Below, piece after piece: positions 1 to 64,000 of a stretch of DNA of 64,000 bases. The stretch covers positions 256,001 through 320,000 of the forward strand of contig CBDDBZ010000032.1 in assembly GCA_965225945.1 (NCBI GenBank). The letters are read 5' to 3'. The DNA comes from Alphaproteobacteria bacterium (lineage in GTDB: Bacteria > Pseudomonadota > Alphaproteobacteria > GCA-2731375). Below the pieces are notes generated by a model that searched no databases, had not been told where the DNA came from, and saw nothing but the letters and a program-made list of their open reading frames with translations. How positions within the stretch are numbered: position 1 is the stretch's first letter; each line of letters opens with the position of its first letter. A program made the translations under genes and the position numbers.

Positions 1-1206
1 CAGTTCGGCCTTGGCGATGATGTTGCGCTGGATCTCGTTGGAGCCGGAATAGATCGAGACCTTGCGAAAGTGCAGATAGGCGGGCGTGCAGCCGTTGGCG
101 TACTCCGCGCCGATCGGCGGCTCGTTCCAGCCGTGGCTGAGCGCCGACAGGAGATAGGGCATGCCATAGTAGCCGACCGCCATCACCTTCAATTCGGTCA
201 ACCGCTGGTGGATCTCGGCTTGGCGGATTTTGAAGTGGTTGGCCTCGACGCCGATGACCTTCGTACCCAGCGCGCCGTCGCGGGAATAGCTGTCGATGGC
301 GCGCAGGTTGATCGCCTCCAGCGTGGCGAGCGCCAACGCGACCTCGGCGATTTGGCGCGCGAAGTCGGGGTCCTGGTCGAGCGGACGGCCGCCGGCCGTC
401 TCGTCCTCGGCGGCGATCCGTTTCAATTGGCGAAGCAAGGTCTTGTGGCTACCGAGGGAGCCGCCGGAAATCCGCTCGTGCGCCAGGAGGTACTTGGCGA
501 TGCCCCAGCCCCGGTCGATCTCGCCGACGGTGTTGGCGAGGGGCACCCGGACGTCGGTGAAGAACACCCGGTTGGTGTCGTGCAGGCCGTCCATCAGGAT
601 GATCGGCTCGATCTCGATTCCCGGGCTCGCCAGGTCGACCAGGACGAAGCTGATCCCCTCCTGCTTCTTGCCCCCCTGGGCCGTCCGGACCAGCAGAAAG
701 CACCAATCGGCCCAATGCGCCTTGGTGGTCCAGAGCTTGGCGCCGTTGATCACCCAGTCCTCGCCGTCGCGCACCGCGCGGGTCCTGAGCGAGGCCAGGT
801 CCGAACCCGCCTCCGGCTCCGAATAGCCCTGGCACCAGACATGCTCGGCCGAGAGCATCGGCGGCAGGAAGCGGCGTTTCTGCGCAGCCGTGCCATGGGC
901 CATCAGCACCGGGCCACACATGTTGAGGCCGAAGGTGACCAGGCGCGGCGCGCCGGCGAGGCCGAGCTCCTCGTCGAAGATGTACTTTTGCGTGAGCGTC
1001 CAGCCGGGACCGCCGTGCTCCTCGGGCCAGTTCGGCGCGACCCAGCCTCGGGCGTGGAGAATCCGGTGCCAGCCGATTACATCCTCGCGCTTGAGCTCGA
1101 TGCCGTTCTCGACCTTGTAACGGAGCGCCTCGGGCAGCGCGCGAGCGAGGAAGGCGCGCACCTCGCGGCGAAAGGCGTCGTCGGATTCCTCGAAGCGGAT
1201 ATCCAT
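1..1206 (-). CDS. Acyl-CoA dehydrogenase (PimC-like); 3' end runs off the window
   Basis: Manual translation from ATG 1206 gives MDIRFEESDDAFRREVRAFL...WCQGYSEPEAGSDLASL...RKVSIYSGSNEIQRNIIAKAEL, typical ACAD motifs. Not in the ORF track because the stop lies outside the window. Confidence 0.9.
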   Translation of the reverse strand, partial: MDIRFEESDDAFRREVRAFLARALPEALRYKVENGIELKREDVIGWHRILHARGWVAPNWPEEHGGPGWTLTQKYIFDEELGLAGAPRLVTFGLNMCGPVLMAHGTAAQKRRFLPPMLSAEHVWCQGYSEPEAGSDLASLRTRAVRDGEDWVINGAKLWTTKAHWADWCFLLVRTAQGGKKQEGISFVLVDLASPGIEIEPIILMDGLHDTNRVFFTDVRVPLANTVGEIDRGWGIAKYLLAHERISGGSLGSHKTLLRQLKRIAAEDETAGGRPLDQDPDFARQIAEVALALATLEAINLRAIDSYSRDGALGTKVIGVEANHFKIRQAEIHQRLTELKVMAVGYYGMPYLLSALSHGWNEPPIGAEYANGCTPAYLHFRKVSIYSGSNEIQRNIIAKAEL

Positions 1207-1364
1207 GGCGGGCGCGCCCGTGCGGGTCGTCGGGCGAGGTCCGAGCGTACGCCAGAGCCCCGGGGATGATCCAGGCCGCTTCACGGCGCCGGTCGCGCGG
1301 CGTATAGAGGGCCGGCGCGCCGAGCCGAGGTCGCGCCCGCCGGTGAACGAGGATCCGCCCCGCC

Positions 1365-2576
1365 ATGCTCGATCGAAGCGAGGAGCAAAAGGACAAGCTG
1401 GCGATCATCTTCTCGAACGTCGGCCACACTTATACCCACTTGTTCACGGTGCTCTACGCCACCGCCGTGCTCTACCTGCCCAAGGTCTTCGAGCTGCCCT
1501 ACGGCGAGATGTTGAGTCTCTCGAGCCTCGGCCTGGTGCTGTTCGGCGTGGCCGCGGTGCCGGCCGGCTGGCTCGCCGACCGCTGGAGCCGGATCGCCAT
1601 GTTGGTGGTGTTCTTCGTCGGCATGGGGGGCGGCGCGATCGTCACCGGGCTCGCGGACGGGCCGGAGATGCTGTTCGTCGGCCTGACCCTGATCGGCCTC
1701 TTCGCCGCGATCTATCACCCCGTCGGCATCGCCTGGATCGTCGCCTCGGCCAGGCGCCAGGGCATGTCGCTCGGCATCAACGGGGTCTTCGGCAACATCG
1801 GCAACGCCATCGCGCCGATCTTCGTCGGCCTGATGATCGACTATGTCGATTGGCGCGCAGCCTTCGTGCTGCCCGGCATCCTTTCGGTGCTGAGCGGCTT
1901 CGCCCTGCTGGTGGCCTGGCGGCGCGGCTGGGTCAGCGAAGCGACGACGGACCGGGCGCCCGCGCCCGCGCCCGATTCCGGTGCCTTGGTCCGGGTCTTC
2001 ATCGTGCTCACCATCACCATGGCCTGCACCGGATTCGTTTATGCCGGCCTCGCCAACACCATGCCGAAGCTGTTCGAATTGGGCCTCGGGCCCGAGCTCG
2101 TGGGCAGCTATACCCGGATCGGCGTCTTCGTCGGCGTGATCACCGGTTTTGCCTCGTTCAGCAGCATGATCGGCGGCTGGCTGGCGGATCGCTTCGCGGC
2201 GCGCTCGATTTACTTCGTCTTCTGGACCTTGCAGGTGCCGCTGCTGTTCGTCGTCGTCTCGCTCACCGGCGCCTCGCTGCTGGTCGCGACCTTCCTGGTG
2301 TTGAGCTTCAACCTTGCCTTCACGGCGGCCGAGAACATGCTGGTTGCCCACTACACGCCCTTCCGCTGGCGCTCGCTCGCCTATGGCGCCAAGTTCGTGC
2401 TGGCCTTGGGCGTCGGCGGGCTGACGGTGCATCTCGCCGGCTCGATGTTCGATCGGGACGGCGGCTTCGCGCTGCTCTATAGCCTCTTCGCCGTGGCGGC
2501 GATCGCGGCGGCGGTGATCGCGCTCCTGCTGCCGGGCCGCCGGCGCCCGGCCACGGTCCCCCTCGGCGCCGATTGA
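1365..2576 (+). CDS. MFS transporter
   Basis: 403 aa, about 12 hydrophobic segments, GWLADRWSR and GWLADRFAAR MFS loop motifs. Confidence 0.9.
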   Translation: MLDRSEEQKDKLAIIFSNVGHTYTHLFTVLYATAVLYLPKVFELPYGEMLSLSSLGLVLFGVAAVPAGWLADRWSRIAMLVVFFVGMGGGAIVTGLADGPEMLFVGLTLIGLFAAIYHPVGIAWIVASARRQGMSLGINGVFGNIGNAIAPIFVGLMIDYVDWRAAFVLPGILSVLSGFALLVAWRRGWVSEATTDRAPAPAPDSGALVRVFIVLTITMACTGFVYAGLANTMPKLFELGLGPELVGSYTRIGVFVGVITGFASFSSMIGGWLADRFAARSIYFVFWTLQVPLLFVVVSLTGASLLVATFLVLSFNLAFTAAENMLVAHYTPFRWRSLAYGAKFVLALGVGGLTVHLAGSMFDRDGGFALLYSLFAVAAIAAAVIALLLPGRRRPATVPLGAD

Positions 2577-2690
2577 CCTCAGCTTTCGGCGCCCAAGGAG
2601 CGCCCGCCGAGCCGCCTCGAGGGCGGATTCGGCCGCATCAACACGGGAAATAGGATTGCGAGGCGAAAGCCGGTGGGACTTATTTCACGA

Positions 2691-4175
2691 TCAGCGAATC
2701 CAGGCCAAGGCGTAGTATACGGCCGCCGAGATGGTCGCGGTTGCCGGCACGGTGATGAGCCACGCCGCGATGATGGTGAGGAAATGGCTGCGTCTAACCA
2801 GCTTGCGGTGGCGCAATTCCTCGGCTCCAAGCGCGATTTCGCCAGCCTTGCCGGCGTCGCGGCGCTGGCCGACGATCTTCCGCCGCTTCTTGCTGTGCTT
2901 GGTAAAGTACTCGCGAAAGAACCCAACGCCGAAGACCGCCCCCACCGCGATATGCGTGGAAGAGACGGGCAAGCCGAACCACGAGGCGACGATCACCGTG
3001 ATTGCCGCCGACAAGGCGACGCAATAGGCCCGCATCGGGTTCATCTTGGTGATTTTGTCACCGACCATCCGGATCAGCTTGGGGCCGTAGAGGAAGAGCC
3101 CCAGGCTGATCCCGAAGGCGCCGATCATCATGATCCACGTCGGGATCTCGACCTTTCCGGCGACGTCACCGAACTGAACGCTATGCAGGATGGCGGCCAG
3201 GGGCGCGATCGCGTTGGCCACGTCGTTGGCCCCGTGCGCGAAGGACAGCAACGCGGCGGAGCAAATCAGAGGAATGCGAAACAGCGTCCTGAGCGATTGG
3301 TTGCGGTTTTCCATCCCCGCCGACTGCCGCCAAATCAGCGGGCGCATCACCAGCCAGGTGATCGCGAAGCAAACCAAACCGATCATCGCCGTCGTGACTT
3401 GGCTCGGATGCCAGACGCGCTTGAGCCCCTTGACCGACAGATAATATGCGAAGGCACCGGCCATGATCGCCACGAGTAACGGCACCCAGCGCCGTGCCGC
3501 GGCGATCTTGTCGTCCTGGTAGATTACCTTGATTTTTATCAAGGCGAGGAACAGGGCGGCAATGACGCCGCCCATGACCGGCGAGAGTATCCAACTCGCG
3601 GCGATCGCGCCCATGGTCCCCCAATTGACGAGTTGGAATCCAACGGCGGCGATGCCCGCCCCCACCACGCCGCCGACCACCGCATGCGTGGTCGAGACAG
3701 GGGCGCCGATATAGGTCGCCAGATTGACCCAAACCGCCGAGGAAATGAGTGCCGCCATCATCGCCCAGACGAAAGTGCTGCTGTCGGCGACCTGGGCCGG
3801 ATCGATGATGCCCTTCGACACCGTCGCCACCACGTCGCCGCCCGCGATCAGCGCGCCCGCGCTCTCGAAGACCGCCGCGATCAGCAAGGCACCGACCATG
3901 GTCAGCGCGCGCGAGCCGACCGCCGGGCCGACGTTGTTGGCGACGTCGTTGGCGCCGATGTTGAGCGCCATGTAACCGCCTAGGATCGCGGCGAAAATGA
4001 CCGTCGCGGTATCGGCGGCGACGCCGGATTGGATGGCGGCGATCAGCGCGGTCGAACCGAGGAAGACCAGCGCGAAGCCGTGCGAAGCGATACCGCTCGC
4101 CGTCGTACGGACCGCCACCTCGACGTGAACGATCTTCTCGAGGTCCTTGTCGAGCGTTTGTTTCGTCGGGGTCAT
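2691..4175 (-). CDS. pit: PiT-family inorganic phosphate transporter
   Basis: Two GANDVAN signatures, PVSTTH and PVSSTH motifs. Confidence 0.93.
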   Translation of the reverse strand: MTPTKQTLDKDLEKIVHVEVAVRTTASGIASHGFALVFLGSTALIAAIQSGVAADTATVIFAAILGGYMALNIGANDVANNVGPAVGSRALTMVGALLIAAVFESAGALIAGGDVVATVSKGIIDPAQVADSSTFVWAMMAALISSAVWVNLATYIGAPVSTTHAVVGGVVGAGIAAVGFQLVNWGTMGAIAASWILSPVMGGVIAALFLALIKIKVIYQDDKIAAARRWVPLLVAIMAGAFAYYLSVKGLKRVWHPSQVTTAMIGLVCFAITWLVMRPLIWRQSAGMENRNQSLRTLFRIPLICSAALLSFAHGANDVANAIAPLAAILHSVQFGDVAGKVEIPTWIMMIGAFGISLGLFLYGPKLIRMVGDKITKMNPMRAYCVALSAAITVIVASWFGLPVSSTHIAVGAVFGVGFFREYFTKHSKKRRKIVGQRRDAGKAGEIALGAEELRHRKLVRRSHFLTIIAAWLITVPATATISAAVYYALAWIR

Positions 4176-4602
4176 GAATAGTTACTTCAGGTGGTCGTGG
4201 GAGTGGCCGCCTGGCGCGGTCTGCCTACCTGCCACGCTCGTCGAGTCAGTGTATCGAAAGCCTGAAATGCTCGTGCCGAGGCCGTCGTTCGCTCGGGGCT
4301 TCTCGTGGCGCCGAGCGGCGCGCCTTCGCTACCCGTCAAGTCCTCGAGAATACCGGCCAAGCCATCAACATCCAAAAGGCCCGACGGCTCCAAACCCCTT
4401 CTCGGCCTCCCACCTCGAATTTGATTATGAATCGAATCTATCACCAATTCGCAAGCGCTTCACCCATCGTCTTTCGGCTCGCGCGGAGCGCGCGTTTCTT
4501 GGTCTATCGCCGGGCCGCCGTTCCGACCTATGATGGGCCGGAGCGCCACGACGCAATGGGGCTCCGCGCGCGGAGCCTTCGCCAGCCGCAGGGGAGAGAG
4601 CC

Positions 4603-5394
4603 GTGCTCGTCGAGCAAATCTGGACCGCCAACGCATACCGAAATTTCAACTACCTGATCGCCTGTCCCGAGACCGGCGAAGCGCTCGCGATCGATCCCCT
4701 CGACCACGAAAAGTGCCTGGCCAAGGCCAAGGACAAGGGCTGGGAGATCACCCAGATCGTCAACACCCATGAGCACGGCGATCACACCGGCGGCAACAAG
4801 GCGATGATCGAGGCCACCGGCGCGCGCCTCCTCGCGCACGCCAACGCCCGCGACAAGATTCGGGGCATGGACACGGGGCTCGGCGCCGGCGACGTGGTCA
4901 AGGTCGGCCGTACCGTGGAGCTGGAGGCCCTCGATACCCCCGGCCATACCATGAGCCACGTCTGCCTGCTGTCACGGACGGAACAGCCGGCGCTGTTCTG
5001 CGGCGACACGCTGTTCAACGCGGGCGCCGGCAACTGCCACAACGGCGGCCATCCGAACGAGCTCTACCAGACCTTCGTCGAGCAGTTGTCGCGGCTCCCC
5101 GACGCCACCATGATCTATCCGGGCCACGACTACATCGAGAACAACCTCCGCTTCACCCTCGACCGGGAGCCGGACAATGCCCGGGCCAAGGCGTTGCTGG
5201 ACGAAATCGGCGATCAGGACACGGACGCGGCGATGGTGACGACCCTGGCGCTGGAGAAGGAGGTGAATACTTTTTTCCGCCTCGCCAATCCCTCGGTTGC
5301 CCAGGCGCTTCGCGAGAGCTTCCCCGACCTTCCCGTCGAACTCGACGCCAAGACCGTGTTCTTGAAGCTTCGGGAGTTGCGCAACAGCTGGTGA
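4603..5394 (+). CDS. gloB: Hydroxyacylglutathione hydrolase (glyoxalase II)-like metallo-beta-lactamase
   Basis: THEHGDHTGG, TPGHT, FCGDTLF and YPGHDY motifs; EKEVNTFFR C-terminal domain. Confidence 0.85.
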   Translation: MLVEQIWTANAYRNFNYLIACPETGEALAIDPLDHEKCLAKAKDKGWEITQIVNTHEHGDHTGGNKAMIEATGARLLAHANARDKIRGMDTGLGAGDVVKVGRTVELEALDTPGHTMSHVCLLSRTEQPALFCGDTLFNAGAGNCHNGGHPNELYQTFVEQLSRLPDATMIYPGHDYIENNLRFTLDREPDNARAKALLDEIGDQDTDAAMVTTLALEKEVNTFFRLANPSVAQALRESFPDLPVELDAKTVFLKLRELRNSW

Positions 5395-5431
5395 ACGTTT
5401 CGACCCACGGACGTCGCGGGCCGCCGCTCGC

Positions 5432-6685
5432 GTGACCGTCCAGGGGGGCACGGGCCCCGCCGCGTTGCTGGCCGAGGGCGAATTCGTCAAGATCTGGCTT
5501 GCCGGCGCCGCCGCCAATACGGCTCGCTGGGTCGAGATCCTGGCGATCGGCGTCTTCGTCTTCGATACCACCGGCTCGCCGTTCCTGGTGGCCTCGATGG
5601 TGGTCTTGCGCGCCCTGCCGATCTTCCTCTTCGGCTCGCTGGCGGGCGCGCTCGCCGCCAACCTGGATCGCAGACGTTTCTACATGACGGCCCTGGTGGC
5701 CATGTTGCTCGTCGCCATCGGCCTCGCCGCCACCGCGCAAGCCGGCGCCATCCCGCTCTGGCTGATCGCGCTCGGCGCCTTCCTTTCCGGCGTCGCCTGG
5801 TCGAGCGAGCATCCGGTCCGCCGCGTGCTCCTGAGCGAGATCGCCGGGCGGGAGCGCCTGGGCGCGGCCATGGCGCTGGAATCGGCGAGCAACAACGCCA
5901 CGCGTCTGGTCGGGCCGCTTTTGGGCGGCCTGACCTACGAGCTGGCGGGCCTGGCCGGCGCCTACATGATCGGCGTGGCGCTGCTCCTCCTCGCCCTGGT
6001 GGGGATGGCGACGCTCCGGCCTCGGGCGCCGTCGGGCGCGGGGCCTCGGGGTCGCCTTCTGGCCAACCTGTCGGAGGGGTTCCGTTACGTCCGTCGCAGC
6101 CGCGCCGTGCTCGGCGTGCTGGCGGTGACGATGATCCTGAACGTCTTCGGTTTTCCCTACGCCGTCATGATCCCGGTCATCGGCAAGGACGTCATGGGAC
6201 TGGGACCCACCCTGGTGGGCGGGCTTTCGGCGGTGGAGGCCCTGGGTGCGCTGGTCGCCGCCACGCTGGGCGCGATTGTCCTGCGCCCGCCCTGGTATGG
6301 CCGCGCCTATCTCTACGGCTCGGCCGCCTTCCTCGTCTCGGTGCTGATCTTCTCCTTCGTCGACGGCTTCGCGCCCGCCCTGGTCGTCTTGGGCGTAGGC
6401 GGGCTCGGCGCCGCCGGCTTCGCCATCATGCAAGGCACCTTGATCATGCTGGCGGTACCCTTCGAGATGCGGAGCCGCGCCATGGGGCTGCTCGCCGTCG
6501 CTATCGGCACCGGCCCGCTCGGCCTGCTGCATCTCGGGCTGATGGCGGATTGGCTCGGTGCCCAGCAGGCGGTGACGGTGATGTCGCTGGAGGGTCTGGC
6601 GCTGTTGCTCGCGGCGGCGCTGTATTGGCCGGAGCTGCGCGGGCCGCCGCGCACGCCGATCGAGGACGATCCACGCGTCAGGTAA
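5432..6685 (+). CDS. MFS transporter
   Basis: 417 aa polytopic membrane protein; LVGPLLGG and RSRAMG motifs. Confidence 0.85.
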   Translation: MTVQGGTGPAALLAEGEFVKIWLAGAAANTARWVEILAIGVFVFDTTGSPFLVASMVVLRALPIFLFGSLAGALAANLDRRRFYMTALVAMLLVAIGLAATAQAGAIPLWLIALGAFLSGVAWSSEHPVRRVLLSEIAGRERLGAAMALESASNNATRLVGPLLGGLTYELAGLAGAYMIGVALLLLALVGMATLRPRAPSGAGPRGRLLANLSEGFRYVRRSRAVLGVLAVTMILNVFGFPYAVMIPVIGKDVMGLGPTLVGGLSAVEALGALVAATLGAIVLRPPWYGRAYLYGSAAFLVSVLIFSFVDGFAPALVVLGVGGLGAAGFAIMQGTLIMLAVPFEMRSRAMGLLAVAIGTGPLGLLHLGLMADWLGAQQAVTVMSLEGLALLLAAALYWPELRGPPRTPIEDDPRVR

Positions 6686-6830
6686 CGGAGCGGCGTATCT
6701 TGTTGGCCGGCCGGTCCCCTTCCCGTCCCGCCATCACCGCCTCCAGCGCCTCGACCGCCCGGAGGATGTCCAGATGGCCGAGAGCAAGCGGCGAAAGGCC
6801 GAAGCGCAGGATGTCCGGCGACGAATTGCC
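6678..6830 (-). pseudogene. kynU: C-terminal remnant of kynureninase
   Basis: PDILRFGLSPLALGHLDILRAVEALEAVMAGREGDRPANKIRRSVT* resembles the proteobacterial KynU C-terminus (PDILRFGFxPL...VT*); the rest of the gene is absent. Confidence 0.6.
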
Positions 6831-6902
6831 GGTCGCGGCAGCAACACGCCATCTCCACTTCTTCGACTCCGAAAGCGGCACCCGCCTCCACGCCGCCTAG
6901 CC

Positions 6903-7883
6903 GTGCGCAAGGTCCTCGCCCTCGCCTCGGTCCTCCTCGTCGTCACCTGCGCGGCTTCCGCCTTCGATCTGCAAGGCCACCGCGGCGCCCGGGGCCTGGC
7001 GCCGGAGAACACGCTCGCCGGTTTCGCCGTGGCGCTCGGCCTCGGCGTCACGACGCTGGAACTCGACGTCGGCGTCAGCGCCGATGGCGTGGTCGTGGTC
7101 AGCCATGACGCGGTGCTCAACCCCAGCCTGGCGCGGGGCCCGGACGGCGAATACGTGCCCACGCGCGAGCGGCGAATTCGCGACCTGAGCCTGGCGGAGC
7201 TTCGCCGCTACGATGTCGGCCGAATCAAGCCCGGGAGCCGTTACGCCGGCCGCTTCCCCGAGCAGCGAACGGTGGACGGCGCTGGCATTCCGACGCTGGC
7301 AGAGGTGTTCGAGCTGACCGCGAAGGCGGGCAACGATTCGGTCCGCTTCAACATCGAGACCAAGATCCGCCCGACGGCGCCGGACGCCACGGTCTCGCCC
7401 GAGGTCTTCGTCGAGGCGCTGCTCGCCGCGATTCGATCGGCCGGCCTCGCCCGGCGGGTGACGATCCAATCGTTCGATTGGCGCACGCTCCGCCTGGTGC
7501 AGGCGCGTGAGCCGGCGATTCCCACCGTCTGCCTGACGGTGGAAGCCCGCTGGCTCGACAACGTCCAGCGCGGCGAGCCCGGCGCCTCGCCCTGGACGGC
7601 GGGCGTCGACTTCGACGATGGCGGCGGAATCGCCGACATGGCACGCCGCGCCGGCTGCGCCGTCTGGTCGCCCTATCACGAGAATCTGACGCCCGCGGAA
7701 TTGGCCCAGGCCCGGGCGGCGGGCCTGCGGGTCGTGCCGTGGACGGTGAACGAACCCGAACGCATGACCGAACTGATCGACTTAGGCGTCGACGGCCTGA
7801 TCACCGATTTCCCCGATCGGCTGCGCAAGGTCATGGCCGCCCGCGCCATGGCGCTGCCGGCCCCCACGCCGGTGAAACCTTGA
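6903..7883 (+). CDS. Periplasmic glycerophosphodiester phosphodiesterase
   Basis: Signal peptide from GTG 6903; GHRGARGLAPENT, ELDV, NIETK, IQSFD, WTVN and DGLITDFP motifs. Confidence 0.92.
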   Translation: MRKVLALASVLLVVTCAASAFDLQGHRGARGLAPENTLAGFAVALGLGVTTLELDVGVSADGVVVVSHDAVLNPSLARGPDGEYVPTRERRIRDLSLAELRRYDVGRIKPGSRYAGRFPEQRTVDGAGIPTLAEVFELTAKAGNDSVRFNIETKIRPTAPDATVSPEVFVEALLAAIRSAGLARRVTIQSFDWRTLRLVQAREPAIPTVCLTVEARWLDNVQRGEPGASPWTAGVDFDDGGGIADMARRAGCAVWSPYHENLTPAELAQARAAGLRVVPWTVNEPERMTELIDLGVDGLITDFPDRLRKVMAARAMALPAPTPVKP

Positions 7884-7914
7884 AGCGGCGATCGCTCGCC
7901 GGCGATCTCGTTTC

Positions 7915-9996
7915 TCAGGCGGGGCGGATCCAGATCGCGTTGTCGTGGAAGGCGCCGCCGCCGATCGGCGCCACCGCGTCGGCACCGGTCAGCGCATTGA
8001 TGCCGATGCCTTCCTCGAAGGCGGCGTTGGGCCAGACGCTCTCGACGACCACCACGCCCCGCCGAACGCCGTCGTGCGCCTCGAGATGGATCACCACCGT
8101 GCCCCGATCGTTGCCGAGGCGAACCCGCTCGCCCTCCCCAACGCCGAATTCGGCCATGTCGTCGGGGTGCATCTTCACCGTCGGCCGGACCTCGCGGCGG
8201 ATCGAGGTCGGGGTCTCGGTGAAGGATGAATTGAGGTAGTTGCGGGCCGGCGCGGTCACCAGGCGGAAGGGCATCCGCGCCGTCTGCGCCTCGATCACCT
8301 CCCAATGGTCGGGGAGGCGCGGGCGGGCCTCGCTCCAGCCCGCCGGCCCGAAGTCGCCGACACTCCACTGCTCCCAGTCGGGCGCGAAATGGTATTTGCC
8401 GTCGGCGTTGGCGAAGCCGTTCAGGTAATGCGCGGTCTCGAAATCCGGCTGGGCGTCATGCCAATGGCGTTCCTCCAGCACGTCGAAACCGGGATAGCCC
8501 GAGGCCTTCAGCGTCCAGTCGGCGAGCTGCCTGGCGGTCATCTCGAAGCCCGGATGGCTGACGCCGAGCCGTTTCGCGAGCCCCTGCAACACCTCGTGGT
8601 TGGAGCGGCAGCCTTCCGGCGGCTCGACGATCCTCGGTCCCGGGATGACGTATTGATGGCCGCCGCCTTGATAGATGTCGTCGTGCTCCAGGAACATCGT
8701 CGCCGGCAGCACGATGTCGGCCATGGCCGCGGTTTCGGTCATGAACTGCTCGTGCACCACGGTGAAGAGGTCGTCGCGGGCGAAGCCGGCGCGGACCTTG
8801 TTCAGATCCGGCGCGATCATCATCGGGTTGGTGTTCTGGATGAAGAGGGCGGTCACCGGCGGGCCGCCCCTGAGCGGCTCCGCCTCGCCGGTCAGGATCG
8901 GGCCGATCCGCGTCTGGTCCAACATCCGGATCGAGCGGTCGCGGACGTCCAGCCCCTCGATCATGGACTTGTCCCAGCCGAAGATGGAGCCGTTGTTGTG
9001 GAAGGCGCCGCCGCCTTCGTATTGCCAGGCCCCGGTCACCGCCGCGATCGAGAGAGCTGCGTGCATGTTGAAGGCGCCGTTGCGATTGCGCGTGAAGCCG
9101 TAGCCGAGGCGCAGGTAGGTCCGCTTGGTCTCGCCGACGAGCTTGGCGAAGGCCTCGATCTCGGCCACCGGAACCGCGGTGATGGCGGAGGCCCATTCCG
9201 GCGTCCGGGTGGCGAGATGAGCCTCCAGCTCGGCCGGGCAATCGGTGTATTTCGCTAGATAGTCCCGGTCGGCATGACCGTCGCGGAACAGTACGTGCAT
9301 CACCGCGCAGGCGAATGCGCCGTCGGTGCCGGGCTTGAGGCAGATCTGGATGTCGGCCTGTTCCATCGTGCCGGTGCGGTAGACGTCGACGACCGCGATC
9401 CGAGCGCCGCGTTGCTTACGCGCGCGGGTCGCGTGGGTCATGACGTTAACCTGGGTGTTGACCGGGTTGGTGCCCCAGATCACCACCAGGTCGGATTTCG
9501 CCATTTCCCGGGGGTCGGCGCCGGCGAGCTTGCCGGTACCGGCAATGAAACCGTTCCAGGCGAGGGTCACGCAGATCGTCGAATGCTGGCCCGAGTATTT
9601 CTTGGCGTGGCGCAGGCGGTGAATGCCGTCGCGCATCACCAGGCCCATGGTGCCGGCGTAGAAGTAGGGCCAGACGGTCTCGGAGCCGAAGCTCCGTTCG
9701 GCCTTCGTCAGGCCCTCCGCCGTCTCGTCGAGGGCGTCTTCCCAGGAGATCGGCTGGAACTCGGCGCTCCCCTTGGCGCCGACGCGGCGCATCGGTCGAG
9801 TTAGGCGGTCGGGATGATGGATGCGCTCGGCGTAGCGGGCGACCTTGGCGCAGATCACGCCGGCCGTATAGCCGTTGTCCTTGGCGCCCCGGATCCGGCC
9901 GATCGTGCGCGGGTCCAGCCGTTCGACCTCCAGCGCGCAGGTCGAGGGGCAATCGTGGGGACAGGCGCTGTAGCGGATTTCCGGTCGGGCGTTCAC
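7915..9996 (-). CDS. Molybdopterin (bis-MGD) oxidoreductase, DMSO reductase superfamily
   Basis: CPHDCPSTC...C 4Fe-4S motif, TETAAMADIVLPAT, C-terminal dinucleotide-binding domain. Confidence 0.9.
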   Translation of the reverse strand: MNARPEIRYSACPHDCPSTCALEVERLDPRTIGRIRGAKDNGYTAGVICAKVARYAERIHHPDRLTRPMRRVGAKGSAEFQPISWEDALDETAEGLTKAERSFGSETVWPYFYAGTMGLVMRDGIHRLRHAKKYSGQHSTICVTLAWNGFIAGTGKLAGADPREMAKSDLVVIWGTNPVNTQVNVMTHATRARKQRGARIAVVDVYRTGTMEQADIQICLKPGTDGAFACAVMHVLFRDGHADRDYLAKYTDCPAELEAHLATRTPEWASAITAVPVAEIEAFAKLVGETKRTYLRLGYGFTRNRNGAFNMHAALSIAAVTGAWQYEGGGAFHNNGSIFGWDKSMIEGLDVRDRSIRMLDQTRIGPILTGEAEPLRGGPPVTALFIQNTNPMMIAPDLNKVRAGFARDDLFTVVHEQFMTETAAMADIVLPATMFLEHDDIYQGGGHQYVIPGPRIVEPPEGCRSNHEVLQGLAKRLGVSHPGFEMTARQLADWTLKASGYPGFDVLEERHWHDAQPDFETAHYLNGFANADGKYHFAPDWEQWSVGDFGPAGWSEARPRLPDHWEVIEAQTARMPFRLVTAPARNYLNSSFTETPTSIRREVRPTVKMHPDDMAEFGVGEGERVRLGNDRGTVVIHLEAHDGVRRGVVVVESVWPNAAFEEGIGINALTGADAVAPIGGGAFHDNAIWIRPA

Positions 9997-10105
9997 GACG
10001 CGACTCCTCCTGGCGACGACGGCTCGCTCGACACCATGTCGACTTCACCCCAATGGCGCAAGAACTCCCGATCCCTTGTCCGGCGCGCCGTAGCCGGCGG
10101 ATCGT

Positions 10106-10624
10106 TCAATCGCGCGGTGGCGGCGGTGGCGGTGGGCCGTCGTGGCGGCGACGGCCGTGACGGCCGCGCTGGCGAGTCATCCGTTCGGCCAGCAGGCGGC
10201 GGGTCTCGGGGTCGACCCGCTCGATCAGCTCGACCATCGCCGCATGCACCCGGGCATGCGCATCGCCCGATCGCGCGCGCAATTCGTCGAACGCGCGGGT
10301 CAGGCGATTGGGCTCGTAGGGCACGGCGATCAGGGCGTCGTGCGCCTCCCGCCGGGCCCGGTGGAGCGCACGGAAGGCGGCGCCGATCTCGCCGCCACGC
10401 CGCTCCAGGATTTGCCGGGCCTCGGCCCGAGCCGGCTCCGGCAGGCGCTCGGCCATGCGCAGGATGTCGAGGCGCGGCGGGCCCAGGTGAAAGGCGCGGC
10501 CAGCGGCCGGTGGATCCCGCCAGTCGCGGATCCAGCCACCGAGGAGTATCCCACCCCCGAACAGGTTGACGGCGAGGGAGCCAGCCAGCAACCAGCCGAG
10601 CCATTTGCCGCCGGGAAAGGTCAT
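10106..10624 (-). CDS. Periplasmic heavy-metal sensor / Spy-CpxP-like protein
   Basis: MTFPGGKWLGWLLAGSLAVNLF (SLxxNL TM motif) followed by a helical Arg-rich domain; ATGA overlap with the upstream gene. Confidence 0.75.
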   Translation of the reverse strand: MTFPGGKWLGWLLAGSLAVNLFGGGILLGGWIRDWRDPPAAGRAFHLGPPRLDILRMAERLPEPARAEARQILERRGGEIGAAFRALHRARREAHDALIAVPYEPNRLTRAFDELRARSGDAHARVHAAMVELIERVDPETRRLLAERMTRQRGRHGRRRHDGPPPPPPPRD

Positions 10625-11079
10625 TGCGCCGCCTCGCCACCTTCCGCCTCGTCGTCGCTCTCGGCGAAGGCGAAGGTCACCAGGTCGACGTCGAGCGCCA
10701 GGGCCGCCGGCCGGTGCAGGCCGCTCGAGCCGACGGCGATGCCAGCTAAGCCGGCAACCAGCATGGCGGTGGCCGGCCGCCAGGCGATCGCCAACCCCGC
10801 GAACCTGCTGCGCCACAAGGGTGGCGGCGGCGGCGGCGCCGCCGCGATCAGCCGGCCCTCCAGCGCGCTGGAGGGCGCGGGCGCCGGTATCGTGTCGAGC
10901 AGCGAGTCGAGCGCCGCTTCCTCGGCCATCATGCGGCGGGCCGCCACGGATCGGGCGAGCAGCGCCTGCGCCGCTTCGCGCTCCGCCTCGGGCCAGCGTT
11001 CCGATGCCGCGCCATGGGCCCGAATCAGCGCCTGGAGCCGTGCCTCGTTCATCCCTCTCAGCGCCCCGTCAGCGGTCAT
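10621..11079 (-). CDS. Putative anti-sigma factor
   Basis: HGAASERWPEAERE N-terminal motif plus one TM helix; start overlaps the ECF sigma stop. Confidence 0.75.
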   Translation of the reverse strand: MTADGALRGMNEARLQALIRAHGAASERWPEAEREAAQALLARSVAARRMMAEEAALDSLLDTIPAPAPSSALEGRLIAAAPPPPPPLWRSRFAGLAIAWRPATAMLVAGLAGIAVGSSGLHRPAALALDVDLVTFAFAESDDEAEGGEAAQ

Positions 11080-11651
11080 CACGGCTCTCCCAACAGCTCG
11101 GGTCGACGGCTCGCCAACTCTTCCCGCAGACGCCGGCGGGCCCGGGCCAACAGGCTCTCCAACGCCTCGACGCCGATCTCCATGACCGCCGCCGCCTCGA
11201 TGTTGCCGAGATCCTGATAATACGCGAGGACCAGCGCGATTCGCTGGCGCTCCGGCAGCACGGCGATCGCGCGAGCGACGATAGCGGCGCGCTCGCGGCG
11301 TTCGAACTCGGCGCCGGCCCCGGGGTCGACCATGGGGTCGCGCGGGTCGCCGGCCGCTTCCAGGGCGACCTCGCGGCGCCGGCGCAGCCGGTCGATGCAG
11401 GCGTTCTTCGCCACCCGGTGCAACCAGGTCGACACTCGCGCCTCCCCGGGCCGCCAGCGCGACGCGCGGAGCCAGAGGGCGAGAATGCTCTCCTGGGCCA
11501 CGTCCTCGGCCTCGACCGCGTCGCCGAGGATGCGCGCGGCGAAGGCGACGACCGGCCCCAGGTGGCGATCGAGCAGGCGCCGGCAAGCGGTTTCGTCGCC
11601 TCGCGCGACCCGGGCGACGAGCGCATCGTCCTCGTCCTCCCGGGTCGACAT
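11079..11651 (-). CDS. ECF sigma-70 factor
   Basis: AEDVAQE, STWLHRVAKNACIDRLRR, LPERQRIAL, ESLLARARRRL. Confidence 0.93.
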   Translation of the reverse strand: MSTREDEDDALVARVARGDETACRRLLDRHLGPVVAFAARILGDAVEAEDVAQESILALWLRASRWRPGEARVSTWLHRVAKNACIDRLRRRREVALEAAGDPRDPMVDPGAGAEFERRERAAIVARAIAVLPERQRIALVLAYYQDLGNIEAAAVMEIGVEALESLLARARRRLREELASRRPELLGEP

Positions 11652-11666
11652 CGAGGCGGCGCGGGC

Positions 11667-12161
11667 CTAGCGGCGATGGCGGCGGCGCCGGCTACCGATG
11701 TCATCTACGGTGAGCGCGCCGTCGCCGTCGGCATCGAGCCGACTCCAGCGCCTGTCGGAAACCGCGCGCATCTCTTGCTCGTCGAGCGCGCCGTCGCCGT
11801 TCTTGTCCAGACGCTTGAAGTGGGCCTCCCGACGGAGCTGCTTGCGCGCTTCCATGTAGGCCGCCATCTCGTCGAGCTCGAGCTTCTGGTTGTTGTTGGC
11901 GTCGGCCTCGGCGAAAGCGGCGCGATGGGGCGCGTCGAATTCGTCGCGATCGATCCGCCCATCCTCGTTGGCATCGAGCATGCGCAGCATCGGGCCGCCG
12001 TGACCGGGACCGTGCCCCCGATCACCGGCGGCGAGGGCGGCGGCGGTGGCGGCGAGCAGCACGCCGGCGGCCACCAGCGCGGTGATCTTGAACGGGGGTC
12101 GGGAGGGCAGGTTTGGCAGGGCGCGCGCGGGCTCGCAAGGTTTCTCCTTCTGCAGTGCCAT
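11667..12161 (-). CDS. Secreted EF-hand Ca-binding protein
   Basis: Signal-like hydrophobic stretch and four EF loops: DANEDGRID, DANNNQKLE, DKNGDGALD, DADGDGALT. Confidence 0.85.
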   Translation of the reverse strand: MALQKEKPCEPARALPNLPSRPPFKITALVAAGVLLAATAAALAAGDRGHGPGHGGPMLRMLDANEDGRIDRDEFDAPHRAAFAEADANNNQKLELDEMAAYMEARKQLRREAHFKRLDKNGDGALDEQEMRAVSDRRWSRLDADGDGALTVDDIGSRRRRHRR

Positions 12162-12241
12162 CGGCGCGCCGCTATCCTCGGCCGCCTTACCTACTCACAC
12201 GGACGAGCCCAGGGAATCCGTCGCGCCCGGGTCAATTTTTT

Positions 12242-13435
12242 TCACGCCTCCGGCGCCGCCAAAAGCTTCATCGCGGCCTCGACGCCGCTCCCGCCGCGCG
12301 GCACGCCCTCGATGTCGAGGGCCATCTCGACCACGGCCAGCATGGCGAGCATCATGGCCTCGTTCAGATCTCCCATGTGGGCGATACGGAAGGCACGTCC
12401 GGCGAGCTTGCCAAGGCCGCCACCGAGCAGGACGTTGAAGCGAACCGCGGTGGTTTTCCGCACCGCCTCCCCATCGTGGCCCTCCGGCAGCAGCACGGTG
12501 GAGACGGAATCGCTATGCTCGCGGGGATCGAGGGACAGGAGCTCCGGGCCGACGCCGTCTCCCCGCCACGCCCTGATGGCGGCCCGTGTCGCCGCGCCCA
12601 AGCGACGATGGCGAGCGAAGGTCCGCTCCAGCCCCTCCTCCTCCAGCATGCGGATCGATTCCTGGAGGCCGTAGACCAGGTGCACCGGCGAGGTGCTGGT
12701 GAAGCCGAGCCGTCCGCCGCGGGGCCGAAGTGCCTTCCAATCCCAGTAGCTGCGTCCGAGACCCGCCGTTTCGGCCGCGGCCACCGCCTTGGGACCGGCG
12801 CCGACGAAGCCCAGGCCGGGCGGCAACATCAAGCCCTTCTGCGAGCCGCCGACCGCCACGTCGACGCCCCATTCGTCCATCCGAAAGTCGATGCTGGCGA
12901 GAGAGGAAATGGTGTCGACCATGAAGAGGGCGCCGTGTCCGGCCGCGTCGATCGCCCGGCGCACCTCCGCCACCCGGCTGGCGATTCCGGTCGAAGTCTC
13001 GTTGTGCACCAGGCAGAGCGCCTTGATCTCGCCGCCCGTATCGCGGCGCAGGCGGTCCCGAATCGCGTCCGGGTCGGGTCCGTGGCGCCAGTCGCCTTCC
13101 ATCCGCTCCGCTACCAGGGCGAGATCGCTCGCCAACTCCTCCCACCAGAGCGAGAAGGCGCCGGTCTCCGGCACCAGCACCCGGTCCCCCGGCGAGAGCG
13201 TGTTGACGAACGCCGCCTCCCAGGCGCCGCGCCCGCTGGAGGCATAGGCGAAGACGTCGTGCTCGGTCCGGAAGACCCATTTCAGGCCCTCGAAGATCTC
13301 CTCCTGCACCTGGAGAAAGGCAGGGCTGTTGAAGTCGGTCGCCGGCCGGTCCATGGCCCGGAGGATCCGATCGGGGATGTTGGTCGGCCCGGGGATCGCC
13401 AGGAGCTGGCGGCCCCGGAGGACGGGTTGGTTCAT
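12242..13435 (-). CDS. Class V aminotransferase (serine/alanine-glyoxylate type)
   Basis: IPGPTN, HNETSTG, VDTISS, GSQKGLMLPPG (PLP Lys), RIAHMG. Confidence 0.92.
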   Translation of the reverse strand: MNQPVLRGRQLLAIPGPTNIPDRILRAMDRPATDFNSPAFLQVQEEIFEGLKWVFRTEHDVFAYASSGRGAWEAAFVNTLSPGDRVLVPETGAFSLWWEELASDLALVAERMEGDWRHGPDPDAIRDRLRRDTGGEIKALCLVHNETSTGIASRVAEVRRAIDAAGHGALFMVDTISSLASIDFRMDEWGVDVAVGGSQKGLMLPPGLGFVGAGPKAVAAAETAGLGRSYWDWKALRPRGGRLGFTSTSPVHLVYGLQESIRMLEEEGLERTFARHRRLGAATRAAIRAWRGDGVGPELLSLDPREHSDSVSTVLLPEGHDGEAVRKTTAVRFNVLLGGGLGKLAGRAFRIAHMGDLNEAMMLAMLAVVEMALDIEGVPRGGSGVEAAMKLLAAPEA

Positions 13436-13450
13436 GGGCGGGCGCTCGGG

Positions 13451-13663
13451 TCAGTAGACGTGTTCGTCGAGGCTCGGCAGCAGGAAGGCGCCGAAGACGC
13501 TCGGGCCGGTCACCGGCGGGGCCGGTGTGACGAAGCTCTCGTCGATTTCGCTGGGCGAGGCGGCGCCGACAGAACTCTCCCAGATGCCGCGGCCCGTCCG
13601 GGCCCGCGCCGCCTTGACGATTTCGTGCAGATTGAGGAACGCCTCGGCCCCCGTGCTCGCCAT
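13451..13663 (-). pseudogene. Internally deleted alpha-hydroxy-acid (glycolate/lactate) oxidase remnant
   Basis: N-terminus FLNLHEIVKAARARTGRGIWE joined in frame to a C-terminal-like SFVTPAPPVTGPSVFGAF...Y*; only 70 aa; lies just upstream of the glyoxylate aminotransferase. Confidence 0.55.
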
Positions 13664-13787
13664 CCCGCCACCTCGCTTCGCTCTTCGGCGGGCTACTTCT
13701 AGCAGCAAATCCGCCGCCCGGGTCGGTGGAATCGGGCATCGGGCAGATCATACCCATTTGGGTGATGTCGTCCGCCGGGAGAATTCG

Positions 13788-13803
13788 TAAATATTCGGTT
13801 AAC
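13788..13803 (+). promoter_or_regulatory. Possible CtrA box
   Basis: TAAA-N7-TTAAC, one mismatch to TTAA-N7-TTAAC, in AT-rich DNA upstream of the PilZ-like gene. Confidence 0.35.
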
Positions 13804-13873
13804 GAACAGAATTGGGAATGCCGCCAGATTGGCATTAATTCCGCGACACTCGCGGTCAAGGAGGTCGTAACAC

Positions 13874-14137
13874 ATGCGTTATCCAGAAGCCGTCCTCGAG
13901 CTCAGGCACGATCGTAATCCCTGCCGGGTCGAGGAACTCTCGCCGGCCGCGGCCTGCATCCGCACCGAACGAAGCACCGCCGATCTCGACGGCGCCGAAG
14001 CGGTTCTCGTGATCCCGGGCTACGGCCATATTCCGGCCGAGGTGGTGGTCCTGACGGACGGCTCGACCGGACTCATGTTCTTGCATGACGGCCGGGCGCG
14101 GGACGCCATGCGCTGCTGGATCGCCAGCACGCAATAA
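13874..14137 (+). CDS. Small PilZ-like protein
   Basis: Strong RBS AAGGAGG; CRVEELSPAAACI and IPAEVV...GLMF resemble PilZ barrel strands; no RxxxR motif. Confidence 0.5.
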   Translation: MRYPEAVLELRHDRNPCRVEELSPAAACIRTERSTADLDGAEAVLVIPGYGHIPAEVVVLTDGSTGLMFLHDGRARDAMRCWIASTQ

Positions 14138-14330
14138 TGTCGAGGCGCCAGCTCCCCCGCCCCTCTCCCCTGGCCAAACCACCCAGGAATGGTACCCTCA
14201 TGGATGGCCCAGAGGAGGAGCGGGGCGGACGGGGCTCATGTCCTTTGGTATAATATCGAGGCGCCCGAGAGCGCCCCGATCCCACACCCGGGGAACCCCC
14301 TCACCCCCCGGCACGTCGCGAGGGGCGTGA

Positions 14331-14993
14331 ATGCGGAGACGATATGCGTTGCTCGGTCCGCTGCTCGCCCTGGGCCTGCTGCTGTCGTGCGACGCCCCTC
14401 GGGCCCCACCTTCGAAAACGTCCCTCGCGACGCCAGATCCTTCAGAGAGCGAATCCGCCGGCGTCGCGATCCAGGTCACCAGCAACGGCTGGCATACCGA
14501 TATCGTCGTCGCCCAGGGCGAGGCGGTCCGGCGCGCGATCCCGGAGGTGGCGGATTTTCCCGACGCGCGCTATCTGAGCTTCGGCTGGGGCGACGCCGAG
14601 TTCTATCGGACGCCGGACCCGGGCTTGGCCATGACGCTTCAGGCCGCGCTGGCGCCGACCCCGGCGGTGGTACATCTGGTCGGACTGCGCCGCCAACCGG
14701 GCGAGGCCTTCCCCTCGGCGGAGGTCATCACCATCACCGTGACGGCGCCCCGATACGAGGCGCTGCTCGCCCATCTCGCCGCCGCCTTCGATCGCGGCGG
14801 TCGGGATCGGGTCAGCGCGCTGGGACCGGGACTCTATTCCAGCAGTCGCTTCTACCCCGGAAGCGGTGAATTTCACCTCTTCAACACCTGCAACACGTGG
14901 ACCGCCAACGGCTTGGCGGTGGCGGGGGTGCTGCAGGCGGCGGACGGCATCATCCGGGCGGAGACGCTGATGTCACGGCTCCGCACGCCATGA
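14331..14993 (+). CDS. DUF2459 (TIGR02117-like) putative lipoprotein
   Basis: LLLSC lipobox-like; SNGWHTDIVV, FGWGDAEFY and FNTCNTWT motifs. Confidence 0.8.
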   Translation: MRRRYALLGPLLALGLLLSCDAPRAPPSKTSLATPDPSESESAGVAIQVTSNGWHTDIVVAQGEAVRRAIPEVADFPDARYLSFGWGDAEFYRTPDPGLAMTLQAALAPTPAVVHLVGLRRQPGEAFPSAEVITITVTAPRYEALLAHLAAAFDRGGRDRVSALGPGLYSSSRFYPGSGEFHLFNTCNTWTANGLAVAGVLQAADGIIRAETLMSRLRTP

Positions 14994-15051
14994 TAGGATG
15001 TGCGCCCCGACCGTCGAAGGGTCGGCGTTTCGAAACGGAAGGTCCCGGCGG

Positions 15052-15903
15052 ATGTCCGAAATCTCGCCGCTCTGGCCCGCGAGGCTGCATCATCTCCGGC
15101 TCGACAGCGAGGCGCCGGAGGCCCTGATCGAATTTTATCGTGACGGCTTCCAGATGACGGCGCGACGGCTCGGCGGCGACCTCTGGCGGCTCGACGGGCG
15201 CGAGCGGCGGCTGCTGATCGGCCGGGGTGTCGACGAGACCGTGGCCTATGGCGCCTTTGCGCTGGACGATCCCGCGCGCCTGGACGCCCTGCATCGCCGG
15301 CTGGAGGCCCACGACGTGCCAATGCTCGCCAATCCGAGCCCGCTCTTCGGCAACGCCGCCTTCGCGATCCACGATCCCGACGGCCAGACCGTCGTCTTCG
15401 GCGTACCGGGGGCGGAAGCCGAATGCGATGCAGCGGCGACCGGGCTTCCCGGGCGAACCCAGCACCTGGTATTCGCTTCCGAGCAGCCAGAGGAGGTCGC
15501 CGCTTTTTACCGTGACGTTCTCGGCTTCATGGTCTCGGACGAGGTGCGGGACGACGAAGGGCGGCTCGGCGCCTGTTTCCTGCGCTCCGACGAAGAGCAT
15601 CATTCCTATGCCGTGTTCCGCTCCGAGGGCGCGCGCTACGATCATCACGCGCTGGAGACGAGCTGCTGGAACGACATCCGCGACTGGGCCGATCATTTCG
15701 TACGCATGCGGGTGCCGCTCTGGTGGGGGCCGGGACGGCACGGGCCGGGCAACAACCTCTTCGCCATGGTCCGTGATCCCGACGGCAACCGCATCGAGCT
15801 CTCGGCCGAGATCGAGCGCATGCCCGCTGAGATGGCGTTCCGCTCCTGGCCGCACGAGGAATTCACCCTCAACATGTGGGGCGGCGCCTGGATGCGGAAC
15901 TGA
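15052..15903 (+). CDS. VOC-family extradiol dioxygenase (catechol 2,3-dioxygenase-like)
   Basis: Two VOC domains; QHLV, EEHH, YDHHALE, WGPGRHGPGNNLF, DPDGNRIE. Confidence 0.88.
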   Translation: MSEISPLWPARLHHLRLDSEAPEALIEFYRDGFQMTARRLGGDLWRLDGRERRLLIGRGVDETVAYGAFALDDPARLDALHRRLEAHDVPMLANPSPLFGNAAFAIHDPDGQTVVFGVPGAEAECDAAATGLPGRTQHLVFASEQPEEVAAFYRDVLGFMVSDEVRDDEGRLGACFLRSDEEHHSYAVFRSEGARYDHHALETSCWNDIRDWADHFVRMRVPLWWGPGRHGPGNNLFAMVRDPDGNRIELSAEIERMPAEMAFRSWPHEEFTLNMWGGAWMRN

Positions 15904-15909
15904 GGCTCG

Positions 15910-16226
15910 GTGTCCGACCGAAACGAACGCCGCCTGGACCGAGCCGCTACGATCCGCGTCTTCCGCGCCCGCCTACGCGAGGCGATGGAGGCGCAAATTC
16001 TCACCCAATCGGGCCCAGGCGCGCGCCGCCGACCGCCTGGCCTACAGCCGCCGGCTGGAGACCGACATCGAGGTCTGCAACACAGTGCAGGCGATCGAGG
16101 GATTCGCCCGGGGCGAGGGCCTCTGGGCCACTCTCGACATCAACGATCCGCGCCGCCGTGGTCCAGCCGACCGACGTCGCTGCCTTCCTCCGCACGCTGC
16201 TGAAGCGGACCGAGGTGGCGCCATAG
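15910..16226 (+). pseudogene. Fragmented HTH (XRE-like) transcriptional regulator
   Basis: Three frames carry successive pieces: VFRARLREAMEAQILTQSG, then LAYSRRLETDIEVC...FARGEGLW, then AVVQPTDVAAFLRTL. Confidence 0.5.
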
Positions 16227-16353
16227 CGTCGAGCCTTGTCGCCCTGGCTCGGATCGCCTCCGCTGCCGGCGGTCGCGACGCGGCCCCCACCATTGCGGCG
16301 ATGTGCTACCCATGGCGATGATCTTGGAGGGACCCCAGCGGCGGGAGGTGAAA

Positions 16354-17631
16354 ATGACGGCGCTCAACGAATTGACGGCGGTCGAGGCGGCCAGGCGGAT
16401 CCGCGCCGGCGAGATCACCAGCGAGGCCCTGGTCCGCGCCTGCCTGGAGCGGATCGAGACCCGGGACGACACCGTCCACGCCTGGGTGGCGCTCGACCCC
16501 GACCAGGCAATCGCCCAGGCCCGCGCGGCGGACCAACAGCCGGCGGAAAGCCCGATTCACGGCCTTCCCGTCGGCATCAAGGACATCATCAATACCGCCG
16601 ACCTGCCGACGCGCCACGGCTCCCCGATATATGCCGACAACCGGCCGTCGGGCGATGCCGCCTGCGTCGCCATGATCCGCCGTGGCCACGGCGTGATCCT
16701 GGGCAAGACGGTGACCACCGAGTTCGCCTATCTGACCCCGCGCGAGACGCGAAACCCGCACGATCCGACGCGCACGCCCGGCGGCTCCTCTTCCGGCTCC
16801 GCCGCCGCCGTGGCCGATGCCATGGTGCCGCTCGCCTATGGCACCCAGACCGCCGGCTCGGTGATCCGCCCCGCGGCCTTTTGCGGCGTGGTCGCCTACA
16901 AGGGCTCCTTCGGGGCCTTGCCGATGGCCGGCATCAAGCCCTTCGCGCCGCTCCTCGACACGCTCGGCATCTTCGCCCGCCAGGTGGCCGACACGGCGCT
17001 GCTCAGAAGCGCGCTGAGCGGCTCAGCCGCGACGCCGTCCTCGCTCGACCGACCGCCCCGTATCGCCCTCTTTCGTGCCCCTGAGTGGGACCGGGCCGAC
17101 GCGGCGAGCAAGGATGCGGTCGAGGGCGCGGCAGCGCGCCTGGCGACGGCCGGCGCCGAGGTCGCCGAAGTGGCGCCGCCCGACGCCTTCGCCGATCTCG
17201 TCGAGGCACAAATGCTGGTGCTCGGCTACGAGGGCGCGCGTTCCTACGCCTCGGAATATCAGCGGGCGCCGGAACTGATGAGCGACGGGATCCGGGCGGA
17301 GATCGAGAACGGTCTGGCGATTGCGCACGCCGATTACGTGGCCGCCTGGCGGCTCGCCTCGTTTTGCCAGGGACTGCTGAACGGCATCCTGGACGATTGT
17401 GACGTCCTGCTGGCGCCGAGCGCGGTGGGCGAGGCGCCGGTCGGCGAGGCCACGGGCGATCCGCTGTTCAACCGGGCCTGGACCTTCCTGCACGCCGCCT
17501 GCCTGACGCTGCCGGCCGCCCGGGGACCGAACGGCATGCCGGTGGGCATCCAGGCGATCGCCGGCCCGGGCCAAGACGACCACTTGCTCGCCGTCGGTCA
17601 ATGGATGGAGGCCGCGCTCTCGATGAACTGA
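16354..17631 (+). CDS. Amidase signature family protein
   Basis: GIKDII, GKTVTTEFA, TPGGSSSGSAAAVA, GTQTAGSVIRPAAFCG; GGAGG RBS before ATG 16354. Confidence 0.93.
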   Translation: MTALNELTAVEAARRIRAGEITSEALVRACLERIETRDDTVHAWVALDPDQAIAQARAADQQPAESPIHGLPVGIKDIINTADLPTRHGSPIYADNRPSGDAACVAMIRRGHGVILGKTVTTEFAYLTPRETRNPHDPTRTPGGSSSGSAAAVADAMVPLAYGTQTAGSVIRPAAFCGVVAYKGSFGALPMAGIKPFAPLLDTLGIFARQVADTALLRSALSGSAATPSSLDRPPRIALFRAPEWDRADAASKDAVEGAAARLATAGAEVAEVAPPDAFADLVEAQMLVLGYEGARSYASEYQRAPELMSDGIRAEIENGLAIAHADYVAAWRLASFCQGLLNGILDDCDVLLAPSAVGEAPVGEATGDPLFNRAWTFLHAACLTLPAARGPNGMPVGIQAIAGPGQDDHLLAVGQWMEAALSMN

Positions 17632-17686
17632 TGGTGTTCCCGTGAAGACGTACACCGAGCCAAGCGACGGACTTTTTGACCGGGAA

Positions 17687-18583
17687 CTATTTGCTGCCCG
17701 AAGGCGCCACCGGGCCGGGGCCGACGACGGGCTTGCCCTCCATGGTGTAGACCTCGACCTTGGCCCCGGCGCGGAGCTCGGCGAGGATCTCGGCGATCTT
17801 CTCCTGGGCGATCTGGCTGCGGATCTGGTCGCGCACCTGCTCAAAGGCGGGGCCGGCGCCGGCGCGCCGCGCCTCCACCTTGATGATGTGCCAGCCGAAC
17901 CGGGTCTGGACCGGCTCGGAGACCGCGCCCGGCGCCAGCGCGAAGGCCACCTCGGCGAAGGCCGGTACCATGTCGCGCTTGCGGAAGAAGCCGAGATCGC
18001 CGCCCCGGGGCCCGGACGGGCCCTTGGAACGGGTCTTCGCCAGCTCGGCGAAGTCGGCGCCGCCCGCGAGCTCGACGGCCACCGCGCGGGCGTCGAGCTC
18101 GCTCTCCAGCAGGATGTGGCGGGCCCGCACCTCCTCCTCGCCCCGCCTGCCGGCGGCGTCGCGCTCCCAGCGGGCGCGAACCGCCTCCTCAGCCAGCAGT
18201 GGCTGGACATGGCGGGTCGCGAAGGCCTCCAGCAGCACCAGATCCCGTGCCCGGCGCAGCAGGCGGGCGACGATCGGATCCTTCGCCATGCCAGTCCGCT
18301 CCGCCTCGCGCGCCATCAGACGGCGCTCCACGACGCTGGCCACCAACTGGGGATAGATTTGCTCCAGCGCCATCTCGCGGTACTGCTCGGGCAGTCCCAG
18401 ACGCTCGATTTCGAGCTCCGAGAGGTACAACGCATCGCCGTCGATGCGGGCGATCACGGTATCGGCGCCCGCCTGTTCCGCGCCCGCGCCGCTCGCGCCG
18501 AGCTGGATCGTCTGGGCGCCCGAGGGCGCGGCGGCGAGAACGGTCGCGAGCCCGAAGGCCGCGAGCGGGGGAAGCAAATGCAT
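17687..18583 (-). CDS. PpiC/parvulin-type peptidyl-prolyl isomerase, exported
   Basis: Signal peptide; RARHIL, DFAELAK, GGDLGFF, TRFGWHIIK; divergent from secA. Confidence 0.92.
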   Translation of the reverse strand: MHLLPPLAAFGLATVLAAAPSGAQTIQLGASGAGAEQAGADTVIARIDGDALYLSELEIERLGLPEQYREMALEQIYPQLVASVVERRLMAREAERTGMAKDPIVARLLRRARDLVLLEAFATRHVQPLLAEEAVRARWERDAAGRRGEEEVRARHILLESELDARAVAVELAGGADFAELAKTRSKGPSGPRGGDLGFFRKRDMVPAFAEVAFALAPGAVSEPVQTRFGWHIIKVEARRAGAGPAFEQVRDQIRSQIAQEKIAEILAELRAGAKVEVYTMEGKPVVGPGPVAPSGSK

Positions 18584-18768
18584 GCCTGGAATCCTTCACT
18601 GTCGCGCGATCCCCTCGGGACGCCGTCGGACCGGCCCGATACGCCGTCCGCGCCGCATGATCGGCGGCTCCCGGCGAGCTGGCAAGCGAGGCATCGCTCG
18701 TTTCGAGCTCGCTCGAGGCCGCCCGCCCGCCTGTGTCCGGGCGGAACCGAACCGGACGCGGGCCCGCG

Positions 18769-18797
18769 TTGACAGCTCCGGCGTCGGTGCTTATGTC
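18769..18797 (+). promoter_or_regulatory. Sigma70 promoter of secA
   Basis: TTGACA-N17-TATGTC about 95 bp upstream of secA. Confidence 0.6.
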
Positions 18798-18892
18798 TGG
18801 CCACACGGCGAGAGAGGCCTCCCTCGCTCCACCGCTCTCCGCTCGCCGTCGCCGGTAACCGAGGGCCGTTCACGAGGATAGAGCGCGCCACC

Positions 18893-21640
<2,748 letters not shown>

Positions 21641-21654
21641 ACGCGCGGGCGACG

Positions 21655-22830
21655 ATGACCGCCCCCAGGCCCTTCGAGATTCGCGTTTCCGACGAGGTGC
21701 TGGCGGACCTGGCCGCGCGGCTGGCGCGGGTGCGGGCGCCCTTGGCCAGCCCGGCCGAGGCCGGCTGGCACCATGGCATGGAGCCCGGCTACATGTCTCG
21801 CCTGCTGGCCTATTGGCGGGACGAATTCGATTGGCGGCGCATCGAGGCCGGCCTCAACCGGCATCCCCAATTCATCGCCGAGGTGGCTTTGGACGGGGCC
21901 GAGACGCCGCTCGAGATCCACTACATCCATCAACCGGGCGAGGGCGAGGCGAGGCTCCCCCTCCTGCTGCTCCACGGTTGGCCCGGATCGGTCGCGGAGT
22001 TCCAGGAGGTGATCGGTCCCCTGACGGAACCCGAGGCGCATGGCGGCCAGGCGGCGGACGGCTTCGAGGTCGTGGCGCCGTCGCTGCCGGGCTACGGCTT
22101 CTCCTCGGCGCCGGCCGGGCCGATCGGCCCGCGCGCTATCGCGGGCGTCATGCATCGGCTGATGACCGAGGTCCTGGGCCACCAGCGCTATATCGTGCAG
22201 GGCGGCGACTGGGGCGCCATCATCTCCGCCTGGATCGCGGTGGATCATCCCGAGGCGGTGCTCGGCGCGCACCTCAACATGGCGGCGCTTCGCCCGGCGA
22301 TCGGCCCCGACGACGCGGCGATGAGCGCCGACGAGAAGAGCTGGATCGAGAGCGCGCGCCGCCACTTGCGCCACGAGACCGCCTATCAAGACGTGCATGC
22401 GACCAAATCGGAGAGCCTGGCCTGGGGGCTGATGGATTCGCCCGCCGGCCTCGCCGCCTGGATCGTCGAGAAGTTCCACGGCTGGACCGATCCCGAGGCG
22501 AGCGAGCCGCCCTTCACCATGGACCAGTTGCTCGCCAACGTGATGATCTACTGGGTCACGGGCACGATCAATTCCTCCACCTGGCTCTATCGCGGGGCCA
22601 GGGAGAGTGGCGATCTCAGGGCCTCCGAAGGTGCGCGGATCGAGGTTCCCTGCGCTTACCTTCTGGCGCCGAGCGATCTGGTGCCGCCGCCGCCGACGAG
22701 CTGGCTCGCCCGCGTCGGCAACGTCACGCGGCGACGCGATCTCGCTAAGGGCGGCCATTTCGTCGCGCTGGAGAACGGCCCCGCCCTGGTCGAGGATATC
22801 CGTGCCTTCGCCCGCGACCATCTCCGCTGA
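21655..22830 (+). CDS. Epoxide hydrolase (EHN + alpha/beta hydrolase)
   Basis: PFEIRV, LLHGWPGS, PSLPGYGFS, QGGDWG, GGHFVALE. Confidence 0.92.
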   Translation: MTAPRPFEIRVSDEVLADLAARLARVRAPLASPAEAGWHHGMEPGYMSRLLAYWRDEFDWRRIEAGLNRHPQFIAEVALDGAETPLEIHYIHQPGEGEARLPLLLLHGWPGSVAEFQEVIGPLTEPEAHGGQAADGFEVVAPSLPGYGFSSAPAGPIGPRAIAGVMHRLMTEVLGHQRYIVQGGDWGAIISAWIAVDHPEAVLGAHLNMAALRPAIGPDDAAMSADEKSWIESARRHLRHETAYQDVHATKSESLAWGLMDSPAGLAAWIVEKFHGWTDPEASEPPFTMDQLLANVMIYWVTGTINSSTWLYRGARESGDLRASEGARIEVPCAYLLAPSDLVPPPPTSWLARVGNVTRRRDLAKGGHFVALENGPALVEDIRAFARDHLR

Positions 22831-23296
22831 GGCGCCCCGCCTCCGCACCGTCGGCTACGAGGGCGCCGGCATCGCCCGCTTTCTCGCCACGCTGGCCGCC
22901 GCGGGAATCGAGGTGCTGATCGACGTCCGCGCCCGGCCCTGGTCGCGCAATCCCGATTTCGTGAAATGCAATCTCTTGGGCCATGTGACGGCGGCCGGCA
23001 TGGGGTATCGGCACCTGGAATTGCTGGGGAGCCCGGACGCGCTCAGGGCCGCCGCGCGCGCGAGCGATTGCGATGCCTTTCCGGCGGGCTACCTCCGCCA
23101 CCTGGAAACCCCGGCGGCGCGCCGCGCCAGCGAGCTCGTCGTCGAACTCGCCCGCGAGCGCGCCGTGGCATTGATGTGCATGGAGGCCGATCCCGCCCGC
23201 TGCCACCGCTCCCTTCTCGCCGGGTGGTTGGCGGAGAAATATGGCTTCCGCGTCGCGCACCTCCACTGCGACCGGCAGGCCGCCTTCGACTTCTGA
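22802..23296 (+). CDS. DUF488 protein (start uncertain)
   Basis: TVGYEG, LIDVRARPWSR and LMCMEADPARCHR motifs. Confidence 0.8.
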   Translation: MPSPATISAEAPRLRTVGYEGAGIARFLATLAAAGIEVLIDVRARPWSRNPDFVKCNLLGHVTAAGMGYRHLELLGSPDALRAAARASDCDAFPAGYLRHLETPAARRASELVVELARERAVALMCMEADPARCHRSLLAGWLAEKYGFRVAHLHCDRQAAFDF

Positions 23297-23493
23297 TGCC
23301 GCGCGGAAGGATGCGTCGGCGGGCAATTAACCCGGATTTCGGCGAACCGGCGCGGCATTCGAGCCCCGCGACATGGCAAGGTGACGCCCGGTCCGGGCCC
23401 TTCGCGGGCGAAAACGACGAGTCGCCGGCAGTATATCTTACGTCCCTATCTGGTTAACGTCCCTATCTGGTTAAAGCAGGATGGGCTCCGAAT

Positions 23494-23508
23494 GTTCTTG
23501 ATATGTTC
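23494..23508 (+). promoter_or_regulatory. Alphaproteobacterial LexA (SOS) box
   Basis: GTTC-TTGATAT-GTTC (GTTC-N7-GTTC), 54 bp upstream of the transposase ATG. Confidence 0.7.
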
Positions 23509-23561
23509 TCCATAGAGGTGTAGGCTGATCGCATCGGCTGGAGCTTTTGGAGGACTATTCG

Positions 23562-24487
23562 ATGAGCGGGATATTGGAGTTCCTCGAACGCCATGGATCG
23601 GAGGCGGACTGCATCGAGGCGCTGGCTCGGCTGCGCTGGCCGCAAGGCTACGTCTGCGCGCGTTGCGGCGAGAGGCGGAACTACCTTGAAGACGCGGCCG
23701 CGGGTGAATGGCCGGTTGCGGCCATTCGGTGACCGCGGGCACGTCTTCGTTGCGCAAATGGTTCCTGGCGGCTGGATGGGGCGCGAGCGCGGGGTCTCGG
23801 CGCTGTTTCTGTCGCGAGAGTTGAGCCTTACGACACCGCCTGGCTGATGGCCCCAAGCTGCGCCATGCCCTGACGGAGCGCCCGGAGTTCCCGCTGGAGG
23901 GCTTGGTCGAGGTCGACGAGAGCTATTACGGCGGGCGGGGCAAGCCGGAGAGCCGGGGGCGCGGGCTTTCCAACCCGAACAAGAGCCTGTTGGTGATGGC
24001 GGTCGAGAAGTGGCCGGTCGGGTCGGGCAAGGGCATCAAGGGGAGCGGCTTCGCCGCCGGCGCCGCGCGGCTCGCCATCCTGCCCGAGGCCACCGCCCGT
24101 GAGTTGGGCGACTTCGTGCGCGCCTCGGTGAAGCCGGGAAGCCGCCTCGACAGCGACGCTTTCAAGAGTTACGCCAAGCTTGGCGATACTTATCGCCACC
24201 AGCCCGTCGTTCAAGGCCAAGGCAAGAACGCCGAGCAGCTCATGCCGGTCGTCCATGTCCTGTTTTCCAACGTGAAGACGTGGCTCAACGGAACCTACCA
24301 CGGGGTGAGCGCCAAGCATTTGCCGCGCTACGTCCGGGAATGGAACTACCGCTTCAACCGGCGCAAACGCATCTTCGACCTTGCCGATTTCGTGTTGCAC
24401 CGCGCCATGACCCGACCGACCATCACCTACAGGGAACTGGTCGACGGTATACAATCGCAGGGAGCGCTGCCTGCCCTAACCGGATAG
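23562..24487 (+). pseudogene. IS1595 transposase, frameshifted
   Basis: Zn-ribbon start (RWPQGYVCARC), VEVDESYYGG, KHLPRYVREWNYRFNRR; ten small deletions relative to copy 2. Confidence 0.9.
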
Positions 24488-24604
24488 GGACGATATCTTA
24501 AATTCAGAATATGAAGGTATCGATCAAAGCATTGAAATGAATTGGCTTTCTTGAGCCGCGTGCGGCCGGTGGGATTTCGTTCTGCAAATTCTTCGATTTT
24601 TCTA

Positions 24605-24647
24605 TACGGCGGGCGGGGCAAGCCGGAGAGCCGGGGGCGCGGGCTTT
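24605..24647 (+). repeat. Isolated 43-bp exact copy of an internal IS1595 transposase segment
   Basis: Identical to 23927-23969; embedded in AT-rich DNA outside the IS. Confidence 0.9.
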
Positions 24648-24719
24648 ATATCCAATATACCGTATTTGCAGTACTATTAATAACTGATCTATTCTCTCAC
24701 CCCCGAGATGCGCACAATA

Positions 24720-24797
24720 GGGGTCAGCGCAAATGGGTGCCCCTTGACCGCTATGCAAAATGCAAGACCTGACCCCCAGCTTGTGACCCCCAGCTTG
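24720..24797. repeat. GGGGTCAG...CTGACCCC mini-element with a 14-bp tandem duplication
   Basis: Inverted 8-mers at 24720-24727 and 24769-24776; TGACCCCCAGCTTG x2 at 24770-24797. Confidence 0.8.
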
Positions 24798-24804
24798 CAG
24801 ATCT

Positions 24805-25335
24805 CAAGAACACAAGTCACCCGAATACTTTGTGATCAATCCCAACGGCGCGTTGCCGGCTTTAGTCGATCGCGATCTGAAACTATGGGAATCGAACGCG
24901 ATTCTGCAATATGCCGCAGACAAGGTTGGTGCGTCCGCAGCCTATCCCCAGGATCTTCAGGTGCGAGGGGATATCAACCGCTGGCTTTTGTGGGAGGCAA
25001 GCGCCTGGTTTCCAACCTGCTATGTGTATCTCGTGGAGAACTTCGCTAAGCCCCGATTAGGAGATCCGCCTGACCCGAAAGTCCTCGAAGCGGAAGCACC
25101 GAATTTCCATAAGCTCGCCGGCATTTTGGATACACGATTGGCCGGACAAGCATGGATCTGTACGACGCCGGACCCCACGATTGCCGACATCTTCATGGCT
25201 TCTCCCATGCATTTGGGTCATCGCCAAAAGTTGCCATTAGAGGAGTATCCGAACCTTCGCGCCTGGATGGGCCGGATCGAAGACCTGCCATGCTGAAAGA
25301 GCACGGACGTCACGTCCTTGCTGGGTCTGAACTAG
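24805..25335 (+). pseudogene. Glutathione S-transferase, 5'-truncated, with a premature TGA
   Basis: EHKSPEYFVINPNGALPAL...LWESNAILQY...TIADI; no N-terminus; LPC*KSTD, where TGA 25294 is probably a former TGG. Confidence 0.85.
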
Positions 25336-25464
25336 ACCTCTGAGAATTCCTACGCCGCATACCTTGGCGACGCGCGTTGATTTTTGATCGGGTACTGTTT
25401 GCGTAATGCCTCGGCGCAGCACCAAGTACCAAGATGGCTGGTTACAGGTAATGAGTGGGAACAG

Positions 25465-27153
25465 TCATTCCGGTAGTCCGGCTTGGTGCAGAAAATCAAG
25501 GAGGCGGCCGAGATCTTTTTGGTTCTTGAAAGGTAGTGTTCTGGAGAGGTTGCGAAGCGAGTATACGGGGTTCAATCCGAGTAGTTCCTTTACCTCGACC
25601 CTTGCCTCGTCAAGCCTACCCAAGGCTACAAGGGACGCCGCCAGACCGCCCCGATTGATTGGATTATCGGGACCCGAATTCAAGGCTTCTAAGAATGCTC
25701 TCTCTGCCTCTACATAATTGCCAAGAACAAATTGCGTACGGCCGAGTTGGCCGCTGTAAGAAGCCGGTAATTGTGGATTTATCTCCATGGCTATTTTCAT
25801 ATTGGCCAGGCCCTCTTCAGCACGCTCGGCATGTGTGAGGATGTGGCATAAGATTGCGTACCCATCAGCGCTATTTGGATTTAACTTTATGGCTCTTTGC
25901 AGGCTGTCAATTGCGCGGTCGTGAAGACGCACATGGAGTTCCGCCATGCCAAGCATCAGGTGACTGGCCGGCGCCTTGTCGTCTAACACGACGGTCTCTC
26001 GCGCTAGTTCATGGCTTTGCCTGAACGCACCTTCGATATCCTCGACCCATTGATACCCTCCTCGGTTAAGGTACACCCAGGCCAGCAACCTGTAAGCCCC
26101 GGCGAATCTTGGCGCCAAGTTCTTGGCTTTCTCACCTAGCTTGCGCGCTTCTTCGTTATCCGAGCGGGTGAAGCGCCGGTAATGGGCAAAACCCCGCGAA
26201 ACCAGGTCGTAGGCATTTGCGTGGTTCGGATCCCCGCCGATGGCCCGCGCCATGCCATCCTCAAAGATCAATTCACCAAGAGTGCTGGCAATAATCCGTG
26301 TGACCTCGTCCTGTACCTCGAAAGTATCTTTCAGATCACGATCGTAGCGCTCTGCCCACAAGTGAGTGCCGATCGTTCCGTCGATCAATTGGGCGGTGAT
26401 GCGAAGCCGCTGGCCGGCTCGACGTACGCTACCTTCCAGCACGTACCGAGCGCCGAGCTCCTGGGCAATTTTCGTAGGATCAGTCGGGCTGCCCTTATAA
26501 ATGAAAGTCGCGTTTCGGGCGATGACGTGAAAGCCCCTGTAGCGAGAGAGCTCGGTAATAATGTCTTCGGTGAGGCCGTCGGCGAAGGCCTCCTGCTCGG
26601 GATCGCCCGAAATGTTGTCGAAAGGCAGCACGGCGATGGAGGGCTTGTCGGGAAGGGAGAGTTCGACTTGTGCCGCGTCTTTCGTCGCTGTGTCGGCGGC
26701 CCAATGCCAAGTACGGACCGCTTGGGCAATATTCTTGAATTCCTGTTTCCCGCCATCCGTCAAGGCGAGATCGAGGCGTCCCCGTACCTGGCGCATGACG
26801 TCGTCGGAGATACAAATGCCCCCGGGCTTGGCCTCGCCCTCTAGGTGTGCGGCGATGTTGACGCCGTCCCCATGGATATCATCTCCATCGACCACCACAT
26901 CGCCAAGGTTAATACCAATGCGGATCTCTATGCGGCGGTCTTCGGGGACATCTGCATTACGTTCGATCATGGCCCGCTGGATAGTTACAGCACATTCGAC
27001 CGCTGCCACGGCGCTGGGGAACTCCACAAGGCGACTGTCGCCTGCGGTGCTGACCAGGCGTCCACCAAAGGCTTCGGTCGTCGGGTCCCAAAGTTCCGAC
27101 CTATGTGCCCGCATTGCCGCGAGGGTGCCGGCCTCATCCCCTGAAATCAGGCG
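25465..27153 (-). pseudogene. Adenylate/guanylate cyclase-TolB-like-TPR protein, N-terminus removed at the IS256 junction
   Basis: DEAGTL, AGDS, RIGINLGDV, GDGVNIAA, KPSIAVLPFDN, TPRs; the first catalytic Asp segment is missing. Confidence 0.85.
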
Positions 27154-27190
27154 GAGCAACCTGATGTGTGGAAATTCGGAACGCCGTTGA

Positions 27191-28369
27191 TCAGTCATCC
27201 TCTGCTTTCCAAGTGATGTAGGGTTTTTCGGTGGTTTCCCATTTCTCGTCGATTTCGACGAGGATGGCGGTGACCAGACGTTCGAGCGAGGCCTCGTTGG
27301 GAAAGACCCTGACCTTTACGGTGCGGCGCTTGATCTCCTGCTGGATGGATCGCTCCATGGGGTTCGAGGTTCGCATGCGCTTTTGGTGGCGCTCGGGCAG
27401 GGCGAAGACGGCGAGGCCCTCGGGGATCGCCGTCTCCAGCCAATCGGCGAGCTTGGGGGCGCTGTCGCGGTAGGCCGCCACCAGATGGCCCAGCTCGGCC
27501 TCGGCGGCCTTGCCGTCGGCGGCGTTCCAGACCCGGCGCAGCTCCTTGCCGATGGCCTTTCGGATGGCGAGGTTGGGGGCGTGATGGATGGCGTTTTGAG
27601 CCAGATGGTACTGACAGCGCTGCCAGACGGCGCCGCCGAGGACGGCCTTGCGCGCGGCGCCGAGGCCTGGATGATCATCGGAAACGATATAGGCGACACC
27701 GCGCATGCCACGGGCAACCAGGGTCTCCAGGAAGGCGCGCCAGTGCACTTCGGCCTCGGAGAGCGCACAGGAAACACCGAGCACCCGGCGGCGCTGGTCG
27801 GGGCCGATGCCGATCACCGAGAGCACGGCGGCGTCGCGCACCACGCCACCCTCTCGGACTTTCTCATAGCGCGCGTCGAGGAGCAGGTAGCGGATCTCGC
27901 CCAGCGGCCGGTTGCGCCAGGCATCCAGCTCCCCATCCAAGAGCTTGGCGGCGCGGCTGACCTGGCTCGACGACAGGCTCTCCAGGCCGAACTCGCGCAT
28001 CACCGCCTCGGCGTCACGGGTGGAGACGCCTTTGATATACATCTCCGCCACGGCCAGCATGACAGCGCGGCAGGAGCGCCGTCCGCGCTCCAGGGCTTGG
28101 GGGTAAAAAGGCGCCTCATGACCGGCGGTCTTGGGAACCTCGAGCCTCACCGTACCGGCCGGGGTGTCGATCTTCTTGGGTCTGGTGCCGTTGGCGTATC
28201 CCCGCCGCTCGGGCGTGCGCTCATAGTGGCCGGCGCCCAAGAACCTCTCCCGCTCGATCCGCATGGCGAGATTGAAAAGGCCGGCGAAGACCGTCGCCAT
28301 GTTCTCGCTACCGCCTTCGATCAATTGTTCCACCAAAGCCTCGACAGCGCTATCCTGGTCTTTCCGCAT
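27191..28369 (-). CDS. IS256-family transposase
   Basis: GYANG, GVSTRD, YLLLDARYEKVR, VSDDHPGL, WQRCQYH, RTSNPMER. Confidence 0.95.
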   Translation of the reverse strand: MRKDQDSAVEALVEQLIEGGSENMATVFAGLFNLAMRIERERFLGAGHYERTPERRGYANGTRPKKIDTPAGTVRLEVPKTAGHEAPFYPQALERGRRSCRAVMLAVAEMYIKGVSTRDAEAVMREFGLESLSSSQVSRAAKLLDGELDAWRNRPLGEIRYLLLDARYEKVREGGVVRDAAVLSVIGIGPDQRRRVLGVSCALSEAEVHWRAFLETLVARGMRGVAYIVSDDHPGLGAARKAVLGGAVWQRCQYHLAQNAIHHAPNLAIRKAIGKELRRVWNAADGKAAEAELGHLVAAYRDSAPKLADWLETAIPEGLAVFALPERHQKRMRTSNPMERSIQQEIKRRTVKVRVFPNEASLERLVTAILVEIDEKWETTEKPYITWKAEDD

Positions 28370-28421
28370 ACTGGTTCTCCATGTTTGTTTGGACGCTTTC
28401 ATGGATAACCAAAATGACGGA

Positions 28422-28457
28422 TCGCCCCGCGCCGGGGTATACCCCGGCGCGGGGCGA
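28422..28457. repeat. 36-bp perfect palindrome in the IS256 leader
   Basis: TCGCCCCGCGCCGGGGTA|TACCCCGGCGCGGGGCGA. Confidence 0.9.
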
Positions 28458-28611
28458 AGCCAAATTTCCAGACCTCACGCTACACAAGGTAGTCCATAGG
28501 AGGGGCCCGCGCGCGGGCCGACGCGCCCACCACGCGGCTGGCGGCGGACCGCGCGTGGGAGGTTCCTGTGGGCCCACCTGGGCGACCGGGCGGCAGGTGG
28601 ATCGGTTGCCT

Positions 28612-29340
28612 TTAGGACCGATTCTTGAAGCGCCAGGAGTCGTTTCCGGTCTCGATGATCTCGCAGTGGTGCGTCAGACGATCGAGGAGCGCGGTGGTCA
28701 TCTTGGCGTCGCCGAAGACGGACGGCCATTCGCCGAAGGTCAGGTTGGTGGTGACGATGATCGAGGTGCGCTCGTAGAGCCGGCTGACGAGGTGGAACAG
28801 CAGCTGGCCTCCGGTTTGGGCGAAGGGCAGGTAGCCGAGCTCGTCGAGGATGACGAGGTCGCGCCGGGCCAGCTGATCGGCGAGCCGGCCCTGGCGGCCG
28901 GCGCGGGCTTCGGCCTCGAGCCGGTTGACCAGGTCGACGACGTTGAAGAAGCGGCCCCGGGCGCCATCGCGGATGCAGGCCCGCGCGATGGCGACGGCGA
29001 GATGGCTCTTGCCGGTGCCGGTGCCGCCGATCAGCACGGCGTTGCGCTGGTTGGCCAGGAAGCCGCCGACCGCCAACTCGCGGACCAGCGGCTCGTTGAC
29101 CGGGGTGTCGGTGAAGTCGAAGTCGGCCAGCTCCTTGGCCAGCGGCAGCTTGGCGCCACTCATCTGGTACTTGATGGATCGCGCCTGCTTGTCGGCGATC
29201 TCGGCCTTCAACAGCTCGCCGATGATTCGCTGCATCGGATGCTGGCGCTTGAGGCCGTCGGCGAGCACCTCGTCGAACGCGTCGCGCATGCCGGCGAGCT
29301 TGAGTGCGGCCATCATCTCCAGGACCTCATGGCGCTCCAT
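28612..29340 (-). CDS. istB: IS21 helper ATPase IstB
   Basis: GGTGTGKSH Walker [23 protein letters not shown]. Confidence 0.96.
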
Positions 29341-30632
29341 GGCCGACCCCCCTCAAGCGGTCGTAGCGGGTGCAATCGGCCACCGGCTCAAAGCGAAGAC
29401 GCAGGTTCGCGGGCGTCGGGATCGGCGCCGTCTCGGACGGCTGGCGCCGACGATTGAGGATGTTGAGCACGACGTCGGCGCTGCACACGCCGCCAGCGAG
29501 CGCCTCGGCACAGGCGGCCTCCACCGCCGCCAGCCCATCCGCCAGCACGGCGGTGAGGATCTCGACCATCTGCCTGTCGCCGTCGTCGTGGCCGGCGAGC
29601 CGGACGCGCACGCGACCCAGGGCGCCGGGCAGCGCCCAGTCCTTGAACGGCGCGCCGTTACGAAGCGCACCGGGCTTCCTCGCCAGCACGGGCACGTAGT
29701 GCCACGGGTCATAGACGGTCTGGTCGCGGCCGAAGCGCCGGGCATGCTCGGCGACGATCTCGCCGTCCTGGCGGATGACGATGCGATCGGCGTAGGCATG
29801 GACCTCGACCGGACGGCCGACGGCGCGCGCCGCCACGCTGTACTTGTTGCTGTCGAAGCGCACCAGGCAGGTCTTCGACACCGACGCCGGGACCGCGTGG
29901 AAGCCGTCGAACGGCCCGCGATAGCCGACCAGGGACGGACGCTCGTCCTCGAACACCTGCCAGACAGTCCTGTCCTTGAACACCGGGTGGGGATGACGCC
30001 GGGCGTAGGCGACGCACTGGTCCAAGAGCCAGGCGTTGAGCTCGTCGTAGGTCTTGAAGCGCAGCCGCGGGGTGAAGAACCGACCGCGGATGATCCCGAC
30101 CTGGTTCTCGACCTGCCCCTTCTCCCATCCCGCTCCCGGCGTGCATGCTGTCGGTTCGACCAGGTAGTGGCCACACATCTGCACGAAGCGCCGGTTGAAC
30201 GCGCGCTCCTTGCCGATGAGGACGGTCTGCACCGCCGTCTTCATGTTGTCGTAGATGCCTCGCCGGCAGGCACCCTGGAACAGCCGGAATGCCCGGCCGT
30301 GGGCGTCGAACACCATCTCCTGGCTCTCGCGCGGATAAGCGCGGACGAAGAATATTCCTTGCCTATCCGGTTATCACCCACACCCACTATATGTAGTGTG
30401 CACCCATTTTCCTGAGTAAAGCTCGGTGCAGGTCGAAGCGGAGATATCTCCGGCGATGCCGAGCAGGGACTCGGACGGCATTGTAGCGCCTTTTAGGCGA
30501 CACTTTAGCGTGGTGGAAATCCTAATCATTGAGTCGGATTTGGCAAAACGCCACGTTGCATAAAGGACCGTCACTTCATTGAAATTTATCTGAAATCGGA
30601 GGTGAACGACACCGATGGAATATTCCAGGAAA

Positions 30633-30941
30633 TCAGAGCTTCATTGAATTGTAGGATTCGAGTGCCGGATTATTCACAAATAGCTCTGTGAACTGGTTTT
30701 CAAGTTCGCTCAATACGCCATATGAAGTAAACGGATTGAGGATCACGTTCTTGCGTGTCGCTTCGTCTTCGCTGCGACTCAAAACGCGCAGGAGACTAAC
30801 AGGCGCGGACGGGTTCTTCGCAACGATTCGTGCCAGCGCGTCGCTTTCTTCGACTAGTGCCGTCAATCGCTCAGACGATGTCGTTTCATCAGCAGCTTCC
30901 CGTCTGGCCGTGGGTTTCTTCGTTTTTCCCTTGGTCGCCAC
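30633..30941 (-). CDS. Small LRV/HEAT-like repeat protein (cassette passenger)
   Basis: VAKNPSAPVSLLRVL, VILNPFTSYGVLSEL and FVNNPAL repeats; GGGGA RBS. Confidence 0.65.
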   Translation of the reverse strand: MATKGKTKKPTARREAADETTSSERLTALVEESDALARIVAKNPSAPVSLLRVLSRSEDEATRKNVILNPFTSYGVLSELENQFTELFVNNPALESYNSMKL

Positions 30942-31081
30942 CGTTCCGTCCCCCGATGTTAAATACGTGACGTGAATTAAACTCCGGTTCGGTTTTCAGA
31001 ACAATCAAGAATTAGCCGGATCGCCTCCTCAATGCGCCTGCGCCGGCCCTTGCCTGCAGTCCAAGGAGACACACTACATAT

Positions 31082-32010
31082 CGTCCCTATCCGGTTAAGG
31101 CAGGCAGCGCTCCCTGCGATTGTATACCGTCGACCAGTTCCCTGTAGGTGATGGTCGGTCGGGTCATGGCGCGGTGCAACACGAAATCGGCAAGGTCGAA
31201 GATGCGTTTGCGCCGGTTGAAGCGGTAGTTCCATTCCCGGACGTAGCGCGGCAAATGCTTGGCGCTCACCCCGTGGTAGGTTCCGTTGAGCCACGTCTTC
31301 ACGTTGGAAAACAGGACATGGACGACCGGCATGAGCTGCTCGGCGTTCTTGCCTTGGCCTTGAACGACGGGCTGGTGGCGATAAGTATCGCCAAGCTTGG
31401 CGTAACTCTTGAAAGCGTCGCTGTCGAGGCGGCTTCCCGGCTTCACCGAGGCGCGCACGAAGTCGCCCAACTCACGGGCGGTGGCCTCGGGCAGGATGGC
31501 GAGCCGCGCGGCGCCGGCGGCGAAGCCGCTCCCCTTGATGCCCTTGCCCGACCCGACCGGCCACTTCTCGACCGCCATCACCAACAGGCTCTTGTTCGGG
31601 TTGGAAAGCCCGCGCCCCCGGCTCTCCGGCTTGCCCCGCCCGCCGTAATAGCTCTCGTCGACCTCGACCAAGCCCTCCAGCGGGAACTCCGGGCGCTCCG
31701 TCAGGGCATGGCGCAGCTTGTGGGCCATCAGCCAGGCGGTGTCGTAGCGCAGGCTCAACTCTCGCGACAGAAACAGCGCCGAGACCCCGCGCTTGTCGCG
31801 CCCCATCCACCACGCCGCCAGGAACCATTTGCGCAACGGTGTGCGGGTGCGGTGGAAGACCGTGCCCGCGGTCACCGATTCCTGATGGCCGCAACCGGCG
31901 CATTCGAAGACCCGCGGCCGCGTCTTCAATTGGTAGTTCCGCCTCTCGCCGCAACGCGCCCAGACGTAGCCTTGCGGCCAGCGCAGCCGAGCCAGCGCCT
32001 CGATGCAGTC
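31082..32010 (-). mobile_element. IS1595-family element, copy 2, left end missing
   Basis: Near-identical to copy 1; TIR at 31082-31098; reading frame intact but 5' end lost and a Zn-ribbon Cys changed to Trp (YVWARC). Confidence 0.9.
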
Positions 32011-32888
32011 CGCCTGCGCCGGCCCTTGCCTGCAGTCCAAGGAGACACACTACATATAGTGGGTGTGGGTGATAACCGGATAGGCAAGGAACATTCGGCT
32101 GTGGCACAGCCGGACGTGCGCGACCTTGACCTTGGTCGTCACCCCCGCCAGCACCACGTACTCGTGGCTCCAGTCGAACTGATAGGCCTCGCCCGGCGAG
32201 AACACCAACGGCACATAGGTCTGCGCCGTCGATGCCGAACGGCGCCACCGCCACGCCTTGGCGTAGCGCCGCACCGCGTCGTAGCCGCCGCCATAGCCCA
32301 GGCCCTCGAGGGCTTCGGAGATCCGTAGCAGCGTCAGCCGCTCCCGCTTCGACTTGGTCTCGTTGGCCTCCAGCATCCGCTCCAGCTCGGCCGTCCACGG
32401 CCCCAGCTTCGGCATCGGCTGGACCCGCCGGTCGTAGGTGAACGCCGTCGCCTGCGAACGGATCACCTTGCGCACCGTGTTGCCCGAGACCTTCACGTCC
32501 CGCACGATCTCCTTGATCGGCTTCCCCTTGACGAAATACTCCCGCCGGATCCGCGCTATCGTCTCCACGACCAACATCCCCCACCACCTCGTCCGCCCAA
32601 AAACGAGGTGACTTGGACTAGCCAGGCTCAGGGGGTCAAATTTGGACGCCGATCACCCCTCAACAGGGGTCAACTTTGCACGCCGTTCCACAAGCTAAGT
32701 GTAGCGAAGAGGCGGACCCGCTCAAGGCTATACCGAACGTTGCGAAGATGCTTGAATGCCAACAAGCTCGGACGGCGACTCTTGGCTATCAATGACCGAA
32801 TCGGCCGAATCAGCGGCACGGGGAATATACCCCCAATCCCGATTTCCGGGGACACCGATGGAGTGCACCCCCTGGATGACACAAAGAA

Positions 32889-33750
32889 TCAGGGACAGTT
32901 GGTTGTCATTTCCAGCGCCCGCCGGGCGGCGGTCTCTGGGGTGATTATGGTGTTTTCGAACTCCTCTGGTGATAGGTATCGAAGCGCCGAGTGGAGGCGC
33001 GTCTTGTTGTAGACCTCTTTGATGAAGCTGGCGATGTCGCTCTCGGCGTGGGCGATGTCCCGGTAGGGCCTGCCCTCAACCTCCTCTGTCTTCAAGGTCT
33101 TCATGAAGCTCTCCGCCATGGCGTTGTCGTAAGGGCAGGCGATCCGGCTCATCGAGGGCAGGATGCCATGGGCCTCCAGGCGGGCGATGTAGTCGCCGGA
33201 GGCATATTGAACGCCGCGATCGGAGTGATGCACCAGGCCATCGGGGATCACCTCGCGCTCCAGAAGCGCCATATCCAAGGCCGCCAGCGTCAGGCTCGCC
33301 TTCAGATGATCGGCCAAGGCCCAGCCGATGACGCGCCGGCTGTGCGCATCGAGCACGACCGCCAGATAGGCGAAGCCCTCCAGCAAGCGAACATAGGTGA
33401 TGTCGGCGACCCAGAGCTGGTTGGGGGCCGTCGTCTCCAACCGGCGCGCCAGGCTGGGATAGATCCGATAGCTATGCTTCGAGTCCGTGGTAGCCGGCGC
33501 GAAGCTCCGTCGACGCAGGCATAGCAGATTGTCCTCGCGCATCAAACGCAGCACCCGCTTGTGGTTGACGCTCCAGCCCTCGCGCCGCAACAGCGCCCCG
33601 ATCCGCCGATAGCCGTAATGTTTGTTGTCGATCGCCCAAGCGCTGGAGCTTATCGCGTAACGCCGTTTCCTCAGCCCTCGGCCTCGATGCCCGCCAATGG
33701 CGGTGAAAGCTCGATCGGCTCAGCCCCATCAGATCGCACATCCGTCCCAT
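32889..33750 (-). pseudogene. IS3 OrfB integrase with a +1 frameshift near 33636
   Basis: YGYRRI, WVADITY, HHSDRGVQY, DNAMAESF; one extra G in TTGGGCG (may be a sequencing error). Confidence 0.85.
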
Positions 33751-33752
33751 GC

Positions 33753-34211
33753 TCAATCCGCCTTGCCGCCGCGACCCGGCCCGGACGAGGCCGAAGACGC
33801 GCTCCCGCCAGAGCGACCGTTCGCTCCGCGGCAGCTCTCCGAGAGCCGCAAGGCTTGCCTGAAAAAATCCGCTTCCAAGGCCTGCTGGCCGACCTTCCGC
33901 TCCAGCTCGGCGATCCGCCGGCGCGCCAGGCTCAGGGCATCCGGCCGGACCGCCGGAACAGCACTTTCGGACCCGGCGCGGAGGCCTTGCGCCCGCCTCC
34001 CTCCGACGACCGTGCTTCCCTTTCTGGGCCGGCCGGGCGGGCGCAAGGCCTCCGCGCCGCCCGCTCGGTAGGCATCGCGCCACTCGTAGAGCAGCTTGCG
34101 CCGGACCTCGAGCTCGCGTGACAGCGCCGAGACGTTCTCGCCCGACTCCATCCGCGCCAGCGCCGACAGCTTGAAGTCTCGGCTGAAACGCCGTGCACCT
34201 TTTCGTTCCAT
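33753..34211 (-). CDS. IS3 OrfA
   Basis: RRFSRDFKL HTH, RIAELERKVGQQALEADFF zipper; GAGGAGG RBS. Confidence 0.9.
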   Translation of the reverse strand: MERKGARRFSRDFKLSALARMESGENVSALSRELEVRRKLLYEWRDAYRAGGAEALRPPGRPRKGSTVVGGRRAQGLRAGSESAVPAVRPDALSLARRRIAELERKVGQQALEADFFRQALRLSESCRGANGRSGGSASSASSGPGRGGKAD

Positions 34212-34410
34212 CAGTTCCTCCTCGGAAGAACTGTCACTCATTTCTCTGTGTCAGGACAGGGGTGCGGTCCACCGATTTCCGGGGACCAGATTTCCGGGGA
34301 CAGTTGCCGATTTCTTAATTCCCTGCCGGTTTTCGCCCACATTCAAAGAGTTCTCAAAGACATCGTGATCCACGGTCCGCCCTTCATCTCATGGTGGAGG
34401 GTCGCCCAAG

Positions 34411-34440
34411 AGTAGTCTGGGGACAGTAGTCTGGGGACAG
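34411..34440 (+). repeat. Tandem AGTAGTCTGGGGAC x2 ending in GGGGACAG
   Basis: Read directly from the sequence; lies at the right island boundary. Confidence 0.85.
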
Positions 34441-34565
34441 TTTTCTATTTTTGCAACGTGGCAAATTCCTGCCTTGAGGTCGAGCCATGGCCCGCTCGGC
34501 ATGTCTCGACCACGCGATCGGCGCCACTTGCCCCGCTTGCTCGCGGCGACAGCACCCGCCCGCCC

Positions 34566-35246
34566 TCACCCCCCCCCCTCGACGATCACATGCTCTCGCG
34601 TGATGATCAGCGGGATGGGTTCGTCGGGCAAAAAATTCGGCTCGTCGGCTCGCGTCGCGCGGTAGGCCTCGGAGCGCGCCGAGGCCCGCATGGCGTCGGT
34701 GTCGTCGAACCAGGTGATCGCCAAGCCGTCATACCTCGGCGCCCGGCCCGACGTATAGGCGCCGAGGCGGACGTGGCTCTGCACGTAGCGCCGGATCTGG
34801 GGAATCTTGGCGGCCAAGGGCCCGTGGACCTCGCGCCAATAGCGCTGGAACGCCTCGACTTCCAGACCTGGGCGGCGAGTCACGAACTCGACGTTCTTGA
34901 CCGCGCCGTCCGGAATTTCGCCGTCGAGGATGACGTGCTCGTCCAGCAGCATCAGCACCATGGCCGAGCGGTCGATGAACTTGGCCTCGTCTTCCTCCAG
35001 GTCGCGGTACTCTCGAGTCCCCGCCAGATGCTTCAAGGCGGCGAGATCGTCGAACCAGAGCTCGGCGATGCCGTCGTGGACCAGCTCGCCCTTGGCGTAG
35101 CCGGAGAGCCGCGCGTGGCTCTGCACGTAGCGCCGGAGACCGGGTAGGCGCGAGACCACCCCGGCGTGGCGGCTGTGCCAGTATTCCTGGAACGGCTCCA
35201 GCGCCATGCCGGCCTTGCGCTTGATGCAAACCGCGACCTTGAGCAT
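34566..35246 (-). CDS. Tandem EthD-domain protein
   Basis: Two repeats of FQxYW..H...RRYVQSH...DG(I/L)A(E/I)xWFDD. Confidence 0.88.
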   Translation of the reverse strand: MLKVAVCIKRKAGMALEPFQEYWHSRHAGVVSRLPGLRRYVQSHARLSGYAKGELVHDGIAELWFDDLAALKHLAGTREYRDLEEDEAKFIDRSAMVLMLLDEHVILDGEIPDGAVKNVEFVTRRPGLEVEAFQRYWREVHGPLAAKIPQIRRYVQSHVRLGAYTSGRAPRYDGLAITWFDDTDAMRASARSEAYRATRADEPNFLPDEPIPLIITREHVIVEGGG

Positions 35247-35276
35247 CCCGGCTCTTCCCCTCCGACCCGCCGCCGA

Positions 35277-36866
35277 TCAGTAACCGATCGCGCAGCCGTC
35301 CTTCCTCGGCTCCGAGCCGGCGGCGAGCGTGCCGTTCTTCCAGTCGATCGAGATGACCTGGCCGCCGCCCCACGGCATCTCCGGCCGGCCGACCCGGTGG
35401 CCCAAGGCGGCGAGCCCGTCCATCACCTCCTGGCCGAAACCGCGCTCGACCTCGACCCGGCCCCGGACGTGGAAGACGCGGGGGCAGTCCAGCGCCTCCT
35501 GCGGGTCCATGGCGTAGTCGATCAAGTTGGCGAGCACGTGGGCGTGGCCCATCGGCTGGAAGTGACCGCCCATGACGCCGTAGCTGTGCGCCACCCGGCC
35601 GTCCAACATGCACATGCCGGGGATGAGGGTGTGCAGCGGCCGCTTGCGGGGGCCGACGCAGTTGGGGTGGCCCGGCTCGACCCGGAAGCCGCAGCCCCGG
35701 TTCTGCAGCATGACGCCGCTCTTCGGCGCCGAGAGCGAGGAGCCGAAGTTGAAGAAGAGGGAGTTGATGAAGGAGACCGTGTTGCGGGCCTTGTCGACCA
35801 CCGTCAGGTAGATCGTGTCGCGATGGGCCGGCGCCTGGGTCTCAGGCAGCGAGGCCATGGCGCGATCCGCCGAGATCTCGGCCCGTGAGCCAATCGCGAA
35901 CTCGCCCGACAGCAGGTCGCCCACCGGCACCTGGGCGTAACGCGGATCGGCGACATGGTCGTCGCGCGCCCGGTAGGCGAGGCGCGAGGCCTCGATCTCG
36001 AGATGCAGCCGTTCGACCCCCCTCGGATCGAGGCTCGCCAGATCGAAGCCCGAAAGGATATTGAGCATGATCAGCGCGGTGATCCCCTGGCCGTTGGGCG
36101 GCATCTGATAGACCTCATGGTCGCCGTAGCGGGTCGAGATCGGGGTCACGTATTCCGCCCGTTGCTCGGCGAAATCGTCGAGTTCGTGGCACCCGCCCTT
36201 GGATTGGAGGTAAGTGACGATGTCCTCCGCCACCCAGCCGTCATAGAATCCGTCGCGACCCTTCGCCGCGATCTCCTTCAATGTCTTGGCGAGCTTCGGT
36301 AGCCGCATCCGCTCGCCGACCTTGGGCGCCCGGCCGTCGATCAGAAACTCGGCCGCGCTGGAGGGCTCGGCCGCCAGGCGATGGGCGGCGCGCGACCAGT
36401 CGAGGGCGACGCGGGGCGTGATGGCCCAGCCTTCCTCGGCGTATTTGATCGCCGGTTGCAGCGCGCGGTCGAGGCCGAAGCTGCCGTGGTCGGCCAACAA
36501 CGTCTCCCAGGCGTCGATCGCGCCGGGCACGGTCACCGCGTGCGGCGTCTCGGCGACGATGGCCTCGATCCCGCGTTCCAGCAAATGCTCGGCGGTCAGC
36601 CCCTTGGGCGCCCAGCCGGAGCCGTTCAGGCCCACCACCTCGCCCTCGCCGCCCTTGACGTAGAGGGCGAAGCAGTCGCCGCCGATGCCGGTCGACTCGG
36701 GCTCCACCACGCATTGCACGGCGCACGCCGTCACCGCCGCGTCCATGGCGTTGCCGCCGTCGCGCAGCGCGTCGATCGCCGCCAGGCTCGAGAGCGGATG
36801 GGAGGTCGCGGCCATTCCCTCGGTGGAATGGACGGTGGAACGACCCGGAAGCTGCAGGTCACGCAT
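35277..36866 (-). CDS. ggt: Gamma-glutamyltransferase family protein
   Basis: GGNAMDAA, GIGGDCF, DTIY (catalytic Thr), KRPLHTLIP, GVMGGHFQ, SEPRKDG. Confidence 0.93.
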   Translation of the reverse strand: MRDLQLPGRSTVHSTEGMAATSHPLSSLAAIDALRDGGNAMDAAVTACAVQCVVEPESTGIGGDCFALYVKGGEGEVVGLNGSGWAPKGLTAEHLLERGIEAIVAETPHAVTVPGAIDAWETLLADHGSFGLDRALQPAIKYAEEGWAITPRVALDWSRAAHRLAAEPSSAAEFLIDGRAPKVGERMRLPKLAKTLKEIAAKGRDGFYDGWVAEDIVTYLQSKGGCHELDDFAEQRAEYVTPISTRYGDHEVYQMPPNGQGITALIMLNILSGFDLASLDPRGVERLHLEIEASRLAYRARDDHVADPRYAQVPVGDLLSGEFAIGSRAEISADRAMASLPETQAPAHRDTIYLTVVDKARNTVSFINSLFFNFGSSLSAPKSGVMLQNRGCGFRVEPGHPNCVGPRKRPLHTLIPGMCMLDGRVAHSYGVMGGHFQPMGHAHVLANLIDYAMDPQEALDCPRVFHVRGRVEVERGFGQEVMDGLAALGHRVGRPEMPWGGGQVISIDWKNGTLAAGSEPRKDGCAIGY

Positions 36867-37107
36867 GGGCGTACCTCGTCGTCGGGAACGGGATGCGCGG
36901 CGATAGATCGGAACGTCGCGTCTCGCGGTGACTATAAGCCGAGCCCCTGCCGGCTGGCCAGTCACGGGGTCGGGAGCGCCGCCGGGAACGCCGCCGGGAA
37001 CGTTAGACCCGCACCTCGCGCGGGGCTGGTGCGCGAATTCGGCGCTGGTAGGTCCGAGGGCGCGGACGCATCTCTAGCTCCGTCGTATGTTCCCTGGAGT
37101 CGTTTCG

Positions 37108-38067
37108 ATGTCCCTCGCGCCAGTGGCCGAGAGCCCCAATACCATCCCCGCCGGAATCGCCAACTTGGGCGTAGCCACCCTGCTGTTTTCCTCCATGGAC
37201 GCGTTGGTCAAATGGCTGAGCGCGGACTATTCGGTCTGGCAGCTGATGTTCTTCCGCGCCGTCTTCGCGCTGCTGCCACTCGCCCTCGTGATCCATCGCT
37301 CGGGCGGCGTTGCGACACTGAAGACCAAACACCCCTCCGCGCATGCGATCCGTTCCACCATCGGCATCGCCGCCATGGGGCTCTTCTTCCTGGCCTACGC
37401 CACCATGCCCTTGGCCGACGCCATCGCCATCGGCTTCACCGGGCCGCTGTTCCTGACCATCCTCTCGGTGCCGCTCTTGGGCGAGAGGGTGGGGCCGCGG
37501 CGCTGGGGGGCGGTGATCGTCGGCTTTCTCGGCGTCCTGTTGATCGCGCGGCCCGGCGCCGGCGCCTTCGGCTGGACCGCGCTGCTGCCGCTCGGCGGCG
37601 CCCTCGGCTTCGCGCTGGCGATGATCTGCGTCCGTCGGATGAGCCGGACGGAGAGCAACGCGGCAATCGTCTTCTATTTCTCCGCCGCCTGCGCGGCGGT
37701 CTCCGGCCTGGCGCTGCCCTTCGTCTGGGTGACGCCGGACCTCGAGGGTTTGCTCGGTCTCGTCGCCATCGGCGTCGTCGGCGGCACGGCGCAGCTCTTC
37801 ATGACCCAGGCCTTCCGCCTGACTCCGGCCCGGGTGGTGGCGCCGTTCGAATACACCAAGATCATCCCGGCCATCGGCTTCGGCATGGTGCTGTTCGCCG
37901 ACATGCCGGATAGCTGGACGCTGGCCGGCGCCGGCGTGGTGATCGCCTGCGGCCTCTACATCCTGCACCGCGAGGCGGTGCGCCGCGCCGAGGCGAAGGG
38001 CGAGGCGGCGCCCGCGCGGCCGCGGGGCAACGAAGTTTGCCCCGGGGCCGCGATTGCCGGATCATGA
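37108..38067 (+). CDS. DMT/EamA transporter
   Basis: About 10 TM helices; LGERVGPRRW, IARPG, APFEY. Confidence 0.9.
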   Translation: MSLAPVAESPNTIPAGIANLGVATLLFSSMDALVKWLSADYSVWQLMFFRAVFALLPLALVIHRSGGVATLKTKHPSAHAIRSTIGIAAMGLFFLAYATMPLADAIAIGFTGPLFLTILSVPLLGERVGPRRWGAVIVGFLGVLLIARPGAGAFGWTALLPLGGALGFALAMICVRRMSRTESNAAIVFYFSAACAAVSGLALPFVWVTPDLEGLLGLVAIGVVGGTAQLFMTQAFRLTPARVVAPFEYTKIIPAIGFGMVLFADMPDSWTLAGAGVVIACGLYILHREAVRRAEAKGEAAPARPRGNEVCPGAAIAGS

Positions 38068-38112
38068 GTCTGGAGCAATGCCGATCCGCCCGAATTACGG
38101 GGAAAGAACGGG

Positions 38113-38421
38113 ATGAAGACGACGACGCCCAGTGAGGCACGGCGCCTCATCGGCGAATTTGTCCGCGACGAAAGCGGGATGTCGCGTGCCGACTGTCTTT
38201 TCATCCAACTGGTGCTGGTCGTAGGGATCGCGGCGGGGGTTTATGTCTTCGGCGAGCGCGGCGAGCCGGCCACCGGCGAAGCCGCCATGGCGTCGCCGAG
38301 CGAGGCCGACGCGGTGATCTTCGGTCTGACGGGCGTCGAGATCACGCTCTCGCTGCTCTCGCTGCTCGCGGTGGTGGCGTTGATTTTCGTCGTCAGGCTG
38401 GTCGTCGAACTGCGCCGTTGA
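38113..38421 (+). CDS. Small membrane protein with an Flp-pilin-like leader
   Basis: FVRDESG followed by a hydrophobic helix, plus a second C-terminal TM helix. Confidence 0.55.
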   Translation: MKTTTPSEARRLIGEFVRDESGMSRADCLFIQLVLVVGIAAGVYVFGERGEPATGEAAMASPSEADAVIFGLTGVEITLSLLSLLAVVALIFVVRLVVELRR

Positions 38422-38457
38422 TCCGATTGTGCTCGGCCGTCACGCTCGAGGGAGGGG

Positions 38458-39453
38458 ATGAACATGGCGACATCGGGCGGGATCGGCGAATTTCGCGTGG
38501 CGCCGAGCGAACTCGGCTTCCTCGGCGAGGGCCTGACGCGGCCGGAATGCGTGCTCTGCACCGCTAACGGCGACGTCTACGTCTCCAACTTCGAGGGCGG
38601 TGTCACCCGGATTCCGGCCCGGGGCGCGCAACACGACATCGTCGATCGCTCCCGCCCGATCGGCACCAACGGCTTCGCGATCACGGCCAAAGGCGAATTT
38701 CTCTGCGCCAACCTGCACCCGGAAGGCGGCGGCGGGGTCTGGCGGGTCCGGCGCGACGGAAGCTCCGAGCCGTTCCTGGTGGAGCTCGACGGCCGCCCCC
38801 TGCCGCCCGCCAACTTCGTCGGCATCGACCAGGCCGGCCGGGTCTGGATCACCGTCTCGACCTGGCGCGAGCCGCGCCAGCTCGCCTACCGGGCGGACGT
38901 CGCCGACGGCTTCATCATCCTCCTCGACGATCGCGGTGCCCGGATCGTGCTCGACGATTGCGGCTACACCAACGAGGCGATCGTCGATCCCTCGGGCGAG
39001 TGGCTCTACGTCAACGAGACCATGGGCCGGCGCACCCGGCGCCATCGGATCCGGGCCGACGGCTCCCTCGGCCCCCGCGAGACGGTGGCCGAATACGGCG
39101 AGGGCGTCTATCCCGACGGCCTGGCGCTGGACGAGGCGGGGGGCGTGTGGATGACCAGCGTGATCTCCAACCGGGTGATTCACGTCGCCCCCGACGGGAC
39201 GCAAACCGTGATCATCGAGGAGAATGATCCCGCCACCCTGGCCGAGATCGAGCGGGTCTACCTAGCGGGCGAGCTCGCCGCCGAGCATATGGCACGGGTC
39301 GAGGCGGAGATCATGCGCTCCGTCAGCTCGATCGCCTTCGGCGGCCCGGACCGGCGCACCGTCTATCTCGGCAACCTGTTGGACCAGCGCATCTACAGCT
39401 TCCGCTCACCGATCGCCGGCGCCGCGCCGTCGCACTGGGAATTCGCCTGGTAG
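38458..39453 (+). CDS. SMP-30/gluconolactonase/LRE family protein
   Basis: RPEC, NGFA, LYVNET, PDGLALDEAGGVW, IAFGGPD. Confidence 0.9.
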   Translation: MNMATSGGIGEFRVAPSELGFLGEGLTRPECVLCTANGDVYVSNFEGGVTRIPARGAQHDIVDRSRPIGTNGFAITAKGEFLCANLHPEGGGGVWRVRRDGSSEPFLVELDGRPLPPANFVGIDQAGRVWITVSTWREPRQLAYRADVADGFIILLDDRGARIVLDDCGYTNEAIVDPSGEWLYVNETMGRRTRRHRIRADGSLGPRETVAEYGEGVYPDGLALDEAGGVWMTSVISNRVIHVAPDGTQTVIIEENDPATLAEIERVYLAGELAAEHMARVEAEIMRSVSSIAFGGPDRRTVYLGNLLDQRIYSFRSPIAGAAPSHWEFAW

Positions 39454-39720
39454 CGCTCGCGGTCGGCCGAGCCCTGTCGCCAGGGCGCTTCGCGACGGGG
39501 CCGAATCCACCCTCGACATCGGCCGCTATATCGGCAAGTGCCGACAAACGGGCATCGACCCTCTTGTGACGTCGATGCGTGATGCGCCGTGTCCCGGAAG
39601 GGAAGTCGTATGCCCACTTCCGCGCCTCATGGGCCCGACCGATCGTCGCCAGTCGAATGGCCGTCGATTTTCCTCGGCCGTCTCGGCTAACATGGTGATC
39701 ATGGCCACCGGAGCAGAGGC

Positions 39721-42700
39721 GTGAGCGGCGATATCGAGCAGTGGCTCCAGAGCTTGGGGCTCGAGAAGTACGCGACCCTATTTGCCGAGAACGACGTCGA
39801 TCTGGAGGTCGTCCCCGAGCTCTCCGACGACGAGTTGAAGGAGCTCGGGGTTTCCCTCGGGCATCGCAAGAAGCTTCTGAAGGCGATTGCCGCGCTCAAG
39901 CAAGGCTCCGGTGCCGTGGCCGATGCCGGGGCGCCGTCGGCCCGACCCGTTGCCGAGAGGCCGCGAGCCGAGGCCGAGCGGCGGCAGTTGACGATCATGT
40001 TTTGCGACCTCGTGGGTTCGACAGAGCTTTCCGCGCGGCTCGACCCGGAGGACCTGCGCGACATCATGCGGCGTTACCAGGATAGCGTGGCCGGCGCCGT
40101 CACCCGCTATGGCGGCTACGTGGCGAAGTATCTGGGCGACTGGGTGCTGGCCTATTTCGGTTGGCCACAGGCACACGAGGACCAGGCCGAGCGCGCGGTC
40201 AGAACCGGGTTGGATGCGGTCGCCCAGGTGGAGAGCATCCGGCTGGACGGCGGCTCGAGCCTCCGAGCCCGAGTCGGAATCGCCACCGGCCGGGTGGTGG
40301 TGGGTGATTTGGTCGGTGATGCGGCCTCGGACGAGGAAGCCGTGAGCGGAGAGACCCCGAACCTGGCCGCTCGGTTGCAAGCCGTGGCCGAGCCGGGTCG
40401 GGTCGTGATCGGCCCGGCCACCCGCCGCCTGATCGGCCCAGCCTTCGATCTGGAAGACCTCGGTCTTCTGACATTGAAGGGGTTTCCCCGGGCCATCGCC
40501 GCGTGGCGCGTCGTCGGAGAGAGTGCCGCGGAAAGCCGTTTCGAGGCGGCGCACGCCGATTCGCTCACCCGCCTCGTGGGTCGGGAGCACGAGCTAGCCC
40601 TGTTGCGGGAGCGATGGGAACTGGCGAAGGGTGGGGAAGGTCAAGCGGTCCTGTTGTCGGGCGAGGCCGGCATCGGAAAGTCGCGCATCGTCCGCGCGGT
40701 ACGGGAGTTGGTTGGTGACGATCGTCATTACCGGCTGCGCTATCAGTGCTCCCCCTATCACGCCAACAGCGCGTTCCATCCGATCATCCAACGGCTGGAA
40801 CGGGCGGCCGGCATGACCGGGGAGGATCCCGTCGAGGTCAAGCTCGACAAGCTGGAAGCGTTGCTGGGGCTTTCGGCGGTTGACCTGAAATCAATCGCGT
40901 CCCTGTTTGCCGCCTTGTTGTCATTGCCGGCCAAAGATCGCTACGGCACCCTGGACCTCACACCCGGACAGCGCCGGAATCAGACCTTTGCGGCGCTTGT
41001 GGGACAGGTGTTGGCGCTGAGCCGTCAACGACCCGTTCTATTCGTGATGGAAGATGTCCATTGGATCGATCCGACGACCCAGGATTTCGTTGGCGAGGTG
41101 ATCGCTCAGGTCGCCGATGCTGCCGTCTTAGTACTGGTGACGCATCGGCCCGAGTATGTTTCCCAATGGACGGGCTTTCCTCACGCCACCTCGCTCGCCC
41201 TCAACCGCCTGAGCCGCGAGCAAGCCGCGGGAATCGTCGAGGCCATCGGCGGCGCCAAACTGGACGACGCGGTCGCGGAGAGGATCGTGGCGCGCGCCGA
41301 CGGCGTACCCCGGTTCGTCGAGGAGTTGACGAAATCGGTCCTCGAGGCGAGCGAGACGGCGGGGCAACCAATCGCGGCCGATGCGATACCGGCGACGCTT
41401 CAGGCGTCCTTGACGGCCAGCCTGGATCGGCTCGACGAGGCGAAACGCATCGCGCAGATGGGCGCCGCGCTCGGCCGCGAATATTCGCACGAACTGATCG
41501 CCGCCGTGTCGGGGGAAACCGAGCCGAACCTGGGTTCGGCGCTCGACCGCCTGGTCGACGCCGAGTTGGTTTTCCGCACCGTCACGACGCGGAATACCAT
41601 CTACACCTTCAAGCATGCGCTGATACAGGAAGTCGCCCACGAAAGCATGCTCAAGAGCAGGCGAACCGAACTGCACAGGCGGATCGCGGAGACGCTGGAA
41701 ACGATGTTTCCGGCCATTGTCGAAACGGAGCCGGAAGTTCTCGCCCGTCACTATTCCATGGCGAACATGGTCGATCCGGCCATCGCGTATTGGCGGCGCG
41801 CGGGCGAATTGTCCGTCGAGGCGTCAGCCAACTCGGAGGCGGCGAGCCATTTCGAGAATGCCCTCGGGCTGCTCGCTTCGTTGCCCGAAGGCGACGGCCG
41901 GGACGAGCTGGAGCTCGAGTTGCGGATCGCGCTCGGCGGGCCGTTGTTGATGACCAGGGGACACGGCGCGCCGGAGGTCGGCGAGACCTATTTGCGGGCA
42001 CGAGAGTTGTGCGCCAAGTTGGGGAACTCACCGCAGATCGTGCCCGCGCTGTTCGGCATGTGGCGCTTCTACATCGGTCGGGGCGACTGCACGATTACCC
42101 GCGATCTGGGGCGCCAGCTCTTGGAACTCGGCGAGCGCGCCGACGACATGCCGGCCATCGTGCTCGGCCACTATGGGCTCGGGTTTTCGCTGTTCTGCTA
42201 CGGCGATCTGAAGGAGGCTCGCGTCCAGCTTGAGGACGGATACAAGCTCTACGACCGGAACATGCGCGACGATCTATCCTTTCGCCTCGGCCAGGACCCG
42301 GGTGTCGCATGCCTCTCGTATTGCGCGCTGGCTCTGTGGGTCCTCGGCTATTGCGACCAAGCGAAGCACACGACCCAGAAGGCGTTGACGCTGGCGGAGG
42401 AGCTGTCGCATCCCTTCAGCAGTGCCTACGCGCTCAGCCTTGCCTGTCAGGTTTACCAGCATCGGGGTGAGGTCGATGAATTGCGGAAGGTGTCCGAAGC
42501 CGCCATCAGCATTTCCCGCGAGCAGGGATTTTCGGTTTGGATCGCGTCGCCGACGATCTTTAGGGGTTGGGTGCGCGCGCAGCAGGATAATGCAATCGAG
42601 GGCGCTCAGGAGGCGCATGATGCCGTACAAATTGTAGCTGCCGGCATGGAAATGCGCCGGCCGTACTATTTGGCTCTCGTCGCCGAATGCCATCTTTCGG

Positions 42701-43053
42701 CGGGCCACTTCGCCGAGGCGAGATTGATACTCGACGAAGCGCTCGCCATCGTCGCCGAGACCGACGAACATTGGAGCGAAGCGGAATTGCTGAGGCTGAC
42801 GGGCGAGATCGAAGCGCGGGACGACGCCGCCAGGGCGGAGACGACATTCCGGCGAGCCCTGGATATCGCTCGAAGCCAGCATGCGAGGTCATGGGAATTG
42901 CGGTCCGCCACCAGCCTCGCGCGTCTTTGGCGCGAGGAAGGGAAAGCCGCGGCCGCCGAGACTCTACTCCGACCGATCCATGATTGGTTCACGGAGGGCT
43001 TCGAAACACGAGACCTGCGAAATGCAAGGACTCTGCTGGACGAATTGTCCTGA
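39721..43053 (+). CDS. SAM-adenylate/guanylate cyclase-AAA(STAND)-TPR protein
   Basis: SAM (WLQSLGLEKY, LGHRKKLL), FCDLVGST, GETPNLAARLQ, GEAGIGKS, EDVHWID, FKHALIQE, WELRSATSLARL. Confidence 0.93.
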   Translation: MSGDIEQWLQSLGLEKYATLFAENDVDLEVVPELSDDELKELGVSLGHRKKLLKAIAALKQGSGAVADAGAPSARPVAERPRAEAERRQLTIMFCDLVGSTELSARLDPEDLRDIMRRYQDSVAGAVTRYGGYVAKYLGDWVLAYFGWPQAHEDQAERAVRTGLDAVAQVESIRLDGGSSLRARVGIATGRVVVGDLVGDAASDEEAVSGETPNLAARLQAVAEPGRVVIGPATRRLIGPAFDLEDLGLLTLKGFPRAIAAWRVVGESAAESRFEAAHADSLTRLVGREHELALLRERWELAKGGEGQAVLLSGEAGIGKSRIVRAVRELVGDDRHYRLRYQCSPYHANSAFHPIIQRLERAAGMTGEDPVEVKLDKLEALLGLSAVDLKSIASLFAALLSLPAKDRYGTLDLTPGQRRNQTFAALVGQVLALSRQRPVLFVMEDVHWIDPTTQDFVGEVIAQVADAAVLVLVTHRPEYVSQWTGFPHATSLALNRLSREQAAGIVEAIGGAKLDDAVAERIVARADGVPRFVEELTKSVLEASETAGQPIAADAIPATLQASLTASLDRLDEAKRIAQMGAALGREYSHELIAAVSGETEPNLGSALDRLVDAELVFRTVTTRNTIYTFKHALIQEVAHESMLKSRRTELHRRIAETLETMFPAIVETEPEVLARHYSMANMVDPAIAYWRRAGELSVEASANSEAASHFENALGLLASLPEGDGRDELELELRIALGGPLLMTRGHGAPEVGETYLRARELCAKLGNSPQIVPALFGMWRFYIGRGDCTITRDLGRQLLELGERADDMPAIVLGHYGLGFSLFCYGDLKEARVQLEDGYKLYDRNMRDDLSFRLGQDPGVACLSYCALALWVLGYCDQAKHTTQKALTLAEELSHPFSSAYALSLACQVYQHRGEVDELRKVSEAAISISREQGFSVWIASPTIFRGWVRAQQDNAIEGAQEAHDAVQIVAAGMEMRRPYYLALVAECHLSAGHFAEARLILDEALAIVAETDEHWSEAELLRLTGEIEARDDAARAETTFRRALDIARSQHARSWELRSATSLARLWREEGKAAAAETLLRPIHDWFTEGFETRDLRNARTLLDELS

Positions 43054-43064
43054 GTCGCTTCTTT

Positions 43065-43103
43065 GCCGGCGCCGCGGCCTCGCATTGGGAGTTCGCCTGG
43101 TAG
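43065..43103 (+). repeat. Second copy of the SMP-30 gene 3' end
   Basis: 35/39 identical to 39415-39453, including the stop codon (AGAAxSHWEFAW*). Confidence 0.85.
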
Positions 43104-43210
43104 GTGGTGGCGGATCCGCTCCCCCGCATCCCCGAGGGACGCCCGTCCGCGATCGGACCGGTAGCAATTCGAGCTGTCCGACGTCGCCATCGCCGGCTCA
43201 TGCCCTCGCC

Positions 43211-43405
43211 CTATTCGGATTTGATGAGCGTCTTGAGATAGGCCCTGTCTTCGGCGCTCCAGGCGCCGGGATCTTCAGCGTGGGCGAGCGCGGCATGGAG
43301 TTCCATCAGCTTCCACACTTCGTCCTCCGTTTCGGCGATGAAATGTCCCGGGCAAGCCTCCATCCCGGGATAGTCCCTGCAGGCGTATGCGTATGTCTTG
43401 GCCAT
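43211..43405 (-). CDS. DUF1059-like small metal-binding protein
   Basis: CRD...C...AETEDEV...HAALAH pattern; GGAGG RBS. Confidence 0.8.
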   Translation of the reverse strand: MAKTYAYACRDYPGMEACPGHFIAETEDEVWKLMELHAALAHAEDPGAWSAEDRAYLKTLIKSE

Positions 43406-43439
43406 GGCTTCCTCCGTCGGGGTCTCGAAACGGCGTCGA

Positions 43440-43844
43440 TCAGGGGAACTCGGTGTACTTCTTCAGTTTTTCGTCCAAGACCACCCAAGGGAGGCGGTGA
43501 TCGAGATAGACGTTGGTGGTGGGTTTCGCGACGCCGGGGTCGTCGAGCGTCGCCGACAGGACGCCGATGTCGGTCCAACCCTCTCCGCTATAGGTGAGCG
43601 AGGTGCCGCATATTTGGCAAAACCCGCGTTCCACGCCGGGCGAGGACGCATAGGTCGTGATCCGCCCCAGAGTGGCCTCGAAATTCTCCGGCTTCACGCC
43701 CGACCAGGTCGCGAAACCAGCCCCGATGGCACGCTGGCAGCTTCGGCAATGACAATGCGCCGAATAGGTCGGCGCGCCGCGGAGCGCGTAGCGGACCGCG
43801 CCGCAGAGGCAGCCGCCCGCATGGATTTCACTGCTATCCACCAT
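43440..43844 (-). CDS. GFA (CENP-V) family protein
   Basis: GGCLCGAVRY, HCHCRSCQR, RGFCQICGT. Confidence 0.92.
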   Translation of the reverse strand: MVDSSEIHAGGCLCGAVRYALRGAPTYSAHCHCRSCQRAIGAGFATWSGVKPENFEATLGRITTYASSPGVERGFCQICGTSLTYSGEGWTDIGVLSATLDDPGVAKPTTNVYLDHRLPWVVLDEKLKKYTEFP

Positions 43845-44032
43845 GTCCTCGAACTCCCGAGGAAACCAACCCGCATCCCGTGGCCGCATCCCGTGGCCGG
43901 CGCGCGAATGCCGAACGATCAACCAAGGAATATTTACACCCGCTGGACAGGCGAGCGATCGCTCGGTTCGCCGCTTTCATTGACATTATTCATAAAAACT
44001 TGGCCCAATGCAAATCGAAAATACTTTCAATA

Positions 44033-44049
44033 TGTAAGATAATCTTACA
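44033..44049. promoter_or_regulatory. Palindromic LysR-type operator
   Basis: TGTAAGAT-A-ATCTTACA (contains T-N11-A), 1 bp before the LysR ATG in the divergent AT-rich region. Confidence 0.65.
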
Positions 44050-44050
44050 G

Positions 44051-44923
44051 ATGATCTGGTCCGACCTGCCCTCGCTCGGCAGTCTCAGAGCCTTCGCCGC
44101 CGTGGCGGACGCGGGCAGCTATACGCGGGCGGGCAGCGCCTTGAACGTCAGCCACGCGGCGGTGAGCCAGCAGGTCAAGGCATTGGAGGAACGGTTGGGT
44201 GTCCCCCTGGTCGCCCGGGAAGGGCGCGGGATCGTCCTCACCGAGGAGGGCGAGAGCTTGGCTCGAGATATCGCGACCGGTTTCGCCGCCATCCACAGGG
44301 GTGTCGAGGCCCTGACCGGGACCGATACCCGGCGCCCCGTTCAGGTCACGATGTCGCCCGCCTTCGCCGTGCGATGGCTCATGCCCAGGATCCTCGATTT
44401 CCAGCAGCGCCACCCCGAGATCACCTTGATGTTGAACCCGACGGCGGAGGTCGTGGAGTTGAAGCCGGGCGGCATCGACCTGGCGATCCGCTATCGCGAT
44501 GCCCACGGGCCGAAGACGAAGGTCGATCCCGTTCTGATCGCCGACATGGTCGTGGTCGCAACGCCCACGCTGCTCGGTGCCCGCGAGATCGCCGATCCGG
44601 CGAGGCTCGTCGAGCTGCCGTGGCTGCAAGAATATGGCACCAACGAAGTCGCTGATTGGTTGGCGCGGCACGGGGTCACCTCGGAACGTCCGCTCATGAT
44701 CACCCACATGCCCGGGAATCTGATCATGGACGCGGTCCGACGGGGCGACGGGATCACCTATACCGCGCGTCCCTGGGTCGCGGAGGAACTCCGAAGCGGC
44801 GAGCTCGTCGAGTTGTTTTCAGACGAGGCTTTCGGGACCTACTACATCCAAACCCGTCCAGGCGTGCTGAGGCCACCGGTGAAGACATTCGTCGAATGGT
44901 TGAAGCGGCAGGCGGCGACATGA
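44051..44923 (+). CDS. LysR-family regulator (GcvA-like)
   Basis: LPSLGSLRAF, SHAAVSQQVKALE, WLMPRI, DLAIRY. Confidence 0.93.
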   Translation: MIWSDLPSLGSLRAFAAVADAGSYTRAGSALNVSHAAVSQQVKALEERLGVPLVAREGRGIVLTEEGESLARDIATGFAAIHRGVEALTGTDTRRPVQVTMSPAFAVRWLMPRILDFQQRHPEITLMLNPTAEVVELKPGGIDLAIRYRDAHGPKTKVDPVLIADMVVVATPTLLGAREIADPARLVELPWLQEYGTNEVADWLARHGVTSERPLMITHMPGNLIMDAVRRGDGITYTARPWVAEELRSGELVELFSDEAFGTYYIQTRPGVLRPPVKTFVEWLKRQAAT

Positions 44924-44968
44924 ACGACGCCCATGTCTTCAGAGGGCACTTATGAGCCTTTCGAGCGC

Positions 44969-46192
44969 CTAGCCCGAGGCCGGCGCCGTGGCGGCCGCGC
45001 GGGTCTCGGCGATGCGGCGGCGCGCAATCAGCCAGAGTAGCGCCACCAGCAGCGGCGGCCAGAGTTGCAGCGTCGTCGCCGTGGCGATGATCCAGAAGGC
45101 CGGCGCGGCGATCCAGGCCCCCATCGCCAGCCAGCGCTCGCCCGGGAGCCAGCCGCCGTCGCGTGCCGCGAGCGCCAGCCAGAGCAGGCCCGGCGCCATG
45201 ATCGCCATGTCGTAGAACTGAACGTAGGGCGAGGAGAAGGGGATCGCCAGGATCAACCCCGCCGCTTTCACCTCGAAGCGGACCCGCCCGCGCCAGAGCC
45301 AGGCGACGAAGACGACCGCGCCGGCGAGGCCGATCAGATGCGCCCCGTCGGCCACGCCTTGTGAGAGCCCCCAGAGCTTCGCCTGGGCATAGGGCGTCGA
45401 CACGCTGTAGAACAGCGTCTCCGGGTTGGTCAGCAGCCAGCGCATGAAGGGGAAGCTCTTCGGATAGGCGAGCCAGGGCTCGATCCCGAAGGCGGCGAGG
45501 CTGGCCAGCGCGAAGAGGATCGTGCCTAGGGCCGAGGCGGCGAAGAGGCGCCAGTGGCCGCCGGCGATCAGCGCCACCGGGATCAGCAGACCGAGGCTCG
45601 GCTTGTAGCTCAGCAGGCCGATGCAGAGGCCGGCGAGCCAGGGCCGGTCCCGCGCCAAGGCCAGGCCGCCCGCCAGCAGCGCCGCCGAGAGGCAGCCGTT
45701 CTGGCCGGAAAAGATCGACAAACCGACCGCCGGATAGAGCAGCACCAGGATCGGCGTCCAGGGATGCGGCGCGGTCCGGTAGGCGAAGACGAGCAACAGC
45801 GCGAGCGTCGCCGACAGCCAGGCCGCGAGGGCCACGCCGTAAGGCATCGCCGCCAGCGGCCAGACGAGCAACAGCGCGCTCGGCGGATAGGACCAGCCGT
45901 GCTGCCAACCCTCGAGGGACGTGTTCCCCGCCTCGACCTCGAACAGCGCCGCGGGGTCGTAGGCGAGTTCCGGCCGGCCCCGGAGGATGAGCTCGGAAAC
46001 CGAATAATATTGCGTGAAGTCGACGCCGATCGGGTTGCCGGCGCGACCGACGCCGTCCGTGCCGCTCAGCGTGTAGTAGGAGCCGAGCAGCAAAAAGGCG
46101 ATGGCGAGCTGCAGCAGCAGAATCGCCATCACGCGGGGAATGCCTCGGACCGGCGGTGACCATCGTGTCGTTGCGGAGGCGCTATCCGTCAT
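44969..46192 (-). CDS. GT87/DUF2029 membrane glycosyltransferase
   Basis: GVDF, YPP, GQNG, YKP, SPY..FYD motifs; polytopic. Confidence 0.88.
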   Translation of the reverse strand: MTDSASATTRWSPPVRGIPRVMAILLLQLAIAFLLLGSYYTLSGTDGVGRAGNPIGVDFTQYYSVSELILRGRPELAYDPAALFEVEAGNTSLEGWQHGWSYPPSALLLVWPLAAMPYGVALAAWLSATLALLLVFAYRTAPHPWTPILVLLYPAVGLSIFSGQNGCLSAALLAGGLALARDRPWLAGLCIGLLSYKPSLGLLIPVALIAGGHWRLFAASALGTILFALASLAAFGIEPWLAYPKSFPFMRWLLTNPETLFYSVSTPYAQAKLWGLSQGVADGAHLIGLAGAVVFVAWLWRGRVRFEVKAAGLILAIPFSSPYVQFYDMAIMAPGLLWLALAARDGGWLPGERWLAMGAWIAAPAFWIIATATTLQLWPPLLVALLWLIARRRIAETRAAATAPASG

Positions 46193-46208
46193 CCCGGCGA
46201 GCGGCGCT

Positions 46209-47075
46209 TCAGCCCTCCAGCTCGGGCAGCCCGCCGCCGCCGAAGAGGCGCGTGGCGTTGCGGAAGGCGATGTCCTCGGCGATGTCGCGAGGAAGCTGGC
46301 CCAGCCAATTGCGGTGATCGGCGACCAACCCCTCGTAGAACACCCAGCGGCCGTTGACGTAGGTGTCGGTGCCGATCATCACCCGCTTGCGGTGCTTCTC
46401 CAGGAGCGCGCGCCAGCGGGGCGCGAGCGTGCCGCCGGGCGCCACGTCGCCGGCCCGGAACGATAGCTCGGTCACGACGGTCGGGTTATTCGAGAGCAGC
46501 GCGTCTATTATCTCCGCCGGTTCGCTCATTCCGGCATGGGCCCAGAGGATCTTGACCTCGGGCGCATAAGCCAGGATCCGCTCCACCGCCCGGTGACCGG
46601 AATGGATGTGGAGGTGGATGTCGTGCTTCAGCGCCAAGCGGACGACGCCCTCGACCACCGGGCTCTCCGCCACCTCGACCTCGAAAAGGTGGAATTCGCC
46701 GATGCCGACATAGCCGCCCTTGTCCAGCCGCGCGCTGAGAAAGCCGAGCATGCCTTCGTCGCGGTACCACTCGGCGGCACCGACGCCGTCGCGATAGGGC
46801 CTGAGGACCGGGGCGAAGCGCTTCGGCGCGGCCTGGGCGAGCTTCAGCGTGCCCTCGTCCGGCGTCGAGGAGACCAGCGCGCGGGCGACCCCGGCGCGCG
46901 ACATCTTCTTCAGAATCCCGGGCGCGTCGAACTCCGCCCAGGCCGCCGCGCTGTAGTGCATGTGGGTGTCGAAGATCGGCGGCACTTCCCCGGCCCCGGC
47001 GCCGCGCCAGGTGATGCAGGCGGCAAAGCCGAGGGCCAGGAGGGCGAGGGTGGGGCGGGGCGGCGAGGTCTCCAT
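46209..47075 (-). CDS. Exported amidohydrolase-family protein
   Basis: Signal peptide; FDTHMHY, GIGEFHL, WAHAG, IGTDTY. Confidence 0.85.
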   Translation of the reverse strand: METSPPRPTLALLALGFAACITWRGAGAGEVPPIFDTHMHYSAAAWAEFDAPGILKKMSRAGVARALVSSTPDEGTLKLAQAAPKRFAPVLRPYRDGVGAAEWYRDEGMLGFLSARLDKGGYVGIGEFHLFEVEVAESPVVEGVVRLALKHDIHLHIHSGHRAVERILAYAPEVKILWAHAGMSEPAEIIDALLSNNPTVVTELSFRAGDVAPGGTLAPRWRALLEKHRKRVMIGTDTYVNGRWVFYEGLVADHRNWLGQLPRDIAEDIAFRNATRLFGGGGLPELEG

Positions 47076-47082
47076 GGCGGCG

Positions 47083-48306
47083 TCAATCGATTAGGGCCTG
47101 GCTCACCAGGACGCGGAGTTCGCGGCGGATCGGATAGCTCGACGACGGCACGAGCTGGGTCAGGAAGATCACCTGCAGCTCCTCCACCGGATCGATCCAG
47201 AAGGCGGTGCTGGCGAGGCCGCCCCAGTGGTATTCGCCGGCGCTGGTCGGCACCTGGGCCCGGATCGGGTCGATGACGACGGCCACGGCGAGCCCGAAGC
47301 CGATGCCCTCGTAGCTGGTCTCGCTGAACACCGGCTGGCCCATCTGGGCCAGATCGCCCGGCAGATGGTTCCGGGTCATAAACTCGACTGTCTTGCGGCC
47401 GAGGATACGCCGGCCCGCGAGTTCCCCCTTGTTCGCCAGCATCTGGCAAAAGCGGTCGTAGTCGGCGAGCGTCGAGACCAGCCCACGGCCGCCCGATTGC
47501 AGTACCGCCGGCTTGGCGAAGCGGCTGCCTTCGGCGCCATCGTAGAGTTCCGTGCCGCCCGCCGGCGCCGGCGCATAGCAGGCGGCGAAGCGATCCTCCG
47601 TGCCCTCGATCAGGCTGAACCCGGTCTCCGCCATGGCGAGGGGCTCGAACACCCGCGCGCGCAGCACGGCGTCCAACGACGCTCCCGCCAGCACCTCGAT
47701 CAGGCGGCCCAAGACATCGATCGCGACACTGTAATTCCACTCAGCTCCCGGTTGGGCAACCAGGGGGACGTTCCCCAGCCGATCGACCATCTCCTCGAGG
47801 GCGATGGCGCCGTCCGAGCGGGAGAAGTCGATTCCGAGCGCCTCGTAGCGGGCCTGCACCGGCGGCGGCACGGCGTGGCCGTAGGCCAGGCCCGAGGTAT
47901 GGGTCAGGAGATCGCGGATGGTGATCTCGCGCGCCGCCGGGACGAGCTCCAGTGCCGCCTCGCCACCGACGTGCACCATCATCTCGCCCAAGGCGGGGAT
48001 GAATTTGGCGATTTGGTCGTCGAGTTGGAACCGTCCCTCCTCGTAGAGGCTCATCAGGCAGACCGCCACGATCGGCTTGGTCATCGAATAGATGCGGAAG
48101 ACTGTGTCCTCCCGGAGCGGCTTTGCCGCCGCCGTGTCCGCCAGTCCCGCCGTTTCCACATAGGCGAGCCGTCCGCGTCGGGCGACGGCGACCAGGGCGC
48201 CGGGCAGACGGCCATCGTCGACATAGGCCCGGAGCCAATGGCCGATCCTATCCAACCGTCCTGACGACAGTCCGACCATCTCCGGGCTCACCTTGTCTCG
48301 CAACAT
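47083..48306 (-). CDS. Serine hydrolase (class C beta-lactamase fold / family VIII esterase)
   Basis: YSMTK (SxxK), LLTHTSGL, WNYS, WGG. Confidence 0.92.
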   Translation of the reverse strand: MLRDKVSPEMVGLSSGRLDRIGHWLRAYVDDGRLPGALVAVARRGRLAYVETAGLADTAAAKPLREDTVFRIYSMTKPIVAVCLMSLYEEGRFQLDDQIAKFIPALGEMMVHVGGEAALELVPAAREITIRDLLTHTSGLAYGHAVPPPVQARYEALGIDFSRSDGAIALEEMVDRLGNVPLVAQPGAEWNYSVAIDVLGRLIEVLAGASLDAVLRARVFEPLAMAETGFSLIEGTEDRFAACYAPAPAGGTELYDGAEGSRFAKPAVLQSGGRGLVSTLADYDRFCQMLANKGELAGRRILGRKTVEFMTRNHLPGDLAQMGQPVFSETSYEGIGFGLAVAVVIDPIRAQVPTSAGEYHWGGLASTAFWIDPVEELQVIFLTQLVPSSSYPIRRELRVLVSQALID

Positions 48307-48316
48307 CCGGCCGGCC

Positions 48317-49003
48317 TCAATTCAATTCGTCGCTGCTCAGGATGTGTAGCAAGCGGTAAATCGCGCCCTGCCGGCCGCTCGCGGCACCTTGGCCGGCGAG
48401 GGCGGGCTCCGCCAACTCGGCCTCCAGCAACGCCTCCAGCGGCGCCGGCCCCATCGCCTCGACCAGCACCACCCAGTCTGCGACCTCGTCCGGCCGGTCG
48501 CGGAGCGCCTTCTCCTCCGTCTCGACCCGGCTCGCCGCCTCGTCCGCCCGCAGCAGATGGGCGCCGACGATCGCTGGGCGCCTCGCCAGGTCGGGCAGCA
48601 CCGTCTCGCTCAGCACCGCCGCCAAGGCAGCGTCGCCGCCGCTCGCGGGGGAGAGCCGAACGGTCAGCAAATAGCCGCCGGTTCCCTTGCCGTGGCTGGC
48701 GGCGATCCGGCAGAGCGTGCGGTTCGAGTTGCGGAAGCCGCCGAGCGAGGCCTTGGTCCAGGGCGTCGGATCGTTCAGGCGCTCGAGATAGGCGGGCGAC
48801 GTGAGGGTTTCGGGGCCCGCCGTCTCGTACATGTTGAAATACTCAGGCGCGCCCAGATGGGCCCGGTAGCGCCGGCCGCGATGAAAGCCGGGAATGCCCA
48901 CCCGCTCCGCCATGTGCTCGAAGCCGTGCCAGTGGTTGTAGTCGTCGTCGTCGCCGACGAAGTCGTGCCAGAACACCATCGCGCCCGCGCCCAGCAGCGT
49001 CAT
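48317..49003 (-). CDS. Conserved hypothetical protein (DUF4286/EthD-like)
   Basis: YNHWH..EHMAERVGIPGF..GRRY, YLERLNDPTPWT. Confidence 0.7.
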   Translation of the reverse strand: MTLLGAGAMVFWHDFVGDDDDYNHWHGFEHMAERVGIPGFHRGRRYRAHLGAPEYFNMYETAGPETLTSPAYLERLNDPTPWTKASLGGFRNSNRTLCRIAASHGKGTGGYLLTVRLSPASGGDAALAAVLSETVLPDLARRPAIVGAHLLRADEAASRVETEEKALRDRPDEVADWVVLVEAMGPAPLEALLEAELAEPALAGQGAASGRQGAIYRLLHILSSDELN

Positions 49004-49039
49004 CTCCTCGTCCTTCCGATTCCGTCGCCGGAGTTCGCC

Positions 49040-49375
49040 TTACGGCTTTTCCCACTTCATCGGACTTGCGCCGTCCGAGCGCCAGGCCGGTTCGGCAGTC
49101 AGCGCATCGCGAATCTGGACCAGTTTGTCGCAAATATCCAAGATCGCCGCGAGCACGCCGAAGCTCAACGCGGCGGCTATCAGGCCCACCAGGCCCCCGA
49201 TGACCGCCCGCGCCACCCGCATCGCGCTGCCTTCGGCGGCCAGTTGCTCGACGCCCGATTGCGCGAAGTAGGGATCGAGACTGCCGGAAAACCCGAACAG
49301 CGCGCCGAAGGCGACCAAGGCGATGGTGCCGAGGACGACGAAGACGCGGAGCAAAAAAACGAGTAGTGACATCAT
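49040..49375 (-). CDS. Hypothetical two-TM membrane protein
   Basis: GGAGAGG RBS; two hydrophobic helices. Confidence 0.6.
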   Translation of the reverse strand: MMSLLVFLLRVFVVLGTIALVAFGALFGFSGSLDPYFAQSGVEQLAAEGSAMRVARAVIGGLVGLIAAALSFGVLAAILDICDKLVQIRDALTAEPAWRSDGASPMKWEKP

Positions 49376-49425
49376 GGTCCCTCTCCCTTGCTGGTGAGTC
49401 GCTATCGGGTCGCCCATCCTATGTG

Positions 49426-50876
49426 GGGGATGTCCCGGGCTCTGTTGAAAAGCTGAAGTAGGCGTCGTCCGCCTGGAGCCGCTAGGCTCTGGGTGCTGAT
49501 TCCATCAAGGAGAACGACGCCATGACCAAGACTACACGCAACGACCGTTCCTCGGAACCATCCTGTCGGCTCTTGCCATCGATGCCGGAGGCCTTCGACG
49601 ATCTGCGCATGAGCGTCGATCGCTTCTGCCTTTTGGCGGGCCTCGAGTCTTTGAACGAGATGATGTCGGCGGACGCGGAAGCCTTGTGCGGTTCGCGCCA
49701 CGCCCGCTCGGGCGAGCGCAAGGGCCATCGATGGGGCACGACCCGGAGCGAGATCGCCTACCACGGCGGCAAAGTGAAGGTCGAGCGCCCTCGGGTGCGG
49801 GACTTCGCGGGTCGGGAGATGAGCCTGCCGAGTTGGGAGCTGCTGTCGGAACCCGAACTCTTGCAAGCCTGGGCGATGAATCTGATGGTGATCAACGTCT
49901 CGACCCGCAAGTATGCCCGCGCGGTGCGCCTGCCGGACGATGCGGGCGGCGATCTGCCGGCGGCATCGGGTGACGCAACCTCGAAGTCGGCGGTCTCGCG
50001 CCGTTTCGTGGCGTTGACGCGAAGCAAGCTGAAGGCCTGGCTGGCGAGCCCGCTCGACGATCTCGATCTCGTGGTGCTCCAGATCGACGGGCTCCATGTC
50101 GGCGATCACCTGATGGTGGCGGCGATCGGCATCGACACCGGCGGCGCGAAGCACGTGCTGGGCCTGGCCGAGGGCGCGACGGAGAACGCGGCCACGGTGC
50201 AAGCCATGCTCGACAACCTGATCGAGCGCGGTCTCGATCCCGAACGGCCTCGGCTCTACATCGTCGACGGCGCCAAGGCGCTCTCGAAGGCGATCCGGCG
50301 GACCTTCGGGCGGGCGGCGGCCCTCCAGCGCTGCCAGGTGCACAAGGGGCGCAACATCACGGACCGGCTGGACGAGAGCCTCCATGCCGGCGTCAGGAAG
50401 GTCTTGCGGCAGGCCTGGCAGCGGGACGACGCGGCCAAGGCCGAACGGCTCTTGCGCAACCTCGCCCGCCGTCTGGAGCATGACGCACCCGGCGTCTCGG
50501 GCTCGATCCTGGAGGGCCTGGACGAGATCCTGACCGTGATCCGGCTCGGCCTCCCGCCGCAACTTCGACACTCGCTGGCTTGCACCAACGCCATCGAGAA
50601 CGCGATCGGCACCGTCCGGACGGTGCAGCGGAACGTCAAGCGCTGGCGCAACGCCGAGATGGCGCTGCGTTGGACCGCCGCCGGCCTCTTGGAGGCGCAA
50701 AAGACCTTCCGCCGCCTCAAGGCCTACCGCCAGCTCCCCGTCCTTGACGCCGCCCTGCGGGAGGCGGTGAGAAAGGCCGGAGCAAAGTCCGTCATTGAAG
50801 ACATCGAGGTGGCCGCGTAGCCTCTCGATCAGACGATGCCTATCTCGCACTTTTCAACATTGGGCGGGACATCGCC
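49426..50876 (+). mobile_element. IS256-family element (second type)
   Basis: TIRs GGGGATGTCCCGGGCTCTGTTGAAAAG and (rc) GGCGATGTCCCGCCCAATGTTGAAAAG; no TSD. Confidence 0.9.
49522..50820 (+). CDS. IS256-family transposase
   Basis: VSTRKY, QIDG, IVDGAKAL, QRCQVHK, TNAIEN. Confidence 0.95.
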   Translation: MTKTTRNDRSSEPSCRLLPSMPEAFDDLRMSVDRFCLLAGLESLNEMMSADAEALCGSRHARSGERKGHRWGTTRSEIAYHGGKVKVERPRVRDFAGREMSLPSWELLSEPELLQAWAMNLMVINVSTRKYARAVRLPDDAGGDLPAASGDATSKSAVSRRFVALTRSKLKAWLASPLDDLDLVVLQIDGLHVGDHLMVAAIGIDTGGAKHVLGLAEGATENAATVQAMLDNLIERGLDPERPRLYIVDGAKALSKAIRRTFGRAAALQRCQVHKGRNITDRLDESLHAGVRKVLRQAWQRDDAAKAERLLRNLARRLEHDAPGVSGSILEGLDEILTVIRLGLPPQLRHSLACTNAIENAIGTVRTVQRNVKRWRNAEMALRWTAAGLLEAQKTFRRLKAYRQLPVLDAALREAVRKAGAKSVIEDIEVAA

Positions 50877-51237
50877 GCCCCATGGTGGTGTACACGACAA
50901 TGAAATCGAGGCCGATCTCCTCCATGCGCTGGCGCAGCAGTTGCGGCAGCATTGCCGTGGCGCGGTCGGCGGTGTTGCGCATCGGCGAGAACCAGAAAGC
51001 CGGCCGCGTGGCCCGCCGGTCGCGGCGCTGTTCGGGACTGAGCGCGTACCAACCGGATAGCCCGCCGTCGCTCGTCATCTTGTTGAAGCGCTCAACCAGA
51101 TCGGCGCCCGCTACCCCTTTGAGATAGTCGAGGAAGACCGCGGTGAACTCCAACACATGGCCGTCACCGTCGATCACCGGATGATCGAGCCGGGCGCGCA
51201 CGTCGCCGCCCTTCGCATGTCCATGGGTTGAACTCAT
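50877..51237 (-). pseudogene. Amidohydrolase_2-family gene truncated by IS256
   Basis: LDHPVIDGDGH metal motif...MEEIGLDFIVVYTTMG, then the IS end; the remainder was not found on the other side. Confidence 0.8.
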
Positions 51238-51248
51238 CGGTCTCTCAT

Positions 51249-51262
51249 CCCCCCCCCCCCCC
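51249..51262. repeat. C14 homopolymer
   Basis: Direct count; 12 bp upstream of the amidohydrolase ATG. Confidence 0.85.
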
Positions 51263-51484
51263 AATAGTATTATTTTTTGTGTTTTCTCCTAAACCGAGAT
51301 TCCCCGGTTGGCCACTTGCGGCCACCGGTAGCATAGCGAAAATGGCGGTCGAAGGCGAATTCGGTCCTGATCTCTTGTCCGTCGGGCGTTTCTGTGGGAG
51401 ATGGGAAGGCCCGCGCCGCGCCCGCATGGTCCGGACCGTGGGCTATTCGGCGCGTCGGGCAGGGCAGGGTGCGAGAGAACAACG

Positions 51485-52741
51485 ATGTCCCGCTATTCGG
51501 CCTGGAGCCTGTTCACGCATGGCCTGAGCGGGCAGCGCAAGTGGCGGCGCGCCTGGCGCGATGCGGAACCGAAGCCGCACTACGGCGTCATCATCGTCGG
51601 CGGCGGCGGGCACGGCCTCGCCACCGCCTATTACCTGGCCAAGGAGCACGGCATTACCGACGTCGCCGTGCTGGAAAAGGGCTGGCTCGGCGGCGGCAAC
51701 ACCGGGCGCAACACCACCATCGTGCGCTCCAACTATCTGCTCGACCCCAACAGCCACTTCTATGAGAAGTCGATGAAACTCTGGGAGGGGCTGAGCCAGG
51801 AGCTCAACTTCAACGTCATGTTCAGCCAGCGGGGCGTGTTGAACCTGGGCCATTCCGATGGCCAGATGGACGCCTTCGCGCGCCGCGGCAACGTCATGCG
51901 GCTGAACGGGATCGAAGCCGAGTTGATGGGACGCGACGAGATCCGCCGGGAGATCCCCTACCTGAATTTTTCCGCTTCCGCGCGTTTTCCCATCATGGGC
52001 GGGCTGATGCAGCGGCGCGGCGGCACCGTGCGGCACGACGCCGTCGCCTGGGGCTTCGCGCGGGCCGCCGACGGCCGGGGCGTCGACATCGTGCAAAACT
52101 GCGAGGTCACCGCCGTCCGCCGCGAGGGCGCGCGGGTCGTCGGCGTCGAGACCAGCCGGGGCTTTATCGGCTGCGACAGAATCGGCTTCGCGGTGGCCGG
52201 CAATACCGGACGCCTTGCGGCGATGGCGGGCTTCCGCCTGCCGATCGAAAGCCACGTGCTGCAGGCCTTCGTCTCGGAGGGGCTGAAACCGACCATCGAT
52301 CACGTCGTGACCTACGGCGCCGGGCACTTCTACATCAGCCAGTCCGACAAGGGCGGCTTGGTCTTCGGCGGCGATCTCGACCTTTACAACTCTTATGCGC
52401 AGCGCGGCAATCTGGCGATGGTCGAGCACGTGGTGACGGCCGGGCTGGCGATGGTGCCGCACCTCTCGCGGCTCCGCATCGCCCGGAGCTGGGGCGGCGT
52501 CGTGGACATGAGCATGGACGGCAGCCCGATCATCTCCACCTCGCCGCTCGACAACCTCTATCTCAACTGTGGCTGGTGCTACGGCGGCTTCAAGGCGACG
52601 CCGGCCTCGGGCTGGGTGTTCGCCCACACCATCGCCAACGGGCGTCCGCACGAACTGAACACGGCGATGACCCTCGATCGCTTCGAGACCGGACGGCTGC
52701 TGGACGAGAAGGGCGGCGGCCCCTTTCCCTGGGTGCATTAG
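51485..52741 (+). CDS. soxB: Sarcosine oxidase beta subunit
   Basis: GGGGHGLATAYYLAKEHG, GNTGRNTTIVRSNY, GWCYGGFKATP. Confidence 0.96.
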   Translation: MSRYSAWSLFTHGLSGQRKWRRAWRDAEPKPHYGVIIVGGGGHGLATAYYLAKEHGITDVAVLEKGWLGGGNTGRNTTIVRSNYLLDPNSHFYEKSMKLWEGLSQELNFNVMFSQRGVLNLGHSDGQMDAFARRGNVMRLNGIEAELMGRDEIRREIPYLNFSASARFPIMGGLMQRRGGTVRHDAVAWGFARAADGRGVDIVQNCEVTAVRREGARVVGVETSRGFIGCDRIGFAVAGNTGRLAAMAGFRLPIESHVLQAFVSEGLKPTIDHVVTYGAGHFYISQSDKGGLVFGGDLDLYNSYAQRGNLAMVEHVVTAGLAMVPHLSRLRIARSWGGVVDMSMDGSPIISTSPLDNLYLNCGWCYGGFKATPASGWVFAHTIANGRPHELNTAMTLDRFETGRLLDEKGGGPFPWVH

Positions 52742-52744
52742 AGC

Positions 52745-53026
52745 ATGATCCTGATCGATTGCCCCTATTGCGGCCCGCGCGGCCACGAGGAGTTCACCTA
52801 CGCCGGCGACGCGACCAAGCGGCGACCCGAGATCGGCGGCGCGCCGGACGCCGAAGCCTGGCAGGACTTTCTCCACCTCCGCGACAATCCGCGCGGGCCG
52901 CACCTGGAATTCTGGCATCACGCGCAGGGTTGCCGGGCCTACGTCAAGGTGCTGCGCGACACCGCGACGCACGAGGTGTTTGCCTGCGGCCTTCCCGCCA
53001 ACGACCTGGCGGGCGAGGCCGAGTGA
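52745..53026 (+). CDS. soxD: Sarcosine oxidase delta subunit
   Basis: CPYCGPR..EEF, RDNPRG, WHHAQGC, RDTATHE. Confidence 0.95.
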   Translation: MILIDCPYCGPRGHEEFTYAGDATKRRPEIGGAPDAEAWQDFLHLRDNPRGPHLEFWHHAQGCRAYVKVLRDTATHEVFACGLPANDLAGEAE

Positions 53027-55974
53027 TGGCCGAGGCTCCCTACCGTCTCGCCGATGGGGGTCTGATCGACCGCGCCCGCCGGCTCGCCTTCGATTTCGAC
53101 GGCCGGCGCCTGCACGGCCATCCCGGCGACACGCTCGCCTCGGCGCTGCTGGCGAACGGCGTGCATCTGGTCGGCCGGAGCTTCAAATATCACCGACCGC
53201 GCGGCATCCTGACCGCCGGCTCGGCCGAGCCGAACGCCCTGGTCGAGCTCCGCGCCGGCGCGCGGCGCGAGCCCAACACCCGGGCGACGACGGTCGAGCT
53301 TTACGACGGCCTGGTGGCGGCGAGCCAGAACCGCTGGCCGAGCCTGCGCCACGACGTGCTGTCGATCAACGATGTGATGTCGCGCTTCCTGCCGGCCGGC
53401 TTCTACTACAAGACCTTCATGTGGCCGCCCAAGGCGTGGCTCACCTACGAGAAGTTCATCCGCCGGGCGGCCGGCCTCGGCAGCGCCGCCGAGCAACCCG
53501 ATCCCGACCGATACGACCGCATGAACCTACATTGCGACGTGTTGGTGGTCGGCGGTGGGGTGGCCGGCCTGGCGGCGGCGGAGGCGGCGGGCCGGGACGG
53601 CGCGCGTGTGGTTCTGGTCGACGAGTCGGATCGATTGGGCGGATCGCTCTTGGGCGAGCGGATCCGGATCGACGGCGCGCCGGCGCTCGCCTGGATCGAT
53701 TCCCTGGTGGCCATCCTCGCCGAGCGGTCCGAAACCACGGTGCTGACCCGGACCACTGCCTTCGGCGTCTACGACGACAACTTCGTCGGCGCGATCGAGA
53801 GGGTGTCGGACCATCTCCGCGAACCGCCGGCCCACGGCGTGCGCCAGCGCTATTGGCGGATCCGCGCCGGCCGCGTCGTCGCCGCCGCGGGCGCGTTGGA
53901 GCGGCCCCTGGTCTTCGCCGAGAATGATCGGCCGGGGATCATGCTGGCCTCGGCGGTGCGCGCCTACCTCAACCGCTACGCGGTCCGCCCCGGGCGCCGC
54001 GCCGTCGTCTTCTGCAACAACGACGACGGCTACCGGACGGCGCTCGACCTCCAGGCGGCGGGAGTCGAGGTGGCGGCGGTGGTCGATGCCCGGCGCGATG
54101 ACGGCGCCTGGCGTGCCCGCGCGCGCGAGGCCGGCGTGGAGGTCATGGCGGGCGCGGTCGTCACCCGGGCCCGGGGCAAGCGCCACGTCCGCGCGGTCGA
54201 AGTCATGACCCTCGCCGGCGGAGGTGCTTCGGGCGCCTCGCGCCGTATCGCCTGCGATCTCGTCGCCGTTTCCGGCGGCCTCGACCCGGCGCTGCATCTC
54301 TTGTCCCACGCTGGCGCGGTGGCCGAATACGACCCCGAGATCGCCGCGTTCCGCCCGGGTGAGGGCGCACGCGGGGATATCGTCGCCGTCGGCGCCGCCA
54401 ACGGCACCTTCGACCTCGCTGCGGCGCTTCGCGAGGCCAAAATCGCCACCGACGAGCCGGAGGCGACGGCGCCGCTCGCGCTCTGGCGTGTGCCGGGGGG
54501 CAAGGGCAAGGCTTTCGTCGATCCGCAGAACGACGTCACGGCCGACGATATCGCGCTTGCGCACCGGGAAGGCTACGTCTCCGTCGAACATCTGAAGCGC
54601 TACACCACGCTCGGCATGGGCACGGACCAGGGCAAGCTCGGCAACGTCAACGGCCTGGCGATCCTGGCCGAGGCCAGGGGCGCGCCGATCGGCCAGGTGG
54701 GCACGACGACCTACCGGCCCCCCTACGTGGGGGTGGCCATCGGTGCCCTCGTCGGGCCCGACGTCGGCCACCATGAGGCGCCGGTGCGCTACTCCGCCAT
54801 GCACGACTGGCACGTGGCCCGGGGCGCCGTCTTCGTCGAGGCCGGCGCCTGGCTTCGCCCGCGCTACTATCTGGCGCCGGGCGAGGTCGATGGGAGGGAG
54901 ACCATGGACCGCGCCATCACCCGCGAGGTGGTCGAGACCCGCGGCGGCGTCGGCCTGGTCGACGTCTCGACCCTCGGCAAGATCGACATCCAGGGCCCCG
55001 ACTCAGGCGAGTTGCTGAACCGGCTCTACACCAACGGCTGGAAGGGGCTGGAGGTCGGCCGCGCCCGCTATGGCCTGATGCTGCGCGAGGACGGCCTGGT
55101 TTTCGACGACGGCACCACCTCGCGGCTCGGCGAACGGCATTATCTGATGACGACGACCACGACCAACGCCGGCCCGGTGATGGCGCATCTGGAGTATTAC
55201 CTCCAAATCGTCTGGCCGGAATTGCGGGTGAAGGCGGTCTCGGTCACCGAGCAGTGGGCGGCGATGGCGCTGGCCGGCCCGAAGGCGCGCGAGGTGCTGG
55301 CCGCCGTGGCGCCGGGCCTCGATGTGTCGAATGAGGCCTTTCCGTTCATGGGCGTGCGGTTTGCCGAGGTGGCGGGCGTGGAAGCGCGGATCTTCCGGAT
55401 CAGCTTCTCGGGCGAACTATCCTACGAGATCAACGTCGGCGCCGATTGGGGCGCCTCGGTCTGGGAGCGAATCGTCGAGGCCGGCGCGACATGGGGCCTG
55501 CGCCCTTACGGCACCGAGGCGATGGGCATCATGCGGATCGAGAAGGGCCACGTCGCGGGCGGCGAGCTCGACGGCCAGTCCACGGCGGAGGATCTGGGGC
55601 TCGCCCGGATGCAGAGCCGGCGCAAGGACTATATCGGCCTCGCCATGCTCGACCGCGAGGGGCTGGCCGACGCGATGCGGCCGCGTTTCGTCGGCCTCGT
55701 GCCCGTGGACGGCACGACGCCCATCCGCGTCGGCGCCCATATCGTCGAGGACCCCCATGCGGCCCCGCCGGTAGCGAGGCTCGGCCATGTCTCGTCGTCG
55801 GCCTATCTCAGCCCGACCGTCGGTCACCCCATCGCGCTGGGCTTCGTCGCCGGCGGGCGGGAGCGGCTGGGCGAGGAGATCTGGGCCGTCAGCCCGGTGC
55901 ACGACCAGCGGGTCAAGGTGCGGCTCGCCGACCCGGTGTTTTACGATCCCGAGGGAGGGCGACAGCGTGGCTAA
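53026..55974 (+). CDS. soxA: Sarcosine oxidase alpha subunit
   Basis: GDTLASALLANG, RSFKYHRPRG, EHLKRYTTLGMGTDQGK, DVSTLGKI, RISFSGELSYE. Confidence 0.96.
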   Translation: MAEAPYRLADGGLIDRARRLAFDFDGRRLHGHPGDTLASALLANGVHLVGRSFKYHRPRGILTAGSAEPNALVELRAGARREPNTRATTVELYDGLVAASQNRWPSLRHDVLSINDVMSRFLPAGFYYKTFMWPPKAWLTYEKFIRRAAGLGSAAEQPDPDRYDRMNLHCDVLVVGGGVAGLAAAEAAGRDGARVVLVDESDRLGGSLLGERIRIDGAPALAWIDSLVAILAERSETTVLTRTTAFGVYDDNFVGAIERVSDHLREPPAHGVRQRYWRIRAGRVVAAAGALERPLVFAENDRPGIMLASAVRAYLNRYAVRPGRRAVVFCNNDDGYRTALDLQAAGVEVAAVVDARRDDGAWRARAREAGVEVMAGAVVTRARGKRHVRAVEVMTLAGGGASGASRRIACDLVAVSGGLDPALHLLSHAGAVAEYDPEIAAFRPGEGARGDIVAVGAANGTFDLAAALREAKIATDEPEATAPLALWRVPGGKGKAFVDPQNDVTADDIALAHREGYVSVEHLKRYTTLGMGTDQGKLGNVNGLAILAEARGAPIGQVGTTTYRPPYVGVAIGALVGPDVGHHEAPVRYSAMHDWHVARGAVFVEAGAWLRPRYYLAPGEVDGRETMDRAITREVVETRGGVGLVDVSTLGKIDIQGPDSGELLNRLYTNGWKGLEVGRARYGLMLREDGLVFDDGTTSRLGERHYLMTTTTTNAGPVMAHLEYYLQIVWPELRVKAVSVTEQWAAMALAGPKAREVLAAVAPGLDVSNEAFPFMGVRFAEVAGVEARIFRISFSGELSYEINVGADWGASVWERIVEAGATWGLRPYGTEAMGIMRIEKGHVAGGELDGQSTAEDLGLARMQSRRKDYIGLAMLDREGLADAMRPRFVGLVPVDGTTPIRVGAHIVEDPHAAPPVARLGHVSSSAYLSPTVGHPIALGFVAGGRERLGEEIWAVSPVHDQRVKVRLADPVFYDPEGGRQRG

Positions 55975-56569
55975 GGCGGAGCGACGGTCCCCCCTGGCGG
56001 CGGTGCTGGAGCCCGCTCGCCATGGCGCGGCGGTGGTTCAAACGCCGGAGTTGGTGTTGAGCGAGCGGCGCCCGCTGTCCATGGTGCAGGTGGAGAGCGA
56101 CGAGGCCGGCGCCCCAGAGGTGGTCGCAGGTGTGGAAAACGCGCTCGGCGTGACGCCGCCGGTGGCGTTCAACCGCATGGCCGGCGACGACGGGCTGGCG
56201 ATCCACTGGATCGGGCCGCATCGCTGGCTGGTGGTGGCGCCGGCCGGGCGCGACCTGGAGGCGCTGTTGGTGGATGGCTTGGCCGGCACCGAGGCGGCGG
56301 TGGTCGAGCTTTCGCACGGCCGCGCCGCGATCCGCCTGGCGGGCGGCATGGCCCGCCAAGTGCTGGCCAAGGGCGCGGGGCTCGATTTTCACCCCGCCGT
56401 CTTCACCCCCGGCGTCGTGGCGCAGACCGCGCTGTTTCATGTCTCGGTGCTGATCGCCTGCCTCGACGATTCCCCCGCCTTCGAGATCCACGCCCCCCGA
56501 GGCTTCGCCCGCTCGCTCTGGGAAAGCCTGACCGATGCCGCCGCCGAATACGGCTACCGCGTGGTCTGA
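55967..56569 (+). CDS. soxG: Sarcosine oxidase gamma subunit
   Basis: WIGPHRWL, LAKGAGLDFHP, RGFARSLW; GTG start overlaps the soxA end. Confidence 0.93.
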   Translation: MAKAERRSPLAAVLEPARHGAAVVQTPELVLSERRPLSMVQVESDEAGAPEVVAGVENALGVTPPVAFNRMAGDDGLAIHWIGPHRWLVVAPAGRDLEALLVDGLAGTEAAVVELSHGRAAIRLAGGMARQVLAKGAGLDFHPAVFTPGVVAQTALFHVSVLIACLDDSPAFEIHAPRGFARSLWESLTDAAAEYGYRVV

Positions 56570-56600
56570 CGCCCCGTGCCGCGCTCGGGGAAATCGACGC

Positions 56601-56632
56601 TTGACAGAATTTCGTTTGTATACAAACAATAT
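56601..56632 (+). promoter_or_regulatory. Sigma70 promoter with a GntR-type operator
   Basis: TTGACA at 56601; perfect palindrome GTTTGTATACAAAC at 56614-56627 overlapping the spacer and -10 region. Confidence 0.7.
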
Positions 56633-56663
56633 CGCGTGACGTTCGGTTGGGAGGCGCGAGCGT

Positions 56664-59600
56664 ATGGCACGGGCGATGGCCGGCATCGACGTCGGCGGGA
56701 CCTTCACGGACTTGGTGCTGCTGGAGGATTCAGGCGACGGCCCGGCGCGGGTGCGGGTCGCCAAGACGCCGACGACGCCGGACAATCAGGCCTTCGGCGT
56801 GATGGCGGCGATTCGGGACACGAGCGTCAGCCCGGCCGCAATCGACCTGATCCTGCACGGCACGACCACCACCACCAATGCCATTCTCGAAGGCAAGATC
56901 GCCAAGGTCGGCCTGATCACCACGCGCGGCTTCCGCGACATCCTGGAACTCGGCCGCCGCACCCGGCCCGCCGCCTACGGAATGCGCGGCGAGTTCGAGC
57001 CGCTGATCCCGCGCGAGCGGCGGCTGGAAGTGAGGGAAAGAATGCGGGTCGACGGCGCGGTGCACGAGCCGCTCGACGAGGACGAGGTTCGCGCCCAGGT
57101 CCTCCGGCTCCGCGAGATGGGCTGCGAGAGCCTGCTGATCCACTTCCTCCACGCCTACGCCAATTCGGCGCACGAGGTCCGGGCGGGTGAGATCGCGGCC
57201 GAGATCTGGCCCAACGATTACGTCACCCTGGGCCACCGCGTGATCTCCGAATTTCGGGAGTACGAGCGCGGCACCACCGCCTCGATCAACGCCGCCGTGC
57301 AGCCGATCCTCGAGCGCTATATCGCCCGTCTCCGCGCCGAGCTGGAGGCGGCGGGCTACGGCCGCGATTTCCTGGTGATGAACGGCAACGGCGGCACCGT
57401 CGCCTCGGCGCTGGTCGCGGGCGAGGCGGCGAAGACGGTGATGTCGGGCCCGGCCTCCGGCGTCAAGGCGGCGGCCTATACGGCGGCGGCGGCCGGCTTC
57501 GCCGACGTCATCTCCTACGACATGGGCGGCACCTCGACCGACGTGGCGCTGATCCGGAGCGGCGAGCCGGAAGTCAGCTCGGAGCTGCGGATCGCCTATG
57601 GCCTGCCGGTGCATCTGCCGATGATCGACGTGCGCTCGATCGGCGCCGGTGGCGGCTCGATCGCCTGGATCGACGCCGGCGGGATCCTCAAGGTGGGGCC
57701 GGAGAGCGCGGGCGCCCGGCCCGGGCCGATCTGCCATGGCCGGGGCGGCGAGCGGCCGACGGTGACCGACGCCAACGTGGTTCTCGGCCGCATGGACCAC
57801 GCCGGCCTGCTGGCGGCCGAACAGGTGGTGCCGCTGGAGCACGTCCGCATGATCTTCGAGAAGGAGCTGGCCGCCCCCCTCGGCCTTTCGGTCGACGCGG
57901 CGGCCGCCGCGGTCGTGGCCATCGCCAACACCCAGATGGCCGGCGCGATCCGAATGGTCTCGCTGGCTCGGGGGCACGATCCACGCGACTTTGCCCTCTT
58001 CGCCTTCGGCGGCGCCGGGCCGATGCACGCAGGCGCGCTGGCCCGCGAGCTGGGCCTGCCGAAAGTGCTGATCCCCGCACTTCCCGGCATGACCAACGCG
58101 CTCGGCTGCCTGGTCGCCGACCTTCGCCAGGACTACGTCAACACGCTGAACCGGCCGCTCGACGAGGTGGATTTCGACGAACTGGGCGCCCTGCTCCGGG
58201 CCCAGCGCCGACGCGGCCAGGCGGCCAACGCGGAGCAGCGCAGCGAGATCACACGGACCACGGTGCGCCATTCCTTCGACATGCAGTTCAGCGGCCAGAC
58301 CCATATCCTGAACGTACCCGCGCCGGAGGGCGAGATCACCCGCGAAACCCTGGGCGCCCGCTTCGCAAGGGCCTATTTCGAGCGCTTCGCGGTTTGGCTG
58401 CCGGAGATCCGCGCCGTCGTGGTCAATGCCAACACCTCGGTGATCGGCCATCGGCGCCCGGTCGACCTCTCGAGCCTGGTCGATCCCGCGCGCCGCGCCG
58501 CCACCATCGAGGCCTCGATCAAGGGCCACCGGCCAGTCTATTTCGACGGCGCCTGGCGCAAGACGCCGGTCCATGATCGGGCACGACTGCCGGCCGGCGC
58601 GCGGCTCGCCGGCCCGGCGGTGATCGAGCAGATGGACACCACCATCGTCGTCGAGCCGGGGACCGCGCTCGAGACCGACGCCATCGGCAACATCGTCGTC
58701 GACGTCCCCCTCGAGCGGGCGAGCCTGGGCGTACCAAGCAAGAGCGAACTCGATCCCCTGACCCTGGCGGTGGTGTGGAACGGCTTGCGGCAGGTCTGCG
58801 ACGAGATGGACCTGGCCTTCTCCCGCTCCGCCTTCTCGCCGGTGATCGCCGAGGCCGACGACCGCTCCGACGGCATCTATCACCGGGACTCGGGCGAGCT
58901 GATCGCCCAGGGCGAGTTTGGTCTTCCGATCTTCGTCGGCACCATGCAGCACTCGACGATGAACATCATCGCCCGTATCGCCGAGGGCCTGACCTCGGCC
59001 CCCGAGCAAGGCGACATCTACATCGTCAACGACCCCTATCTGGGCGGCACGCACTTGATGGACGTCCGCTTCGCGATGCCGTTCTATCACCGAGGCCGGA
59101 TGTTCTGCTGGCTCTCCAACACCGGGCATTGGCCGGACATCGGCGGCGCGGTGCCGGGTGGCTTCTCCGCCCGGGCGACGGAGGTGGAGCAAGAGGGGCT
59201 CCGCCTGCCGCCGGTGAAGCTCTTCAAGCGGGGCGAGATGGACCCGGAGATTCTGGCCATCATCCAGAGCAACATCCGCATCGCCGACCAGCGGATTGGC
59301 GACATCAAGGCGCAAGCGGCGGCGCTCCAGGTCGGGGCCCGGCGGCTGACGGAACTGCTGGAGCGCCATGGCGTCGAGACCGTGGACGAGGCGATCGCCG
59401 AGATGCGCCGACGCTCGGAGCGTTTGATGCGGAGCTACATCGCCGAGATCCCCGACGGCGTCTACGAGAGCGAGGGAATCGTCGATTCCGACGGCGTGGT
59501 CGACCGGCCACTGGTCATCGCGCTCCGCCTGACCAAGCGAGGCGACGAGATCGAGTTCGACTTTTCCCGCTCCAGCCCGCCCTGCCGGGGACCGATGAAC

Positions 59601-60506
59601 TCGGTCATCGCCACCACCTATTCCTCGGTCTATCTGGCAATCAAGCACATCTTCCCCGACGTGCCGATCAACGCCGGCGTGTTCGAGCCGCTGAAGATCC
59701 GCCGGCCCGAGGGAACCTTCCTCGACGCCCATTATCCCCGCCCGGTCTCGGGCTGCGCGGCCGAGGTCTCGCAGCGGATCGCCGAAGCGGTGTTCGCCGC
59801 CCTGGTCCAGGCAATCCCGGAGCGCGTCACCGCCGCGCCGGCCGGGACCAGCGGCAACTTCGCCCTCGGCGGCCACGATCCGGCGAAGGGGCGAAGCTAT
59901 GTGATGTATCAACTGACCGGCGGCGGCTACGGCGGCAACGCGGATCACGACGGGCTTTCCAACGGCTGTTCCACCATCGGCATCTCCAAGGCCCAGCCGG
60001 TCGAGGTGCTGGAGCAGTACTACCCCGTGCTGTTCCGTAAATACGCGCTCAGGGAGGAGAGCGGCGGCGCCGGCCGGCGGCGCGGCGGTTTCGGGCTGGA
60101 ATACGAGGTCGAGATCCTGCGCGGCGAGGCGCGGGCCTCCTTCGTGATGGATCACGGCCGGGTCGGCCCGCAGGGCGCGCTCGGCGGCGGGGACGGCGCG
60201 CCCAACCGCGTTAAGGTCATCGCCAAGGGCGAGGTCTATGTGCCGCCGCACCTCTCCAAGGATCAGGACATCGAGGTCGGTCCAGGCGACCGGGTGGAGG
60301 TGCTGACGCCGGGCGGCGGCGGTTATGGCCCGGCCTTCGAGCGCGACGCTCGCGCGGTGCGCCGCGACGTCCTGCGGGGCTACTACGGCGCCCCTGCGGC
60401 GGAGCGTCTGTTCGGCGTCCGCCTGGTGGGCGAGGATCTGGAGATCGACCTCGAGGCGACGGAACGGCTCCGCGCGGGCGTGGGCCTGGGCGCGGTCGCC
60501 TCATGA
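56664..60506 (+). CDS. Fused hydantoinase/oxoprolinase A+B (ATP-dependent lactamase)
   Basis: DVGGTFTD, HGTT, SGPASG, DMGGTSTD, GAGGGSI; B part NDPYLGGTHLMD, HWPDIGG, TPGGGGYG. Confidence 0.93.
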   Translation: MARAMAGIDVGGTFTDLVLLEDSGDGPARVRVAKTPTTPDNQAFGVMAAIRDTSVSPAAIDLILHGTTTTTNAILEGKIAKVGLITTRGFRDILELGRRTRPAAYGMRGEFEPLIPRERRLEVRERMRVDGAVHEPLDEDEVRAQVLRLREMGCESLLIHFLHAYANSAHEVRAGEIAAEIWPNDYVTLGHRVISEFREYERGTTASINAAVQPILERYIARLRAELEAAGYGRDFLVMNGNGGTVASALVAGEAAKTVMSGPASGVKAAAYTAAAAGFADVISYDMGGTSTDVALIRSGEPEVSSELRIAYGLPVHLPMIDVRSIGAGGGSIAWIDAGGILKVGPESAGARPGPICHGRGGERPTVTDANVVLGRMDHAGLLAAEQVVPLEHVRMIFEKELAAPLGLSVDAAAAAVVAIANTQMAGAIRMVSLARGHDPRDFALFAFGGAGPMHAGALARELGLPKVLIPALPGMTNALGCLVADLRQDYVNTLNRPLDEVDFDELGALLRAQRRRGQAANAEQRSEITRTTVRHSFDMQFSGQTHILNVPAPEGEITRETLGARFARAYFERFAVWLPEIRAVVVNANTSVIGHRRPVDLSSLVDPARRAATIEASIKGHRPVYFDGAWRKTPVHDRARLPAGARLAGPAVIEQMDTTIVVEPGTALETDAIGNIVVDVPLERASLGVPSKSELDPLTLAVVWNGLRQVCDEMDLAFSRSAFSPVIAEADDRSDGIYHRDSGELIAQGEFGLPIFVGTMQHSTMNIIARIAEGLTSAPEQGDIYIVNDPYLGGTHLMDVRFAMPFYHRGRMFCWLSNTGHWPDIGGAVPGGFSARATEVEQEGLRLPPVKLFKRGEMDPEILAIIQSNIRIADQRIGDIKAQAAALQVGARRLTELLERHGVETVDEAIAEMRRRSERLMRSYIAEIPDGVYESEGIVDSDGVVDRPLVIALRLTKRGDEIEFDFSRSSPPCRGPMNSVIATTYSSVYLAIKHIFPDVPINAGVFEPLKIRRPEGTFLDAHYPRPVSGCAAEVSQRIAEAVFAALVQAIPERVTAAPAGTSGNFALGGHDPAKGRSYVMYQLTGGGYGGNADHDGLSNGCSTIGISKAQPVEVLEQYYPVLFRKYALREESGGAGRRRGGFGLEYEVEILRGEARASFVMDHGRVGPQGALGGGDGAPNRVKVIAKGEVYVPPHLSKDQDIEVGPGDRVEVLTPGGGGYGPAFERDARAVRRDVLRGYYGAPAAERLFGVRLVGEDLEIDLEATERLRAGVGLGAVAS

Positions 60507-61372
60507 GCCTGCTCAGACCCGATACGCTGGAAGCGGCGCTGGAGATACGAGCTCGCCAAGATGTCGTGCCGCTCGCCGGCGGCACCGATGTCTTTCCGGC
60601 CCGCTCCCTCGGGGAGGCCTGGGGCCATCCACCGAAGGCACCGCTGCTGGACCTGAGCGCGATCGCGGCGCTCCGGGGCATCGAGGAAGACGCTGATGGC
60701 CACCGGATCGGCGCGCTCGTCACCTGGACCGAGGTCATGCAGCACCCCCTGCCGGCGCATTTCGAGGGCTTGAAGGCCGCGGGCCGCGAGGTCGGCGGGC
60801 ACCAGATACAGAACCGCGGCACGCTGGTCGGCAACATCTGCAACGCCTCGCCCGCTGCCGACGGAACGCCGGTGCTGCTGGTCCTGGAGGCCGAGATCGA
60901 GCTCGCGAGCCTGGCCGGGTCACGCCGCCTGCCGCTCGCCGAGTTCACCACCGGCAACCGGGAGACGGCGCTCCGCCCGGACGAACTGGCGATCGCCCTC
61001 CACGTGCCGCGCCCGGCGACGACAGTGCCGAGCGCCTTCCTGAAGCTCGGTAGCCGGCGCTATCTGGTGATCTCGATCGCCGCCGTCGCAGGATTGCTGG
61101 AACTGGACGACGACGGCCGCATCGCCGAGGCCCGCCTGGCGGTCGGCGCCTGTTCGCCCGTCCCGTGCCGATTGAGCGAGCTGGAGCGGGCATTGCGTGG
61201 CCTGCGAATCGACGACTCGTTCGACCCGGCCATCCGCGAAACGGTGCCGCCGGCCCTCTCGCCCATCGACGACGCCCGCGCCACCGCCGCTTATCGGCTG
61301 GAAGCCGCGCAAATCCTACTCGCCCGCCTGCTCACCCGGGTGGCCGCTGGCCGCGGGAGGCGGGCCGCATGA
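60503..61372 (+). CDS. FAD subunit of a xanthine-dehydrogenase-family Mo hydroxylase
   Basis: AGGTD, QIQNRGTLVGNICNASPAAD, SPIDDARATAAYR. Confidence 0.92.
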   Translation: MSLLRPDTLEAALEIRARQDVVPLAGGTDVFPARSLGEAWGHPPKAPLLDLSAIAALRGIEEDADGHRIGALVTWTEVMQHPLPAHFEGLKAAGREVGGHQIQNRGTLVGNICNASPAADGTPVLLVLEAEIELASLAGSRRLPLAEFTTGNRETALRPDELAIALHVPRPATTVPSAFLKLGSRRYLVISIAAVAGLLELDDDGRIAEARLAVGACSPVPCRLSELERALRGLRIDDSFDPAIRETVPPALSPIDDARATAAYRLEAAQILLARLLTRVAAGRGRRAA

Positions 61373-64000
61373 ACGATCTGACCCTGGCGCGCGCCGAGGC
61401 GGCGCTCTGCCTCCTGGTCAACGGCGAGGCCCGCGAGGTCCGGGCGCCGGGCGAGGAGCGGTTGAGCCGCGTGCTACGCGATTCGCTGGGGCTTACCGGC
61501 ACCAAAGTCGGTTGCGATGCGGGCGACTGCGGCGCCTGCACGGTCCTGGTCGATGGCGCGCAGGTCTGTGCCTGCCTCGTCGCCGTCGGCCAGGTCGAGG
61601 GCCTTTCCATCCTCACCGTGGAAAGCGACGATGCCCTATTGGACCGGCTGAAAGCATCGTTCCTGGCGCGCGGCGCGGCACAATGCGGGATCTGCACCCC
61701 GGGCATGTTGATGGCGGCCCGCGCGCTGCTGCAAGCGACGCCGACACCGACCGCTCGGCAGGCCCGCGACGCCTTGGGCGGCGTGCTCTGTCGCTGCACC
61801 GGCTACGTCAAGATCGTCGAGGCGGTGCTCGACGCCGGCCAGCCGGCGCCGGATTGGGAGCCGGAAATCGGTCGTGCCGTCGGCTTTTCCATGGCCAAGG
61901 TCGACGGCCGCGCCAAGGTCGACGGCACCGAGCGGTTCGGCGCGGACGAAGCACCGGCGGACGCGCTCTGGCTTCGCGTCGTCCGCTCGCCCCACGCCCG
62001 AGCCCGCTTCACCCTCGGTGATCTGGAAGCGTTCCGCGAGGCGCATCCGGGTCTGGAGCGCATTTTGAGCAGCTCCGACATCCCCGGCGGCAACGCTTAT
62101 GGCGTCTACCCTGATCTCAAGGATCAGTCCGTATTGGCCGACGGCATCACCCGGCATCGGGGCGAGGCGGTGCTCGCGCTCGTCGGCGAGCAGGAGGCGG
62201 TGGAGGCGATCGAGGTCGACGACCTGCCGATCGAGTGGACGCCGGAGCCGGCAGTCATTGGCATCGAGGCGGCCTCGGCCGGCGACGGCGCGCCGGTGCA
62301 CGAGCGCCTGCCCGACAACGTGCTGGCACGGGGGCGGTTGGCGAAGGGAGATGTCGATTCCGGTTTCGCCGAAGCCGACGTCGAGTGCGAGGTATCGATC
62401 GAGACCCCCTTCGTCGAACACGCCTATATCGAGCCGGAGGCGGGATACGCCGTACCTGTCGAGGGCGCGGAGTCCGAGCTCCACATCCACGCCTGCACCC
62501 AGGCGCCCTACATGGACCGCGACAGCGTGGCCGGAATTCTCGCCATCGCGCCGGAGCGCGTGCGGATCCGGCCGAGCGCGTGTGGCGGCGGCTTCGGCGG
62601 CAAGCTCGACCTCTCGGTGGAGCCGCTGCTGGCGGTCGCCGCATGGACGACCGGGCGGGCGGTGCGGTGCGTCTGGACCCGGCCGGAAAGCATGGCGGCG
62701 AGCCCCAAGCGTCATCCGACGCGGATCACAGCCCGGCTCGGTGCCGCGTCCGACGGGCGTCTGCTCGCTTTCGCCTTCGAGGGCGACTTCAACACCGGCG
62801 CCTATGCCTCCTGGGGCCCGACGGTGGCCGACCGCGTGCCGGTGCACGCCAGTGGGCCCTACCGCGTGGAACACGTCCGCAACCTCTCCCGGGCTCTCCA
62901 TACCAACGAGCCGCCGGCCGGCGCCTTCCGGGGCTTCGGCGTGCCACAGGCGGCGATCGCCCAGGAAGCGGTGTTGGACGACGTCGCCTATTCGCTCGGC
63001 ATGGATCGGTGGGAGATCCGTCGGCGGAACGCCTTCCGCCGGGGCGATGCGACGCCGAGCGGCCAGGTGTTGGCCGCGAGTTGCGGGCTGGTCGAATGCC
63101 TCGACGCGGTGGCGGCGGACTGGGATGCGATGCTGGCGCGGGTGGCGGCGGCGAACGCGGCCGGCGGCGAGCAACGCCACGGCGCCGGCATCGGCTGCAT
63201 GTGGTACGGCTGCGGCAACACCGCCCTCTCCAACCCCTCGTCGATGCGCTTGACGCTCAATTCCGCGGGGCGGGTCACGCTGTTCTCCGGCGCGGTCGAT
63301 ATCGGCCAGGGGGTCAACACCATCCTGATCCAGATCGTCGCCGACGCGCTTCGTCTGCCGGCCCGCGACATCGCCCTCGTCGCCGGCGATACGGCGCTGA
63401 CGGAAGACGCGGGCAAGACCTCGGCCTCGCGCCAGACCTTCGTCTCGGGCAAGGCGGCGGAGCTTGCCGCTCTCGATTTGCGCGCTCGGATTCTGGCGCT
63501 CGCCAACGTCGGGGCGGACGCCTCCCTCCGGCTCGACGGCGCGCGCGTGGTGGTGGCGGAAGGCGGTGTCCGCCGCGCGATCGACCTCGCCCGGCTGGCC
63601 AGCGACGACGAGATTGTGCTCGAGGGGCGGGGCAGCTTCGATCCGCCGACCACGCCGCTCGACGCCGACGGTCAAGGCGTGCCTTACGCGACCTACGGCT
63701 TCGCCGCGCAGATTTGCGAGTTGTCGGTCGATATCGAGCTCGGCACGGTTCGCGTCCGGCGCATCGTCGCGGCCCACGACGTCGGCGGCGCGATCAATCC
63801 GACCCTGATCGAGGGTCAGATCGAGGGCGGCATCGCCCAGGGCCTGGGCCTGGCATTGATGGAAGAATTTTTGCCGGGCCGGACCGAGAACCTGCACGAC
63901 TATCTGATCCCGACCATCGGCGACATGCCGGAGATCGACATTCGCCTGATCGAGGATCCCGAACCGCTCGGACCCCGCGGCGCCAAGGGCATCGGCGAGC
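61369..64000 (+). CDS. Fused 2Fe-2S + Mo-cofactor subunit, nicotinate-dehydrogenase-like; runs off the window
   Basis: Manual translation: GTKVGCDAGDCGACT, QCGICTPG, LCRCTGY, GGGFGGK, AFRGFG, MWYGCGNTALSNPS, GAKGIGE. Confidence 0.9.
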   Translation, partial: MNDLTLARAEAALCLLVNGEAREVRAPGEERLSRVLRDSLGLTGTKVGCDAGDCGACTVLVDGAQVCACLVAVGQVEGLSILTVESDDALLDRLKASFLARGAAQCGICTPGMLMAARALLQATPTPTARQARDALGGVLCRCTGYVKIVEAVLDAGQPAPDWEPEIGRAVGFSMAKVDGRAKVDGTERFGADEAPADALWLRVVRSPHARARFTLGDLEAFREAHPGLERILSSSDIPGGNAYGVYPDLKDQSVLADGITRHRGEAVLALVGEQEAVEAIEVDDLPIEWTPEPAVIGIEAASAGDGAPVHERLPDNVLARGRLAKGDVDSGFAEADVECEVSIETPFVEHAYIEPEAGYAVPVEGAESELHIHACTQAPYMDRDSVAGILAIAPERVRIRPSACGGGFGGKLDLSVEPLLAVAAWTTGRAVRCVWTRPESMAASPKRHPTRITARLGAASDGRLLAFAFEGDFNTGAYASWGPTVADRVPVHASGPYRVEHVRNLSRALHTNEPPAGAFRGFGVPQAAIAQEAVLDDVAYSLGMDRWEIRRRNAFRRGDATPSGQVLAASCGLVECLDAVAADWDAMLARVAAANAAGGEQRHGAGIGCMWYGCGNTALSNPSSMRLTLNSAGRVTLFSGAVDIGQGVNTILIQIVADALRLPARDIALVAGDTALTEDAGKTSASRQTFVSGKAAELAALDLRARILALANVGADASLRLDGARVVVAEGGVRRAIDLARLASDDEIVLEGRGSFDPPTTPLDADGQGVPYATYGFAAQICELSVDIELGTVRVRRIVAAHDVGGAINPTLIEGQIEGGIAQGLGLALMEEFLPGRTENLHDYLIPTIGDMPEIDIRLIEDPEPLGPRGAKGIGE

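Follow-up and report, generated by a model that had tools for sequence, protein, structure and literature searches.

TIRtrons are a known but little-studied family of small mobile elements. According to the accessible parts of the published descriptions, they are Y1/HUH elements whose terminal inverted repeats (TIRs) share the consensus GGGGWSAS, that is GGGG[AT][CG]A[CG] (Di Nocera, De Gregorio & Rocco 2013, BMC Genomics 14:522, PMC3733652; Quentin 2018, PMC6006769), and with their transposase, TIRYT, they correspond to TnpA-Y1 subclass 2.1 of Quentin et al. 2018 (PMC6006769). The same parts of the two TIRtron papers (PMC3733652, PMC6006769) do not describe short tandem re-copying of flank and motif with a fixed breakpoint, and we found no printed description of such a stutter of the tips in the literature.

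Here we show that the GGGG(A/T)CA motifs in a 64,000-nucleotide stretch of alphaproteobacterial DNA (the window) are the conserved heads of TIRtron TIRs; TIRtrons are organized around TIRYT, a RAYT-like Y1/HUH tyrosine transposase. As the best overall explanation, TIRtron ends with a family-wide stutter at a junction rather than around cargo, we give this reading a probability of about 0.75.

The genome (G000) contains nine Y1_Tnp (PF01797) loci, genes or remnants, flanked by inverted repeats that start with GG(G/T)G(A/T)CA, together with gene-less derivatives of 44-59 bp. An earlier note on this DNA had linked such a motif to RAYT-like Y1/HUH genes and suggested a search for Y1_Tnp/RAYT genes with these ends; the motif it gave agrees with the published GGGGWSAS, and the nine loci are the outcome of the search. 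TIRYT proteins match Y1_Tnp in 5/5 tested and reach 78-90 bits on the REP-associated tyrosine transposase model NF047646 (cut-off 80), as against 17-21 bits on the NCBIfam IS200 model (cut-off 55) in the four of five proteins with any match. The a-type and d-type ends in the window match those on the flanks of TIRYT genes (C30 16168; G015 L054; G001 L050), and the last of these loci adjoins EthD. Among the TIRYT genes of G000, those of the a-, d- and g-type are broken by truncation, a frameshift or a stop, and no intact cognate a- or d-type gene exists in this genome. Only three intact TIRYT genes are present, f-type or related and 220 aa long; two identical intact f-type copies occupy different loci, and the transposase is thus multi-copy. 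The window itself has no TIRYT gene.

Three degenerate, gene-less ends make up the motif sites of the window: a d-type right end where a low-copy repeat (R1) ends, an a-type left end and a c-type head-like left end (Table 1). In each of the three duplications the unit joins GGGG(A/T)CA to 5-9 nt of the flank outside it, and direct reading and repeat finding confirmed the edge repeats and the 57-bp unit as first reported. On the motif strand, the d-type unit reads CAAGCT + GGGGGTCA, and the TIR body GGTCTTGCAT comes next. The d-type duplication has no additional periodic letters beyond its two units, and the c-type one is identical, with 0 letters differing, in independent Logan contigs from runs X16 and X17. 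The a-type units are split by an IS3-family copy, and the remnant body has no transposase gene downstream. The c-type "head" may itself be a head-like stretch inside the a-type remnant. On the left, the motif is a head of the right-end type, with its element body to the left, and the right motifs are left-end-type heads with bodies to the right; therefore, the interval between them lies outside all three elements.

Table 1. Features of the interval and its flanks (window coordinates).
Feature	Position	Strand	Evidence or copies
DUF488 gene, final conserved left-flank gene	22607..23296	+	Pfam PF04343, 97 bits
R1 left part (~370-bp low-copy repeat, interrupted by IS1595)	23323..23440	.	copies C23, C39, C27, C20, C31; partial C4, C11
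IS1595-family copy A; 8-bp target duplication ATATCTTA	23441..24492	+	~19 copies, PF12762, repeats D10 and I7
R1 right part, end = d-type TIR (...AAGACCTGACCCCC)	24493..24777	.	R1 copy alignment, repeat D4
Mini-element, 57 bp, left edge, head pair GGGGTCAG...CTGACCCC	24720..24776	.	direct reading, repeat finding; same unit at C39 74028
d-type stutter, left edge, exact 14-nt units x2, TGACCCCCAGCTTG (24770-24783, 24784-24797)	24770..24797	-	direct reading, repeat finding
Glutathione S-transferase (GST) gene, 5'-truncated	24799..25296	+	Pfam GST_N/GST_C; ~35 N-terminal residues missing
Adenylate/guanylate cyclase-TPR gene, 5' end removed by IS256 copy	25465..27198	-	Pfam; cyclase match begins at profile position 50
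IS256-family (Mutator-type) insertion sequence	27154..28488	-	PF00872, 298 bits; ~30 copies (coverage)
IS21-family element, larger part: IstB and IstA C-terminal part	28487..30357	-	PF01695, PF22483; ~48 copies
High-copy ~755-bp-type element, 51-bp inverted ends, within IS21 copy	30350..32096	.	repeats I1-I6, I3, D1; coverage ~80
IS1595 copy B, carried by 755-bp-type element, inverted vs copy A	31078-32040	-	PF12762, PF12760
IS21-family element, rest, with multi-repeat end	32089..32692	-	repeat/coverage analysis
a-type stutter unit 1, right edge, first site, (C)CGATTTCCGGGGACA / (C)CCGATTTCCGGGGACA	32838..32854	+	direct reading, repeat D12
IS3-family element, target duplication CCGA (4 bp), 4 nt past head	32859..34271	-	rve and HTH_Tnp_1; flanks of all copies
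a-type stutter units 2 and 3, 15 and 16 nt (34272-34286, 34287-34302)	34272..34302	+	direct reading, repeat finding
a-type element, remnant body GTTGCCGATTTC...	34303..34409	+	homology: C30 16168 (truncated TIRYT gene), C11, C34 copies
c-type stutter, right edge, second site, exact 14-nt units x2, GTAGTCTGGGGACA (34412-34425, 34426-34439): GTAGTCT + GGGGACA, then GTTTTCTATTTTTGC	34412..34439	+	direct reading
EthD-domain gene, first conserved right-flank gene	34566..35246	-	PF07110

The earlier note had read the interval as cargo bracketed by the motifs, in a transposase-less, integron-like hotspot where a trans-acting HUH enzyme would nick the motifs, capture foreign DNA and leave tandem scars. 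Several observations agree with parts of this proposal. The motif does come from HUH/Y1 elements, the DNA at 24.8-27.2 kb is low in GC and strain-specific (GC 0.53-0.58 at 24-27 kb, back to host level, at least 0.70, beyond 35 kb, as the note had stated), and the GST gene is indeed cut at the left stutter, about 2-5 nt before its remaining reading frame. The interval is also unconserved, with no contiguous ortholog in 12 relatives. However, we consider capture extremely improbable. The head tips point inward, so that the interval is external to the elements; nested IS copies, each multi-copy elsewhere, account for ~7.5 of its 9.7 kb; and its only two non-IS genes (GST and cyclase-TPR) are both truncated. 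The GST remnant shares 72% identity with a G001 homologue that is full-length, and its N-terminal piece was not found elsewhere in G000. Genome-wide, 57 of 61 left-end/right-end pairs enclose just 44-1128 bp (the other four span 1.7-4.4 kb, contents unread), no recombinase or HUH gene occurs among the 22 distinct window ORFs scanned, and no attC- or ter-like end, IS91/Helitron-type transposase or integrase gene was detected in the interval. Moreover, the DUF488 flank has syntenic counterparts at G002:C5:1.82 Mb and in G001:C16, and the EthD flank in G001:C4 and at G002:C5:0.50 Mb. The suggested comparison of the DUF488-EthD interval in relatives thus confirmed that the interval varies, but the two flanks are not neighbours in these same-genus genomes: they lie 1.3 Mb apart in G002, which fits rearrangement, and on separate contigs in G001. 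With heads facing inward, nested IS copies and truncated genes between them, and flanks that are not adjacent, the ideas of bracketed cargo, an integron-like hotspot and gene capture are not supported; the interval is a rearrangement junction, packed with two truncated genes and nested copies of IS1595, IS256, IS21, IS3 and the 755-bp element, rather than a cargo compartment.

The stutter is a family-wide habit, in which 1-18 nt of host flank (or of the outer TIR tip) plus the head are re-copied one to several times and the tract halts sharply at the head/body junction. Bare GGGGWCAS shows no enrichment within the window (13 vs 10.1 +/- 3.6 expected; at least 13 in 23/100 shuffles). A scan of the whole genome for the motif with a tandem duplication, as the note had advised, gave a frequency above background: duplications with units of 11-23 nt end at 23/1044 GGGG[AT]CA sites vs 742/895,347 sampled background positions. 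The head is present in 14 of the 187 exact tandem duplications with a period of 11-20 in this genome, where 28/196 TIR ends are stuttered vs 3/379 ends of DDE-type insertion sequences, a rate ~18x as high. Across the bacterial family, the sum over 33 genomes is 121 cases of heads lying 11-17 nt apart, compared with 42 in the reversed control. At 80 loci from many phyla, the stutter occurs at 16/50 left ends and 15/40 right ends, and a strict test of the same loci retained 27/108 ends.

The inner breakpoint falls directly 3' of GGGGTCA at the head/body junction in 21 of these 27 strict stutters, and the remaining six reach 1-13 nt into the body. At 29/150 heads a duplication terminates precisely at the junction (7/150 at +3 nt) vs 1011/302,247 background positions. 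The flank part of the units is unrelated from locus to locus, both at the 27 stuttered ends from other phyla and at the window sites, which bears out the earlier view that the duplications arose independently of one another through a single recurrent process. The sharp breakpoint also fits the enzyme-made nick envisaged there and probably marks a putative TIRYT cutting site. In addition, further events share the head/body junction as a hot spot, namely IS110-family and IS3-family insertion and the GST deletion, which extends up to the stutter. All seven left ends read of an IS110-family element (NF033542, 219 bits) come after GG(G/A)(G/A)ACA; IS3-family insertions begin 4 nt past the head at 4/5 left ends, with a matching 4-nt target duplication in three of those.

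We tentatively propose a cut-and-recopy route by TIRYT, whose exact form we rate at somewhat less than even odds. IS608 TnpA cleaves 3' of TTAC. Modelled on this reaction, TIRYT would bind the head and cut the GGGGWCA-reading strand exactly 3' of the motif, and faulty or aborted resealing would re-insert the last 8-20 nt a second time. Re-copying could occur either by strand transfer, in which the enzyme moves a short flank-and-head segment, or by limited strand-displacement synthesis, after which the covalently bound enzyme would rejoin the strand. With two units present, ordinary slippage could add or trim further units. The literature searched contained no publication on TIRYT mechanism or cleavage site, and no biochemical demonstration of junction cleavage was found in it for any TIRYT.

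Replication or repair errors without cleavage are the alternative that we take most seriously, although we think it unlikely. Here, tightly bound TIRYT or a DNA structure in the head would stall a polymerase coming from the flank, the nascent strand would re-prime a few nucleotides back, and the inner edge would be that of the roadblock. A fixed stall point would suit the sharp inner and variable outer edges, and the joints of the duplications show microhomology (0-3 nt) indistinguishable from that of other tandem duplications in the genome, which leaves room for such errors. Template switching does happen here, as shown by a 43-nt templated insertion in the right part of R1 (24605-24647), which repeats an internal stretch of IS1595. 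Rare look-alike duplications of flank and tip at DDE ends (IS1595, IS21), comprising the 3/379 ends and the window's own IS1595 copy A (17 nt, 23440-23473), imply that some enzyme-independent route exists. However, stalling requires re-priming without microhomology, leaves the coincidence of the edge with the IS608-type Y1 cut position unexplained, and has to face the ~18-fold rate difference from DDE ends, which are protein-bound too. Very unlikely is the view that the units are selected, iteron-like extra binding sites aiding end recognition or regulation by TIRYT. In other systems, tandem iterons close to the nick site do serve HUH replication proteins, and stutters are frequent (25-37% of ends); yet two identical intact f-type copies and a C37 copy lack a stutter, unit number, length and flank content differ by locus, decayed or solo ends are stuttered most, and conservation of the stutter between copies of one family was not seen. 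Nested self-insertion, in which a second element enters the head/body junction of a resident and homologous recombination deletes one of them, leaving an extra tip and head, appears highly improbable. Other elements target the junction too, and stacks with a common outer start for every unit look like repeated insertion. Nevertheless, the repeated outer part in d-type elements is host flank without relation between loci, which a new copy would not carry, mini-elements of ~50 bp offer too little length for recombination to be frequent, and no nested TIRtron was seen at the junction, the g-in-h nesting at C26 being 29 nt inside.

Read as stuttering TIRtron ends, the window sites can be set beside the known systems. 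According to the accessible descriptions, TIRtrons have a RAYT-like Y1/HUH gene between TIRs bearing GGGGWSAS, moderately abundant gene-less TIR copies that are single, dimeric or clustered, and a C-terminal HTH domain, which recurs in the d-type relative; unlike these, the window has gene-less, solo, decayed ends only. The REP/REPIN-RAYT systems, reportedly the work of Nunvar in 2010, Bertels & Rainey in 2011, and Ton-Hoang and Messing in 2012, also have a Y1/HUH transposase, which belongs to the same superfamily, inverted doublets that are short, non-autonomous and potentially hairpin-forming (here the 44-59-bp mini-elements) and targeting of the repeats by IS110-family elements. Their head is GTAG; in the present elements the head is GGGGWCA, the single TIR is non-palindromic, and the transposase is multi-copy. 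IS200/IS605 elements (IS608, ISDra2) use the same HUH/Y1 chemistry and are cleaved 3' of a short recognition sequence at their left boundary, from which our model of junction cleavage is borrowed; in contrast, they have subterminal hairpins without terminal inverted repeats, TIRYT proteins score well under the NCBIfam cut-off for IS200, and we know of no tandem end-stutter among them. Finally, IS91/ISCR elements, Helitrons and integrons acquire DNA beside a specific end, with an HUH enzyme in the case of IS91 and Helitrons, but the head orientation here is wrong for read-through capture, and the interval contains insertion sequences and gene fragments.

Direct reading of both edges of the interval between DUF488 and EthD (24720-34440) confirmed the tandem motif duplications that the earlier note had described there (see the table below). 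The motifs GGGGTCAG, GGGGACAG and GGGGACAC have a GGGGWSAS-type core, which we call the head of a terminal inverted repeat (TIR); sequence 3' of the head is the body, a tandemly re-copied unit of flank plus head is a stutter, and lower-case letters denote end types. Because one a-type unit lies before the IS3-family copy and two lie after it, this site held three tandem units before that insertion. The c-type stutter is identical in two Logan contigs (four runs compared), and contigs break within the a-type stutter; the Logan contigs of the four public runs showed no other unit number at the window stutters. One joint in run X16 links 32852 to 34270 (side 23 letters); this may represent a form without IS3 or an artefact of the repeats, and is too weak for use. 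A poly-C run downstream of EthD (34566-34577) has 3 nt fewer in the Logan contigs of each of the four runs, reflecting either a length-variable homopolymer or an assembly difference.

Features of the interval edges and related copies (contigs, C plus number, are those of the genome holding the window)
Feature	Location	Context	Remarks
57-bp unit GGGGTCAG...CTGACCCC	window 24720-24776	left edge	direct reading
TGACCCCCAGCTTG x2, exact	window 24770-24783 + 24784-24797	left stutter	direct reading
(C)CGATTTCCGGGGACA, a-type unit	window 32838-32854	right edge, first site	direct reading
IS3-family copy	window 32859-34271	splits the a-type units	4-bp duplication CCGA on both sides
Two more a-type units	window 34272-34286 + 34287-34302	right edge, beyond the IS3 copy	
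GTAGTCTGGGGACA x2, exact	window 34412-34439	right edge	c-type stutter
R1, low-copy repeat	window 23323-23440 + 24493-24777; C23 57903-58262; C39 73738-74090	left edge	~370 bp, AT-rich, non-coding
Other IS3-family copies	C22 21932-23343; C33 171689-173100; C36 83238-84664; C30 15073-15808; C32 63350-65336		
IS110-family insertions	C30 138363 (-); C11 18365 (+); C4 10677; C34 299320; C37 134523; C13 7351; C30 140410	...ACA/GTT (slash, junction)	loci L001, L002, L013

Heads of the window type, with their duplication, were found elsewhere in the genome immediately before conserved sequences, some of which lead into genes with RAYT-transposase-like starts. A search with PF01797 returned nine loci, three with intact frames (220 aa / 223 codons) and six truncated, frameshifted or stopped, and their flanks are inverted repeats with the conserved core GG(G/T)G(A/T)CA, bearing out the HUH connection drawn in the earlier note. 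AAAAAGGGGTCATTGTACTTT ... AAAGTAGAATGACCCCTTTTT is the inverted pair around two identical copies on C22 and C35, from which the third intact copy has diverged, and on C30 an a-type pair surrounds a truncated gene, its left end matching the a-type end of the window. All five tested proteins matched Y1_Tnp, and scored 78-90 bits with the REP-associated tyrosine transposase model (cut-off 80); A C-terminal helix-turn-helix (HTH) domain characterizes subclass 2.1 of Quentin et al.; among the five proteins, Pfam reported HTH_23 for the d-type one from the same-genus genome G001 (27.2 bits, cut-off 24.6) and no HTH for the other four. Heads are paired in inverted orientation around Y1 genes in this genome, in relatives and in 80 loci of other phyla. 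TIRtrons encode the RAYT-like Y1/HUH transposase TIRYT and their TIRs share GGGGWSAS, according to PMC3733652, with which the GGGG(A/T)CA(C/G) motif given in the earlier note agrees; Quentin et al. (PMC6006769) give GGGG[AT][CG]A[CG] as the subclass 2.1 consensus. No Y1/HUH transposase gene lies between the window repeats among the ORFs scanned, while nine loci exist elsewhere in the genome; the window ends are thus gene-less remnants of the family, not complete members. Gene-less fused left and right ends of 44-59 bp, of which the 57-bp unit is one, occur in four families (f, i, g and d), and solo ends are dispersed in the genome beside these mini-elements, as expected of TIRtrons. Within this known family, the window locus is an ordinary and decayed representative.

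The contents of the interval were read from repeat finding, Pfam and a genome-wide BLAST with 23-36 kb. From the left, DUF488 is followed by R1, which is split by an IS1595-family copy and has the left stutter at its right end. Next come a GST gene lacking its 5' part, a cyclase-TPR gene cut short by an IS256-family copy, an IS21-family copy and ~160 bp of unique DNA. The a-type units, with the IS3 copy among them, then precede a ~107-bp remnant of an a-type body, the c-type stutter and finally EthD and GGT. These insertion sequences are repetitive in the genome (IS1595-family, ~19 copies; IS256-family, ~30; IS21-family, ~48; IS3, 7), and the IS21-family copy is itself split by a high-copy ~755-bp-type element bearing a second, inverted IS1595 copy. 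Apart from IS genes, the coding DNA inside consists solely of the GST and cyclase-TPR fragments. The GST frame opens 2-5 nt past the left stutter and lacks ~35 residues, and GC content is 0.53-0.58 across 24-27 kb and 0.70 from 35 kb onward. R1 has about six copies (C23, C39, C27, C20 and C31, with partial ones in C4 and C11) and carries a d-type TIR at one end only.

Several side features were also recorded. The left end of R1 (CCCGGATTTCGGCGAAC) bears a faint likeness to an a-type tip and head. A 43-nt exact copy of an internal IS1595 transposase segment (23927-23969) lies inside R1 at 24605-24647, ~110 bp from the IS; it is absent from the other R1 copies and looks like a templated insertion during repair. 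The ~755-bp-type element at 30350-32096 contains an intact-looking 317-aa IS1595 transposase gene, and a 55-nt direct repeat at its joints (31030-31084, 32006-32060) suggests recombination between related ends, not simple insertion. The C11 copy of the a-type body (L002, ~20000-20150) has a long imperfect palindrome (...CGCCCTTCATCTCATGG ... CCATGAGATGAAGGGCG), of which the body in the window keeps the left arm only (34383-34400).

The earlier note read this interval as an integron-like site at which an HUH enzyme captures genes and leaves tandem scars, a reading that our data do not support. The left motif is TGACCCC on the + strand, a right-end head whose element (R1) lies to its left, and the right motifs are GGGGACA, left-end heads with bodies to their right; the interval is thus outside all three elements, between outward-pointing tips, and the heads face the wrong way for capture. 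When the nearest left and right ends of one family are paired across the genome, 57 of 61 pairs enclose 44-1128 bp and the remaining four 1.7-4.4 kb. The 22 distinct window ORFs scanned, all of at least 70 aa, gave DDE/IS proteins, DUF488, an epoxide hydrolase, the GST and cyclase-TPR fragments, an LRV-like ORF, EthD and GGT only, without any recombinase or HUH gene, and the combination of such a gene, a cognate site and intact cassettes in fixed orientation that marks an integron-like or rolling-circle system was not found among them. The DUF488-EthD interval was also compared with relatives, as the earlier note had proposed. The two flanks are not adjacent in either same-genus genome: they lie at C5 1.82 Mb (DUF488) and C5 0.50 Mb (EthD) in G002 and on C16 and C4, respectively, in G001, where an intact d-type TIRtron directly adjoins EthD. 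Among 12 relatives, the GST-cyclase segment (24797-27153) has no contiguous match, only paralogous cyclase and GST matches, and tblastn with the N-terminus of a homologue did not recover the missing GST 5' part in the genome (best E = 1.9). We conclude that the interval is not a capture site but a junction of rearrangement and deletion, packed with insertion sequences.

By itself, the GGGGWCAS 8-mer shows no enrichment in the window (found 13 times, expected 10.1 +/- 3.6; at least 13 in 23 of 100 shuffles). Combined with a tandem duplication, the motif is far from chance: in the 6.27-Mb genome, a duplication with a unit of 11-23 nt ends at 23 of 1044 GGGG[AT]CA sites but at only 742 of the 895,347 positions sampled, and a head is contained in 14 of the 187 exact duplications with a period of 11-20. 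Scored as a 10-mer (3 outer nt plus head) repeated at most 40 nt further out, stutters occur at 28 of 196 TIR ends in this genome (f, 6/91; i, 4/28; g, 12/31; d, 3/32; a, 3/14) and at 3 of 379 ends of IS1595, IS256, IS21, the 755-bp element and IS3, although this test missed the terminal duplication of the window's own IS1595 copy, which repeat finding detected. That copy has a 17-nt tandem duplication of its own TIR (23440-23473), and similar flank-plus-tip duplications mark a second IS1595 end (C27) and an IS21 end (C28). No head stutters in the genome are longer than the arrays of at least five tandem 14-nt units, (A/C)AGGCCAGGGGTCA, at C36 85176-85240 and 86666-86730 (L011), one of which adjoins the end of another insertion sequence.

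The same pattern extends well beyond this genome. Within the same bacterial family, inspection by eye of 28 Y1 loci in 24 relatives showed stutters at five (L054, L043, L058, L062 and, on both sides, L068) and longer end repeats at three more. Head pairs 11-17 nt apart number 121 against 42 in a backwards control, summed over 33 genomes of the family (22 against 1 in the genome holding the window; 21 against 3 in G001). Scanning one-genome-per-species contigs with an alignment of six TIRYTs yielded 585 confirmed relatives, and the best 80 of these, from Zeta-, Gamma- and Betaproteobacteria, Nitrospira, Acidobacteriota, Desulfobacterota and others, share the conserved end GGGGTCAGGTCTTG. Among the best 80, stutters affect 16 of 50 left and 15 of 40 right ends; by a strict definition, a tandem duplication reaches the head at 27 of 108 ends. 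In these 27 cases the units measure 8-33 nt with 1-18 nt of flank, the flanks are unrelated between loci, and the inner boundary is the exact head/body junction, 3' of GGGGTCA, in 21. When one or two mismatches are allowed, 29 of 150 heads have a duplication ending exactly at the junction, whereas the background in these loci is 1011 of 302,247 positions; at +1, +2 and +3 nt the counts are 24, 19 and 7 of the 150, respectively. These data show that stuttering is a habit of the whole TIRtron family, affects both ends independently and is far commoner than at DDE transposon ends.

Other elements converge on the same junction. The element starting TGGCGTAATTGAG is an IS110-family RNA-guided transposase element of ~1.55 kb with a 343-aa frame, which matched NF033542, the equivalog of the IS110 (DEDD transposase) family, at 218.6 and 215.2 bits (cut-off 140). 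As expected of this family, which inserts at specific sequences and makes no long target duplication, all seven left junctions examined come after GG(G/A)(G/A)ACA, and both right junctions examined restore an a-type end, indicating that its insertion target is the head/body junction of a-type ends; its bridge RNA should, on this prediction, be complementary to the TIR head. Six of seven IS3-family copies are in or beside a TIR, and four of five left ends start exactly 4 nt past a GG(G/T)G(A/T)CA head, with a matching 4-nt target duplication, the opening 4 nt of the TIR body, in three. The GST deletion likewise stops at a stutter. A further IS (end ...TGTATCGCACCCGGTTCC) lies in or just after d-type heads at C20 ~1750, C31 ~158950, C4 ~72150 and C36 86666; its three R1-linked cases share flanks and may represent one event, later duplicated.

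The inner breakpoint of the stutters, 3' of the head, is sharp and defined by sequence, the outer breakpoints vary, and the flank is part of the unit. We hypothesize that the stutters are footprints of TIRYT catalysis, in which each end is nicked on its own strand exactly 3' of GGGGWCA and faulty strand transfer then re-inserts the last 8-20 nt, and we assign this reading a probability of roughly 0.35. TIRYT would cut the strand reading GGGGWCA immediately 3' of the head, faulty resealing would then put the last 8-20 nt in again, and slippage could later lengthen or trim the array; the first extra copy may arise by enzyme-mediated transfer of a short flank-plus-head segment, or by limited displacement synthesis and rejoining. 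IS608 TnpA cuts 3' of TTAC, the same geometry as proposed here for TIRYT at the head. Against this cut site, which we infer from breakpoint positions, stand the broken state of the cognate a-, d- and g-type genes in the genome and the rare look-alike duplications at IS1595 and IS21 ends.

Fill-in followed by Ku-dependent end joining is disfavoured because Ku (PF02735) was not found in the genome, although at 96.5% completeness its absence is not proof. Microhomology was rejected as a discriminator between slippage and end joining, with 0-3 extra periodic letters in head-associated two-copy events (one has 10), as in most other duplications. Heads as pre-existing palindromic targets ("empty sites") were also rejected, the genome containing a single GGGGACATGACCCC, as was target-site duplication around whole elements, whose left and right flanks are not direct repeats. 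An Rfam search of 22800-35200 in E-value mode offered no explanation by an RNA, its only match being sub-threshold, to M23 sRNA (28.7 against 41.2 bits), within the DUF488 gene.

If catalytic footprints are the correct explanation, plain genome sequence would already tell where, and with which polarity, an uncharacterised family of HUH transposases spanning phyla cleaves, and the nicked junction would be a recombination hot spot that recruits the IS110 and IS3 elements and seeds adjacent deletions and rearrangements such as that in the window. The inner edge 3' of GGGGTCA in 21 of 27 cases is a testable prediction of cut position and strand, and a scar found family-wide, in a group with 585 relatives from many phyla in one scan, merits a bench test. 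No mechanism of TIRYT was found in the literature searched, where the name is rare; the retrieved parts of two TIRtron papers (PMC3733652, PMC6006769) hold no description of the stutter, and a search with the end sequence gave unrelated primer matches only. New here are breakpoint statistics exact to the nucleotide, the contrast with DDE ends, the convergence of IS110 and IS3 on the junction, and the demonstration that this "island" is a rearrangement junction. The convergence of IS110, IS3 and gene truncation suggests that these small ends have a part in how IS-rich genomes accumulate insertion sequences and rearrange. For annotation, tandem repeats of head and flank beside low-GC junk should be read as decayed TIRtron ends, not cassette boundaries.

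TIRtrons are themselves an already known kind of element, and the ends described here differ from those of two related systems. In REP/REPIN-RAYT systems, REP units are GTAG-headed and each is palindromic, whereas the present heads are GG(G/T)G(A/T)CA and single ends are not self-complementary; moreover, RAYTs are single-copy and vertically inherited, in contrast to the two identical 220-aa copies at different loci and the diverged third. IS200/IS605 TnpA fits the IS200 equivalog NF033573, which scored only 17-21 bits here against a cut-off of 55, in the four of five proteins matching at all; and IS200/IS605 elements have subterminal hairpins without TIRs, whereas the ends of TIRtrons are inverted repeats.

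Follow-up and report, generated by a model that had tools for sequence, protein, structure and literature searches.

A non-autonomous IS1595-type cassette carrying an LRV_2 gene, inserted in istA of an IS21-family element

The 64,000-nucleotide stretch of alphaproteobacterial DNA analysed here (the window) contains an IS21-family element whose istA gene is split by 1731 bp of DNA, in which a repeat-protein gene and an IS1595-type transposase frame lie between a single pair of inverted repeats. This arrangement raises the question of what the inserted unit is, what moves it and what its gene is for. The first-pass annotation had proposed a transposase-less IS1595-type cassette that shuttles genes and is mobilised in trans, by implication through the local IS1595 element. 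We consider it probable that the copy in the window is a 755-bp non-autonomous IS1595-family derivative, a mobile insertion cassette (MIC), driven by a second element of that family, IS-B, and carrying an LRV_2 reading frame under selection. The features are, with c denoting cassette positions:

28487..32692, minus strand: IS21-family element that received the cassette, with limits placed where multi-copy similarity stops
28612-29340, minus strand: istB, within the IS21 element
29327-30357 and 32089-32577, minus strand: istA, within the IS21 element, split by the cassette
30350..30357, no strand: left 8-bp target duplication GAATATTC, with one substitution relative to the empty sites
30358-32088: cassette copy, 1731 bp including the nested insert, a 755-bp unit once the insert is removed
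30358..30400, plus strand: left 43-bp terminal inverted repeat, c1-c43; the same 43-mer ends other copies
30358..31081, plus strand: cassette body, c1-c724, two positions off the genome consensus of the 755-bp copies
30377..30469, minus strand: 31-aa remnant of an IS-B-type transposase C-terminus, 22/31 (71%) identical to IS-B residues 308-338
30633-30941, minus strand: gene for the 102-aa LRV_2 protein (Pfam match), GTG start, sole intact cassette gene
30942..31006, minus strand: leader of this reading frame, with a G-rich, ribosome-binding-like site 7 nt ahead of the GTG
31082..32015, minus strand: truncated nested IS1595-family element IS-A, positions 1-934 of 1078, by comparison with other copies
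32011..32015, no strand: 5-nt microhomology CGCCT at the hybrid joint of IS-A and cassette, read from the sequence
32016..32088, plus strand: cassette c683-c755, of which the first 42 nt (32016-32057) repeat 31040-31081, the core of direct repeat D1
32046..32088, minus strand: right 43-bp terminal inverted repeat, c713-c755; the same 43-mer ends other copies
32089..32096, no strand: right 8-bp target duplication GAACATTC, by comparison with the empty sites

The terminal repeats, 30358-30400 and 32046-32088, are 100% complementary over their 43 nt, as had been claimed. A repeat search reports longer arms, of 51 nt at 98%, owing to near-palindromic flanks. These flanks, GAATATTC and GAACATTC, match at seven of eight positions, and the empty istA site contains a single GAACATTC in 47 of the 47 uninterrupted IS21 copies found by the same 20-nt flanks. 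The insertion is thus clean, with 8 bp duplicated and the left copy substituted once afterwards, in agreement with the near-duplication and clean insertion described before. The event was the landing of a 755-bp cassette copy in istA of the IS21 element; the insertion point lies about 163 codons into the gene. The IS21 element has Pfam matches to IstB_IS21 and Mu-transpos_C_2, and the products of an uninterrupted copy are a 503-aa transposase of the IS21 family (NF033546) and IstB (NF038214). Between the ends of an intact 755-bp unit only the LRV_2 reading frame and the 31-aa transposase remnant are present, and there is no transposase gene; an Rfam search with an intact cassette gave no match. 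The G+C content is 0.40-0.47 over positions 30500-30800 versus 0.65-0.75 in the IS21 flanks, so the gene does lie in low-GC DNA.

The DNA nested in the cassette is not the simple insertion sequence that it had been taken for. Its identity to the 17 other copies of IS-A ends at 32015, position 934 of 1078. The copy here retains the left inverted repeat but lacks the last 144 bp, which hold the right inverted repeat and transposase codons 1-14. The open frame at 31087-32040 (317 aa) begins in cassette sequence. The IS-A transposase matches PF12760 (Zn_ribbon_IS1595) at 35.4 bits, PF12762 (DDE_Tnp_IS1595) at 100.8 bits and NF033547 at 175.8 bits, and the tip of IS-A, CGTCCCTATCCGGTTA (from 31082), agrees with that of the cassette at 14 of 16 positions, the figure given earlier. 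Both copies of the 42-nt repeat (31040-31081 and 32016-32057) are unchanged with respect to the cassette consensus. IS-A inserted into the CTACATAT site of the cassette right end after the cassette had landed in istA, and later lost its last 144 bp, with 34 bp of cassette sequence in their place at the 5-nt microhomology. On the best reading, the truncation may be the result of repair of a break at the right end of IS-A, templated by another cassette copy.

The public sequencing data consisted of assembled contigs from four runs rather than reads. Uninterrupted istA, which had been proposed as something to look for, is present as a joint in contigs of all four runs, as expected from the other IS21 copies. 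The listed contig pieces of the four runs do not bridge the window-specific joints of the cassette arrangement, and in 4/4 runs the loose ends at 32015 carry on as full IS-A. Contigs of an RNA-library run extend over the cassette, which is no proof of transcription.

A lack of other end pairs or duplication-flanked copies had been named as fatal to the cassette. A genome search gave 164 tip matches, which gave 68 end-paired copies on 26 contigs with differing duplications; the 8-bp duplications typical of IS1595 are perfect in 51 of the 68 and have one mismatch in five. The size predicted for the unit without its nested element is exact: 46 of the 68 copies measure 755 bp. Among these 46, 22 are identical to the consensus and the mean pairwise identity is 0.9968. 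With 68 copies at 99.7% mean identity, the amplification is therefore recent. The 1731-bp form is found once in the genome, against the 46 exact 755-bp copies. The target, a loose, A+T-rich palindrome G-W-W-Y-R-W-W-C, emerges from the logo of 51 sites: 37 begin with G, 35 end with C, and A or T prevails at positions 2, 3, 6 and 7. A wider set of 191 tips contains about 157 of the cassette type (150 with one identical inner sequence and about seven single variants of it); a further 31 are IS-B ends (21 left and 10 right). Among the 191 tips, no cassette-type ends with other cargo were found in this genome, only the same cargo or nested insertion sequences, and no other element family shares the cassette tips. 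The description as a transposase-less IS1595-type cassette is thus upheld, while the predicted copies with different cargo, and with them the gene shuttle, are not seen in this genome.

Lacking a transposase but present in about 70 near-identical copies, the cassette must depend on mobilisation in trans. This part of the earlier proposal stands; its implied choice of the local IS1595 element, IS-A, as helper does not, since the ends, remnant and targets fit IS-B better. IS-B is a second IS1595 element located elsewhere in the genome, 1105 bp long and present in about ten copies, most of which have an open transposase frame of 339-350 aa with the Zn_ribbon_IS1595 and DDE_Tnp_IS1595 domains. The cassette ends match IS-B at 16 of 16 positions of the left tip and 30 of 32 of the right end, and over the first 126 nt the two are 77% identical. 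The transposase remnant of the cassette sits in c46-c257, a segment that is missing from relatives of about 540 bp. Perfect duplications flank four of 12 IS-B-type copies (GTTCGATC, GTAGGAAT, GATTGTCC and GATCGAAT), all beginning with G like those of the cassette. From these comparisons the cassette probably descends from the IS-B lineage, and IS-B probably supplies its transposase in trans.

The distribution of IS-B was compared with that of the cassette. Five other cassette-holding genomes were searched, which may be incomplete: orthologues of IS-B (71-81% identical in amino acids) are present in three, one has no match at E ≤ 1e-10 and one has only a 51% relative. The tips of the orthologues largely match those of the resident cassettes; in one genome the ends of the two agree at almost every one of the 40 nt compared, and in one the tips differ at position 2. 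Cassette cargo is present in three of the 40 relatives searched, and in two of these three IS-B is present at 98-99% identity. In a relative that has cassette pieces of 99-100% identity and a fragmented assembly of 360 contigs, IS-B was not found at E ≤ 1e-60. In a genome of another family, IS-B matches at 99% identity number at least 52, but the cassette is represented there solely by one truncated copy and one diverged fragment. IS-B thus spreads well without the LRV protein, and the presence of the helper does not guarantee expansion of the cassette.

The cassette gene had been described as encoding a 102-aa repeat protein of LRV/HEAT type, and the LRV assignment is correct: it matches Pfam LRV_2 (PF25591) at 33.4 bits, with a cut-off of 27 and an E-value of 4.5e-8. 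The genome contains 73 LRV_2 matches, 71 of them above the cut-off and all in open frames no longer than 214 aa. The protein is predicted to be an all-helical repeat with a basic, disordered N-terminus. A Foldseek search of the PDB with the model (pLDDT 75) had no hit at E ≤ 1e-3, giving only weak ARM/HEAT-like rows. Searches with the protein found nothing meaningful by sequence profile in the PDB, no match in NCBIfam, PADLOC or PHROGs, and only LRV clusters in the ESM Atlas; a profile comparison with the transposase showed no similarity. In the leader, a TTGTTC...TTAATT pair (31006 to 30974) is kept in an alignment of seven elements and, judged by eye, may be the promoter of the gene; a promoter and terminator scan, which did not perform above its shuffles, did not flag it.

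In the databases, 234 proteins match the 102-aa sequence at E ≤ 1e-3. Among the 120 matches listed, identities range from 73 to 98% and most are exactly 102 aa long, and an alignment of 20 sequences has no insertions or deletions. Twelve longer relatives were found, nearly all in single-member clusters and without a recurring fusion. Between genomes the frame remains open at 101-102 aa down to 66-75% identity, and it is intact at 29 of 42 external loci. The median dN/dS is 0.265 (interquartile range 0.22-0.34; 403 pairs from 30 sequences), with values of 1 or more in two pairs, and the differences at the three codon positions number 678, 353 and 958. Mean identity is 0.82-0.83 in the ends, 0.76 in the reading frame, 0.62 in the leader and 0.54 behind the frame. 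Polymorphism within the genome is sparse: three variants of the frame occur in two or more copies, all non-synonymous and none synonymous, so that selection on the frame is seen only between genomes. Older, diverged cassette copies in this genome have broken frames.

In other genomes and in metagenomes, the LRV frame is found mostly in elements of about 540 bp made up of the ends and the frame alone. Both ends are in view at 22 of 29 metagenome loci; 20 of these 22 measure 514-580 bp and two are of the 755-bp type. In the Alphaproteobacteria seen, the 102-aa frame always lies within a transposable cassette, and across the other genomes the same frame is a fixed part of the cassette family. Comparative evidence of this kind indicates that the LRV_2 protein belongs to the whole family and is under purifying selection. 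On one viral contig, a cassette whose ends are related carries a DNA methylase; a scan of viral contigs for relatives of the LRV frame found none. The first 95 or so residues correspond to the N-terminus of cyanobacterial LRV proteins of about 300 aa, at 43-55% identity, and those proteins are not in cassettes. A literature search covering few subscription journals, and not ISfinder, turned up no publication that describes an IS1595 cassette with an LRV gene.

Three other readings of the locus concern the helper, the unit and the reading frame. Mobilisation by the nested, local element IS-A is improbable. IS-A and the cassette both belong to the IS1595 family, their first 16 nt agree at 14 positions, and IS-A, 1078 bp at full length, has 17 other copies; both ends and a perfect 8-bp duplication are present at 14 of these, and the transposase frame (322 aa) is open in several. 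However, the similarity to the cassette stops past the tip, the IS-A transposase is only 36% identical to that of IS-B, the duplications at the 14 perfect IS-A sites mostly start with NTA where those of the cassette have G first and C last, and the remnant and subterminal DNA of the cassette are of the IS-B type; all this makes IS-B the likely better fit. Hardly credible is a single autonomous IS1595 transporter IS of 1731 bp, even though a transposase frame of 317 aa and the LRV frame lie within one 43-bp end pair and one duplication: the transposase part belongs to an element in its own right, flanked by ends and duplications of its own at the sites of its 17 other copies, and here it is truncated, without its right end and native start. 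These facts, and the uniqueness of the 1731-bp form, already contradict that reading. It is also very unlikely that the 102-aa frame is a decaying, functionless relic conserved only through the youth of its copies. The near-identical copies within the genome are uninformative on selection and their shared variants are all non-synonymous, as a relic would allow, but the frame persists between genomes with a dN/dS of about 0.27, is better conserved than the neighbouring spacers, and the codon-position differences already contradict the relic.

As to what the protein does, our best guess is that it serves the spread or persistence of the element itself and is not a chance passenger. One form of this idea, which we put forward tentatively and rate as unlikely, is that the LRV protein is a small adaptor that would bind the transposase of the IS-B lineage or a host factor and steer transposition to the cassette ends. 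The cassette would then be no passive shuttle but a hyperparasite of the parent element, with a protein of its own. An adaptor would account for the minimal form of ends plus frame, for purifying selection across lineages while stranded old copies decay, and for the ratio of cassette to IS-B of about 7 to 1 here versus more than 50 IS-B copies without an intact cassette elsewhere. It is possible, if somewhat doubtful, that the protein is instead a passenger directed at the host, useful to or manipulating the cell or its host, and that its conservation comes from selection at the level of the bacteria, not of transposition. Repeats of the LRV/HEAT kind serve to bind proteins, and the model is helical with weak ARM/HEAT matches; the same N-terminal module exists outside cassettes in cyanobacteria; the 52 or more IS-B copies without an intact cassette demonstrate that the transposase needs no LRV protein; and related ends can hold unrelated cargo, as on the viral contig. 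Yet benefit to the host leaves unexplained both the minimal form, seen at 20 of the 22 two-ended metagenome loci, and the absence of other cargo between cassette ends in this genome. Single old copies decay here, which means that individual copies are not protected by the host, and neither PADLOC nor PHROGs recognises the protein.

Whichever role the protein has, gene callers would report some 70 identical "hypothetical proteins" and miss the mobile element. The cassette copies add up to about 50 kb of the genome, and their insertions have interrupted other elements and probably genes as well. Members of the family occur widely, both in alphaproteobacterial genomes and in many metagenomes; the contigs that carry them are mostly very short, so the element is a probable cause of assembly breaks. 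IS-B and cassette DNA that is nearly identical between genomes of different families is a record of recent horizontal transfer. With a short, conserved reading frame that is easy to mutate and a candidate helper identified in IS-B, the cassette is a test case for whether a non-autonomous element can encode aid in competing for the transposase of its parent.

Among known systems, the cassette is of the MIC kind and a fresh example of that class. MIC231 elements are derived from IS231 in Bacillus cereus and carry varied passenger genes, whereas in the present family almost all members seen share one fixed frame, which is under purifying selection. At about 70 copies in one genome, it is also closer to a burst of MITEs than to MIC231. 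MICs are named as a class in a published account (PMC3281130). Common to them and the cassette are insertion-sequence ends that enclose one or a few genes but no transposase, target duplications and, probably here, a parent transposase acting in trans. Bacterial MITEs are likewise non-autonomous, numerous, near-identical and reliant on a resident transposase. By definition MITEs are small and non-coding, while the cassette, at 755 bp (about 540 bp in relatives), consists mostly of a conserved protein gene.

Membership of the IS1595 family is clear for IS-A and IS-B, which have both Pfam domains, lengths of 1078 and 1105 bp and 8-bp duplications; the cassette has the ends and duplication length of IS-B without the transposase. 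The end motif of ISSod11-type elements, reportedly set out by Siguier et al. in 2009, is said to be nnnGcnTATC, and by this motif the IS1595-type ends here may be of the ISSod11 group. Transporter IS, reportedly described by Siguier, Gagnevin and Chandler in 2009, are said to be IS1595-family elements with passenger genes beside their own transposase. The cassette resembles them in having a non-transposase gene between IS1595-type ends, but they keep their transposase and it has none; the 1731-bp form only mimics their layout through the broken nested element. LRV proteins (Pfam LRV, PF01816, and LRV_2, PF25591), for which a repeat protein structure is available from Azotobacter vinelandii, are related to the cassette protein through its LRV_2 score and its resemblance to the N-terminus of the cyanobacterial members, from which it differs in being only 102 aa long, stand-alone and, in the Alphaproteobacteria seen, borne by a cassette.

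The 755-bp transposase-less cassette, present in the window at 30358–32088 and enlarged there by a nested IS1595-family element (IS-A), is a real and very successful mobile element. When the genome (6.27 Mb, 39 contigs) was searched with the first 30 nt of the cassette end, allowing up to three mismatches, 164 matches were obtained, which resolve into 68 inward-facing pairs and 28 unpaired ends. Exactly 755 bp separate the outer ends of 46 pairs; 22 of these copies are identical to the consensus, and the mean pairwise identity is 99.68%. Perfect 8-bp duplications flank 51 of the 68 pairs, and five more have duplications with one mismatch. The remaining 12 have unrelated flanks; some of these are found again beside other cassettes, which is what recombination among copies would produce. 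Five pairs, 1.5–2.4 kb long, contain further insertions. The target derived from the 51 clean sites is G-W-W-Y-R-W-W-C, loosely palindromic and A+T-rich. The first-pass annotation had named an absence of other end pairs or duplication-flanked copies as fatal to its reading; both clearly exist. The features of the window copy are as follows.

28487–32692: IS21-family element around the cassette (bounds placed where multi-copy similarity ends)
30358–30400 and 32046–32088: inverted arms of the cassette, 43 nt each, perfect (read from the sequence and found in the repeat search)
30633–30941, minus strand: LRV_2 ORF of 102 aa (Pfam LRV_2 match above cut-off)
32011–32015: 5-nt microhomology at the joint between IS-A and the cassette
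32016–32088: cassette positions c683–c755, standing where the missing end of IS-A would be

The surrounding IS21 element has an intact istB and an istA in two parts, while an uninterrupted copy elsewhere in the genome encodes a 503-aa IS21 transposase and IstB. The cassette is flanked by GAATATTC and GAACATTC. All 47 uninterrupted copies found in the same genome by the same 20-nt flanks have a single GAACATTC at the empty istA site, so the insertion was clean, with 8 bp duplicated and one base later changed in the left copy. The perfect arms, the near-duplication and the clean istA insertion of the first-pass annotation are thus all confirmed, as are its 14/16 tip match between the cassette and the internal IS and its low-G+C cargo (0.40–0.47, versus 0.65–0.75). 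Most of the 9.9-kb stretch is present in public runs, some of them labelled sponge metagenome. Contigs of four out of four runs contain the empty istA form, for which a search had been recommended, and also the full IS-A, past the point of truncation in the window. The listed pieces do not bridge the joints of this copy, so that the 1731-bp arrangement rests on the assembly. Insertion sequences are piled up in this region: next to the IS21 element, with about 50 copies in the genome by itself, lie a transposase gene of the Mutator family (IS256-like; 27191–28402) on one side and an IS3-type pair (HTH_Tnp_1 and rve; 32889–34241) on the other, and 6 kb upstream of the cassette there is a degenerate IS-A copy (23599–24491), 1035 bp long at 95% identity, with a broken transposase frame.

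The nested IS-A is a different element from the cassette and is broken in the window copy. It has 17 other copies in the genome, 14 of them between perfect 8-bp duplications, mostly starting NTA; full copies are 1078 bp long, end in short inverted repeats that match imperfectly, and have a longest transposase frame of 322 aa. Identity of the window copy to the others extends only from 31082 to 32015 (position 934), so that this copy lacks its final 144 bp and with them the right inverted repeat as well as the leader and first 14 codons of the transposase. The joint continues with c683, so 42 nt of the cassette are present twice, at 31040–31081 and 32016–32057, within a 55-nt direct repeat (D1); both cassette copies in D1 agree with the cassette consensus. 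Had IS-A simply inserted at CTACATAT (c717–c724), c717–c755 would follow; on balance, therefore, IS-A has exchanged its final 144 bp for 34 bp of cassette. A break at the right end of IS-A was probably repaired with another cassette copy as template, and the cassette would have entered istA either alone or with IS-A already aboard. This hybrid arrangement occurs once in the genome. A complete IS-A occupies CTACATAT in the opposite arm of a further cassette, which lies on a different contig (C4:70085–71927). IS-A has hit this sequence twice, once per arm in two different cassette copies (31074–31081 in the window), which suggests that CTACATAT in the cassette inverted repeat is an IS-A hotspot.

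The tip match noted in the first-pass annotation implied the nested IS1595 element as the mobiliser of the cassette. IS-A shares with it only the 14/16 tip and prefers other sites; a second IS1595 element of the genome, IS-B, fits on tips, remnant and sites. IS-B is 1105 bp long and has about 10 copies (for example L027:845–1949, a fetched locus), with a transposase frame of 339–350 aa, open in most copies, that contains both IS1595 domains and is 36% identical to that of IS-A. The cassette tip matches the left tip of IS-B at 16 of 16 nt and its right end at 30 of 32, and the first 126 nt of IS-B are 77% identical to the cassette. The last 31 residues of a small cassette frame (30374–30574) are 71% identical to the carboxy-terminus of the IS-B transposase, a remnant which argues for descent from an IS-B-type element with its transposase gene replaced. 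The four IS-B-type copies with perfect duplications lie in G-first sites, as does the cassette. The 15-nt tip, with at most one mismatch, occurs 191 times in the genome, about 157 times as cassette-type and 31 times as IS-B ends; of the former, 150 share one identical inner sequence and about seven are single variants thereof. Given these tips, the subterminal identity, the remnant, the G-first sites and the tip census, IS-B is taken as the probable helper, which would supply the cassette with a transposase.

IS-B also has derivatives in the same genome. One, a composite of 1631 bp (1658 bp in two copies), occurs a sixth time truncated by the end of a contig and is complete at five sites:

C14:57696–59326: IS-B composite
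C15:7573–9203: IS-B composite
C1:44070–45700: IS-B composite
C33:95821–97478: IS-B composite
C38:177697–179354: IS-B composite

It joins a full IS-B, across 13 nt, to the first 513 nt of the same element in inverted orientation, has IS-B left ends facing outwards on both sides, and looks like another end-swapped derivative transposing as a unit. In a 1121-bp variant (C34:188810–189930 and C19:59701–60821) both termini consist of left-end sequence and form perfect inverted ends; its transposase frame is 331 aa long, and its 8-bp duplications are perfect.

DNA of 18 genome-record loci and 29 metagenome loci with the ORF was retrieved; the genomes are mostly alphaproteobacterial MAGs, four being more distant, cyanobacterial or unclassified. 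At these loci ends of the same kind flank the ORF, together with duplications wherever these were read, and the element is usually 514–580 bp long. Both ends are in view at 22 of the 29 metagenome loci; 20 fall in this range and two are of the 755-bp type, also present in a few close relatives. The short form lacks c46–c257, the segment holding the transposase remnant. Three of five other cassette-bearing genomes contain IS-B orthologues (71–81% identical, with 8-bp duplications), whose tips largely match those of the resident cassettes, in one pair over nearly all 40 nt compared; one differs at position 2. The remaining two have a 51% relative and none, respectively. Among 40 relatives the cassette cargo is present in three, two of them with IS-B at 98–99%; the third, a 360-contig assembly, gave no IS-B match at E ≤ 1e-60. 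G029, a complete genome from a different family of the same class, has no fewer than 52 matches at 99% amino-acid identity to IS-B of the window's genome and only a truncated cassette (99% DNA identity), which indicates that IS-B expanded massively there with no intact cassette. Both elements have thus crossed between families recently, and IS-B does well in the absence of the LRV protein. A viral contig (L080:309–1231) contains an element of about 925 bp with related ends (...TGCCTATCCGGTT...) and a 283-aa N6_N4 DNA methylase in place of the LRV gene, flanked by a perfect duplication of GAACATTC, the same 8-mer as the window target; other cargo is thus possible in cassettes whose ends are of this lineage.

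A tblastn search of its own genome with the ORF gave 63 full-length matches, 51 identical proteins among them; residue 75 is G in the window copy and D in most others. Old, diverged cassette copies (77–88% DNA identity) contain stops and frameshifts. The genome has 73 LRV_2 matches, all in short frames with the cassette score profile, and none is a long LRV protein. In a wide protein search the ORF product had 234 relatives, of which the 120 listed are 73–98% identical, mostly exactly 102 aa long and mostly on contigs of 0.5–3 kb, and an alignment of 20 contains no indels. The median pairwise dN/dS is 0.265 (IQR 0.22–0.34; 403 pairs from 30 intact sequences), with values of at least 1 in two pairs, and differences at first, second and third codon positions, in the order listed, number 678, 353 and 958. 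Mean conservation is best at the ends (0.82–0.83), followed by the ORF (0.76), leader (0.62) and trailer (0.54). The predicted structure is all-helical, with a basic, disordered amino-terminus (pLDDT 75), and structural and family searches gave no significant match beyond LRV. Purifying selection acts on the ORF, and nothing else inside this minimal non-autonomous element is constant; that the protein helps the element itself to spread or persist is therefore favoured over the main rival, an ordinary host-directed passenger. That the protein is an adaptor diverting the parent transposase seems rather unlikely.

LRV proteins about 300 aa long that are encoded in cyanobacteria outside any such cassette (L021:1438–2370 and 2418–3293, a tandem pair, and L025:1462–2361), are homologous to the cassette protein over their amino-terminal ~95 residues (43–55% identity), after which many LRV repeats follow; a gene of this kind may have been the source of the ORF. 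Downstream of the ORF, a sigma-70-like match facing the cassette left end (30519–30546, minus strand; L029:242–269, minus strand) could read outward, although one match against a shuffled mean of 0.5 is not above expectation.

Literature searches of partial coverage, made without ISfinder, returned no paper on an LRV-carrying IS1595 cassette. Mobile insertion cassettes are a known class (PMC3281130), and the features of the IS1595 family are known as well (PMC8101967). The window cassette is a mobile insertion cassette of this family and stands out for the number of its copies, for how widely it is distributed and for a cargo that is fixed and under selection.
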